Assembly (NCBI GenBank): GCA_951406725.2
Contig: OX597816.1
Coordinates: forward strand, 33,914,001 to 33,978,000
Direction of reading: 5' to 3'
DNA from: Octopus vulgaris
Taxonomy: Eukaryota
DNA length: 64,000 bases
Part shown: positions 1 to 64,000 of the stretch, in pieces
Position numbering within the stretch: position 1 is the stretch's first letter
Layout of the letters: the number at the start of each line of letters is the position of its first letter
Made by a program: the position numbers and the translations under genes
Notes under the pieces: model-generated
What the model was told of the DNA's origin: nothing
Seen by the model: the letters and a program-made list of their open reading frames with translations, nothing else
The model's database searches: none

Positions 1-590
1 TCGCTTCGCTCACAGACATACCATATGGAAAGAAGAACCGTGGTCGCAAGTTCATTCTAGCGATAAATCGTAGTTTAATGTGATTGGTTCCGATGACAGG
101 ATGTACATTCGGTAGAAGTGGAGAAAGGTTATCTCGTGCATGTATGCAGGAGACAGTGAAATATGGAGGAGGCAGTGTAACGATATAGGGAGCGATCGCT
201 GCTGGTGTTTTTAGTCCTCTTATTCGCCTACAAGAGACTGTCAATGCTGAAATCCACAAGCATATTCTTATACAGCATGCCCTTCTACATCTGCAATCCC
301 CTTCAGTTCAACCTCGTATCTTCGTGCTAAACAACGCTCTCTGTCACGGAGACAGTCAAAGATTTATTGAGTGATGAAGCGATTGATGCCATGGATCGGC
401 CACTTATATGTAACAATCTCAAACCAACAGAAAAGATTTGGAAGATCATTGGAGATGGGGCGAACTCTGGGAAATACTGGAAAACAAATGGGTCAATATT
501 ACTCCATCATTTTGCAAAAAAATTAAGTCCTGTGGTAACGAATATCAGGAGTCCTTGATAGTAAAGGGATGTTCACAAAATATTAATAGT
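1..590 (+). pseudogene. Decayed Tc1-family DD34E transposase fragment
   Basis: Frame-broken motifs: SDKS*FNVIGSDDRMY (~FSDESKFNLFGSDG), TVKYGGGSVTI*G, IFVLNNALCH (~FQQDNAPCH), MDRPLICNNLKPTEKIW (~WPAQSPDLNPIENLW), ELWEILENKWVNI. Confidence 0.8.
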
Positions 591-853
591 AAGGCTTCCT
601 TTTTTGTTCTCGTTCCATTTATCAGTGTTTTTCTCAGTGAAACTTAACATTTGGCCATTGCAGTTTGGAAGATTATTTATTTATTTTCTCATAGCCTACG
701 GAATCTTAATTGTATTCACTTAAAATTTTCACGAAAGATAAGTACTGGATATATCCAATTAAATGTCAAATATCTAATCTCTACGTTTTGTTAATCATCT
801 GTAATAAATATTTCAATACACCTGCTCTTACTGGCCCTTACATAATGGCCGCT

Positions 854-918
<65 letters not shown>

Positions 919-942
919 GTGTGTGTGATTGTGTATAGAAGA

Positions 943-1278
943 ATATATTAATAAAAAGAATTCCAACCTTGTCTGATTTTCACGTTTTATTTACAATCTT
1001 ATAATGATATATTATAAGATAATATATTATAATTGAATAAAATAAAATGAAATAGTAGAATGTTAAATATTCATTCTGATTGAACTAGTACTTTCATGCA
1101 TTGAATTCTGCAATCTTCGGGTTCATGTAGTAGTGTTGACAGTCATGCTTCACAATTTTTGACTGTAGCAAGATGAGTGGTTCTGTGCTATAAATACAGC
1201 TGGGTAGGCTCCAGAGTGCTAGGTTTTGCAAACTGTATTCTGACCAATCAGTGTGTAGTATCACTCAATTACTTAAGC
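943..1278. repeat. Left arm of 336-bp inverted repeat (3' pseudo-LTR of the element)
   Basis: Reverse complement of 3696-4031 with about 3 mismatches by eye. Confidence 0.95.
1081..1125 (-). ncRNA. Minimal type-I hammerhead ribozyme motif (variant core), sense to the RT ORF
   Basis: UGAAC-CCGAAGA-UUGCA-gaauucaa-UGCAU-GAAA-GUAC-UA-GUUCA: 5-bp stem I, core CCGAAGA instead of CUGANGA, stem II, palindromic stem III. Confidence 0.75.
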
Positions 1279-1619
1279 TGATTGGTTGGTTGAGCTGATT
1301 GGTTTAGGCATCACGCTTTGTTGGACAGGTCAAGAGTCCTGTATCTTGACCCTGGCCGAAGCAGCAATTGTTGGGTTATTTTTAGAAATGTTGTAAATAT
1401 CCTTTGTCAGAGATTTTTATATTTTTATATTTCAATTGTCATCATCATCATTGTCAGCACCTTAATTATTGTTGCTAGTGGTGATGGTGGTGGCAATAGA
1501 ACTTTTAACCCTAAATAAGATAATTTTCCTGCTATCTTCGTCTTGATCACCTTTAGTATTGTTGTTGTTGTTAGTGGTCATGGTCGTAGCAGTGGAAGTA
1601 ATACCTCTAAGTATTATTA

Positions 1620-3797
1620 TTATTGCTTATTTAGCTTGGGTTCGAATTTATCAATAAAATTATTTTCTCTGATTTTCCTCTCGATTTCACTTGGGCTGTG
1701 TAATTTGTAGAATGGAAATATTATATATATTTTCCGACCACATGTTGCTAGGTGGTTACTCAAAGGTATCTGACGGACCTCTGGGTCTCTAATCTGTTGC
1801 CGGTGTACACGTGAGCGTTCTAATAGTGCGTTTCCCGTCTGACCTACATATATTTCTTCACAATTTGGGCATTTGATGCAGTAAATTAAATTTCTGCTTT
1901 TGCAGTTCATATTCGCGTTTGTGAATATTTTCCCGGTTTTTGTGTTTATATATTGACCGGTATGTATGAATTGGCATGTGCCACATCGGCTATCATTGCA
2001 TTTACATACCGTGAATGTTTGGTCTTTGTTGCTGAGGTCAAATTTTGCCTTTGTTAGTAATGTTTTCAAGTTTTTAGGCTGTCTTTTACTAAGCACCATA
2101 GCTCGATCCTTGATTATGTCTTTTAATTCATTACTTTGGGCAATGATTGGTAGGTTTGCTTTGGCAATGTTGAAGATATTCTGGTGACATGGGTTGTGTG
2201 TCACTATGAATGGTATGACTTGTTCTTGTTTTCCTCTTCCTTGGGTTGTCCTAAGTTGTTGTATAGGTATTTTTATAGCCCGCTGTATGCCATTTTCTAT
2301 AAGTAGAGATGGGTATTTTTGTTTGAGCAAAAATTCTCTTAGTTCTATTAGGCGTTTGTTCCTGATATTTGCATCTTCTACAATAGTACAAATTCTTCTG
2401 GCTAGGCAGTATGGGATGTTACGTTTTGTATGTGGTGGATGGCACGACTTAAAATTTAGGTATTGATGTGTGTCTGTGTGTTTATAGTATATATCTGTGG
2501 TGATGGTGGTGTCTTTTTTAATTACCATTATATCCAGGAATGGTAATTTGGTACTACTCATCTCCTTTGTAAATTTGAGAGATGGGTGTAGGTTGTTCAG
2601 GAGGATATTGAACTCTTCCAGAGTATTTAGAGATACTGTCCAGATTATGAAACAGTCGTCTAGGTATCTCTTCCATGCCTTTTCAATATACTTTCTAAAT
2701 CCAGTGCCATAGTTTACCTCCACCTCTTGGTAGAGTTGTTCTTCTAAGTATCCCATTACAGAGTTGGAGTAAACGGGAGCAAACCTCGTTCCCATCGCCG
2801 TGCCTCTAATTTGGATGTAATTCTTTCCATTGAAGAAGAATGTGTTATTTTCTAGAATAAGTTTGACTGTGTCTAATATAAATGGCACTGTGAATCTGCT
2901 GGGAATCACTTCTCTATGTTTTTCTAACCAGTATTTAATCGCCTTTATTCCTAAATCGTGTGGAATATTGGTGTAGAGGCTTACCACATCAAAACTTAGC
3001 AAAACTGAATTTGTTTCTGTTGTTTTGGGAAGATGGGACAGGAAGTCGATGTCATCCCTGATGAAACTTAGTATGTAAGTACATAGTGGTTTCAAAACAA
3101 TGTCAATAAAATTGCTTAGACGGTGTGTAGGGCATGCTGGACCAGCTATAATAGGTCTAAGTTTTAGGTCTTTTGGATGTAATAATTTTATGTACTCACT
3201 TTCTTGTTCTTTTACTGCCTGTTCAATGTTTTTTGATTTGTGTATTTTTGGTAAGCCGTAGAAGTTGCTGGGTTTTGGTTCAAAATTGGTGATGTAGTCT
3301 TTTTCATTAGCCGTAAGTGAGTTGTGGTGTGTTGAAATCAGGTTGTTGATCTTTTTCATGATGTGGTGGTCTATATTTGCGGGTATTTCACAATAGAAGG
3401 TTGTATCCTTCAGTTGGTCTTCAACCAAATCCTTATAGTATTCGGTATCCATAATAACAATTGCACCACCTTTATCTGCTTGTTTAATTATTATTGTTTG
3501 ATCGTTTTGTATACGTTTACATGCAGACATCTCTGATTTGCTAATGTTTGGCCTAACATTGGTATTGCGTCTAAGGGGAAATTTAGACAGGATATCAATG
3601 TATTGGTCAAGGTAGTTATTTCTTCCTTTTGGTGGGGTGAAATTTGATTTATTCCTTACTAGGGATTCATCAATCTCATTACTTTTGTAAGTAATGCTTA
3701 AGTAATTGAATGATACTACACACTGATTGGTCAGAATACAGTTTGCAAAACCTAGCACTCTGGAGCCTACCCAGCTGTATTTATAGCACAGAATCAC
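1620..3797 (-). CDS. Penelope-like reverse transcriptase + GIY-YIG endonuclease; N-terminus truncated, first ~34 codons come from the inverted repeat
   Basis: IIIKQADKGGAIV, FYGLPKIHK, LRPII, FDVVSLYTNIP, GTAMG, RYLDD, LPFLD, YYKHTDT; Cys linker CNDSRCGTC; LIYCIKCPNC..YVGQTG nuclease motif; no stops over 725 codons; GTG start. Confidence 0.95.
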   Translation of the reverse strand: MILCYKYSWVGSRVLGFANCILTNQCVVSFNYLSITYKSNEIDESLVRNKSNFTPPKGRNNYLDQYIDILSKFPLRRNTNVRPNISKSEMSACKRIQNDQTIIIKQADKGGAIVIMDTEYYKDLVEDQLKDTTFYCEIPANIDHHIMKKINNLISTHHNSLTANEKDYITNFEPKPSNFYGLPKIHKSKNIEQAVKEQESEYIKLLHPKDLKLRPIIAGPACPTHRLSNFIDIVLKPLCTYILSFIRDDIDFLSHLPKTTETNSVLLSFDVVSLYTNIPHDLGIKAIKYWLEKHREVIPSRFTVPFILDTVKLILENNTFFFNGKNYIQIRGTAMGTRFAPVYSNSVMGYLEEQLYQEVEVNYGTGFRKYIEKAWKRYLDDCFIIWTVSLNTLEEFNILLNNLHPSLKFTKEMSSTKLPFLDIMVIKKDTTITTDIYYKHTDTHQYLNFKSCHPPHTKRNIPYCLARRICTIVEDANIRNKRLIELREFLLKQKYPSLLIENGIQRAIKIPIQQLRTTQGRGKQEQVIPFIVTHNPCHQNIFNIAKANLPIIAQSNELKDIIKDRAMVLSKRQPKNLKTLLTKAKFDLSNKDQTFTVCKCNDSRCGTCQFIHTGQYINTKTGKIFTNANMNCKSRNLIYCIKCPNCEEIYVGQTGNALLERSRVHRQQIRDPEVRQIPLSNHLATCGRKIYIIFPFYKLHSPSEIERKIRENNFIDKFEPKLNKQ

Positions 3798-4031
3798 TCA
3801 TCTTGCTACAGTCAAAAATTGTGAAGCATGACTGTCAACACTACTACATGAACCCGAAGATTGCAGAATTCAATGCATGAAAGTACTAGTTCAATCAGAA
3901 TGAATATTTAACATTCTACTATTTCATTTTATTTTATTCAATTATAATATATTATCTTATAATATATCATTATAAGATTGTAAATAAAACGTGATAATCA
4001 GACAAGGTTGGAATTCTTTTTATTAATATAT
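3696..4031. repeat. Right arm of 336-bp inverted repeat
   Basis: Reverse complement of 943-1278. Confidence 0.95.
3849..3893 (+). ncRNA. Minimal type-I hammerhead ribozyme motif (inverted copy)
   Basis: tgaac ccgaaga ttgca gaattcaa tgcat gaaa gtac ta gttca read directly on + strand. Confidence 0.75.
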
Positions 4032-4070
4032 ATATATATATATATATACATACATATATGTACATATATG

Positions 4071-4128
<58 letters not shown>

Positions 4129-4185
4129 TATATATTTACAGATATATACATACATATATATATGTATATATAAACATACATATAA

Positions 4186-4253
<68 letters not shown>

Positions 4254-4310
4254 CGTGAAATAGAAAGATGAATAATCTTGTTGCAGATTAATCAAAAGTT
4301 TAACCGATAC

Positions 4311-4435
4311 CTTGGTGGTAGCAGAAGACAGCACGGTTGGAGGTACAACCATATGGTGTTGCAACCGTGCGTTCGATTTGTTTTGCTCCGCCTCTGTTCT
4401 GTTTTTGTTTTTTCCAACGGATTTCCTATTTCTTC
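4311..4435 (-). other. Candidate spliced exon of an unidentified host gene
   Basis: Minus strand: tgtgtctttctcttcAG acceptor, 125 nt of non-repetitive sequence open in two frames, AAG|GTatcg donor; no recognisable protein family. Confidence 0.35.
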
Positions 4436-4589
4436 CTGAAGAGAAAGACACAATATGGTCTCCTTATTCAATCGGAATTTGGTAAATTGTGCCTTTCGAA
4501 ACACGTGTAGAATGCATTAAAACGATTTCTGTTAAATCTTCGTTCAACTCCATTTCTTCAATTCACTATATATATATATATATATATAT

Positions 4590-4790
4590 ATCTTTTATTC
4601 ATCTCGTCTGTTTCATGATGCACCCATTTGACTGGGACCATTCTGGAGCACTGTCTTGTAGTCGAAGATATGGACCCCTGGACTTATTCTTTATAAGGCT
4701 GGGACTTATTCCATCGGTCTTCTATCGAACCGCTAAGTTACGACGACTTAAATACACTACCATCGGTCGTCAAGCGATGTTTGGGTGCGT
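4590..4790 (-). mobile_element. SINE family A, partial and decayed
   Basis: Similar to the 3' half of 23521-23923 (catttgactg...ggacttattct...gaaccgctaagttacg). Confidence 0.7.
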
Positions 4791-6473
4791 ATATGTGTGT
4801 GTGTGCGTGCGTAGATGTGTGTGTGTGTGGATGTGCCTGTGTGCTTATTTGTATTGTGAAAACAATGAAACAAAAATAACTTCTCATTCGTGGAGGGCCA
4901 AATTTTAACACATATTTGAACATGTGAAGGCTATGCAATGCAGTAAGCCTGTAGATATTTCGGGCGCTAGACGACTTTCATCCAAATGAATGTACAGAAT
5001 GAGAGTAAAGGATAACTGTGAAAGAGAAAACAAGATTAATAAACGGGAGTAAGAAAGAACCTGGCGAGGGATCACGAACGAAGACGGGTTGCGATTTATA
5101 AGAGTGAGTTAATGTAACATGAAAGAACGAGAGGGTGTGCGCTTTGACATAGCAAATGGTGCAGTTCTATGTGTGTGGGGGTTGTTCTATCTTTCTGAGT
5201 GCAACAGTGTGCATCTACACAGGTAGAGTAGTGTAGGTTATTGGGAGTGTAGTGTCGATGCGTTGTGTAAGAGAAAAGCGTGGAGATCAAGCGCTGCTAC
5301 GGTGCGCAAGTTGAGATAAAAAATAAGGCGAGAGAAATATGCGTGAGAGCGTCATAGATGTAAATACTGGAGTATGGCTGTGAGATGCTGAGGGTGCATA
5401 CTTTGGATGCGCTCGTGATTTGCCAGAGATTTTCAATGTTTTAGTTTCGAATATATACATAAACACACACATATATACATCTATGTATAGGTAGCTATAG
5501 ATATATTTTTTTAGTATATTATCACTACATATACACATTCGTACACATGTGTGTGTATATACTATTATACATTCATACATATATGAACATATATGTATGT
5601 GTGCGTCCATGCATGTTTATATGCATGTAATTATGTAAGTGTGCGTATGTACGTATTTATGTATGCATGTATGTATGCAAGCATGTGTGTATGTATGTAT
5701 AACTTTAGGTTATCATGTTTCATGTGCAACGACGTATATGTCTTCCAGCATAGCATATCTAAAATATATTCTCTATTTAAGAATAACTAACTCGTATTTT
5801 CTAAATGCTTTTTAACTTGCATCTCCTTTTATAGTTGTATTTATACGTTATTTATTCTTCAAAAGGCATCGTGTTGAGAACAAGAATCTTCCCTGTAAGC
5901 TATCCATTACCAGAAACTTTAGTTCAAAATTGCAAATTAAATGACTTTGCGTTCCTTGCCTCTGTAATAGAATCATTCTTATACGATTTAACTTTTATAT
6001 AACATTCCATTAATACTTCGACAAGACCAAATCTGCGGTCAACGTTCTGATATTCCGTACTGTAGCGTGCTCGAGGGTGTTACAAATACGAAAATGCTTT
6101 TGTATAAAGGTTTAGAAAATGTCATTCATCAGCAGAGTTAATTGAGGAGTACATATAAAGTTTCTGCTCTAAATTATATTCTGTAAAATTTCATGTCATG
6201 CAAGATAATAGAGAGAATGAGGATCACCCTTTCTCTCATCTTATTATATTGCTGATACTTCGCTCCCAAATACTGTGAAGACCGAGCAGCAGCTGCTTCC
6301 TCTGTTTTCCTTACGGTAAGTCATTAATACAATGGAGTATTTTATGTAAATAAATTTCGACCTCCTCTAATATCATCCTGCTTAAACGATGGACGTATCA
6401 CGTATCAGTTCGGATGGTCACTGCTTTTGGTGGCTGACTAAAGATAGCAGTATTGCTATAATTGATGGGCGGT

Positions 6474-6703
6474 GAGGCGGCGAACTGGCAGAAACGTTAG
6501 CACGCCAGGCGAAACGCTTAGCGTTATTTCGTCTAGCGTTACGTTTTGAGTTCAAATTCCACCGAGGTCGACTGTGCCTTTCATCTTTCGGAGTCGATTA
6601 AATAAGTGCCAGTTACTCACTGGGATCGATGTAATCGACTTAATCCCTTTGTCTGTCTTTGTTTGACCCCTCTATGTTTAGGACCCCTGTGGGCAATAAA
6701 GAA
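6474..6703 (+). mobile_element. SINE-like family B
   Basis: ggcggcgaactggcagaaacgttagcacgcc...gagttcaaattcc (B-box-like)...gaggtcgact; recurs several times in the window. Confidence 0.8.
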
Positions 6704-9162
6704 ATATATAATTGAAAGGTGGTATAGTAGGTAATGTGGTCACCTTGCTTGCTGGTCTGTATTGGAAAACGTGGCCGCTATATGTGGTGGATTTTAGTAA
6801 ACTTAATATATTCACTTCTGCTGATGATTTATAATGAAGGTGACGAGAGCAGCGAGGTTGGGAGTCAACGTAAAGTAACATGATTACTGAGTTGATTCTT
6901 CTACATTAAAGCAATATGGTTCCACTTCTTTGTGATTTATCGTGTAGGAAATGTGTCACTGTGGTCATTGTTTTATATTAGATAACGTGGCTACTGTTGT
7001 TGCCTGTATGTAGTAGGTAACGTAGAAACTTTTTGTCTGTATAATATATAATGAATGAAATATGGTTACTGTTAATTGAGCGCCACCAGTAGATCTGTTG
7101 GACTCATAATATATCAGTTACGTTCAACTATATGCAATATGTTTTCCATTAAAAATTTACGCGAGTAACCTTAGTTTACAAACTTTTTTACGCTACAAAT
7201 ATTGACATCATTCATGGCGGTTAAATACATTCTTACATTCGTTTTTTATGGAAGCTGTAATCAGCCAGAGTTAATGTCTGGAATATCAGAGTTCCCTTCG
7301 AGATTTCGCTTCAGCTTGGGGCAAATACTTTGTTGCAAAAACACGTATAATACAACATTAATTTTCGTATTCTTTTGATTGTGTAATATAACTAGTCGAC
7401 CATTTTATTTGCTTTATTTTTGCAATCAGTTTTCTCTTTTTTGTATATATATATTTTTTTTATTTTTGAGCTCCGAGAAAATTTAATCAAGTAGTAATTA
7501 ACAATAAAACTATTTTGTAATATGTGTGTAGTCTCATTGTCAGATAACAATGAATGCAAATACTATGATTTCTTTGAATGTCGTCGTTGCTTGGAGTATA
7601 GGCTTTGTTTTAATCTGTTGTATTCCAGCAGGATTTGAAAATAGAAGAATAACGAATTGTATTTCAATAATGAAGATGGATGTGTATTGATAGTCGGCGA
7701 GATTTTGCCATAAAATACTAGTATGGTCAGAATCAGCCACATCAAAGTTTAGTCGAAGAGAACAATAGTGTTTTCAGGCAAGTTAGACAGATGTATTTTA
7801 TAGAGCTAAGTCAATGGTGTAATGTGGCATTCATGCCTACTTCATAACCAAATTTGGTATGTCAAAATGAATACAAATCAGTGTTGCAGAATTAGCTTTT
7901 TAATGCATAACACTCTCCTGGATAACATTGATTTCTTACACTGATGCAAAACATATACCTCAAGGAAAACAAATACATGAATAGGCTTCATTATAAAACT
8001 GGTACTAATTTACCATTCAAACTCAGTTGAATGGAGAACTGAACTATGCTTGAGAAGAGCATAAAGAAACATTTAATATGTTACCTTTGCTCCGTTTCCC
8101 TACATCTAACTCCTACATTAGAAGCTTGAACATTTCAATATGCGAGTCATCGAAATAATTTCTATATGATTACTGGAATTGCTCGATAAAATATTCAAAA
8201 CTACTTTGATTACATACTATTATCTTTAAAAGGGAACGACATATTGGATGTCGTTATCGTGAACATGGAATCTGAATACAAAGAAAAGCATCAGACTGGT
8301 GAATGATAAAACACAGTTGAACATATGCCTGCTCAATAACAACACCAATTAAGATAATGATATCTTTATCGATATCATTTTGGACAAGCATCAACCGTGA
8401 AGTATATCAATAGAAATTAGGCTATATTACGAAGATTTGAAATGATTTACAAATAAAATTCTATCTATATCGCAAAATGTGAAATATCTAAATGAAATGA
8501 AACAAAAAAATTAAAACATGAAAGCAGGAAAAGGTCAAACTATGACATAACTTCGACTAAAACCAGAAGAAATTGATTAATGTTCGTAGAAAGACTGAAG
8601 CTAATAAACTAATAACAGATTTCTGAAATAAAATTGTCAAGGGAATATGATTGAAATTTCAGTAAAATCGAATCTGATGTCATTAACCATGAGAAATAAT
8701 TTCGCAAATTACTCTGGACAGAATCAAATTTTACAGTTGAATATGCAGACAAGAATCGTCTCGGTAATTGTGTAATTTTAACAATCAACTGAATAAGCGC
8801 ATGATATAAATCTTACAATAGCCCGACGATCAAACACATGCGAAATATAAAGAGTAGGGGCCCTACAAACGTAGTTTATATAAAGTCGAGTTTTAGAGAT
8901 TACCTTATTATAGCACAGAGGTGTGCTCTTACGGAAGCATAGGTTGATTCAATGCAGTACGGTGTAACCCTGTCATATTTTCCGACATAATATGTATTTA
9001 CATGTCGCCTTAATTCTACAGAGCACACACATTTGCAAAAGAATTTCGTATATAGGGATATTCGCATGCCTGTACGCTAAATTATATGTATGCGTGTTCA
9101 TGTATATATCTATATCTATCTATGTACTTTTCTTTCTCGCGATTTCTCTCTCCCCCTCCCTC

Positions 9163-9211
<49 letters not shown>

Positions 9212-9367
9212 ACAAATATATGTATATGTGTATATATATATGTATATATATATGTATATTTATATGTATATATATGTATATATATACATATATATATAAA
9301 TATATATGTGTATATATATATGTATATATATGTATATATATACATATATATATAAATATATATGTGT

Positions 9368-9433
<66 letters not shown>

Positions 9434-9559
9434 TCAAAGGACATACTAGGTATGTCAACCTGCTTGAAATAACAGTCAAAACTCTTATTAAATCGCCCAA
9501 AAATACACCGATGAAAACTACAGAAATAAAACGAAGGCAAAATCAAAAACATTCGTAAA

Positions 9560-9650
9560 TTAATTATATATATATATATATATATATAGTAAATTAATTA
9601 TATATATATATATATATATAGTAAATTAATTATATATATATATATAATTT
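9560..9650. repeat. Three tandem copies of gtaaattaat+(TA)n
   Basis: Read directly. Confidence 0.8.
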
Positions 9651-9719
9651 TCAAAAAGCGAACAATTAAAACGTAATCGATAGGTAGGACTACATACTTT
9701 CGTGTTTAGTTGACATTCA

Positions 9720-10250
9720 CATTACGTTTTTTAATTCAGAAAATGTTTTTGGTATTGAACTGATGAGCTTTCTGATAGTATATTATGGAATTTCTGCCCA
9801 ATTTTCATGCAACAATCGAAACAATTCATCATTAGATTTAGGATTGTGTAGAGTTTTACTTATAGCTGAATCTAGTATGCTCCAAAGATTTTCAATTGGG
9901 TGCATGTCACGAGATTGGCTTTGCCAAGGAAACCTTTTGATCACATTTTCAGTCAGCCATTGCTAATTCCTCTTCGCTGTGTTGCATGGAGCCCCATCTT
10001 ATATGAATAAAAGCTCATTTTTCGCTATGTAATCATGTAAATATTTATTTGAGTATATGGTCCCAACACATTCGATCAGCTGAGAACGACCATTACTGAT
10101 GACAGAACCCTATACCATTAAAGAGATACCGCCAAGTTTCACAGTTGGTTGGAGTTTTTCAAATCAAATTCTTGACTGGGAAGCCTCGAGACCCAAACAA
10201 ATCCACTGTCTGAAAATAATGCAAGTCTAGATTCATCTCAGAAAATCACG
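9720..10250 (-). pseudogene. Decayed Tc1-family transposase fragment
   Basis: Minus strand: VIF*DESRL, LQPTVKLGG, FI*DGAPC, WQSQSRDMHPIENL. Confidence 0.8.
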
Positions 10251-10596
10251 AGGTTTCCAGCTGATTCGATTAACGGAACAGCCTGCACCTGAAATTAACT
10301 TGTAAATGGCTGATCACGTGTACCGTTAACAAAGCTCTTGGGGAGATTCACTATGACATAGGGTGTGACAAGGCTCACCCTTTGAAATACAGGTACAACA
10401 GAAAGAGGAACGAAGAGTGAGAGTAAGGTGTGGTGAAGGAGCACAGTAGGGTTCGCCACCACACCCTTGCCGGACCCTCAAGGAGCTTTGGGTGTTTTCG
10501 TTCAATAAACACTCACAATGCCCTATCTGGGTATTGAAACCACGATCCCACAACTGCTAGTCCATTGCCTTTACCACTGGGCCATTTCGCCTCCAC
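10251..10596 (-). mobile_element. tRNA-headed SINE family C abutting the Tc1 fragment
   Basis: Head gtggaggcgaaatggcccagtggtaaagg (A-box) ... gtggtttcaataccc (B-box-like). Confidence 0.7.
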
Positions 10597-11295
10597 ACAC
10601 ACACACACACACACACATATATAGTAAAGATAATAATCCTTGGATGGGATTCACAAATATTTAATGTATCGCTACGCAATCATAGTCCGTATTCCTACGG
10701 ACTATTATCTTAAGAGACATGTGATTTGCGGAAACGTGAGTAGCGACACACTGAATATTTATAAATTCCATCTGAAAATTATTGTTATTATTACTACATA
10801 TTTCTTACATTATATCGGTACATGATGCAACCCCAAAAACTGGTTCACCAGACAGCAACATTAGACTGTGGCCTGCGTAATGGAATAGGAGCTTTGTTTG
10901 CATATTCAGAGGGTTTCCCGTAAACAAACTTAAAATATCTGTGTATTTCTGTACGTGTGCATATATGTATGCATATACCAATATGCATGCATATAGATAT
11001 ACATTGTTTTCTTTGTTAATAGGAATAAAAGTGTATCAGTATTCAATAATGGTGAATATAAATTGAATGACTTTTTATTTGATATTTTAGAGATCACATT
11101 GCGTCACTTTCGATACATTGACATGTCTTGGAAAGTGACGTATTTTCTCCATAGTAATATTTTTGCATTGCGTTTGATATTCATGTTGATGAACACGCTT
11201 AACACATACACATACATACAATTACATACATATATACATAAATACATGTATATATATATAGACAAGTAAACAAATAAATGTGTTGTATGATCATA

Positions 11296-11327
11296 ACTGT
11301 CTGACGAACGGTAACATGAAACACAGT
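11296..11327 (+). ncRNA. Degenerate hammerhead-like remnant lacking stem III
   Basis: actgt-CTGACGA-acggtaacat-GAAA-c-acagt; 5-bp stem I and both core boxes; lies between TA tracts. Confidence 0.4.
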
Positions 11328-11359
11328 AAAACACTGTGAAGACTTTTTCGGCTTTAGTA

Positions 11360-11429
<70 letters not shown>

Positions 11430-14400
11430 GTGTGCATGTGGGCTTGTGTGTATCTGTGTCTCTGCGTGTCTGTGTGATACCTTTTATGAGGAAATATCGA
11501 AATTTCAGGTTCGTTGGATTTATGTGGCTGTGATATGTTTTCCGGCTTTATGTAGCCTTTCACAGGTTGAAAGATTGCACCATTTGATGATAATTAGGTA
11601 AACTGAGCAAGTAGTTATATAGGAAAGGGTGAACAGAGGCTGATAGTATGAAAGTAGAAATTGCGTGAATGTGAGTATAGAAAAAGTTACGGCGAAGAGA
11701 TTTATTTTGGTTTGATGTTGCAATTTTTTTATTGATACTGGTTCATTCAGGCATGGGAGCCAAAGTTTAAACAGATACTTCAAATTCAGGTCTCGATATA
11801 CTTTGAATATAAGGTTAACACCGTCTTTTGGCTTAAACTTTGAAGCTATAAAATGTAGTTGATAGGATTTAAGTTAATATATGCCAACTCAAAATCATGG
11901 CGATTAACGTTTGTATACTGTTGTAGGACACAAAAGAAAGACACGATATTTAAAGAAGCATTTCAAGAAATAGTTGTCTATTAAAGATTTCGTTCTTGCG
12001 GCTGAGGTAGGTATGCAGAGTATTTTAAGTTTTATAGCATCTGCGTCCACTTTTAGGCTGGTTCTTTACTTCTTGCCATCATTTATATAGGTCTTTTCTT
12101 TTTTTCTCTGTCGAGCTCTCTACATTTGATAATAAAATATCTTCCACAGTTTTAAGGAAAACGCATCCTTCCTAAGACTCGGTTGTGTTAAACTAATTAA
12201 TATACCACATAAACAATAAATAGCCACTATCGTAATTCAGCACTGTTTCTTTCTACTAATATTCACACACAAGACTTTGGACAACGGTGGTTCTTTAGAA
12301 AATACAAGTGTATAGTTACGTACATTGGACCTACACTATCAGCATGTCCTTCTGAAGCGAGGTTGTTAACCATGTATCCATATTCACATATACCTATTAA
12401 CACATATATTCTTACATCTTCAACTGCTGTGCTAAATAGCAGCAAGGTGAAGCTACGTTTGATTGGACACAGTCAAGACTGTAGGTGTTGTAAATATGTA
12501 GAATGTAGAACATTTATAATGGGAACAGGGAAGTGTGATACATGACATGCGCATTGTAAATATACATTGACTTTTACATTCAGCCTGTGGCGGAAAGTGG
12601 TTGCACATCACAACTTATACCATAATGTATCATCAACAATATAAAGTATAATGCTGGAACCTCTACTAAAGCATTAGACCTGCAAAAAATAACAGTAAAA
12701 CCTCGCTCAATTTATGTAATTTCGTTTTAAAGTAAAATAAAACAAACGAACATATTACTAAAGTTCAAGATACGTCAAAATTGCAAGTTGATACCGGTTG
12801 ATATGGATTTGATAAAATATCTGATCCCTTCATAGATGATCAAGTACTAAACAGCACAACAACGAGGGGAAAGTAAACTATAATGAAATATGTTGCTTCA
12901 TCAAAGTTATTTATTAATAGTCTGTCCCTTGAACAGATGTAACCATCAATGATATTAATAAATATACAGAAAATCTGTTAATTTCACATCTAAATAATTT
13001 CAAAATTCTTGGTCCTGTTAAACACAGTAATGTGTAAATTTCGTGCAGTAACGGTAACTTTTCCTTTTGTAAATCCTTGAACTATCTTTTATAAATGGCA
13101 GTTCCTGTGCGAGTTATTAAATATGTGAAGACTTGGTGGGGCACTTGGCGGGGGACTTAAGGGTGTCGAACAAAATAAATTATTGTATTTCTTTACGTAC
13201 TGAGTTTAGATCCTACAGACTTCAAGGTCGCTGGAAAATAAAATGTCAGTCAAGTATTGGATCGATATAACTACTACACTCTCTGTCAAACCATTTGATC
13301 TTGTGCAAGTGTTTAACTCAATATCATTGATGTCACTGTTGTTCATTTAAAACTTCTGTACTAGGTAGAATGTAAGGTCATTGGTTTGAGTCTGAATAAT
13401 TAATCACATATCAATTAATACCTTTACAATTCACAGATCAACCAATCTATTCGTAATATAATTAATTAAATGCATAATGAGAAATATTGCCTGAGGTGTG
13501 TTTTGCTCGACAGAATGTTATAATAATATTTTTCTTGTAAGAACACTCACGCGAAATGTTTCTGTCAGAAAGAGACAAAACCATGTTATATAATGAATAT
13601 ATTATAAGAGGTTTCATTATATGTGTAGAACAACATTTGAATAAATCAAATCTGTAGTAACGCATTAGCATAATTACCTAAATGGCACATCCGTGAGTCA
13701 TTAATTCTAATCTCAATACTGTAGGGTTGAACATTTTGGATGAGGGATATTAGTCGCATAAGCCACACTGTCTAACAAAATGTGTCGATGAATTATACCG
13801 AAGGTTTGGTTTATTGTAGGAACAATTATCTAGAAATTACAATTACGTAATAAGAGGAATTAGTTGATCCAAATCGATGCAAAATATGGCAGTAAATCTA
13901 ATCGAGGTGCAGAATTTCACTTGCAAAAACTGCGTGGTTTCGGTTTCTATCGGTTTCTACGACCAGGTCTTCTTTACCATAGCCTTGAGTCAACCAAATC
14001 TTTCAAAATAATTTTCGGTAGATCGAAACCATAATTTGTCTATTCCTATGTACCACTTTTGTTTTTGCGTGGTAGGATTCATCTTTCACCCACTTTATCA
14101 CTACCATCTGGATTTTGTATACTTTTAACGGAGTCTACTATGGTCTCTGGTTTCTAAACAACTTCATTCTTTATTCTCAGCACTAAGAGGTTCCATAACC
14201 AGGCAATTTCCACCAGTCTTGTTCTGAAAAAGCAAAGGAATAAAACAAAAGTAGCTCAAGTTTTTGAATACAAAACAGCTTCGTCAAAGAGAGGACAGAG
14301 TAGACTAAAACCTATAACATTCCATCAATATTGTAGCCGAATCTATATCAATGATCTCAATAAAGGTCATTACATACCATCAATGCAAACACATTGACAG

Positions 14401-15104
14401 ATTGTCAAAATAGATATGGCAGTATTGATACATCCACCAACACCATCAGCATATCTATACCAACAGGTAGTTATTATATATACTACCAACACGGCCTACA
14501 CATCTACTCAACAAATGATTAACATGCATCGCCATCATATCTGTTTCTATCTAGTCATTATAAATTATTAATTTTATCACCACTATTCTTACATCTATTG
14601 GTAGTTATTATATACCGTACACCAGCAAAGCTATATTAACAGCTGGTAATTACTTGTACCACCAAATCTACTTCAACCACGTCTACATCCATCGCTCCAA
14701 CTATATATTATATACCCAGGCATCTACTAAACAACGTCTCGTTATATACCAGTACAACACCTACATGCATATTATTACATGCACCAAATATATATCCACT
14801 TCCAACAGCAACTTTACTTTGAATAGAGGTGACAGCAAGAAACAATATCTCCATGAATTTGAAAAAAAGAAAGGACATATCGTATAATGTAATCACAGAT
14901 ATTGTCACATTCTGTCAAAAATGTACGGCAGGGAATGTTGATTGCTAAAACATCAACATCTGCATCACTATCAACAACAAAAGACAGAAGCTGCATAGTA
15001 TCTCTATCCGGTGACTAAATTTACTACAATTAACAACCTTAAAAATATCATGACGCCCACTATCTTAAAAGAGGAAAAAAAAAACGGTCAATACAGTTTT
15101 ATAT

Positions 15105-15520
15105 CCACAAAACACAGGAAAGTCATGCCTGGAACGATCTTTGATCGCATATTTGTTCAACCAAGGCTGAACTAAATCTAAATACATAAGAGACAACTCT
15201 TCCTACATCCCTTTATAGAAAACCCGAAAAGGTCATGACTAGAACGAATTTCATCAAATATCTATTCAAACTGGTTGATTTAGGATTAAACAACTATAAA
15301 CAAGAAGTATTCTTATATCTCTCTGTGTTCAAAAAACGGGAAGGTCATGCTTCAGACGTCTTTGATCAAAGATTTGTTCAACCTAGGAGATCTAGGACTA
15401 GATAGCCATAATTAAGAATCATTCCTACATCCCTCTTTATGAAACACTGATGTTCATGGCTGGAACGCCTTTGATCAGAATTCTGTTCAAAGAATGTTGA
15501 TCTAGAACTAAACTACTGTG
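15105..15520 (+). repeat. Diverged tandem array, about 4 x 110-115 bp
   Basis: Recurring gtcatg..tggaacg..tttgatc...tgttcaa...ga(t/a)ctag...cctacatccct; related piece near 20985-21015. Confidence 0.75.
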
Positions 15521-15689
15521 TTCACATCGCCTTCTACAATCAAATTATCATTGTTATTATAGTCCACTACCTAAGAAACAATCTGATTCATCTCAGACCA
15601 TACCTATCACTACTTCACCTTGCAAAACGGCTTGCTAAACTCTAATTATCTTCACAATATCAGCCGTAGTATATAATCTCTACAAAACT

Positions 15690-16740
15690 CATGCCACCAC
15701 CACCCCATACCAACACCATTACACAATCAGCACCAAGACCCCGCCACCGTCACCGCAATCACTGTCACCATCACCGCCACCAAGACCCCCACCCCCACCA
15801 CAACCACAACCACTACCATCCCGAACATCAACATCACCACCATCATACATGAACAGCCACCACCACCACCACCATCACCACAACTACCATGAACACCACT
15901 ACCACCATTACCACCAACTTTACCATCATCACCATTACACAATCACCACTAAGACCACCGCCAAGACCACCGCCACCAAGACCACCACCACTACAACTAT
16001 CACCACTATCATCACCAACATCAACATCACCACCATCGTACATGAACAACCACCACCACCATCACCACAACTACCATGAAGACCACTACAACCATTACCA
16101 CCAACTTTACCATCATCACCAAGACCACTGCCACCATCACTGCCACGACGACCACCACTACCACCACCACTACCTTCACCAACATCAACATCACCACCAT
16201 CATACATGAACAACCACCACCACCACAATCACCACAACTACCACTACCACCACTACCACCAACTTTACCACGAATACCATCGCCACCGCGCCGCCACTAC
16301 TGCCGCTTCCGCTACCACTGCTACTTCCACCACCAATCGTTACTGCCACCATCGACATTAGGATTCAAACTAGAATTATTAGCCCCTCTTCTGCGGACAC
16401 TATAAGTCACCGCTGCTACTGCTACTGCTACCGCTGCTACGGTTATTGTTGTGCTGCTGCTGCTGCTGCTACTACTACTATTATTGCTACTACCCCTACT
16501 GTTGCTGCAACTGCTGCTGCTGCTGTCACGGTCACCCTAGCAACTGCTACAGCACAAACACTTCTACCACAAAATGGTACGAAATTTACGTAAGAGACTA
16601 GAGCAAGCAACATTACAACATCTATTTCCGTAGTCATTTTCAAACATCACAGATACCACCACCACCACCACCACCACTACCAAAACATTTACCACGACGA
16701 CGACGACCACCACCACCACCACCACCACCACCACTATAGC
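15690..16740. repeat. (CAC/CAT/CTA)n low-complexity tract with a thrice-repeated ~100-bp higher-order unit
   Basis: aacatcaacatcaccaccatcatacatgaac... at ~15824, ~16017 and ~16181. Confidence 0.85.
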
Positions 16741-17151
16741 TTTTCCCTTGGTCATTCTAAACGGATACCTGTACCACCACTACTTTACAAATTCGACGCC
16801 GCCATTACATCCAGCGACTACAACCGCCATCACCGCTACAAGCAGCCAGTAGCTAACATCTCGATCACGAGGTATCGATGACAGTTGTATTGGTAGGACT
16901 ACTAGCGCCACTATTTTGGTTTTAGCTTCGCGACAAAGCAACGGTGAAGACAAAAAGTTCGTCGCCTGCGAATTAGTGAAACACACACACACAGACACGC
17001 ACACACACTAAATCACATACACCAGCGCACACGCACACAAACACATGCACACACGCACGCACGTGCACATCCTCGCACGTGCACACGCACGCAAACAAGC
17101 AGATACATAAATACAAACATGCATACATATAAATATATATATATATATATC

Positions 17152-17203
<52 letters not shown>

Positions 17204-17222
17204 TGTTGTGTGCGAATGTATG

Positions 17223-17261
<39 letters not shown>

Positions 17262-17309
17262 ATGTATGAGTGTGTCTGTGTGTGAGTGTTTGTATATGTA
17301 TATACGTGT

Positions 17310-17504
17310 TCTTTTATTCTTTTATTTCTTTACTCGTTGCAGTCATTTCACTGACCTCAGAATTAATTTTTATAAGCCTAGTGCTTATTCTATCGTTCTC
17401 TTTTGCCGATCTGCTAAACCACGGGGACATAAACACACCAGCTTCGATTGTCAAATGATGCAAGGATACAAAAACAAATGCAAACAAGCACAAATATACG
17501 CACG

Positions 17505-17552
<48 letters not shown>

Positions 17553-17685
17553 AGCATACGTGGGGTTTCTTCCAGTTCCCTTCTACCAAATCCCCTCACT
17601 CCACTCGAGGCTACAGTAGAAGACACTTGCCCAATGTGCCACGCAGTCGCCCTGAACCCGGAACGATGTGGGTAAGAAGCAAGTG
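17310..17685 (-). mobile_element. SINE family A
   Basis: Reverse complement similar to 23521-23923. Confidence 0.8.
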
Positions 17686-17753
17686 TAATTTATCGATACA
17701 TATGTATGAGTGTAGGTTTGAATGCGAGTGTACGTGTCTAGATACAGAGAGAC

Positions 17754-17793
<40 letters not shown>

Positions 17794-18424
17794 ATATATA
17801 TATATATATGTGTATATATATATATATACACATTCATAGACATATTTATATGCATGAACGTGTTTATTTGTGTGCATAAAAAGCAAATGCATACATCCCA
17901 ACATGCATACATATTAAAGCATACAGACTTACACACACGCGTATATACACGTATTCTTTTAAACTTGCATGTATACACACACACACTCGCACACACACAT
18001 ACACACACACATGTATACAGCCACCAGAAAAAATTGTCGTCACGAGATTTGTGTCTGCAGGATAAAGCTAAATATAGTGTATAGTGAGAGTTTGAAATAA
18101 AATAGCATCAACTTGAAATGAAGTCAGTTTTAGCATAGCATCTGTAGATTCAAAGAGAATTGCTAACAACTGCAAAGCTGACCACAAAAGCAACACAACA
18201 GTAGCTGCTGTTCACAAGCATCGGAACAGACAAAAAAATAAGCATAACAACAGCAAACAACCAAAAAGTAAATGTAGCAACAGCAACAGCAATAAAATCA
18301 GCAACAACTAGAACAATAACAAAAGTTGAAGTTAGTTCACGTCATTTTAGAAATACTCCGAAATATTTTGAGCATCGATTCTAATCGCTAGCCCCTTTGC
18401 AATAATAATAATAGTGTATTTATT

Positions 18425-18638
18425 ATCCTTTCCATTAAAGGCACAAAGTTTGAAATGTGGGTAAGGAGGCTAGTCGATTACATCGCTCGCAGTATTTCAT
18501 GGTACTTAATCTATCGACCCTGAAAGGATAAAGGACAATGTCGACCAAGGTGGAATTTGAACCTCGGAAGGTAAGGAAGGACAAAATGCCGGTAGGCACT
18601 GTCACCGGTGTGTTAACGATTCTGCCAGCTCATCGCCT
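18425..18638 (-). mobile_element. SINE-like family B
   Basis: Reverse complement similar to 6474-6703. Confidence 0.75.
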
Positions 18639-18679
<41 letters not shown>

Positions 18680-18697
18680 ATGATGATGATGATGGTC

Positions 18698-18731
<34 letters not shown>

Positions 18732-19276
18732 TAATAATAATACTCCTTTCTACTATATGCACAAAAACTGAAATATTGGGAGAGGGGAGCAGTAGATTAC
18801 AGTGACCCCGGTGTTTCATTGCTACTTAATTTATGGACCCCGAATGGATGACCTTGACTTTCATTTCTCTGTGTAGAATGTCATCCAGCTCCAAAATCCC
18901 TAATTATTTATAACCAATAACGTCGGATTCACCCATGGTCTCTCCTGATGGTAATCACAATCCTCTGTAGGCTGCTTTCTTCTCTCTTTTTATATTAAAT
19001 ACTGAGCATTTGGTGATCCCAAATTCCCTGCTGATAGCCCTACCTCACTTCTGGACTGTTTTGGTTAAGGAATATATCTGCTTTTTTCAGATTTCCCATA
19101 CAATTTCATGTCATACGTAAACAGAAGACGGTTCAATGATGGGCCTTTCTTCCCACATCTGAAATCCATCTTAACTTTCCTAAGTGTCATTGTTATGGGT
19201 ATTAGTACAATTACAAAAAGTAACGACGAAAACGAGTCACCTTGGAAGATATTCCTTTTAATATCAACTTCTCCAA

Positions 19277-19475
19277 AAGCGGCGAGCTGGCAGAAACGTT
19301 TGCACGCCGGGCAAAATGCTTAGCGGTATTTCGTCTGTTTATACGTTCTGAGTTCAAATTCCTCCGAAGTCGACTTTGCCATTTATCATTTCGGGGTTGA
19401 TAAATTAAATACCAACTACGTACTGGGCTCGATCTAATCGATCCCAGTTACGTAGTTGTGCCTAGAATAGAAAGG
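19277..19475 (+). mobile_element. SINE-like family B
   Basis: gcggcgagctggcagaaacg...gagttcaaattcc. Confidence 0.8.
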
Positions 19476-19511
19476 AATATGAACTTATCAAAGGAAGTTA
19501 CATTATTATTA

Positions 19512-19620
<109 letters not shown>

Positions 19621-19961
19621 CAGTAATGTTTCTCTACTGTGGGCAGAAGGCGTGTAATATCGTGGGGCTAGGACCAATAGATTATAATGACCACTAATGG
19701 TTTAAAGGTGAAGTCCATCTAGGTGGAATAACAGCTCAGTATGTAAAGAGGGAAGAAATGTTGCTAGCAATTTTGTGCGGTTTACTAAGGATTCTACCAG
19801 GTCGCCGCCATGACAAGAAAAAGTAATAACAGATGGATACAAGAGATATACTTGTAGATATAACGCCAACAACAATATCAACTGATATATCAGCCCTAAA
19901 AAAAGAGGGAGAATTAGGAAACATAGCATCAAATAAATACCACAACAATAAGAAGAATATT

Positions 19962-20140
19962 GGTTTCAAATTTTTGGCACAAGGCTAGAGGATTTGGAGG
20001 AAAGGTCAAGTCGATTACATCGATGCCAGTGTTCAAGTGGTACTTAGCTTCCGACCAAGAAATGACGAAATGCACAGTCGACCTCGGTGGAATTTGAACT
20101 AGAACGTAACGTGATGACGAACGAAATGCACACCATCTTG
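19962..20140 (-). mobile_element. SINE-like family B
   Basis: gtcgacctcggtggaatttgaact. Confidence 0.7.
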
Positions 20141-20179
20141 ATAGCAATGTAAGTATTGACAATAAAGAACAGCTCGGCT

Positions 20180-20239
20180 AACAATATCATCACCATCACC
20201 GTCCTCCTCCTCCTCCTCCTCACCATCATCATCATCATG

Positions 20240-20270
<31 letters not shown>

Positions 20271-20346
20271 GCATCATCAGCATCATCATCACCATCATCA
20301 TCATCATCATCCTCATCATCAGCATCATCATTATCATCAGCATCAT

Positions 20347-20387
<41 letters not shown>

Positions 20388-20533
20388 GCCTCCTCATCAT
20401 CAGCATCATCATCAGCATCATCATCAGCATCATCATCAGCATCATCATCAGCATCATCATCAGCATCATCATCACCATCACCATCACCATCATTATCATC
20501 ATCATCATCGTCATCATCACCATCATCATCATC

Positions 20534-20564
<31 letters not shown>

Positions 20565-20860
20565 CCATCTTCCTCCTCCTCCTCCTCCCCCATTCTCCTC
20601 CTCCTCATCATCATCATCGTCTTCGTCGTCGTCATCGTCATCATCACATACATAAACTTCATGGTCGTCCTCTTCGTCGTCATGGTCGTCATCATGTTAT
20701 ATTCGTAGTTATTCTCGTTCTCCTCACTTTCCTCATCCTCCTCATCGTGAATATTCTTATCAGTATCATTGTCGTCTCTATCCTCCTCCTCCTTCTCCTG
20801 CTTCTCTTCCTCTTCATTATCATCATCATCCTCATCATCGTTATCATGTTCTTCACCTTC
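20180..20860. repeat. (CAT/CAG/CCT)n compound trinucleotide microsatellite
   Basis: Read directly; source of the poly-D, poly-M and poly-I ORFs. Confidence 0.9.
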
Positions 20861-23104
20861 ATTACAGCTTCTCTGGTTCGATATAGAAAAAAAAAGGATC
20901 CTAAAAATAGTTGGTTTTCTTTAAAAGAATTGCAAGTACAACATTTTTCATGTGCCCAGTGCATTGTATCTGACGAAATACGAGATCGTCATAGTTGGAA
21001 CGTCTTTGATCACACGACAAAAACAAAAACAAATTTAAAATTTACGAAATTTTCCCACTACCACTACACCTGGCTATACTGAAGAAACGTTATCCCCGCT
21101 AACAGCAATAACATCACAAAATGAACAATGGTGATTACAGCGGTACAACGTCACCACTACCACCTCCTATGCCACGATCGTCACGTTCCCACCACCATCA
21201 CTACGACGATCCTTACTACCACTATCACCATCACCATCACCACCACCACTAGCAACAACAACATCGTTGACACCAACACCGTCACCACCATCACTAACAA
21301 CAACGTCCACAGTATCATCAATGACAAATAAAATTACACTTATCTACAGCAACTGCTGAAACAACTTGTTATGGTAATCATAGCAACAGAATAGATAAAA
21401 TGCTGAAATAGCGGAAATTTCAAGGAAGAACAGCAAAATCTTTCAGCAAAGGTGAATATCCAAGGTGACAGGATGCTGTAGAATTACTTAAGTGGTGGAT
21501 GGCTCAGTATATATTTACTGCGGCAAGATGATGGTAGGTAAGACAGTGATGGCTTCACGTCTCCAGGAAATTAAGTAGGTATCACACGGAAGAATAGCTA
21601 CCAGAGTGAATATGAGGAGTCATAGAGATATGTATAAATAAGCGGCGTGCGCAGGAATCTCAGCAGAGAAACGTTACTCTCAGAGACATATAAGAACCAC
21701 AATGAAAGGAAGAGGCATCTGAGTAAAATATAGGTTCCAAAGGGAATAGTTGGTGTCCCAGAGATGTGTAGATGTTACAGTCATGTGTTAGCATCACAGG
21801 TCCTCCAAGTTCCACTTTAAAGTTTAAGCATCACAAAGGTTTATAGGTCTCACAATAAAGAATAGACATAGGTATATATAGGAGCCACAGTAAAGTTTAG
21901 GTGTACGTTGAATGTAGATGCACAATCAATAGCAGGTATAGTACAGACCTGTAGATAAGATAGTGAAAAGTAGAGACCAGAGAAGTATAGGGGGCAATGG
22001 ATTATTGTTCTTGGTATATGATTTGTACCATGATCAATCTTAGCTGAAATGATGTATGATATAAAATATTCCATCTATAATCATCTTGTTAACAGTGTTT
22101 AAAATTACATGTTTTATTGAACCTTTAGCGTCTAATTTGGAGAAGAAACGTTTTTATGTTTCACAGATCGAACGACCATGTAGAGGTTCTCTTTTAGGAA
22201 GAGGATTACAGATGTAAATACCCTTACGGTACTGTGTTACGTTCACATCGTGTTTGTTCATTGTTTAGGGCTCCTTGCAAGAAGTTTTGGAGGATATACT
22301 AAGAGGGATGAGGGGCCGTGGAAAGGTTAAAACGGTTCAATTTTTTTTTCAGTATGTGTCCAGTAGCAGTATATGACATGAGATTCGAAAGAAACACGAA
22401 AGTGGAATGCAAAGAACGGTAAGCGTTCGACATGAGACAACGTGAAAGCTATGCAAGAATTTTCTTGTCGTAATAACAGTTGTTCATGGTTTATGTCTAC
22501 CACGAATGCTCAAGAAGATTTAATATTAAAAATGTAAATACAACTGAGAAAAATATCTCACGCCAATATTCTAAATGTGTCGAATATAAAATAGAGTACA
22601 ATGTAGAAGCAAATACTGAGAACAGGGACGGCTGCGTTTTCGATAAGCAGATACTGTAAGTTCTTCCCAAGAGGCGTACTGACCGATATTTATTTTCCTC
22701 TTTCTCTTTGTCCCTTCTAAACCGTTGCAAAGACACCTGGAGCAAGAAAGGTTCTCTTCATCAGATATAGCTGGTCTCTGGTTATTTTGCGTTCAAGCAC
22801 CATTGACTCACTCATCGCTCCCCCAAATCTTTCCGACATTATGCCCAAACCCATCCCTACATCTTGTACTAATCACTTTCTTCCCAGTTTATCGGCCTTC
22901 TGTTATCCCATCCCGCCAATATACCTTTCATTCAGTTGTTGGGTTGGGAGAGTTAACAATATCATTCTCCTTAGAAACTAATTGAAGGAGATGTTGGAGG
23001 AAGTGGGGCCGGAGGGGAAGGGTAGATGGAGGGTGAAGAGGAGGCGGAGAAGACGAGGGATAGAGGAATTGAAGGAGACAAAGGTGGTGGAATCGGATGA
23101 TGAT

Positions 23105-23135
<31 letters not shown>

Positions 23136-23485
23136 AGGCAGCGGCGGCGGAGATTAGCAAGTCAGGTGAGAGTAACCACAATTATTTTGACAGTCGCCTA
23201 TACTGAAAATTCACCACTTATATATGCCTAAGTTAAAAATCAAATTGCATGGAATGATAACGTAATTTGTATATTTTCTTTCTCGTAAAGAACCATTAAT
23301 AACAGCTTGCTTAGTAAGTTGCCAGACTTTTGATAAATATTATATTATATTGAAATAAGAATAGTAAATGACTCATGAATTGCAGAGCTCTACATCAGAC
23401 AATGCGTCACGCAAGATACACACACACACACACAAGCAAAGACACATACTCATATATATATGCAAATACACATCTATCTATATGA

Positions 23486-23518
<33 letters not shown>

Positions 23519-23520
23519 TT

Positions 23521-24073
<553 letters not shown>

Positions 24074-24508
24074 GCACACGATCTCTCCCACACACACATA
24101 CGTGTGTATGTATGTATATAAAGACAGAGGTATAGAAATTGAAAATTGTTTATACCGAGAAAATAACAGATTGCTTTTTGAAGTTATATTCGCAAAACAA
24201 ATGTTTCTGGTGTCATAAATATACTTCGTTTGAGAGGAAAGTCACACGAACACGAAGAAGAAAAGGCAATTTCCAGTCTTCCTGGAGATTGGTAGCATAC
24301 TTGTATAGAACGTAATCAGAAACGATGTGGGCAACAAATTAAATAATTCCAGTTTAACTTTATTTTCTACACCTGTGACTGCGAAAAAGAAAGTCACGTG
24401 CCGTACGTAACATGTTTATTTCTTAAAAGACAGTTACGATCCCGTAAATTATATCCTTAGGTAAGAATTTTAATATGTAAGTGCATGTATCTATCTATCT
24501 ATCTATCT

Positions 24509-27500
24509 GAATGCTACCTTGGACACGCATGTAGACTACGTGGGTAGAGATAGGAATAGACGGGGATGCAAATGCCTCAGAGACCTGCTCAGACGCTTTC
24601 AACTGTCTGACAGGTTCCGACTAGACCACCCGAATGCGCCAACGTGGACATGGAGCAACCGCATCGGGTCATCGAGATCGTATCTAGATAGGATACTGTG
24701 TAGGACAGTAGATAGAGATAGCATAGGATGTCCACAATTCCACATAGTCAGCTACACGGATCACAAACTTGTGACATGTACGCTAGACTTAGGTAAGACA
24801 CTTAGGCAGGGTCCCGGATACTGGAAACTAAACGCGTCTTTCCCATCGAGACAAGTTTTCAGAGACCGGATTAGCACACTAGTAAAGAGGGCTTTGACGG
24901 GAGCCATCATCAACAACAAATGGTGGTTTGCCCTCAAGAGAGCAGTAAAAGCAGAAGCGATTAGGTACAGCAAAGCACTAGCCATAGATAGAAATAGAGT
25001 AGAGGGTGAGCTAGTTAAGAAGCTAGAAGAGGCAATTAGAAGCGGCATCGCATCCGACGTTTTGGCGGCGAGGTTGGCCCTCGACCAACACTTCAACGCC
25101 AAACACGAAGGATGTGCTGTCAGAGCTAGGATGCGTGCTCTAAGGAACGAAGGTGTTGGAGCCGCGAGAGAGGCCCGGGTGGCAGAGGCGCAACAGGGCA
25201 ACAAAGCCACCATTCGGTCACTGGTAGATGAATTGCTCGAGCCAAGTAAAATGTGTGAAGCCTTTCAGCAGCATTTTGTCCGACTGTTCGGAACGAGTGG
25301 AGGGCAAGAACGTAGGGTGGACTTCAGTGCCTACCTACATAGCCTACCACGACTCTCGACAAGAAAGGCAGGGTGCTGCGAAGGTGCCATCACGGCGGCG
25401 GAAGTGCGGGAAGCGATGGCAGAATGCTCGAGGGACAAATCACCGGGTTTGGATGGTCTACCCTACGAGCTTTACAATTGTATGCCAGACTTGTTTGGAG
25501 ATCTCTTGGCGGCGGTGTACTGCAACTGGCAGCAAAACGGGAGCATTCCTGGTTTTGTGAGCCGAGGAGCCGTAACACTGCTGAAGAAAGATCTAAACAA
25601 GGGAAATGTAATAGATAACTTTAGGCCCATCACTCTGCTTAATGCAGACTTGAACATTTTGGCCAAGGTGCTAGCCAAGAGGTTGGCGCTTGTCATCGAG
25701 AAACTTGTCGACAAGGCGCAAACATGCGCCGTGCCAGGCCGGACCATCCATGACAACCTCCATCTGATGCGCTACATCATAGACAGGGTAGTTAACGAAC
25801 CTGGCATGGGTGGGGCCCTGATCAACTTGGATCAATCGAAAGCCTTTGATAGGGTAGACCATCGATACTTGGGGGCAGTCCTGAGAGCGGCTGGTTTCGG
25901 TCCCGTTTTCCGCGGATGGATAGCTGCTTTGTACAGAGGCATCCGTTCGGTAATTCGCGTAAATGGACATCTATCGAGACCTTTCAACATTGCACGTTCG
26001 GTCCGTCAGGGATGCCCCCTCTCAGCGCTTCTATACGTATTGACTCTTGAGCCACTACTGCGGAAGCTGGCGACTCTAAGGGGCATCCCGCGAGAATTGG
26101 GATGCGGGACGAGCGTGTCTGCATACGCGGACGACGTCACCGTCATAGTGTCTAGCCACGAGCACATCGAGCTGGTCGGCGAGACACTGAAAAACTACGA
26201 AGCAGTGACAGGAGCGAAAATCAACCGGGAAAAGTCAGTGGGCTTGCGACTAGGCACCTGGAGAAGCAAGCCCATGCCGTCCGCCAGCGCCTCCGTCGTG
26301 GGACGCTGGACCGACGGCCCGGTTGAGTTGCTCGGGGTCTGGTTTGGTCCGGACCTCCAAGTGGAGAAGAACTGGAACGAGATAACGAGTAGGGTGGTCA
26401 CTCTCGCCCGGCAATGGGCCGAGAGGAAACTGTCCCTAAAAGGTCGAGCGGAGGTGGCGAACACGTACATCGCGTCCGTCATCTACTACCGCCTGACCGT
26501 CGTACCTTGTCCCGACCCTACCATCACCAAACTACAACGCATCCTCTTTCGCTTCTTGTGGAAAGGATGCGTCCCGATGGTCAGGCGATCCATTTGCTGT
26601 CAACACCCGTTAAAAGGAGGGCTGGGCATGCCGTGGTTGATGATGCGCAGACACGCGCTGAGACTGCGGCATCTCTGGCTCTATGTAGACGACGGTGAAC
26701 AGGTGAGGTCGCCGTTTGTGAGGCACGCTTTCCCGCAGCTCGTCTCCATGACCGAACTGCAGTCGTGGATCAAAAAGAGGCCGAGGAAGGGCGAATGGCA
26801 CCGCGAGTGTCGCGTTGCTCTCAAGCAACTCTGCCGTCCTGGGTCGACCTTAAGTGACTTCAACACAACCAAAGCATTCTATAGGGGTTTAGTGGAGGGG
26901 AGGTACGACGACGAGCTCGGGGCGAACCTGGACGTCGACGAGGAGTACCTGACCCGCCTGTTCAGGACGACTTTCGGGCCAGGGCCCATGGACAACTTCC
27001 AGAGATCCCTGGCCTGGCAGTGCTACCGAGAAGCGCTACCCGTTCGGGATAAGCTCTACAGACACGGCTCGAGAAACACGGGGCCGACCTGCCCGAGATG
27101 CGGTCAGAGCGACGAAACCGTTCTGAACGCACTCGTTCAGTGTCCAACAATTTCCGACCTGTGGGCTTATGTCGAACAACTGCTGTCACGTGTGGGACGA
27201 GTCGGTTTATCAGCTGAGTCTATCGTCAATATTGTCACGCCTCCTTCCTTCAAACGGGAAGGAAGAGCTATTTTCATCATCCTTGTGGCTATGGCGAAAG
27301 AATGTATCTGGTGGACGCGTCTGAAAGGATTGGAGACAAACACTTTCCTCTCTGGTCAATCTCTCATCAACTTCTTCAAGTACCACTTGAAAAGGAAAGT
27401 GAGAGTAGAGAGGCAAGTTTTGTCTAGCGAATGTTTTAAAAAAAGATGGGTGAATGTAGCAAGAATGGCACGTATGAATGACGAAGCCACCTTGAGCATA

Positions 27501-27884
27501 GTCCTATGAACCCAGAAATCGAAAACAGAGAGTTGCTTATTTGCAAAAAAAAAAAAAAGAAATATAAAATGTGACATCATTGACCGAGGTTACCGTGGTC
27601 TTTTCCGTAGGCTTTTCTTTGCACGGGTAAACCTCACCTGTCCTCCCCTTTACACTTCATATTGACATTTCTGTGATAACGATCCCTATTGATCAATTTT
27701 TTTCTCCCCCACTTTTTTTTAAACCCCCTTTTTGTGTCCTCTTTCTCTCCTTTTACGATCCCTTTTGATCGAAACTCCCCCTTCCTTTTTTTTTTTTTTT
27801 TTTTTTTCTTAAACCTTCAAAAGAAAAGCTCTACCTTGTAATTTGTTCTATCTGTGTGCAGCCCTGTGTGGCTAATAAAGAAAC
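24509..27884 (+). mobile_element. Tx1/L1-clade LINE, 5'-truncated, inserted in a (TATC)n microsatellite
   Basis: (TATC)n at 24488-24508 and from 27886; ORF2; 3' UTR ending in AATAAA at 27874. Confidence 0.93.
24519..27509 (+). CDS. LINE ORF2: C-terminal part of APE endonuclease, reverse transcriptase, zinc-knuckle region
   Basis: TWTW..SYLDRI, YTDHKLV, GPGYWKLN, KSPGLDGLPYE, NFRPITLLN, LDQSKAFDRVDH, SVRQGCPLS, AYADD, CPRC..ETVLNALVQC; 996 codons without a stop. Confidence 0.95.
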   Translation: MDTHVDYVGRDRNRRGCKCLRDLLRRFQLSDRFRLDHPNAPTWTWSNRIGSSRSYLDRILCRTVDRDSIGCPQFHIVSYTDHKLVTCTLDLGKTLRQGPGYWKLNASFPSRQVFRDRISTLVKRALTGAIINNKWWFALKRAVKAEAIRYSKALAIDRNRVEGELVKKLEEAIRSGIASDVLAARLALDQHFNAKHEGCAVRARMRALRNEGVGAAREARVAEAQQGNKATIRSLVDELLEPSKMCEAFQQHFVRLFGTSGGQERRVDFSAYLHSLPRLSTRKAGCCEGAITAAEVREAMAECSRDKSPGLDGLPYELYNCMPDLFGDLLAAVYCNWQQNGSIPGFVSRGAVTLLKKDLNKGNVIDNFRPITLLNADLNILAKVLAKRLALVIEKLVDKAQTCAVPGRTIHDNLHLMRYIIDRVVNEPGMGGALINLDQSKAFDRVDHRYLGAVLRAAGFGPVFRGWIAALYRGIRSVIRVNGHLSRPFNIARSVRQGCPLSALLYVLTLEPLLRKLATLRGIPRELGCGTSVSAYADDVTVIVSSHEHIELVGETLKNYEAVTGAKINREKSVGLRLGTWRSKPMPSASASVVGRWTDGPVELLGVWFGPDLQVEKNWNEITSRVVTLARQWAERKLSLKGRAEVANTYIASVIYYRLTVVPCPDPTITKLQRILFRFLWKGCVPMVRRSICCQHPLKGGLGMPWLMMRRHALRLRHLWLYVDDGEQVRSPFVRHAFPQLVSMTELQSWIKKRPRKGEWHRECRVALKQLCRPGSTLSDFNTTKAFYRGLVEGRYDDELGANLDVDEEYLTRLFRTTFGPGPMDNFQRSLAWQCYREALPVRDKLYRHGSRNTGPTCPRCGQSDETVLNALVQCPTISDLWAYVEQLLSRVGRVGLSAESIVNIVTPPSFKREGRAIFIILVAMAKECIWWTRLKGLETNTFLSGQSLINFFKYHLKRKVRVERQVLSSECFKKRWVNVARMARMNDEATLSIVL

Positions 27885-27933
27885 ATATCTATCTATCTAT
27901 CTATCTATATATCTATCTATCTATCTATCTATA

Positions 27934-27994
<61 letters not shown>

Positions 27995-28224
27995 GTCTAT
28001 TTGTCTTTTCTGCCTGTCTATTTGTCTGTCGGTCTAACTGTCTTTCTATCAATCTATTTATCTACCTCTCTCTATACAAATACAAGTGTGTGTGCGTGCG
28101 TGTGTGCGTGCGTGCTTGCATGTGCGTGTGTGTGTGTACGCATGACGAGCTCCAGGTGTGCAAATGGTATTCTGTCAAGAAGCCTGTATGTGGGAGTAGG
28201 AAGTCGAATCGATTTTCCTAGCGC

Positions 28225-28850
28225 AGACACATAAAACTCCCGACACGCTGGCTACTTCTGGCCTATGCAGCAATTTTATCCGGCCCGCAGGACCATTTTG
28301 ATATCAGCATGAAATTCGTCCAAATAGCGGCATCAGCAACTAGAGTACATTGCCGTCCTCAGCAACACATATGCCTCCTTGCTATAACTACACATACAAA
28401 GTACCTGGCTGAAGCAGGCCATTACATTATATATAGCACCGACTGCACTAACTTTCTTACTGAGGGTGTCACCAAATAATGTAATACTCGACAAGAGACA
28501 ACATCACTGTACCTATTACTCATTGTTGTACAGAAAAACACATTAAAAAGGCATGATAACACAGTCACAACTCTTAATTCTAACTGCAACATTGCATCAT
28601 GGGATACAATTCGATTTTCTAATCGCGTGTTGTGAAGCGCTGATAACGCAGAATCTACTAAGCATATAATGCACCGCAACAACCACCTTACCGCTCTTTC
28701 TGGTGGTGATTTTCACTGGACGTCATTCAATAGTAGTAGCTATCTATATCAATGATCAACAGAAATGTCGATAAGGAAAACAGAGCCTTTCAAATCCGGT
28801 GGGAAACCGAGTACATGTTTACTGACATTGATGGCAAAAGCCTTATAAAT
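28225..28850 (+). mobile_element. hAT (SPIN/Charlie/GTF2IRD2-like) DNA transposon 5' remnant
   Basis: RNVDKENRAFQIRWETEYMFTDIDGK at 28752 matches the N-terminus of this transposase group; subterminal atccggcccgc motif. Confidence 0.7.
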
Positions 28851-31151
28851 GGAACGTATAATGAGCACTATAATTTAAACCGTGAAGTTTATCCAAGGGA
28901 AAGAGTTATAACACCGCCAATTTCAGTCATTCCTGCGTGTTATACATCCAGAGTTCAGTGACACTCTTATCAAACGGAGGTGGTTTGGCTCAGTCGGGGA
29001 AAGGTCCTTAATATAGTTTTTGGACTGGTTCAAGAGATATATCATTTCATAGACTGTAAAGGAAAAAAAAATCCAAAGTTCTACGGATTGAAAAGCGGAA
29101 ATGCAAGCTGGTGTTTCTGGTTGACATAACTGCGCATCTCAATGTTTTAAACATCCAGCTCCAGAAACTTCTTTCATGAAATCTATTGCCTATCATGTCT
29201 GCATTGTGTTTCGTCATGCCTTCCAAGGGTGTAAAATTAACCAGAAACCCACAAAGTTTGACACCTACAAATGGGTAGTTGATAATAGGTTTTTAGTAAC
29301 AAGGTGTAATTGATGGGCAGGTTTTGTGTGTTTGTGTGTGTATGTGTGAGTGTGTCCACGCGCGTGTTTGCATCTGTTGGAAGCAATATTATTTAAGCAC
29401 GAATAGCTATCGTCATTGTTATGAAAATTAAAATGTTTACGATATAAGCGGATTCTTAAGAAATGCTTATCTAATTAGAAGCATGAATCATCGAGCTATA
29501 CTACTGGATGTATGTAGTATAAGTAGGTGTTGCAACAAGACGTCCTCCCTGTTTCTGACTTACTTAGCGTTTGGGGGTGGATTGGGTCTTCTTCACATAC
29601 ATAAACCTTCAGATAAAACGCTCCTCGTTATAGTACAACCAACCCCACGGGAGATTACTCTGCCTGCCAATAAACCAGTCATTCTAGTTCTGATTATTTG
29701 ATTCGCTGTATAATTAAAACAAGAGGCATGCTGGAATGTCTATTCATATAATATGATTCCTGGTTGGGCTTTCTCAACGGGTAACTCTTTTCTGTTCTAA
29801 TTCTAGTGTTATATATCAAGGATGGTGGCCTTTGTCAAGTTGTAAACGGTTACTGATAGGCTAAATTAATCGAAGATCTTTATAACACTTATTTTAAAAA
29901 CATCTCTGGCTTTGCCATTCGTCAGCCATAAAACTGCCAGATCATCGTCATTTCTAGAGAGTATTATATGATTTTTAGGGTGATGAAGAGGTTTTGTAAG
30001 GAATTACCTAATTCCCGTTCTCTGTCAAAGTGAATATATTAAAAATTTGTCAACTTTTTAATCCAGTAGAAATTATCATAAAACAATATTGGCATACTAT
30101 AGTTCGTAATTATCCTGCTATAGAGAGGGAAATCCTGGTGTATTGTCTACCATTATCTAGAACATTTAGATTTCACTACTGTAGGGTAGCTATACACGGT
30201 ACCGAAGTGAATGCCTTGTAGACTGTTTTATTCTCAATGGCATGTAACAGTTAATTTCCAACCCATTGTAAGGGCATTGTAGCCCGAAAGATATCGGAGA
30301 TGACATCATATAAAAGAGATTTATTTACTAGGCCTATAGCATCCTTTGACGAAATGATTAGCCTATATTTAAGATTGGAACGGGAAATAAGCCACTGGCT
30401 CTTAAGTGCACAAAATGTTTCTGGCCGTGGTAAAAAGAGTTCACACGATCTTGTGTCTATAGAAGGGTAGCTAGCGCATATACTTCCGTGAATATTTTAT
30501 ACTATAATTGGTTGGCTTAATGTGAAATTGAGCCAATGTCTTATTGACTACATTTACTCAGAGTGTGTACAGCGCTACTTTCGATTGTTTATTCAGTTAT
30601 ATACATTCATACATCCATTCATATATACACACATACATACATATACTTACAGATATGTTTACCAACGTCTTGAATGTGTCGATGGGGTACCGTCTTGACG
30701 TATGACATATTCGGGTCGTTTTGCGCTTAGGCATATTAAAGTTCATCCTTTTCTAGACTTAACCGATTTTCTCTTTGCTTTGCCCAATGTAATTAACAAA
30801 AGGGTCATCATCCTTGTTATTTCATCAGTTGATCACACTAAAATAATGAAAGTCATATTCATACATGGCAGAGTTTCACGAAAAGGTTGGAAATCTCCAA
30901 CAGCTAACATAAGGCATTGTACGTGACGTTGTAACAGTTATATTACTATTCATATTGTACTTTTGTGTACGCATTTACGCATATATATGTACATACATAC
31001 ACTTATATATATAAGATAGAAAGATAGATAGACAGATAGCTGCATACATAATACACACATATATACACCCATACACATATAAACATATAATCACATGTAT
31101 ATATTTATGGATATATGTATATAATGTATATGTATATATATATACATGCAT

Positions 31152-31236
<85 letters not shown>

Positions 31237-31270
31237 GTACGTAAGTTTGAATACGTTTATAAATATGCTC

Positions 31271-31301
<31 letters not shown>

Positions 31302-31351
31302 ACTTTACCCACTCTTGCACGCACACACGCGCACACACACACGCACACACA

Positions 31352-31391
<40 letters not shown>

Positions 31392-32004
31392 TATGAGTAA
31401 CATATTGCAGAGGATGATAATAGGTCAAGTGTTAGACTGGAAGAATCTTGGAAATGAAGTTAGTTCGAATAGCATTTAGAGTTATGCTGGAAAAGCATTT
31501 GTAAATGTTAAATAATATCACCAATGTTATTCTCTGATCAATATTTAGCTAGTGAACTTTGTCCTAACAATATTTGACACTCTTACAGCTTGACGTATTG
31601 GATATGAAACATCTTACTACTGTGAAATTGGCTGTAATTTGCTGACATTTTCCATTAAAAGACCTATGAAATCCAGTAATAAGCAAACTAAGTGAAAAGT
31701 TTCCAATTGCTACTAAGAAGGGAAACTAAAAGTGGTTGATATTTAGCAAAGACAGAGATAATTTCTAATGCGAAGCACTGTCACGTGATTGTAGATGTTA
31801 ATGAATTACTAGAAATGGCTGTGATAAGAATTCTTCTGTAGAAACAAATATTAATTTGCATGCTATTTAGTAAAAATAAATATTAAAGCATAGTTAAAAG
31901 TATTGAAATTCTTTCAATCATGAAAATTAAGTATATACAAAAATATATATACATACAGATATGTACAAGCGAGTATGTTTATATACATACCTAATACATA
32001 TACA

Positions 32005-32054
<50 letters not shown>

Positions 32055-32067
32055 TATGTATGTATGC

Positions 32068-32168
<101 letters not shown>

Positions 32169-32862
32169 CATTCATACATACATATACACACACATATATG
32201 CTTTTATTCGATGGGGCACAATTGTGTATACTTATGTAACAGGTATTGTAATGGGATATTATATCTGATGTAGAAATTAGCATCATGCAAGAAGTTTCCA
32301 TAAATAGTGGTTTCGTTTGACAGGGAACAAGGCTTAATATTTTCTAATGGAAGCTTATTCTCGAATGAATTAACCATAATATATTATAAGATCGTATTTC
32401 ATCGAACTGGAAAATGAGTAAATGGGAAATAAAACCAATTGGTTTTGAACTGAAGACTTAATGGGGATAAATCAAATAGTGTAGCGTATTTCCTTCGACA
32501 TTCAAGGGTTACTGATAATATGTTGCTTTCTAAATGACAATATATATGAATTAATTATCGAAGTTTATTTAATAAGTTAGAAAAACTACAAGCAAATATT
32601 TAATGTGTATTTTTTAACACGCATTGAATAATATTTTAGAAAATATATTTCACTAAGGTAAAGGAAATAATATCTTATCTTTTCTCGTACCTTATAAAAT
32701 ACATTCTTCTCCGTTGTATAAGGTGGAGAATATATTTCATGAGGCACAAGAAATAGTTTTATAAATTAGGAGAATATGATTTATAAGTTAGTGTATAAAT
32801 ACATTTTCAAGGCCGTGGGAAAACACATTTCATGCTGTAGCGGAAATATATTTCAGGAAATA

Positions 32863-33688
32863 TTAGGGGATACCCAAAAGTAACCGGAAGCCACTTGATG
32901 CAACCTACAGGCATCAGTCGAAGGGTGAAGTCATTCGTCCAATTCGTGCGTCTTTTTATGCAGTGTTTTACCCCTACGTCGAATTTTGCGATGACTGAAA
33001 CTAAGGAACATCGTACTTCCGTAAAATTCAGTTTGCTGCTGGGGAAAACGGTGGCCGAAACAGTTGTCTTGATTTAGATATCTTACAACGACACTGCTAT
33101 GAGCAAAACACAAATTCACGAGTGATTTCCACGCTTTAACAATGGTGACTTGTCGCTTGAAATTCAACATTGTTCACGACGACCTTCGACCTCCGAAACG
33201 AAAGAAAACATCATAGAAATTCATGAACTGATCTCGGAAAACACTCGCTAAATCATTGATATGATTGGTGTGTCCTTGAGCTTCTACCAACAAACTTTGA
33301 ACGAAGAATTGCGAATGAAATTATTTTGCAGCAAAATTTGTGCCTCACTTGCTCGCGAAAATCAAAAGTAGACGCGACTGAATGCGTGTCAAGAACTGAA
33401 AGAACAGTTAGGAAGTTGATCCGGACCTTTTTCGAAGGTCATCACTGTTGCCGAAATCTGGTGCTGCAGAATTATCAGATGTGGAAGAGATGAGGAAAAA
33501 AATGACAGAGGTGTTAGAAGGCAAAACATTTCTAGACTTCTAACACAGCTTCGAATAGTGGCATACGCACCTGGACCGACGTATTGCATAAAGTCGAGTA
33601 TACTTTGAAGGCGATAAAAGTGCAAACACTTAAAACAAAGTCAATAACAAAATATTACAAAATTCCGGTTTTCTTGGGTACCCATTTG
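32863..33688 (+). mobile_element. Internally deleted mariner element with terminal inverted repeats
   Basis: TIRs ggatacccaaaagtaaccggaa / ttccggttttcttgggtaccc; EHRTSVKFSLLLGKTVAET HTH start, AAKFVPHLL (~WVPHEL), DPDLFSKVITVAEIW (~IITGDETW), C-terminal YFEGD. Confidence 0.85.
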
Positions 33689-36600
33689 TATAAAGTAATG
33701 TGAAAATCATACTTGGGGACATTTCTTTTGTAAAAGTAACCTATAACCTGGTGAAATATATATTGCATAATGTTCTGGAAAACATCTTACCTGATAAAAG
33801 AGACGATATTTTATAAATATGTGCTTTGAGCCAAGAGGTTCATGATAACGGAGATTATCCAAATTTGTGTGTTTAGGTGGACTTTCCTTTAAACAGAAGT
33901 CATTTTGCAGCTGGTTAACACCAAGGTGCCATTAGATTTCAATTCATCTAAGCGCAAAAGAGCAACGTGAACGGAAACATCTTACTCAATGTTGCAGACT
34001 CTATTCGGTCGTAAAATCGGACGCGTGATCTAAAGATGGTGAGACGAACACCGTAACCATTGGCTAAATATTGTTAGTTACGATTTAGAAGGTAGCGAAA
34101 AGCATATTTCAAATGACAATGCATGACATTTGTTACAGGGGAATATATCTCCCCGTAATAAGGAAATATATATTTAAAACTCTATCATTACATATATCGA
34201 AAATGTAAAGGACAAAACAATATATATGACACCCATCTACCTAGTGATGAGTGGAAACAGTTAATCAAGATTAATCAACTATTGCATCCAGTTAGCCAAA
34301 GTTTCTGGTTTAAAGATAGCTTCCATGCTTTTTCCCTTATGGAAAGGCTGGCATGTGGTGAGCAAAGAACTTCCTGAGTAATACTATACTAAAAACACTA
34401 ATTCAACGCAACGCTAAAAAACAAAGTGAACATGGGTGAGCTGTACACTGACAGCCCAGCAAGACGGAGAAGTTACCGCAAAGCAGTGTAAGCGATGCTT
34501 AACGTTACTTCAGTCTTTGGCAATATTCTTCCTTATTGCATATTCTTGGGTCATTAGATATTAATGTAAACAGAAATACTTGAAATTATTTTGAAGTATA
34601 TTTTTTTTGCTAAAAATATTAGATAATTAAACTTAGGATGAATATGCATAATATTAGAAAATACTTGATGCAATTCCAATGATTCAAAGAAAGTTATGAA
34701 TTTTATATGTGTATTAGATGAACACAGAGCAAAGTTTCTATCAATAAAAAAAAAACGATATATTCTATACAAAAGACGAAATGAATTCTTAAATTGGCAC
34801 TGTAAGAGTCTTTTGAATAAATATTGAACCCTCAAGTTAGCACAGGTGTGGAGAGAATATCTAACAATTTTTTCTTAAATTAGAGGCTTAGTTCATGGTG
34901 TATTTTTCATTATGATAGAAATAATGATTATAAATTCTCTTAAACATCAAGCATCAGATAATATTCGATACGTTGTTTCTTCAAAACAAATTTGTCACAA
35001 AAATTTGAAACACAAATGAGGATTTTATATCAATCATCTGTTTCAACAAATTAAACACAAAACTTAAACACGAAGCTGAATTCGTGAGGCAATTGCACAG
35101 CTTCACCTTTAGTTTCCTCGCAGGCTATTTTGAGAAAATTATGTTTTATTCTCAGGTCTACAAAGGTTTTGTAAATGAAATTTCAATACAAAACGGTTAA
35201 AGTTCTTCGCATGTTTACTCCTGCTTTTTGATGGTATCACATGATTTAAAAGCTGCACCTGGATGTTCGGTGTTCTAGTGTAGTCTATTTTACGTAAGCG
35301 TTATATATATTTTTCTGGTCATTTGAATGCCTGGAAAACGGTCTTAGTTGTTGAATTTCTTTGTTGATTAAATGCTAGGACATAAGCGACAATTAAAAAG
35401 TTGGAATTAGGGTTATTGCTTAATGGGAAGTATAGTGTAATGTAAATAATAATGTATTTGTGGGAAGTATAGTAGAAGACAATCAATGATATGTTTGTAC
35501 GATGAGTGGTGGAAGATAAAAACAGGAACCGCTTGTGGGCAGTAAGGAAATAAGAAACTAGGGAGTATGGTAGAATGTAAACATCGACTTAATTGTGGGA
35601 AGTATGATCGAAGATAAATACTTTTTTGGAGGTAAGGTAAATTATTCTGATTTTGTATATATCTTGTAAGTTAAACAATAATTTATCTGTCAGATGACAG
35701 AAAATCCAATTTAAATCACTATAATATTTAACTAGGAAAGTAATATATTTTTACATCTTAAGGAGTTTTTTCAACAAAAGAATTTTTGGGAAGGTAATAT
35801 TTGCATTCGTGTATTGTTCATCCGCTTTGTCATTTCTGCAATCGTATCTAACATTACATTATACGGAATGACGTTCAAGTTCAGATAAATATATTGAGTA
35901 TTATATCTGACCGATATCATTTCAATCATATAATCATATACATAAACGCGCGCACGCACACTCTCGTACACACACTCACACATGCACAAACTCGCGCACA
36001 CATACATATCCATGTACAGAAATGAGTGCTTATATATATATATATGCATGTGTATTTGTATATGCATACACACATACGGATACTCATGCACAAATGCACA
36101 CACATTCTCAAACACATATAACTATCAGAATTGCATATAGCATTGCTCTGAACTGTACGTAGTTATGTACAACAATTTTCGCATATTAGATTTGCTATTC
36201 AAAGTTTATTTAGGGGTGAAATTGAGCTGACATACGACCAAATCCTTCATTTATTTCCAAATTTCTTATACGTCGGCTCCAACGTCCTTTAACCTATAAT
36301 TCTCTATAACCACACTATCAGGTATATCAGGATATCGTAATGATTTAGAAAAAGCGATGGTGCGTAAGACTGAATCATGTTGCTAGTGATTCATTAAAGT
36401 TTTGCATACGCAAAATCAGTATTAGTGTTCAGTAGAGATATGGAACTGGAGTAGCCGTTTAAAGCAAATAGGATATACAGTTGGTTTGAAATATCAAAGC
36501 TTAATAATGTCGAAGTGTCGTTGGAAGAGGATGGAAATTCTGGTTGTTGAAATGTTGATACAAATATCATTTACAATATCAAAACAAAAAAATGTGCTTT

Positions 36601-37144
36601 TCGAAATAAAAAAGTTTTAGTATTGATTTATTTTAACAAAGAAAGCTGGAAACTATGTTTTGTGAAATTTAATGTTAACTCCTATCATTATTCGAGCATG
36701 GAAATATAAATATAATTGATTTAATTTATGTTTCATTTACAAAGCACAGAACTGCAATGAGAGTAGAGCAAGTAGGGTGAGTATGGCTTGTTAACATGTG
36801 TTTATTTTGTCTCAGGTAGACATAGACATAATCTTATGTCTCTCACGTTTGACCCAGTAGACTACCGGAAGAACAGAGGGCAGCGCTAGCATCCAAAGAC
36901 AACTCCTGGTTAGAACTGGGTTGACTGGATCAACGTGAAATATAATATTTTCTTCAAGGCGATTGCTTATCAAGGAGTTCAACTGACAACATTATGGTCA
37001 AAAGCAACATTCCTTAATCAGTAATTTACACAACATCACAAATGCAATAGAAATAAAGCAATAGTTTGATTGGGAAGTGAAAATCGGTGAGAGAATAACT
37101 AGTATAGATGGAGTTGTTTTTAGAATATGACACATCAAATATTA

Positions 37145-37197
<53 letters not shown>

Positions 37198-37239
37198 GTA
37201 ATAATAATAATAATAGTATTAAGGATGATAAAATTGGTA

Positions 37240-37800
37240 TCAAATTTTGGCACAAGGTCAGCAGTTTTAGGAAGGGAGTAAGTCGATTTTAGCGAACCGA
37301 GTGTTCTAGTAATTAACTTATCGGACCGCGAAAGGATGGAATGAAATATCGGCCCTGGCAATATTTGGTCACAGAACCTAAAAACGGACGAAATTTTGCT
37401 AAAAATTTGGCCCAGCCTCTTAAGGCAGAAAGCCAGCAATTTTGAAGGAAGGAGTATGTCGATTTAATCGACCTTGGCGCAGTACTAGTATTTAGTTTAT
37501 CAACCCCGAAAGGATGTAAAGGTAAATTCGACCTCCGTGGCATTTGAACTCTGAAATTAAAACCAGACGAAATGCTGTCAAGCATTTCGTGCGACGTGGT
37601 GACGATTCTGCCAGTTCGCCGCCTTAAAATTAATAATGTTGTTACTGACCAAACTTTGAACTTTTTGAAGTTCAAGTTCCGCCGATGTCGACTTTGCATT
37701 TCACTCTCGGGGTCGATCGAAAAACTACCACTGAGGTCAATGTAATCAACATTCTCCCTCCGATGAAGTTGCTGAACCTGTGTCCAATTTCGAAATCTAT
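37240..37800. mobile_element. Cluster of SINE-like family B copies (two on minus, one partial on plus)
   Basis: Repeated gtcgattt...ccgaaaggatg...atttgaactc...ctgccagttcgccgcctt. Confidence 0.75.
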
Positions 37801-39063
37801 ATTAAAAGTGAATCAATTCGACATGAGAAAATGTAATTCATAAATATTTCATAAAACACTGTTAAAATCGACGCGTCATTTTCTACAAATGAAAAAGAAA
37901 ATTATGAGATAATAATTAAAATTTTGATACCACCAAAAGAAGAAATACAAAACTAAAAAAACAATAATAAATTAATTGTTCAGCTAACTAATTGAGATAA
38001 AGATAAAATTATACTGAATTAAACATGTAAAGGTAAGCCAGTTCAGTGTCTGTATAACTGTATTGGTATAAACAAACAGCAGACATTCTATCGCGAATCT
38101 ACGTTAAGAAAAAAGAAGAAAAACCAATGGGTAAGATTGTAATCTTTCCTTGTATTAGTCTGCAAAAGCGTTATTACAAACTAGTCTCTCCAAGCAAATG
38201 TTTAACAAGAAAAAATATATATCCATCAACTTTCTTCTAATGAAATATATTAAATTTAACATATTTGAGTTTGCAACAGTGTATTTCAGCAAGTTCTACA
38301 AACTCCATGTCTCATATGGAATGAAAGAAGAGACTGTTGAAAAACAGAAAAAAAGGACGATAAAGAGAAAAAAAAATAAAAACAGAAAATCCGGAACAAG
38401 ACATCGATTTTCTAACAAGTTCATAACATGTCTTATGAGTAGTTAATGATGTATTTTATGAAAGACACACTATGTAACAATACATTTTCAAGTTACAACA
38501 CTTCAGTGTACTGCATAGCGTAACACAGTATGGTATCATTAATTTGTACGGTATTTACATTAAAATGTGTTAAAATTAATTGTTTTGAAAATAAATGGGA
38601 CCATGTATTGCCTTGTTCTTTTCTCTCAGAGTGCGCTCTGCATCAGCCTTAGCATTATTGAACTCCTCGTTTGTTTACCTTCTGAGTGCATCTGATAATT
38701 TCTTTTACAAGAAGCGATTTCGTATATTGTCCCTGATAGTAAAAATATTTCTGGGTCATTTTCATCAAAACAACACCGCCAGTTGTGGGAGACTGTGCCA
38801 ACCACAACCTAAGTGGCAATGTATATATGAAGAAAGATTTATTTCCATAGGTTACACGCTATTGAACCGAAACTGCCTTGCAGGATCAATTGTGTATCAG
38901 GGAAGTGGAGGTGAGCAAAATTTGGGTACTCGAATGTCTTATGTCATCAAGAATGAGTCTTACATGCATAAATACATATATGTATATATAAACACTCACA
39001 CACACACAGACACAATATATATATATGTATATATTATTATTATTATTATTATCATCATCATCA

Positions 39064-39115
<52 letters not shown>

Positions 39116-39168
39116 CATTATTATTATTTCTAAGTCTCTCTAAAGGAGACTACGGCAACGGTACTGAA

Positions 39169-39413
39169 TATTAATAATTATCGCCAAGCTAATATGGCAG
39201 TCCATAAATATAGGACGAAAGAAACTGAAACATGTCTGCAGATGCCTGACCAGCAAGGGGAAGCGGCTGACCTCCCCTGTTCGAAGATTATAATTGGACA
39301 CAGTTTCGTGTCATATAGCTAGCTAGAGGCAAAGGCCTCGTGGAGCTAATCAACGGCAGCTTTCGTTCTATATTCATGGACTGTCATATTAGCTTAGTGA
39401 TAACTATTAATAT
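39169..39413. mobile_element. MITE-like element with ~53-bp terminal inverted repeats
   Basis: ttaataattatcgccaagctaatatggcagtccataaatataggacgaaag pairs with ctttcgttctatattcatggactgtcatattagcttagtgataactattaa. Confidence 0.8.
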
Positions 39414-39799
39414 ATATATGCATACATACGAAGATGATCTGCGTAGTCGTCTTCATCCACCAAATAACGTAAATATAATGATCCAGAGATATACTCATAC
39501 ATATGCATACATCTATCAATATACAACCATAAATGCATATGTGTGGATGTGGATGTGAATGTGTATATATATGTGTGTGTGTGTTTGTGTATACATACAC
39601 ACATATATATTGTAAACGATGCAAAAAACCGTATGATGTATGATGTGGGAATTTTTTCCATGCGCTGAGAAAATTAACGCAATATGCAGTATGGAATATA
39701 AAGTTCTATATCTGTTGGAGTGTTTGAGATATTTCAACAGTATCTGTATCTGCGAAAAGGATAAGATTAAATTTTAGAGGAAAGCAAATCGTTTATAGA

Positions 39800-40650
39800 C
39801 ATATGCTGAACTTGCCGTTCTGAAGTGGAAAATTAGCCGTTTTTCGTATAGGCTTTGGATAACATTACTGTGAACTTGTAGGAAACCATAAAAAGTAAAT
39901 GAAGGTGCTAGTGTTCTGAGTAACTGAAGTGGATGGCTTAAGTGATTCAGAGCGTTTTCATTGGAATTGATCTTTTAACCTCTGAGCGATTTCTCCTGCA
40001 TTACATAAAATTCACTGTTAGTCTTTAATGCAGTTGATTAAATTTCCAGATCAAAAGGATGTGGTAAATAACATAGAAATTGAACCTAGGTGGTTTTCAA
40101 TGATAGGAGAATTCTTGAAATGGGAGCAAGCCGAAGCAAAGGAAGCATGATGGAAATGAAAAGAAGGTGAAAGAACTGTAGAACAGAGATACCTGCAACT
40201 TGCGGCCGCCTCTGAAGGAGGAGCTGTTATTGAAAAATTGTGTTTAGTCGCTTCGTTGTATGTAGAGGACAGGAGCTGAGTAGGATATTGTATCGAAGAT
40301 GGTAGCTGATGAGATTATAAAGTGAGGAGAAATACAGTCCTATGGGGCACATATCATAAATACCCTTAGCTGCTAATGCACGTGCAGGGCTGTCTTGAAG
40401 AATGGTAGGGAAGCAGTCTCTTCAGAAAAGACAGACCATTGAGAAAGATTCAAATTGAAAATAGGAATTTCAAACAAAGAATCAAAGAAAATAAAGTAAC
40501 ATTAGTTTTAAGTGACAATAACTGTTTCATGAGTGGTGTGGGATGAGAAGACATTACAATATTAATGAAGGTGCAGAGTATTGTATGTAGATTGCAAAGC
40601 AAAAAGAGAAAATGTGCAAAGGTAAAAATTATGTTTCGTATATTAAAGAG
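39800..40650 (-). pseudogene. Possible highly decayed CR1/L2-type LINE RT fragment
   Basis: Faint FP..KTAL..KG..YRTVFLL (~YRPISL) echo near 40300-40420. Confidence 0.3.
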
Positions 40651-40689
40651 AGGATGCTGAAGAAATAACATACAACGAGCAAAAGGGAA

Positions 40690-41435
40690 ACACATGGAAC
40701 AACTTAGACCAACACGAGAAAGACAAACTCATCAACAGAATAATATATTATTTCGAGTAATACACAATTCGCATCTCCAGAATATCTTTATATATAAAAG
40801 TAAGGTTTTGTGCTGTCTGTCTCCTACGATTTAGATTCCTAACTACTCCCACATTTTGCGGTGCAGTTTAACCAAAACCGAGTATCTTATAGTCGTAATT
40901 CATATCGAGCCCTTCTGGGTATTAGCGCTCGTCTACGGTGAGTCTACGATTTAAAAAAAAATTACCCTCAATTTTTCCCATTTTTAATGCATTTTTGGCA
41001 TATATAAGGGAAGTAACTCTCTAAAAAATTATTATTAAATCTCAGAACGTAAAAAGCTACAGTAACACCACCCCACTTTGTGGTTAGCCATATTGAGATG
41101 GCTATTATATTTTACATCTCTAAAAATGCTTATATAGTTATTTCCCTTATAAACCCGAGCAACGCCGGGCGATACTGCTAGTTTTTAATATCATCAAAAC
41201 AAATATACCAATCATTAAACAAAAAAAGAAAAAGCATAAATAATCAAACATCATAAGCAAAAGGCAACCACATGACCTAAAGAAACTATTAACAAAAGCA
41301 AAATTCAACATGAACAAACAGAATAAAACATTCTCAATAACCAAGTGCAATGATAACAGATGTGGAACGTGTCATACATGCATACTGGTAGATCCATTAG
41401 AATAAAAACAAAAGGACAGATATGAACTGCAAAAT
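40690..41435 (+). pseudogene. Decayed Penelope-like fragment (RT-EN linker) interrupted by a Helitron
   Basis: EQLR..IHNSHLQNI|FNIIKTNIPII, SKRQPHDLKKLLTKAKFN, KCNDNRCGTC, DMNCK align with the 1620-3797 protein. Confidence 0.85.
40785..41181 (+). mobile_element. Non-autonomous Helitron (397 bp)
   Basis: 5' TC, 3' CTAG, hairpin cccgagc-aac-gccggg ~12 nt before the end, inserted between A and T with no target duplication. Confidence 0.9.
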
Positions 41436-41871
41436 AAAGCATAATAGCCCGAAAATACTCGTTTGTCATTTCCATTATAGAAGTGAAAAATATTTGTTAA
41501 AATTCAACTGCACTCTTGAAAATTTTCATGAAGAACAAGGACAAGGTGAACTTACTATCTGCTTTTATAGCAAGTTGATGCAAGCTGTTTATCCCTTGCG
41601 TCTTCGATTTTTAGTTCATGTAATTGAAACAAATCTGCATTATTTATGGGATGACCCGATACTTGAGTGTGTATAGGAGTTACAGTGTATCTCAATGTCT
41701 ACTTCACACGGTAAATCTTCAAAGATTTGCCAGGACACTCACAATTTTATTTCATGTTTATTACGACAGGGTGACAATGAACAAGATGTAAATTTGACTT
41801 AAACGCTATTATTATTGATGACAATGTATTACAAGAACCCTTATGCACACACATTCGCTCACCCATTCACA

Positions 41872-41933
<62 letters not shown>

Positions 41934-43829
41934 TCCATTTCAATATAACTCGATTTCTTTATTTATATATTCACGTATTTATTTTCTTTACTGATAACAG
42001 ATCTTAGGTGATTGTGTCCAAAATAAGACATCATTGTATATATATGTAAGAATTTGGATGTAAGTGATCGTGATAATTATGTTCATAATATTGCTGCTGC
42101 AGATGATGACCACACACACACACACAAACACAAACACACATACACACACACTCACAGAAATTCACACATACATGCGTTAAGCAAGTAACTAAAAATACAT
42201 GTAAATAGAAAGTTCTAAAGGAGGAAATGGGCTTTATGTTCAATATTTAGGTACTGATACTAAATTGTCTAAATATAAAATTAACGGTATTGTTGCAAAA
42301 ACAAAAGTGAGCAAATATTTCTTTTAATGAGCCGAGAAATATTAAAAATATCGAATAATCGTTTGAGAATTAAAATTCCCTGAAATATCAAGTCTAGATA
42401 GCCACTAAGAAATGTCGTAATCATTATCATATATATTTTTAATATATTATTCTTAATACGTAGTACATCTTAATATTGTTTAGAATAAATAACGTTTGTC
42501 AATGGATTATTAATTACTTAGCACCATTGGATTTAAGAGTTATGTTTCTGAAATTTTCTTGGAAGTTCTAATGCTTGGATTAAGAATTAGATTCAAGCCC
42601 AAAATACAAGAAGCAACAATGTAGGCTTGTTCAGAGAAAAATAATAGTTAACGTCGTTTATGTTCTGAGCAAGATCACTGAAATAAGCAGAGCGTTTACA
42701 TAAATGCAGAAGCCTTCTATGTGTGTTGCATAGATCACACAAAATCTCTTAGTTAATGAATAAATAGTTAACATATTAATCTACATTTAATTATCTTACG
42801 CGTAATCTGAAATGTGTAATGGAAACAAAGTGTAATGAATATTTGAAATGAAATATGGAGTGATGAGATGTAGTGAAGAGTAAGATAGAAGTATGTGTGA
42901 AAAACCAACATGTTTTTAAAATATGAAATAATTACGTGCTGTGTTTGAAATCACATAGTGTACGTATTGAGGTAAGAAGATCAACCATCAACAATATCCA
43001 TCATGAGGACAAAGGAAGCCTCTTAGCTGCAGCAAAGAAAGGTCAGCTAATATTTCTTATTATTATTAGTGAGATTGGAAGAGATGGATCTAGGTTTTCT
43101 CATAAAGACAGGCAGGTAGTTAGAATCTCAAGTACATTACCGACGACTTCCAATATAAGAATTATAATAATACTGAAACAACCACAGTCACCATTAAATA
43201 TTTGATGACCATCTTTACTTGAGATGAAAATATATACGAAAGAAATTAAATCCGATTTTGTGATATAATGCATTGACAAGTAAGTAACTATTAATGCAAG
43301 GAGATTGAAATATGCTTAGACTCTATCTTTACATATGTTTATTTTGCCTGAATGTCTATAAGCAAAAGGAAAGTCTCATCAAGGTTTTAACGAAGTTCGT
43401 GACTCCTGAAAAGAATTACGGAGAAAAATTTACTGGTCATTGTGTCAATGTGGAATTACAATGAGATAAGGAGAAACGAAAGGAAATTGATGTTTGTAAT
43501 AAAGCTCAATGGAAGAATTTTACTTGACATCTTATAAGAAGAAGAAAAATATGCCTAAAATACTTGGAGACAACTGAAAAAAATGTGTTATATATGTCAT
43601 CGGTGACACATCTAATCTGCACACATGGAAAGGCACCTTAAATTTTACAAGAGTCTCTCTATTTCAATCCACATTCCTTGGAACATGCGCTTGGCTTAGA
43701 TTTTCCTTTGGGGCTGACCAGGTAGGAGCAATCTCAAGATTAATCAACCTAAATTGCGAGGATGATCCGGTTATTGACTGAATATTGAAGGCTTCGAATG
43801 CCCCATCCGTGTATTTGGTATCGTCTTCT

Positions 43830-45100
43830 AAATGTTCTTGGTATCGTCTTCTAAAATTATTTTCCCAGACTTATCGCTCAATTTCCCATGAGTTGTGGAA
43901 TTTGTACAATGGTAATATTATAAATTGTTTCTCACCACTTGTTGGCAGGTTGTTGCTTAAAGGTATCTAACGGACATCAGGACCCTTATTTTATTGTCGG
44001 AGTACACGTGAATCTTCCGCTAAGGCATTCCCAGTCTGACCAACGTATATCTTTTCACAATTCGGACATTTCATGCACTATGTTAAATTTCTGTCTTTGC
44101 AGTTCAGATTTGTGTGTTCATATACCGACCGGTATGTATGAACTGATCTGTACCACATCGAATATCATCGATTTCGATACAAGGAATAATTCGTCGTTGT
44201 TGTTTCTGTCAAGCTTTGCATTTTCATCAATTGCATCAAGTCCTCTGATCCTTAGAACGATCCGTGATTATATAATTTAATTCATTACTTTGAGCAATGA
44301 TCGGCAACGTTGCTTTGGCAATGCTATAGATATTTTGGTGTCACATATTGTGTGACACTATAAATGGTATGACCTGTTCTTGTTTCCTCTTTTTCGGGGT
44401 TGCCCTAAGTAGTTGGATGGATATTTCTATATCAAACTCTATACCATTTACTCTAAGTAGAGACAGTTATTTTTGATTGAGTAGAAATTCTTTCAGCTCT
44501 GTTAGGCCTTTGTGGCTGGTGTTTTTGTGGCAAGGCAGTTTGGGATATTGCGTTTTGTACGCGTTGAATGGCACGACTGAAAGTTCAGGTACAGATGCAT
44601 GTCTGAGTGTTTATTGAATATATCAGTGGTGATGGTGGTGTCACTTCTAATTACCATTATATCTAGAAATGGTAATCTAGTACTAAGCATCTCTTTTGTA
44701 AATCGGATTGTTCGGAGCAGATTGGTCAGGAAGATATGAAATTCTTCGAGAGTATTTAAAATTTATGTCCATATAACAAAGTAATTGTCAACGTATCTCA
44801 TCTATGTATCTTCAATATACCTTCTAAATTCAGTGCCGTAGTTTTCCTCTTTGATGGAGTTGTTTTTCTAAGTATCTCATTTTGGGTTTCCATAGATATA
44901 CCTCTGACTTCAATGTAATTGAATGTGTTATGTTCAAGGATAAGTTTCTCTGAGTCTAATATAAATGATACGGTGCATCTATTGGGAAACAATTCATTAT
45001 GTTTTTCCACCCAGTATTTAATCGCCTTTATCCCTAAATCATGTGGATTATTGGTGTAAATGCTTGGTATATCGAAACAAAGTAAAAGTGAATTCAATAT
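43830..45100 (-). pseudogene. Decayed relative of the 1620-3797 Penelope-like RT/GIY-YIG
   Basis: FDIPSIYTNNPHDLGIKAIKYW, TRLPFLDIMVI..SCHSTRTKRNIP; nucleotide similarity to ~1630-3010; 5' end abuts (TCTA)n/(TA)n. Confidence 0.9.
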
Positions 45101-45137
45101 ACGCATCTATCCATCTATCTTTGTATGTATCTATCTT

Positions 45138-45190
<53 letters not shown>

Positions 45191-45194
45191 AATA

Positions 45195-45253
<59 letters not shown>

Positions 45254-45730
45254 GCATCTCTATCTATCTATCAATCTATATATGTATGCAGTTGTATTTA
45301 TGCATACATGCATGTACATGTATGTAGAAACTAGTACAGTTAATAATGCCAGTAAATATACATATACCATGTTTAAGTGAACTGAAAAACGATAACAGAA
45401 ATAGACTTAACAACGACAACTTCCTCTATATAAACAGATATTTTAATAGAATTTTGCATTGTAAAATGTTGAACAAAATTTCGAATATTTTAAAAACTAA
45501 AATCCTCTAGTCAATGACAGAGAAATCATCATTCTACATTTTTAAGCAGGAAGAGACTTTGCAGAATCTATTCAATTTAATAATCTATTTTATTTGCCAA
45601 AACTTTACGAAAAAAAATATTCTAAAAATGATTTTCTTTGTTATAGTGTTTCTCTGTGCGCAGTTTCAAATTATGTTTATTCTCTTTCTTAGGTGCATAT
45701 GGAATATTGAATGTAATTTTGGGTGTATAC

Positions 45731-45914
45731 TTCAAAAATAGAGATACAAAAGTCGAAATTCATAAACATAGATTGTAACCTTATACAGTTAGAATTTATT
45801 CTCGGTTTCCACTATTCTATGAGAAACCAACAAAAAACTTATAAAATACAAACTTTAGAATGCGGTAAAAAATCTATGTTTACAAATTTCGACTTTTGTA
45901 TCTCTATTTCTGAA
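45731..45914. repeat. Inverted repeat with 44-bp arms (MITE-like fold-back core)
   Basis: 45731-45774 pairs with 45871-45914, about 3 mismatches. Confidence 0.85.
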
Positions 45915-46291
45915 TTTTTTTTAATGACTGTTCCTTTAGAAGTAACAGTGGTACAATCTTGGAAAATGTACCTTGGAAAATCTTGGAAAATGAAAGCCAA
46001 ACAAGTTGCGGAAGACATGGAATGATGATATGAGATGTCTATGCCAGATGACGTCAGAAAAAAAAAACGTGATAAGTTTTGACAGATGCGAGGTATGGAC
46101 GTTAATTACCATTGGCAACTGAACACTTTGCATACAAAAGAAAAACTGGTAAATCTTTGGGGTCTGGTACCCACATCGTAAATGGAAATCAGACGAAAAG
46201 CAATTTTGGTCATTTCAAACCCTGTATTGACTTTTTTCACTTATTTTCCACATCTTTGTTGGTGGTGATTTCAAAATACATCTACATATAT

Positions 46292-46369
46292 ATTCTTTAC
46301 TCCTTTACTTGTTTCAGTCATTTGACTACGGCCATACTGAAGCACTGCCTTTAGTCGGGCAAATTGACT
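46292..46369 (-). mobile_element. SINE family A 3' fragment
   Basis: tttacttgtttcagtcatttgactacggccatactgaagcac. Confidence 0.75.
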
Positions 46370-47896
46370 AAAGTAACATTTAGTAACATAAAGTTGAGGG
46401 GGTTTAAATGGAACTTTATGCAAATAAAATAAAATTAAAAAAATATAGGTATATTATATAGTAAGGAAAGATATAAGTTTAAAAAAGAGACATATTGAGA
46501 GAAAAGGAGATGTAGGGAGAGATACATAAATTGTTAACCCAATAAGTGGTGGGTCACACAATTGTAACAAGGGCATGTTAAATAAGAAATATCAAGATAG
46601 TGTAAGATATGGTGATGTAAGGTAGAAATATTTAACAAATGTTTCAAAAATAATCTTAGCAAGCGGGGAGTGAAGAATTACTTAAGATTCATAAATAGGA
46701 ATTTGGTCATGTGTTTACATGAGGAAACTATTTCATCCCTAGTATTAACTAAATTTCCAGTCATTCTCATTATGCTATAGCTTTCTTCCAGACACAACTT
46801 ACAAATTATATTATTATATCTGTAAGTGGTGGAGGGGATACGATTTTCTAAGAAACTGAGAAATCAGCGTTGTTTCTTTTGAGGTGCCAAACCTTTTTTA
46901 GATAGACCTCTGTTATTCTCTTTCCCAGAGTCCCTAAAAGAACATCTGTGATTATAAATTTGCGATTAAATTATTTAAGTGAATTGTGCAACCCACGTAT
47001 ATGTATTTAGAGTAGTCCTGAGTTATAATTGCTTGGTATACATCTTTTACTTTTGCATTTTATATCTACTTCACAGGCATTTGCGCGTCTACAATTATAA
47101 TTTAAATGATTGGGTGTTGCTATGGTGCTATGAATACATTTATTAGGGCTAATGGAATATTGGCTATCATGATTATAGTAGTTGATAATTATAGGGTTAT
47201 TGGACGTACTAGGTACATTTAACGTAGTGTTTGTCTTTATTGAATAAATCTAGTTTCTTATTGTTAAAGGAAGAGATTATCGTAAAGAGGTTTGTAGAGA
47301 CTGAAAATTAAAATCTAAGTTTTTTATTATTAAATATTTTAGCATAATTCGAGTTTTTGAATGTTCTATTAATTAGCATTGTAATGGTGCTAATAAAGTT
47401 GGATTTTAGATAATTGGCAGCAGGGATTATGATCCAAATAGTGTTATTGCTGTTTCCTTTATTGAAATGATATGATGTGTTGTTGTTGTTGGTTGGTGGT
47501 GGTGGTGGGGGGGGGGTCAGCTATTCTCACAATAGTTATTGGTTTCATATTTGCTATTCTATTCCCATCTGTATTAATTTGAATTGTATGGTTATGTGTA
47601 TTATTGAAAGAATTAGGTGAATTTAGATTATTTTCAATCTTTCTGTTTATTGCTTTAATATTCCTATTTATATATATTATTAAACAGTTTTGGTGTGTGT
47701 TGTCAGCATTCTTGGGTTTATTGATATTACTTTTTGTGTGGTTAATAAGGTGATAATTACTGAAATTCACATTATATTTTTCTTTTAGTAAACTTAAGGT
47801 TATAGTGCTCGCAATGATTAAGTTTATTAGTGTGCTTATTGTACTTGTGATTTTCATGTTTTTTCTAAAGTTGTGTTGGTGACTATTATTGAGAGG

Positions 47897-47897
<1 letters not shown>
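46370..47897 (-). mobile_element. Decayed Penelope-like element of a second family (GIY-YIG C-terminus plus Asn/Ile-rich region), ending at (TA)n
   Basis: Minus strand KCKSK..VYQAII..KYIYV and GNLVNTRDEIVSSCKHMTKF (~LNKRSELISKCRHKNKF terminal motif of such elements). Confidence 0.7.
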
Positions 47898-47954
<57 letters not shown>

Positions 47955-48379
47955 GTTTACTGGGGTGTACTAATTAATCACTAAAAGTACCTGCGTTATA
48001 CATTTCAAAATGAAGTTTGGTATTTTCAGTTTTGAAGCTGTCGTTTATATTATACTTAATTTCATGCTTATTTCATTATTATATCTCTGTACGAAACGAT
48101 CGTATGAATTAAAATTCTCTTATATATTTTAACATCTTGTCGTCTACATTTTTAAATAAATTATTGAATTTTATTGGATTTCTTTCCACAAATTCACAAC
48201 ACATCATATAGAAGTATTATTTTCATATTCGCAAATTTATGCTTGTAAACTACCAGCAATATATGAAGAATCAATATTCGAAATATTATTTGGAAGTCTC
48301 CAAATTAACGGACGAATCTAAATTCAACACTTCTACACTTTTACACCTACATAAACATATATATATGTATATACGTAAA

Positions 48380-48415
<36 letters not shown>

Positions 48416-48530
48416 TATATATACATATACACATATATATTATACATATATATATACATGTATACATATATATATGTATATATATATATACACATGCATA
48501 TAAACATATATATATGTAGTCAAAAATATA

Positions 48531-48777
48531 TACAGTCAAAAATTGTGAAGCATGACTGTCAACACTACTACATGAACCCGAATATTGCATTCAATGCATG
48601 AAAGTACTAGTTCAATCAGAATGAATATTTAACATTCTACTATTTCATTTTATTTTATTCAATTATAATATATTATCTTATAATATATCATTATAAGATT
48701 GTAAATAAAACGTGAAAATCAGACAAGGTTGGAATTCTTTTATTAATATATTCTTCTATACACAATCACACACACCC

Positions 48778-48779
<2 letters not shown>
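48531..48779 (+). mobile_element. Solo 3'-terminal fragment of the 917-4031 element inside (TA)n, with a mutated hammerhead (CCGAATA)
   Basis: Near-identical to the reverse complement of 917-1167, including the terminus cacaatcacacacaccc. Confidence 0.92.
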
Positions 48780-48813
<34 letters not shown>

Positions 48814-49236
48814 GTATATGTATATATATATATTTACATGTATATACACACATATATATATGTATATGTGCATATATATAGGTGTATGTATGCTTTTATG
48901 CAATGTGGGAAAATAACTTCACTTTTCATAGTTTCACTATGTATATATTGTATACATCATTAAGTGTTAATAATGAAACTATTAAAATTGAAACGTTTAT
49001 CTCACATTACAATACAGACGTTATTGTTTCACTTTTAACATGTAATACCGAAACAGCCTAAGCGTTTACTTCGGGCTCACATTAGGCCAGAATTTGTGAT
49101 ACTTTGTCCCATGACACGCCATGCATACTAATTAGCGGATGTGTATAATTTGAATCAAATCAATTGGGTAGTTCTCGAGTTTAGTGATACACATACAGAA
49201 ACACGGATAGACAGGCATACACGTACACAGTCTCAG

Positions 49237-49316
<80 letters not shown>

Positions 49317-49488
49317 AATATTAGGGAATAAATCCAAATTTACTGGGAAAAAATCAGATTTAGGATTAAATCCAATTTTATAGTAAAATATTATAAAATA
49401 TTATTAGAGACAAAACCACTATTTTGCAAAACAAACAAGGAAAGACTTAATCAATACATAAAATTTTAATAAATAGTCAAAAAAACCG

Positions 49489-49531
49489 CCACTACAATTG
49501 TTTCTTGTCTTGATCGACAATCTTCAGGTGG
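49489..49531 (-). ncRNA. Minimal type-I hammerhead ribozyme, canonical core
   Basis: Exact reverse complement of 50084-50126. Confidence 0.9.
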
Positions 49532-50083
49532 ACTTCCAATCTAAAATATCAATATTTTAAAATATAAAAATAATAATTTTAAAATAATTAAAGTATGAAT
49601 GAAAAAATATAAATATATAATCCATATATAACCTATATATAATCCATATATAATCAATATATAAACAATATATAAACTAAAATAAACCTATCAACAATTA
49701 AATATAAAATATAAAATATAAAATATAAAAAATAAAAAATATAAAACAAAACAAAATAATAATAATAATATAATAATAAACCATATATACACCAATACAC
49801 ATATACCTAATTATATATAACCATATCTAACTACATACACTAAATCACACACCTATATATATATCGCTATACATACACATAAAAACGTCTAGGCAACTAT
49901 AAATAAATAAAATAGCTAAATACTACAACACAATACTTATTCATACTCACACACACACACACATACAACCCACATTCACGCTCTAGAAAACGGACATCAC
50001 TTAAAATTATGTTCATTCATACTTTAATTATTTTAAAATTATTATTTTTATATTTTAAAATATTGATATTTTAGATTGGAAGT

Positions 50084-50126
50084 CCACCTGAAGATTGTCG
50101 ATCAAGACAAGAAACAATTGTAGTGG
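50084..50126 (+). ncRNA. Minimal type-I hammerhead ribozyme, canonical core; predicted cut after GUA at 50122
   Basis: CCAC-CUGAAGA-UUGUC-gaucaa-GACAA-GAAA-CAAUUG-UA-GUGG: perfect stems I and II, palindromic stem III ACAAUUGU. Confidence 0.9.
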
Positions 50127-50213
50127 CGGTTTTTTTGACTATTTATTAAAATTTTATGTATTGATTAAGTCTTTCCTTGTTTGTTTTGCAAAATAGTGGT
50201 TTTGTCTCTAATA

Positions 50214-50310
<97 letters not shown>

Positions 50311-51945
50311 ATATCTATTGTATATGTATATATATTTATATATATATATATGTATGTCGGTGTGTGTGTGTGTTAGGTGGTTGTTTGCGTGTGTGTGTGA
50401 GTGTATATATTTTTCTTATCTAAGGTAAATGTAATACTAATAAACCTGTTTTATATGTCCCTCTGCATGAAATGATATCATGCGTTATCAATCGAAAGAA
50501 GATAATTATGATATAGATAAGCATTAACAGTAAGAAGAGTTTTAACAAAATAGGAAAATACAACGGATTTCAGAACAATTGAAATAGAGAGATTACTTTA
50601 GTAGAAGTAGTATTTAACATATTCAGAAAATTTAGAAAGATAACTATCGAAAACTTTTCAAAAGGAAATAAAAAATTGCTTCACAAAGTATTCATAAATA
50701 TATTACATGAAATTGAACCTATAAATTATGACATTTGAATTAATTACTTATTTGATGCAAAAATTTCCGAAGTTATATACATAGCAAAATATTCCACACA
50801 ATAATGGAAATAAAATTACGAAATTAGTAACTTATACAAAATAAATTAATGCCGTGAAGTGTTTCAAACTCAATAAAAAGTGTTTTTCTTTGTTTTTGGT
50901 ACCAGGAAGAAATCACTAACAAAATCATTTAAAATATTATGATATAAATGTAATATATGAGAAGCATATATTAAAATGAAACTGTATAATATGTAACATT
51001 AAAAATAGATATTAATTTGAAACAATGAAATTATATTGATTGGAATGACTGTGAAAAAATAATAAAAACACAAATGCTTAAAACCAGACGATCACATAAG
51101 AACATATTTGAATAAATAAAAGATAATATATATTTTTGAAAAATTAATATCATAAAAACATACCAAAAAGAAAACACCCATGTATGTATATGTATGCATA
51201 TTTATATATGTGTGTATATTATATGTAAATTATTATTTAGTCAGATTTAAAATTGTCAAGCGTAAATTATCGACATATTACCACATGTACACGCAATTCC
51301 TATTTCTAATGATGCAAAGAATTACTGAACCTATTCCAATTATCAGCTCCACACTTTTCATACGTACGCATACAATGTGTGGACTGAAATCCCAGCTAAA
51401 AGGCCGACGGTATGTGCAATCATAATTATTTAGGTTGTCTTTCGATGTTTGAAGTAGTGATACCTGAAACAACATTGTACCGTTTAGTACATCAACAGTT
51501 TATAGCAGATTTGGCATAGGAGTGTAGCTATATTTGTGTGTGTGTATGCGTTTATTGTGTGTGTGTGTATGGAGGGTGTAACCATAAAAGCAAAACGTAT
51601 ATTATAGAAGATAAGGTTCATAAGATATTATGATTAAAGCTTATTTAGCTGCGAGTATTAGCTATTTGAAAAATCCAGTTAGAGATATCATTCACATATA
51701 TAATTAACGTGGCAATAGATATACACTGTTATGGTTAGATAATATTGATAATACTACTATACTTTTTAAATACACGTGCAATGCTAGATATTTTTGTGAG
51801 AGGGGTCTCGTCCATTATATGACCCCCAATAATTGGCTGTTATTTATTTGATAGATTCCAGAAAGATGAAAATCAAAGTAGACATTTAAATTCAGAAATG
51901 AGAAATACGCAAACTGCCGGTGTACTATAATAATAATAATAATAA

Positions 51946-52031
<86 letters not shown>

Positions 52032-52652
52032 ATAGTAATAATAATAACTTCAATTTCCTATGAGTATTTTCAATTTCCCTCAAAATAAGTTTAGAAATTT
52101 ACATATCTACAGTTTTGGAACACACAAACGATCATCTTTAAAAACTAATATCTACAACTTTCCTTTCTCCTTCAGTATTCGAAATTGTAAACAACCTTTA
52201 TATTGTAAGAACACTACACTTTCCTCTATTGCACATACAAACAATCAACTCTAGTAACTTTGAAAATTTTATTATCTACAATTTTCTGTGAAAAATTTAC
52301 CTTTTCTCTCATTTCCTTTCTCCCCGAGTAATCGACAATGTAAACATATTTTTTATTGCAAAATAACTACAGCCTTCTCTGGGCGGACATAGAAACGAAT
52401 ATCTTTTAAAATGTTTAAATATTTAATATCTTTATAATTTTCTGTATAAATTACACCTTTCTTTTCTCCCAGAATTCTCGAACATATAAATACACCTTTT
52501 ATTGCAAGAACACAATTAAAACCACGATAAAAATTAAGGAGGTAAGCATAATTACAAAAAACGTAAACCCTAGCAAAACTTATAAAGAGGAAAGTAAATT
52601 TCAAAAAAATATATGTTTCAGAAATTCAAAAGATCAATGATGTGTGTGTATG

Positions 52653-52694
<42 letters not shown>

Positions 52695-52695
<1 letters not shown>

Positions 52696-52871
52696 TCTTT
52701 TACTCTTTTATTTGTTTATCATGTTATTGCATCCATGCCGGAGCACAGCCTTTAGTCAAACAAATCTTCCCCAGAACTTATTCTTTGTAAGTCAACTACG
52801 TATTCTCTTTGCCGAACCGCTAAGTTTGTCAAGTGACGGTCGAAGGACAAACATACACACGCACAAATATA

Positions 52872-52910
<39 letters not shown>

Positions 52911-52945
52911 ATATATATATGTATATATATATATCTATATATATA

Positions 52946-53017
<72 letters not shown>

Positions 53018-53180
53018 ATATAAATGACGGGCTGCTTTCAGTTTTCGTCTACCAAATCCACTCACAAGGATTTGGTTGGCCTGAGACTGTAGTAGAAGAA
53101 ACTTGCCCAAGATGTCACGCAGTTTGATTGAACCTGGAAATATGTGATTGGTAAGCAAAGTGCTTACTACACAGCCACAC
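52695..53180 (-). mobile_element. SINE family A with expanded internal (TA)n
   Basis: Reverse complement similar to 23521-23923. Confidence 0.85.
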
Positions 53181-53880
53181 CTTATTTTTTTCTGTCAGTA
53201 ATTAAAAATAGACCAAGATGAATTTGGTCTTGTCAAGGCCAACGTCAACGTTCTCATTGATCGCTAGTATTAGCAAACTCATTTGACCTCTGCTGAACTT
53301 AAGAGTGTGTGGGTTCTTTTGTCTCCTTATCGCACAGGAATGCTTGGCTATGGTTAATCTGGAAGCATGCCCCCCCCCCCCCCAGGAGAGAGCCAGCCTG
53401 CGGTCGAAAAGATATCCACTGGCACAAACTTTTCTCTGAATACGAACAAAAATTAGGTAAAATAAAAAGCGGGAAAATTATCCAGAATCCTTGTCCGGCA
53501 CCTGATCGACCCTGATGGTTATTGTGGAATATGAAGTAGGGTGTGCAGACCATGTTTGTAATGTGTGTGCATCGTCTGTAGTAGGAATATGGACAATTTT
53601 CTCTAAAACAATCTTTCATAGTCTATCCACTGATATTGTGTCTTTACGACTATTAAGGTCTACTGTGAAAAATGCATCTGTGCTTCAAAGAAAACGGAAA
53701 GCACCTGCGTACGATGCGCACAAAAAAACGTAAGTCCAAGAAATAAGGCTTCCTTCAAACCAGGGCTAGAAATGCAATCAAGTAGTCATCAAGTGTTAAC
53801 CAGGACCAATATAGTCAAAATTAGTACCACTAAAAATTGTCGAGGATAAATTAAGTCTATCATTGTTACAGTAACAATGA

Positions 53881-53906
53881 TAGGGTTAGGGTTAGGGTTA
53901 GGGTTA
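53881..53906 (+). repeat. Short interstitial (TTAGGG)~4
   Basis: tagggttagggttagggttagggtta. Confidence 0.8.
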
Positions 53907-54721
53907 TTTAATTTTTGAACTGTTTTGCTTCTGTTCGTTTATGCAGTTTGATTTCTTTATCTGTCATTTTTTACTAATATAGAGACGCAAGTAAAATTAA
54001 TAATAGAGAAACGGAAATAAAACTTTGGAAACAGCAACACCGCCATAACGTACGTGGAAACATGAGCGTACGTTCAATGGAGATAATCAGAGAAAGACTT
54101 CAAAGTGAATGTAAGGACTTAATACTTCATGTAAAGTAAATTAAATATATGAAATAATCCAGAATCCTTGACCAGGAACGGATTGATCTCAAAATCTAAG
54201 CCTTTCTTGCCAGTCACGAGGCCACACATAACACGAGTGAAAACAAAACCTCCGCTTTAGTGAAGGCAGAGGTAATGATATTGCTAATAATACTAATAAT
54301 ACTAATAACAATAATAATAATAATAACTTCAATATCAACAACTTGTGTGAATACCTATCGGAAATGTAAACATCCTTTTTATTCTAAGAACAATACAATT
54401 TCTCTCTATGCTGACATGCAAAATACCATATGTAATAAATCTTTAAAAGTTTATATATTAAGTTTTGTGTAAGACTGATTTAGAGACTGATTTAAATAAT
54501 AGAGACTGATTTAAATAATCATACCAATTCATGAAAAACTTCATAAGTTACTGAACAATAAGTTAACCACAAATTTAATCAATATTAACTTAATTTAAAC
54601 TCCTCCCTAAAATACCCACCACCTAAATACTTAATTACCACAACACAAACTTCCTGACACCCAACAAAAGCTTTCACTCAAAAGAAACTCTATGAATTCC
54701 TGATTAACCTCAATGCATCGC

Positions 54722-54763
54722 AGTCCGAAGATGGCTTAACAGGGCCGAAATTTCAAAGTCACT
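54722..54763 (+). ncRNA. Degenerate hammerhead-like motif
   Basis: agt-CCGAAGA-t-ggc..gcc-GAAA-tttcaaag-TC-act, in an A/C-rich segment ending ~115 nt later at a short TA run. Confidence 0.4.
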
Positions 54764-56409
54764 CTCGATCCCTTTTTTGTTTAAGAATAACAAATTTCTC
54801 CTCAAGTAAATTATAGAGTAACACATTAGATTACTGTAAATATGTTTTTATTATAACTGATCATAAAAACAACCGATGTATATATATGATACTCGACATG
54901 ACCCCATAAGAAATTTTCGGTCGTATTCCCAGTTTGTCATGCGTATGTATTCCATCCTGGACCGAACGCCTTTCCGAGAAAGGATTATTAATCATTTACC
55001 AGCTGAGTAGAATGTATCAACGTGAAATTATATGTTTTGCGCAAGAGCACCACGTATCACTCGGTCCAGGAATCGAAACCAAAATCTTACGTTCATTGAA
55101 AATAAGATTATTCTCTCATATTCTCTCTACCTGTGAGTCCAAATTCACTATCGTTTGACGCAGTTACTGTAAAGTAGTTTATGTAAACTTTTATTTTCTG
55201 TAAAAGTATCCTATAAAATTATATATATGTAGGAATTTATACAAGTATATAAACGTGTATATCTGTATTTATATGTTTGTGAGGGGGTGTAAGTATGTGT
55301 GTGTGTTTCTGTGTTTGTACATATGTGCATTTGTGTGTGTGTCTGTGCGTGTGTACGTGCATGTATCTATATGTATATTTTGATCGATTTGTTTTAAAAT
55401 AGCTCCATGTAGAGATAGGAATACGGAAATGTAGTTCACATCGTGGTTCTTCAAGTAAAATGTAGCGAGGTTAGTTGTAAAATTGTAAATCAATTTAGGA
55501 TGCTATCTCTCATGATGAATAAGGGATCATGTACTGAAGCAATACATCATCGGTCGAAATATAACAATGGACAATGACACCATTGTGAATTTTTCAGACA
55601 GGAATAGCACAGTTACCAGATCGTCCGAATACTGTTACGACTCATCAATTATGAAGCCATACCGTGATGAAGCGTACATTCTGGATCCACTAGAAGTACT
55701 ATCTCGCTCTCGTAATTTATTTTTAACCATCTCTCTTGTAGACCGTTATTGATTTTGACATTCTGATCAAGGTTTTTCTGAGTTTCTAGGTTCGTGTAAG
55801 AGTTATACCTTTCTTGCATATTGTTGTTGTAAGTATTTAGTCCCAGATTAAACGTCACCAAGTAAACGTGTGATCAGTGACGTTCAGTCCAGCATGCCAT
55901 AACATTTTAGTGCTTTGAAGGACTTATATTACCTAATGATAATGTTCCATTTTTCTTTCCGGGGTGGTATTGAGTGATTAGGAAAATTCAGTACTCAGGA
56001 CTTTCCAGGGAAATCCCGTATAAAAATATAGGCTTTCATGTTGGCATTTTGCAAGTGCACACACACACATGTATATATACAGTTATACTCTAAAAGCGTT
56101 TGAAACACTTAACATGTATAAGGACCCAGTGATCGAAATCGGAATGGTGTGCAATCTAAAAAAACATAACCTATAGTTATTGGAGCACTTGGAATAATAT
56201 GAAAAGGAACAAACAAGCAAACCCATAATACATACATGCTATCTGACATAGATGTATTTATTAATTTCTCTCTCTCTTTCTTTCTCTCGGTCTCTCTCTC
56301 TCTTCCTCTTGGTCTCTGAGAAATATGCAAGCATATAAGTACCAATTTACAATGATGTTTACAAATATCTAAGCGCTTAAGTTATATATACATATATACA
56401 TATATATAC

Positions 56410-56467
<58 letters not shown>

Positions 56468-58781
56468 AAACACAAGCACACACATATATACAGATACAAA
56501 CATACATGCATACAAGCATACACACAGAAATGAATATAATTACACGCAAATAAACACGGAGACATAAATATATACTTACACAAGTACACGCAGCCGTATA
56601 AACATAAACTCCACATTAATTTGCTTACACCTCATGTCTTGTAATCATTACGTACTTATGAGAATTGATGGAGTATTTACAGATACACTATACATCATTT
56701 TTGACGAAGGTCTTCAATGCTACCACTACGATCCCTCTATTTATTTATTTTAGCACCACCCTCTACCAAACTTCCAAAGGTAAAATATAAAAAAAAATCG
56801 TATTTAGTAATTTATAGTGAAGTTTTTACTAATGTAAATATTATATCTAAAATTGTTATTCATTCACTTAATTGTCAAATTTGCTAACACAGCTTCTCCA
56901 TCATTTCACTTAGTGCTGAAATATACAGCATAATTTTTCGGAAGAAACCTATTTACAGTTTATGATGTATATTCACACACACGTACACACACGCATATAT
57001 ATATTCATACATACATGCACGCATGTGTACAAGTGTGTGAGTGTGTATTTTGCTATATGGCTATTGTATGTATGCAGTATGTTCGAAAACGTTGTGCGGT
57101 CCACACAATAAATAAATCTACCTAGATTTTGAGTTCAAATCATGCCTGGTTTAATTTTGCTTTTCATCATTTCGGGTCTCTAATTTTGAATGTCAAAAAC
57201 TGCAGAGGCTAGCCCAATCCAGCATCTCCCCGTTTAAATTCTTAGCCTTGGGCCTGAAGTAGAATATCCTTCTATGAATGTAATTTCAAATGGATTTTTA
57301 AGTTCCGCTTTAGTTTCTTATTCAGTTGGCGATGATAATTTTATTTTCAAATCTTTGATAGAGGAAAATTTATTAGAACAATGAAAATATAATATTAAGG
57401 AAGGTGTTTTATGAGTTATTTGAAATGTAGTTGAATTCAATAAGAAAAAAATATTATGTAACATTACTTCAGAGTCTAGGATAACGTTTAGAATTCATGT
57501 TAAATATTCGAGATAAGAAAATCATGGGTAAAGGAAGAACTTGAAAGTAACGAATAGTAATTTAAATAGAGGGACTGCAGCTGGAGGTATTTGTATTGAA
57601 TTTATAGATGTCAATGAGCGAGTTAAGTATCTGACTTAGCGCTTATTTTGTTTTATGTGTCTATGTATGTTTGTGGTTCAGGCGTGCGCGTTCCTGTGTG
57701 TGTGTGCAATTTGTGTGTATATTTATGTATGTTTTGCTAATTTATGATTTAATTTCAAGCTGTAGAAATCATAAAAGAAATTTTAATATGGATGGGTGGT
57801 GGCTAAGCAAAACTTTTAGTTAGTTTTCCTTTAAATATTTAATGTTTGATATATAATAAAATATGGTATACACAGGTGGAAACTATATGGCAAGATTAGA
57901 AATTCTAATTTATTATTTTGAAAGGTGGGTAAAATGGGGTGGAATAAAGGGAAAATTGTTACTGCAGTTTTGTAGTTCTTGTGTATGTGTGTTTATAAAA
58001 GTATGTTTACGTATTCATGCGTGTCAATGTTTTATACATTTGTGCTGGCTTAGAGAAAAGAAAATGGATTTTAACATATGGTTGAAAATTAAAATACAAA
58101 ATAAATGTTTCTCTCATTACGTCAATCTCTTCCACTCACGAATTTTGACTGTGGTTGCAGATGAACTTCAAGCAATTATGTAAGTTGTCTGCATACTAAA
58201 TTTTTATTATAATTTACAGATTATTTATTTCATACATCCTTAAAATAATGGAAATCTTTATTTAGATCAGTGACATTATATTCCATATCCTTTCTAAATT
58301 ATACTACGATAAAGGAATACATAATTGCAAAAAAAGGCTCACCCACGAACTTCCGCGTTTTACACTATCGTTTTGACCTCGAGACATTCAATAGAAAAAC
58401 CATCCTAACATTTCTTCCTTTGTACAAAATGATCATCTCCAGCTCATAATTTCCTTCTTTATTCATTACCTACTAACATCGTTAACATTACATTGCAGCA
58501 TTTATATCTTTCCCGCTTATTCATAGAATACTGCATACAATTGTAAATAACAAAATTAACACACTTTTTCGTTAAAATGTGACATTTATTTTCATTCAAA
58601 ATTAAAAAAATAATTCACGAAGGAGAATTATTGCTATTAGTTGAATAATCCATCAGAAGAAAGAGGAAGTCTTAGATTCTACTACGAGTGTAGAATAAAA
58701 CCCGCGCCTGTTATTGTTCTGTAACTATCTTATAAAATTATTTTACCATAATAACTGAATATATAAATAAACACAGAGAAA

Positions 58782-59190
58782 CACTCTTTTACTCTTTTCC
58801 TCTTTTACTTGTTTCAGTCATTTGACTGTGGCTATGCTGGAGCATCGCCTTTAGTCGAGTTAATCGACCCCAGGACTTATTCTTTGTAAGCGTCGTACTT
58901 ATTCTATCGGCCACTTTTGCCGAACCACTAAGTTACGGGGACGTAAACACAGCAGCCCCAGTTATCAAGCGATGTTGGGGACAAACACAGACGCAAAAAC
59001 GTATACACACACATACATATATATATACGACGGTCTTCTTTCAGTTTCCGTCTGCTAAATCCACTCAGAAGGCTTTTGTTGGCCCGAGGCTTTAGTAGAA
59101 AGCAGTTTCCTAAGATGCCACGCAGTGGGACTGCACCCGGAACCATGTGGTTGCTAAGCAAGCTACTTATCACACAGCCACTCCTACTCC
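58782..59190 (-). mobile_element. SINE family A, full length
   Basis: Reverse complement similar to 23521-23923. Confidence 0.9.
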
Positions 59191-59230
59191 ACTTCTTTAT
59201 ATATTTATATCTGTGTGAGTAGGGTCGGGT

Positions 59231-59404
<174 letters not shown>

Positions 59405-59855
59405 ATATATATATATATATATATAATTCAGTTTGTTTATATATTAATAAGCATAAATATATAAAACATATGAAACATATCGGAAGTATAATACACCTTT
59501 CTAAACTGAAGAAACACTGCGAATAAAGATTTGAATATATAAACGAACATATTTCAAAGCCAATTGCCTTCGGGCGAGCCAGATAGAAACAACTGTAAAT
59601 GATTATTGTACAAAAGATAACCGGCAATCAATCAGATTCATTGGCAATTGATATTCTTTTCATACACATTTCCTGTATACTAGGTTTTACTCAAGGAGGA
59701 CATGAAACAAGCAGATATCTAATACTTCGTCCCTTATACTCATAGTTATAGTAGCAAAATCTCCTTGAAGTCACAGTCTGTTAGGATATCAAAACAAAGT
59801 ACGCACACACATACACACACATTTTGGGGTTTGGAAAGAATCATTGTTTTTATGC

Positions 59856-59907
<52 letters not shown>

Positions 59908-60169
59908 ACCCCACTCACACAGATATAAATATTTAAAGAATTTCCACTTATTCAGATCTTTCCAGAATAGTCTTAATGGTAAAAATTTCAATTACTTGGT
60001 TGACGAAAAAAAGATACCTTGATGAATTCTTTGCCGTGAAACCACCTTAATTTGGAGAAGAGCGTATTATAAAATGTTTCATATTTGTTTGATTAAAAAT
60101 GTAATGGTAAGTATTTATTGACATTTTTTCTTTCCTTTAAAAATCGTCACGAACTTTCCGGACAACTCA

Positions 60170-60182
60170 ATATCTATCTATA

Positions 60183-60236
<54 letters not shown>

Positions 60237-60267
60237 CACACATATATATATATGTATATATATGTAC

Positions 60268-60311
<44 letters not shown>

Positions 60312-60348
60312 GTATATATATATATATATGTATATATATGTATATATA

Positions 60349-60445
<97 letters not shown>

Positions 60446-60450
60446 ATATA

Positions 60451-60494
<44 letters not shown>

Positions 60495-60503
60495 ATATAT
60501 ATG

Positions 60504-60539
<36 letters not shown>

Positions 60540-60597
60540 TGTATATATATGTATATATATATGTATATATATATATGTATATATGTATATATATGTA

Positions 60598-60648
<51 letters not shown>

Positions 60649-60690
60649 GCTTGTACGTGTGTATATATATATGTTTGTGTGTGTTTATAT
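60170..60690. repeat. Long (TA)n/(TATG) microsatellite; representative of many such tracts
   Basis: Read directly. Confidence 0.95.
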
Positions 60691-60934
60691 ATTTAATCAT
60701 CGTTTGGCAATGTTTAGGTGGCAGGTACAAATATTAGTATATTAAATTATTGATGATAACTAGATCTGCAAACATTTCTTAAGATGCAAAATCTAAGGGA
60801 CATATTAAATATTCATTACTAACATAACATAATCCCAAATCAATATTTTTACAAAACACCTCCTCATAACAGCCCACACAAAACCTACCGAATTGCAATG
60901 TCATACATTCACATATTTTGTTTCATGTGCAATG

Positions 60935-60975
<41 letters not shown>

Positions 60976-60979
60976 GCAC

Positions 60980-61022
<43 letters not shown>

Positions 61023-61151
61023 AATATATATGCATATACATGTGCATATATATAAAGGCAGAATGCCACTTAAATCTGAACACTACTATAGAAATATTCT
61101 TTTAAAAAAACTTTTCTTCTAATTTTTCTAAATTTAATTATTTAATCGTTA

Positions 61152-61189
61152 CAGTTGAAAAGGTCTCAAAATGACCGAAACCGGTACTG
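61152..61189 (+). ncRNA. Hammerhead motif with a mutated first core box, in a ~200-bp island between TA tracts
   Basis: cag-TTGAAAA-GGTC-tcaaaat-GACC-GAAA-CCGG-TA-ctg; perfect stem II, palindromic stem III ACCGGT. Confidence 0.65.
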
Positions 61190-61271
61190 AAATGTTCACT
61201 ATAAAATTATTTTAGCATTTTCTATTTTTTACTTGTTTTTCATATATATATATATATATATATATATTCAT

Positions 61272-61334
<63 letters not shown>

Positions 61335-61559
61335 TAACGTTGTGTAATACTGTGAGTGTTTCCTCCTGCAAATGCATACATTAATACATGCATGCATTCA
61401 TATATATATACTTACACACACAAAAAGACAGACACACACACACATATGTATTTATATCTCTGTCTGTGTACGTGGGTTTATGACCATAAATGCCGGCATA
61501 TGTTATGTATATGTAAAGACGCTGAAAGAGTCAGAGAGACATGGATAATAGTATTTATG

Positions 61560-62050
61560 GTAGATAATAAAACTTTCCAAGAGTGAAATATCATGTGTGG
61601 AATGACGTGATTCGAAAGCTAACGAAAAATATCGAATGCCTTCCGATAATTGTTACTGTTCCGTTTTGTAAATTTGGGAGAGTAAGAAGGCTGCACCTAA
61701 AGGTCCGCTTAATTCTTTTCATGAATTTTCCGCTAAAGAAATTTTCATCACAAGTGTTTGTTTTACAAAAAAACAAACACTATGAGAAATATTTTAACAA
61801 ATTCCGATCCATAGGATCGAACACAGCATGTATTTGCAAAACGGTAGTGCTTTCCGGGAAGCCATTGCCGGCGCTGATTTTTCTGAAATTTTGAAATATT
61901 TAGATGATTCTTTTGAGTACTTAACTGTAGATGAAGAACCATCTGTTCCTCGAGTATGAATACCATACGTTTTAATCTGTTAACCATTAACTTGATACAA
62001 ATCTATTGTGTCTTCCACTTGCCGGCTATTGTGATATTCTCATTGTTGCT
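61560..62050 (-). pseudogene. Possible hAT transposase C-terminal (dimerisation) remnant
   Basis: TCDENFFSGKFMKRIKRTFRCSL resembles (C)ERxFSxMKRIKTxxRSSL. Confidence 0.35.
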
Positions 62051-63104
62051 TTTATTCACTGAATATATGCTGTATCTGAAATGCAATTGCACTAAGATGC
62101 TCATCTACAGAATGTGTAAATAGTAATATTTGTTTTTAGAAAACTTTGTGTTAGGTGAGTATTGTTAAAAGTTCCACTATTGTGTAAAATGTGCATTGTG
62201 CTTCATAATGCTACCTTTTGAATTTTAGTTAATGTTTTATCTGCAGATATAATGGTAACTCTATTATAATACTCTGGCAATAATTATTCGCATTGATCCA
62301 ATTCTTATTCTATATATCTATGTTGAATATTTCAGATATGTTGTCTTTCTGCTTTTGTAATCATGCTAAAAATACAGCTGGTGCTATCGCCTTTTGAATG
62401 GGACAAAATTTCTAAAAGTGTGGACAGCTGTTCTATCGCGTTTTTAGTTCTTTAATCTCGGTGATAACTTTCTGTTAATTGTTACTATCATTAGGCGTGT
62501 TTTAGTTATAATTATGTCATATCTTTATTTATTGTATAATATTTTTTATGTTGTGTATGAATATCAGATACAGTCAAACACTAATTGTGTCAACTAATAT
62601 ACATAAATCTTTTCTGATAATTTTATGTCTACAATATACACATTTGTATATAAATATGTATGTACATACACATGCACACGCATTTTTGTGATGTTTATAA
62701 ATTCTTAGGTGCTTACAAATCTGTTACAATTTGCAGACAGCGATGATCTATGAGCATCTGCTTATTAAGATGCAACACTTATCAGAATAACAATTCCGAT
62801 TCCTTATGTAAATATGTATATATATATGATAAAATGTAACCACAAGTGGATCGTTGGAGCTTTTTACCTCCGTCATTCTTTTCCCTTGGACTTCCCTCCG
62901 TCTCCTGTTTCTGACGAAGAGCCTTGCTCGAAATAAAAATACCGTTTTTTCCTTCCCTGAGCGTCTGCTAATACTTTTCATGTGCCACGTCATCACGTTG
63001 TTGTTTTACTCTTGTGTTTGTTGTTCGTTTTCTTTTAATATTTACTATACATACATGCATGCATACACAGACAGACACACATACACATATATATATATAC
63101 ATAC

Positions 63105-63510
63105 TCATTTACTCTTTTACTTGCTTCAGTCATTTGACTGCGGCCATGCTGGAGCACCGCCTTTTTTATCGAGCAAATTGACCCTAGGACTTATACTTCG
63201 TAAGCCTAGTACTTATTATATCGGTCTCTTTTGCCGAACCGCTAGGTAACGGGGATGTAAACACACCAGCATCGGCTGTCAAGCGATGTTTGGGGTGGGG
63301 GGACAAACACAGATACACAAACACACACACATATATACATATATATACGACGGGCTTCTTTCAGTTTCCGTCTACAAAATCCACTCACAAGGCTTTGGTC
63401 GGCCCGAGGCTACAGTAGAAGACAATTGCCCAGGGTGCCACGCAGTGGGACTGAACCCGGAACCGTGTGGTTGGTAAGCAAGCTACTTACCACACAGCCA
63501 CTCCTGCGCC
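63105..63510 (-). mobile_element. SINE family A, full length
   Basis: Reverse complement similar to 23521-23923. Confidence 0.9.
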
Positions 63511-63903
63511 TATATATATATATATATATAATTGGAGTTAAACGCAGGTGTTATTCAAATCTTTTTAATTCCGACATATGTTTCGAAGAAAATAGTGGTA
63601 TTATTCCAGAAGGAATAAAATGGTATAAAACAATGAAATCTTCTCATGAGGAAAAGAAAAAAACCAAACTAATCAATAACACATCTTAACAGAATGTGAT
63701 GACTGCGTACATGATGAAGGAAACGCTAGCAACTTAAAAAAAAGAAACGTTAGCAGATATAATATCAAAGGTTGTTTATAGAAAGAGAAGGAGGAGAAAG
63801 AAGGAAATTAGCAGAAAACTAAACAGTGGAGATATATATCTCTGCAAATCTCTGCACTATTATTTTTCTGCTAATTCATATATATATATATATATATACA
63901 TAT

Positions 63904-63966
<63 letters not shown>

Positions 63967-64000
63967 GTATATATATATATGTGTGTGTATGAGTGTATGT

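What the first reader, a model, noticed from the sequence alone, without database searches (positions are those of the whole stretch)
917..4031. Coding Penelope-like element with the same inverted-arm + hammerhead + (TA)n architecture
Seen: an uninterrupted RT-GIY-YIG ORF bracketed by 336-bp inverted repeats (~99% identical). Each contains a hammerhead motif pointing outward, and TA microsatellite lies on both sides. The arm sequence is unrelated to 49313-50223, yet the layout is the same and the predicted cut lies ~170-180 nt from the longer terminus in both. Known: Penelope-like elements can have inverted pseudo-LTRs. Inference: one mechanism, reverse transcription of the RNA 3' end from both strands of a palindromic (TA)n target, builds these TIR-like retroelements. 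This would link an enzyme-encoding element to ribozyme-only passengers.
Basis: partly seen in the sequence, partly recalled or inferred. Interest (0 to 1): 0.8.

Follow-up and report, generated by a model that had tools for sequence, protein, structure and literature searches.

The report
Truncated Neptune-type Penelope retroelement, inverted cap
This is a real but ordinary, front-truncated copy of a Penelope-like jumping gene: its mirror-image end, small ribozyme motif and TA-repeat landing site are already described for this group, and the short ribozyme-only copies nearby are likely by-products of such elements rather than a separate kind of passenger.

Summary
All measured features hold: arms 943-1278/3696-4031 (336 bp, 3 mismatches), an outward-facing minimal hammerhead in each, (TA)n flanks, and cuts 169/180 nt from the long ends. 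The copy is not a complete coder. A public contig shows a ~4.27-kb unit of which this copy lacks ~1.5 kb at the 5' end, and the frame runs on only by chance into the antisense arm. The protein is Neptune-type. Inverted 5' cap, ~30-nt tail, minimal hammerhead and (TA)n bias are published features of Penelope-like elements, and two-strand cleavage with two internal RT start sites has been shown in vitro for a relative. Useful additions: two copies start exactly at a predicted transcription start, so the coding element likely makes ribozyme-only copies itself, and all four termini fall on TA micro-runs of the template. New member of a known kind; interest 0.3.

The parts
859..916 (.). (TA)29 microsatellite, left flank; at least 8 nt of it may be element-derived
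   Evidence: contig X6-23 carries 909-916 without a difference inside the full unit
917..942 (-). 26-nt tail; 917 is the long 3' terminus (inferred RT start site 1)
   Evidence: absent from the right arm, present in solo copy 48531-48777 at 98%
943..1278 (-). Left arm, the element's own 3' pseudo-LTR region; 943 is the short terminus (inferred RT start site 2)
   Evidence: other copies also end at 943 (X19-11, X2-18)
1081..1125 (-). Minimal type I hammerhead motif, U4C core variant, palindromic loop III, predicted cut after 1086
   Evidence: activity untested
1166..1302 (-). Predicted promoter: CCAAT boxes (1302, 1285, reverse 1248), TATA-like box 1196-1189, pyrimidine-purine start at 1167/1166, 30 nt downstream of the box's first base
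   Evidence: two independent copies have 5' ends at 1166/1167
1279..1619 (-). 3' untranslated region outside the arm
   Evidence: between the stop codon and the arm
1620..3688 (-). 5'-truncated RT plus C-terminal GIY-YIG reading frame (DKG motif, RT core, CX4CxxC linker, CCHH), no internal stop
   Evidence: family sequence diverges behind 3688
3689..3695 (.). 7-nt junction filler identical to arm 3700-3706 (templated insertion)
3696..4031 (+). Inverted 5' cap: second copy of the 3' region without the tail, hammerhead core at 3854, predicted cut after 3888
4026..4251 (.). TA-rich microsatellite, right flank; no target-site duplication can be read
48531..48777 (+). Solo 247-nt copy of the same family, from the predicted start site to the long terminus, ending in (TA)n, no inverted cap, hammerhead damaged (G8 changed, 3 nt lost from loop II)
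49313..50223 (-). Element B: another family, 212-bp arms (49392-49603, 50012-50223; 100%), 79-nt tail, canonical-core hammerheads, (TA)n flanks, no ORF
43829..45097 (-). Older, broken copy of a related PLE reading frame (71% DNA identity), no arms or hammerhead found

Best explanation
The element is a 5'-truncated copy of a Neptune-type Penelope-like retrotransposon with the group's known inverted cap, tail and minimal hammerhead, likely built when its enzyme nicked both strands of a (TA)n tract and primed two cDNAs at two internal start sites 26 nt apart. Shown: the anatomy, the truncation at 3688, a ~4.27-kb head-to-tail unit, recurrent ends at 917 and 943, and junction filler. Inferred steps: (1) a tandem copy gives a read-through RNA not cut by the weak hammerhead, since both cDNAs cross the cut site; (2) GIY-YIG nicks both strands of (TA)n; (3) one cDNA starts at 917 and stops after 2772 nt, the other starts at 943 and stops after 336 nt; (4) the two ends are joined head to head with a 7-nt templated filler. 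Initiation at the same sites near the 5' end of a transcript would give ~224-250-nt cDNAs that end at the transcription start, which are the hammerhead-only copies such as 48531-48777. Element B is likely the same kind of product from another family.
For: Protein: 637 homologues at E<=0.001 among 7999 scored, best 65% identity, named hits from bivalves. In the alignment of 19 homologues, the longer ones carry N-terminal motifs that this copy lacks. C-terminal EN with a CX4CxxC linker and 23 residues to the next Cys matches Neptune (25-27) and not Nematis (7) in Craig Fig. S2, compared by eye. Truncation: the same loose end behind 3688 in 3 of 4 runs; in the 4th, contig X6-23 (4301 nt) covers 1150-3688, 1491 other letters, then 909-1179. 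A second, independent head-to-head joint (988 with 1166) appears in 2 of 4 runs. The solo copy and that joint both start at 1166/1167, 30 nt below the TATA-like box. TA: 5 of 5 3' termini in the window lie within 1 nt of a TA run of 10 nt or more, against 5.3% of positions inside or within 6 nt of such a run. In relatives with a hammerhead, 6 of 17 close ones have such a run within 200 nt after the cut, against 0 of 17 upstream and 0 of 15 distant ones (p 0.018, 0.019). Literature: inverted 5'-truncated copy, 30-40-bp tail and (TA)n bias (PMC8557442); inverted pLTR with 31-bp tail as the typical structure (PMC3846280); both strands cut, two internal RT starts defining the tail, hammerhead cleavage dispensable (PMC11167929).
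Against: No genome is held, so the family sample is 2 window loci plus a few contigs; 24 contig pieces were not shown. The geometry does not exclude a single cDNA switching onto itself. In vitro support comes from a Poseidon element, not a Neptune. In this TA-rich window, 4 of 10 ends of an unrelated repeat family also lie within 6 nt of a TA run. One 3'-side loose end in the arm (X13, 965) is not TA. None of the 119 related loci showed arms bracketing the ORF, though most are short contigs that would break at such repeats. The clade call rests on motifs read by eye, not a tree with named references. The transcription start is predicted from motifs and two copy ends only.
Confidence: 0.75

Rival explanations
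1. One cDNA only: after reaching 3688 the growing strand switches from the RNA onto its own earlier part at 1278, copies it back to 943 and is joined to the target (self-templating, akin to the published self-priming idea).
For: It gives the same final sequence. The 7-nt filler copies arm sequence 4 nt into the cap, as slippage would. Self-priming was proposed for PLE inverted repeats (PMC3846280 Discussion).
Against: A simple fold-back would invert the ORF next to the junction, not the distant arm. The second joint (988 with 1166) has a cap that starts at the predicted transcription start and covers sequence absent from its 72-nt partner arm, so it cannot have been copied from it. PAc extends both target strands in vitro.
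Confidence: 0.12
2. One reading: a palindromic (TA)n target is what makes the enzyme copy the RNA 3' end from both strands, and this coding element mobilises ribozyme-only passengers such as 49313-50223.
For: Both elements have the same layout and sit in (TA)n. TA association recurs in close relatives. Non-autonomous PLE derivatives are published.
Against: The termini are internal to the unit. Inverted caps with 8-10-bp target duplications are published without microsatellites being mentioned. A family copy in (TA)n has no cap. This copy is truncated. The arms are unrelated, and cis ends were reported as family-specific in rotifers. B spans 699 nt from junction to long end, close to the 703 nt from stop codon to long end in this element, so truncation explains it. 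In six close relatives the cut-to-TA distance is 52-111 nt, not 170-180.
Confidence: 0.08
3. The arms arose after insertion or by a DNA route: two separate insertions head to head in one TA tract, gene conversion, or movement as a TIR (MITE-like) DNA element.
For: TA tracts attract repeated insertions: two related contigs show hammerhead ends tail to tail around a TA run (L052, L054).
Against: No TA remnant lies at the inner junction, only a templated filler. The arms differ by 0.9%, in line with the 8 fixed differences of this copy from the family over about 2550 nt, so both parts are of one age. The two caps seen in this family differ in length and joint, unlike copies of a fixed TIR element. 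No transposase ORF lies inside.
Confidence: 0.05

Closest known systems
Neptune clade of C-terminal EN+ Penelope-like elements (Craig et al. 2021, PMC8557442; abstract, passages, sections 3, 11, 12, 15, supplement search and part 54 read; Arkhipova 2006 known only through it)
   Same: RT then GIY-YIG with CCHH, CX2-5CxxC linker, hammerhead near the 3' end, microsatellite bias, partial tandem with inverted 5'-truncated copy and tail.
   Different: A new family with a 26-nt tail (published 30-40) and a U4C hammerhead core. This copy lacks the direct upstream pLTR because it is truncated inside the ORF.
Adineta vaga Penelope elements with inverted pLTRs (Arkhipova et al. 2013, PMC3846280; passages and Discussion read)
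   Same: 5'-truncated copies flanked by inverted ~200-bp pLTRs, optional 31-bp tail on one side, TATA and initiator in the pLTR, non-coding sequence captured between pLTRs.
   Different: Those have 8-10-bp target duplications; here (TA)n hides any duplication. The authors favoured self-priming.
PAc, Poseidon element of Anolis (Frangieh et al. 2024, PMC11167929; parts 1-2 of 4 read)
   Same: Two internal RT start sites bound the tail, both target strands are cut and extended, hammerhead cleavage is not needed.
   Different: PAc starts inside its ORF at a site reported as not homologous to the target. Here the starts lie upstream of the inferred ORF1 and coincide with TA micro-runs, so pairing with the target is possible.
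Minimal hammerheads of metazoan PLEs and non-LTR retrozymes (Cervera and de la Pena 2014, PMC4209133, parts 1-2 of 4; bioRxiv 10.64898/2026.07.22.740005, part 1 of 5)
   Same: Short helix I, extra base before helix II, palindromic loop III; mostly solo motifs ascribed to truncated PLEs; pairs 100-700 bp apart on opposite strands, which is the layout of element B.
   Different: Retrozymes are tandem arrays; neither element here is. No cleavage was tested here.

Membership tests
EN+ Penelope-like element | PLE-type RT with DKG motif followed by GIY-YIG endonuclease in one frame | tested here: met
   Pfam hits; DKGG at residue 108, YLDD core at 378-381; alignment
EN+ Penelope-like element | CCHH motif with two Cys between GIY and YIG | tested here: met
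   C606, C609, H628, H645 invariant in alignment A1
EN+ Penelope-like element | Pseudo-LTRs from tandem or partial tandem units, direct or inverted, with optional tail | tested here: met
   inverted arm and 26-nt tail; circularly permuted 4.27-kb unit
EN+ Penelope-like element | Type I hammerhead motif in the pLTR | tested here: met
   motif only, U4C core
EN+ Penelope-like element | Target-site duplication | tested here: inconclusive
   both flanks are (TA)n
Neptune clade | CX2-5CxxC linker before a C-terminal EN, long spacer to the next Cys | tested here: met
   CX4CxxC plus 23 residues, versus 25-27 in three Neptune and 7 in Nematis rows of Craig Fig. S2, by eye
Neptune clade | Microsatellite insertion bias | tested here: met
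   5 of 5 termini in the window; 6 of 17 close relatives versus 0 of 15 distant; small samples
Neptune clade | RT phylogeny with named Neptune references | not tested
   no named reference sequences were held as tool sequences
Nematis clade | Short spacer after the linker CxxC | tested here: not met
   23 residues versus 7
Penelope/Poseidon, Hydra, Naiad/Chlamys | No linker finger; or no CCHH and DKT; or N-terminal EN | tested here: not met
   linker, CCHH, DKG and C-terminal EN are all present
Autonomous (full-length) copy | Promoter in sense, start codon and complete N-terminus | tested here: not met
   1491 nt of the unit missing; N-terminal motifs of homologues absent
Non-LTR retrozyme (for element B) | Head-to-tail tandem units each with a hammerhead | tested here: not met
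   single insert with inverted arms
Non-autonomous passenger of this family (for element B) | Shared cis-acting 3' end, or absence of its own coding parent | tested here: inconclusive
   no arm similarity; parent not searchable
Active hammerhead ribozyme | Self-cleavage | not testable with these tools
   U4C lowers activity in vitro (PMC3088659 passage); minimal motifs cleave poorly and as dimers

The most novel reading that the evidence does not exclude
Neptune elements find (TA)n partly with their RNA, in a telomerase-like way: the nicked TA ends of both target strands pair with short UA runs in the transcript, and these runs fix the two RT start sites and so the tail length. Initiation at the 5'-proximal copy of those sites gives short cDNAs ending at the transcription start, which would explain the mass of solo and inverted-pair minimal hammerheads in animal genomes as by-products of coding elements. 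Basis: all four termini of the two elements fall on TA micro-runs of the template, the full unit carries at least 8 nt of (AT)n after the long terminus, whole units of relatives have 5-10-nt TA runs between hammerhead and ORF1 (not individually significant, p 0.08-0.47), and two copies start at the predicted start site. Searches listed no paper proposing this for Neptune; the library lacks most subscription papers.
Probability: 0.3. Interest if true: 0.6.

Novelty: new member of a known kind. Interest (0 to 1): 0.3.

Why it matters
The architecture is known, so the locus itself is ordinary. Its value is as a tidy test case. Craig et al. name the origin of tandem/inverted structures and microsatellite bias as open questions for PLEs. 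This young family has two sharp termini, locus-specific inversion joints, a predicted start site and a full-length unit in public contigs. If template pairing sets the start sites, Neptune targeting would be partly RNA-guided, unlike what was reported for Poseidon, and most stray minimal hammerheads would need no separate passenger class.

Tried and rejected
Own-genome search: no genome held, so no genome-wide table of copies and no empty orthologous sites. Rfam at gathering threshold: 0 matches. Monomer folding of the hammerheads: no better than shuffles. Expression: no RNA holder listed; the runs are only guessed to be RNA, so nothing is claimed on transcription or copy number. Inverted caps in relatives: none bracketing the ORF among 119 loci, judged uninformative because most are short contigs and many of the long ones are repeated distant hits. 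The TA test used only the 32 distinct hammerheads found by the descriptor among those 119 loci (17 close, 15 distant); loci without a hit were not counted. A constant 170-180-nt ruler from the ribozyme cut: rejected. Parent of element B: 0 exact matches of its hammerhead in genome contigs, no hit in the 119 loci and no PLE-like C-terminus seen in its three sense frames. Target-site duplication: unreadable. Earlier scan notes: none for this genome, for either sequence or for the longer word list. PMC12602865 and PMC3649969 passages had nothing on PLE caps. No fold or complex was predicted, since neither would change the verdict. Supplements of the bioRxiv preprint were not seen, and only one part and one search of the Craig supplement; hammerhead lists there may already include this family or the U4C core.
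Full report
Observation. Positions 943-1278 and 3696-4031 are 336-bp inverted repeats with 3 mismatches. A minimal type I hammerhead descriptor hits four places in the window, one in each arm of this element and of the element at 49313-50223 (element B), all pointing outward. A similar descriptor gave 0.02 hits per 64 kb in 100 local shuffles. Rfam found nothing, and the motifs fold no better than shuffles as monomers. Both flanks are TA microsatellite. A stop-free frame of 725 codons lies on the minus strand at 1620-3797, with RT and GIY-YIG matches. The arms of the two elements are unrelated apart from short AT-rich matches, and the predicted cuts lie 169 and 180 nt from the long ends.

Which end is which. 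A self-search found a second copy of the arm at 48531-48777, 98% identical. It includes 917-942, ends in (TA)n and has no inverted cap. So 917 is the element's long 3' end, 917-942 is a 26-nt tail, and 3696-4031 is an inverted second copy of the 3' region at the 5' end. Element B has the same plan, with 212-bp arms and a 79-nt tail.

The copy is truncated. I laid 909-3712 on four public runs kept as contigs. Three show the same foreign continuation behind 3688. In the fourth, one 4301-nt contig covers 1150-3688, then 1491 other letters, then 909-1179. The family unit is therefore about 4.27 kb and head-to-tail, and the window copy lacks about 1.5 kb. The longer of 19 aligned homologues have N-terminal motifs missing here, and my hand translation of the 30-letter loose end gives one of them in frame. 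The first 35 or so codons of the window frame are antisense arm and filler; the first Met is codon 90. In 7 of 8 relatives where both frames could be read, an upstream ORF1 overlaps the RT frame in the -1 phase, with a TTTTTTA heptamer in 5 of 8. The missing 1.5 kb likely holds such an ORF1; I did not see its sequence. This copy most likely cannot supply the enzyme.

Clade. The search returned 637 homologues among 7999 scored, the best at 65%, with named hits from bivalves and from symbiont bins of bivalves. The protein has DKG, a C-terminal EN, CCHH and a CX4CxxC linker, which the literature assigns to Neptune and Nematis. The spacer after the linker is 23 residues, against 25-27 in Neptune and 7 in Nematis rows of Craig Fig. 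S2 (by eye). I file it as Neptune-type without a tree. The host is an animal with a TA-rich genome, possibly a mollusc; that is inference.

Junctions. Between ORF and cap lie 7 nt identical to arm 3700-3706. Short duplications of neighbouring sequence also occur at the 5' joints of the solo copy and of B. A second head-to-head joint, 988 with 1166, appears in two runs, so caps recur in the family with different joints. Other copies end at 943, one with a visible TA flank. Both that joint and the solo copy begin at 1166/1167, 30 nt below a TATA-like box with CCAAT boxes further up. I read this as the transcription start; no RNA end was mapped.

TA association. All 5 3' termini in the window, from 3 loci, lie within 1 nt of a TA run of at least 10 nt, against 5.3% of positions inside or within 6 nt of one. 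The control is sobering: 4 of 10 ends of an unrelated repeat family do so too, and one 3'-side loose end is not TA. Among 119 related loci, 32 distinct hammerheads were found. Six of 17 close relatives have such a run within 200 nt after the cut, against 0 of 17 upstream and 0 of 15 distant ones (p about 0.02). Distances are 52-111 nt, so 170-180 nt is no rule. No relative showed a cap around its ORF, but most contigs are too short to tell.

Mechanism. Most likely the enzyme nicks both strands of a TA tract and primes two cDNAs on uncut RNA at two internal sites. One runs 2772 nt, the other 336 nt, and they are joined head to head. The steps are inferred. They match PAc in vitro, which cuts and extends both strands, starts at two internal sites that bound the tail, and does not need hammerhead cleavage. 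Self-templating would give the same sequence at this locus, but cannot explain the second joint, whose cap covers sequence absent from its 72-nt partner. Initiation near the 5' end of a transcript would yield 224-250-nt cDNAs ending at the start site, as the solo copy does.

What is known. An inverted 5'-truncated copy, a 30-40-bp tail and (TA)n bias are described as standard features. Rotifer elements show inverted pLTRs with 8-10-bp target duplications, so a palindromic TA target seems not to be needed. Minimal hammerheads in pLTRs, as solos and as opposite-strand pairs 100-700 bp apart, were reported in 2014. Non-autonomous derivatives are reported as well. The U4C core is a known weak natural variant. 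Here it is carried by the main contigs in three runs of organism A, while the run of organism B shows the canonical base. Two earlier scan notes on other genomes reach a similar reading; I did not test them and do not count them as support.

Element B. It has no ORF and no traceable parent. Its 699 nt from joint to long end equal the 703 nt from stop codon to long end in the coding element, so truncation of a different family explains it. A passenger status is open, not shown.

What could be new. All four termini of the two elements fall on TA micro-runs of the template, and the full unit carries at least 8 nt of (AT)n after the long end. Whole units of relatives carry 5-10-nt runs between hammerhead and ORF1, though those tested singly were not significant. 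Pairing of the nicked target with these runs may set the start sites. I put this at 0.3.

Verdict. Observation confirmed, with the correction that the copy is truncated. Interpretation partly supported. New member of a known kind, interest 0.3.

Noticed in passing
L045, L049, L059, L061, L062, L002, L068, L055: Whole-looking units of relatives have an upstream ORF1 overlapping the RT frame in the -1 phase (7 of 8), with a TTTTTTA heptamer in 5 of 8, suggesting ribosomal frameshifting.
   Followed up: partly
window 965-968 (run X13): A contig leaves the arm at 965 into non-TA sequence, 3 nt past an AG/GT donor-like site on the sense strand; it may be a spliced transcript of the element or a chimera with a host exon.
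   Followed up: no
window 1119: The hammerhead core is U4C in the window and in the main contigs of organism A, but canonical in the run of organism B and in a minor contig of one organism A run.
   Followed up: partly
window 24474-27509: A 1011-codon stop-free frame on the plus strand that looks like a LINE (L1/Tx1-type) RT; the label is recalled, not tested.
   Followed up: no
window 43829-45097 and 41256-41402: Older broken pieces of related PLE reading frames, without arms or hammerhead.
   Followed up: partly
window 47459-47896: A 145-codon Asn/Ile-rich frame on the minus strand that begins right at the TA run 47898-47953; no match to the PLE proteins tried.
   Followed up: no
window 4592-4785, 23520-23922, 53026-53182, 58786-59210, 63102-63527: A dispersed SINE-like family at 74-85% identity; 4 of its 10 ends lie within 6 nt of a TA run.
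   Followed up: partly
L001-L040; P0007, P0008, P0055, P0078: Animal-type PLEs sit in assemblies labelled as bacteria or symbionts, most likely host DNA contamination.
   Followed up: no
L052:2300-2600, L054:1790-2018: Two hammerhead-bearing ends lie tail to tail around a short TA run, as if one copy inserted into the TA flank of another.
   Followed up: no
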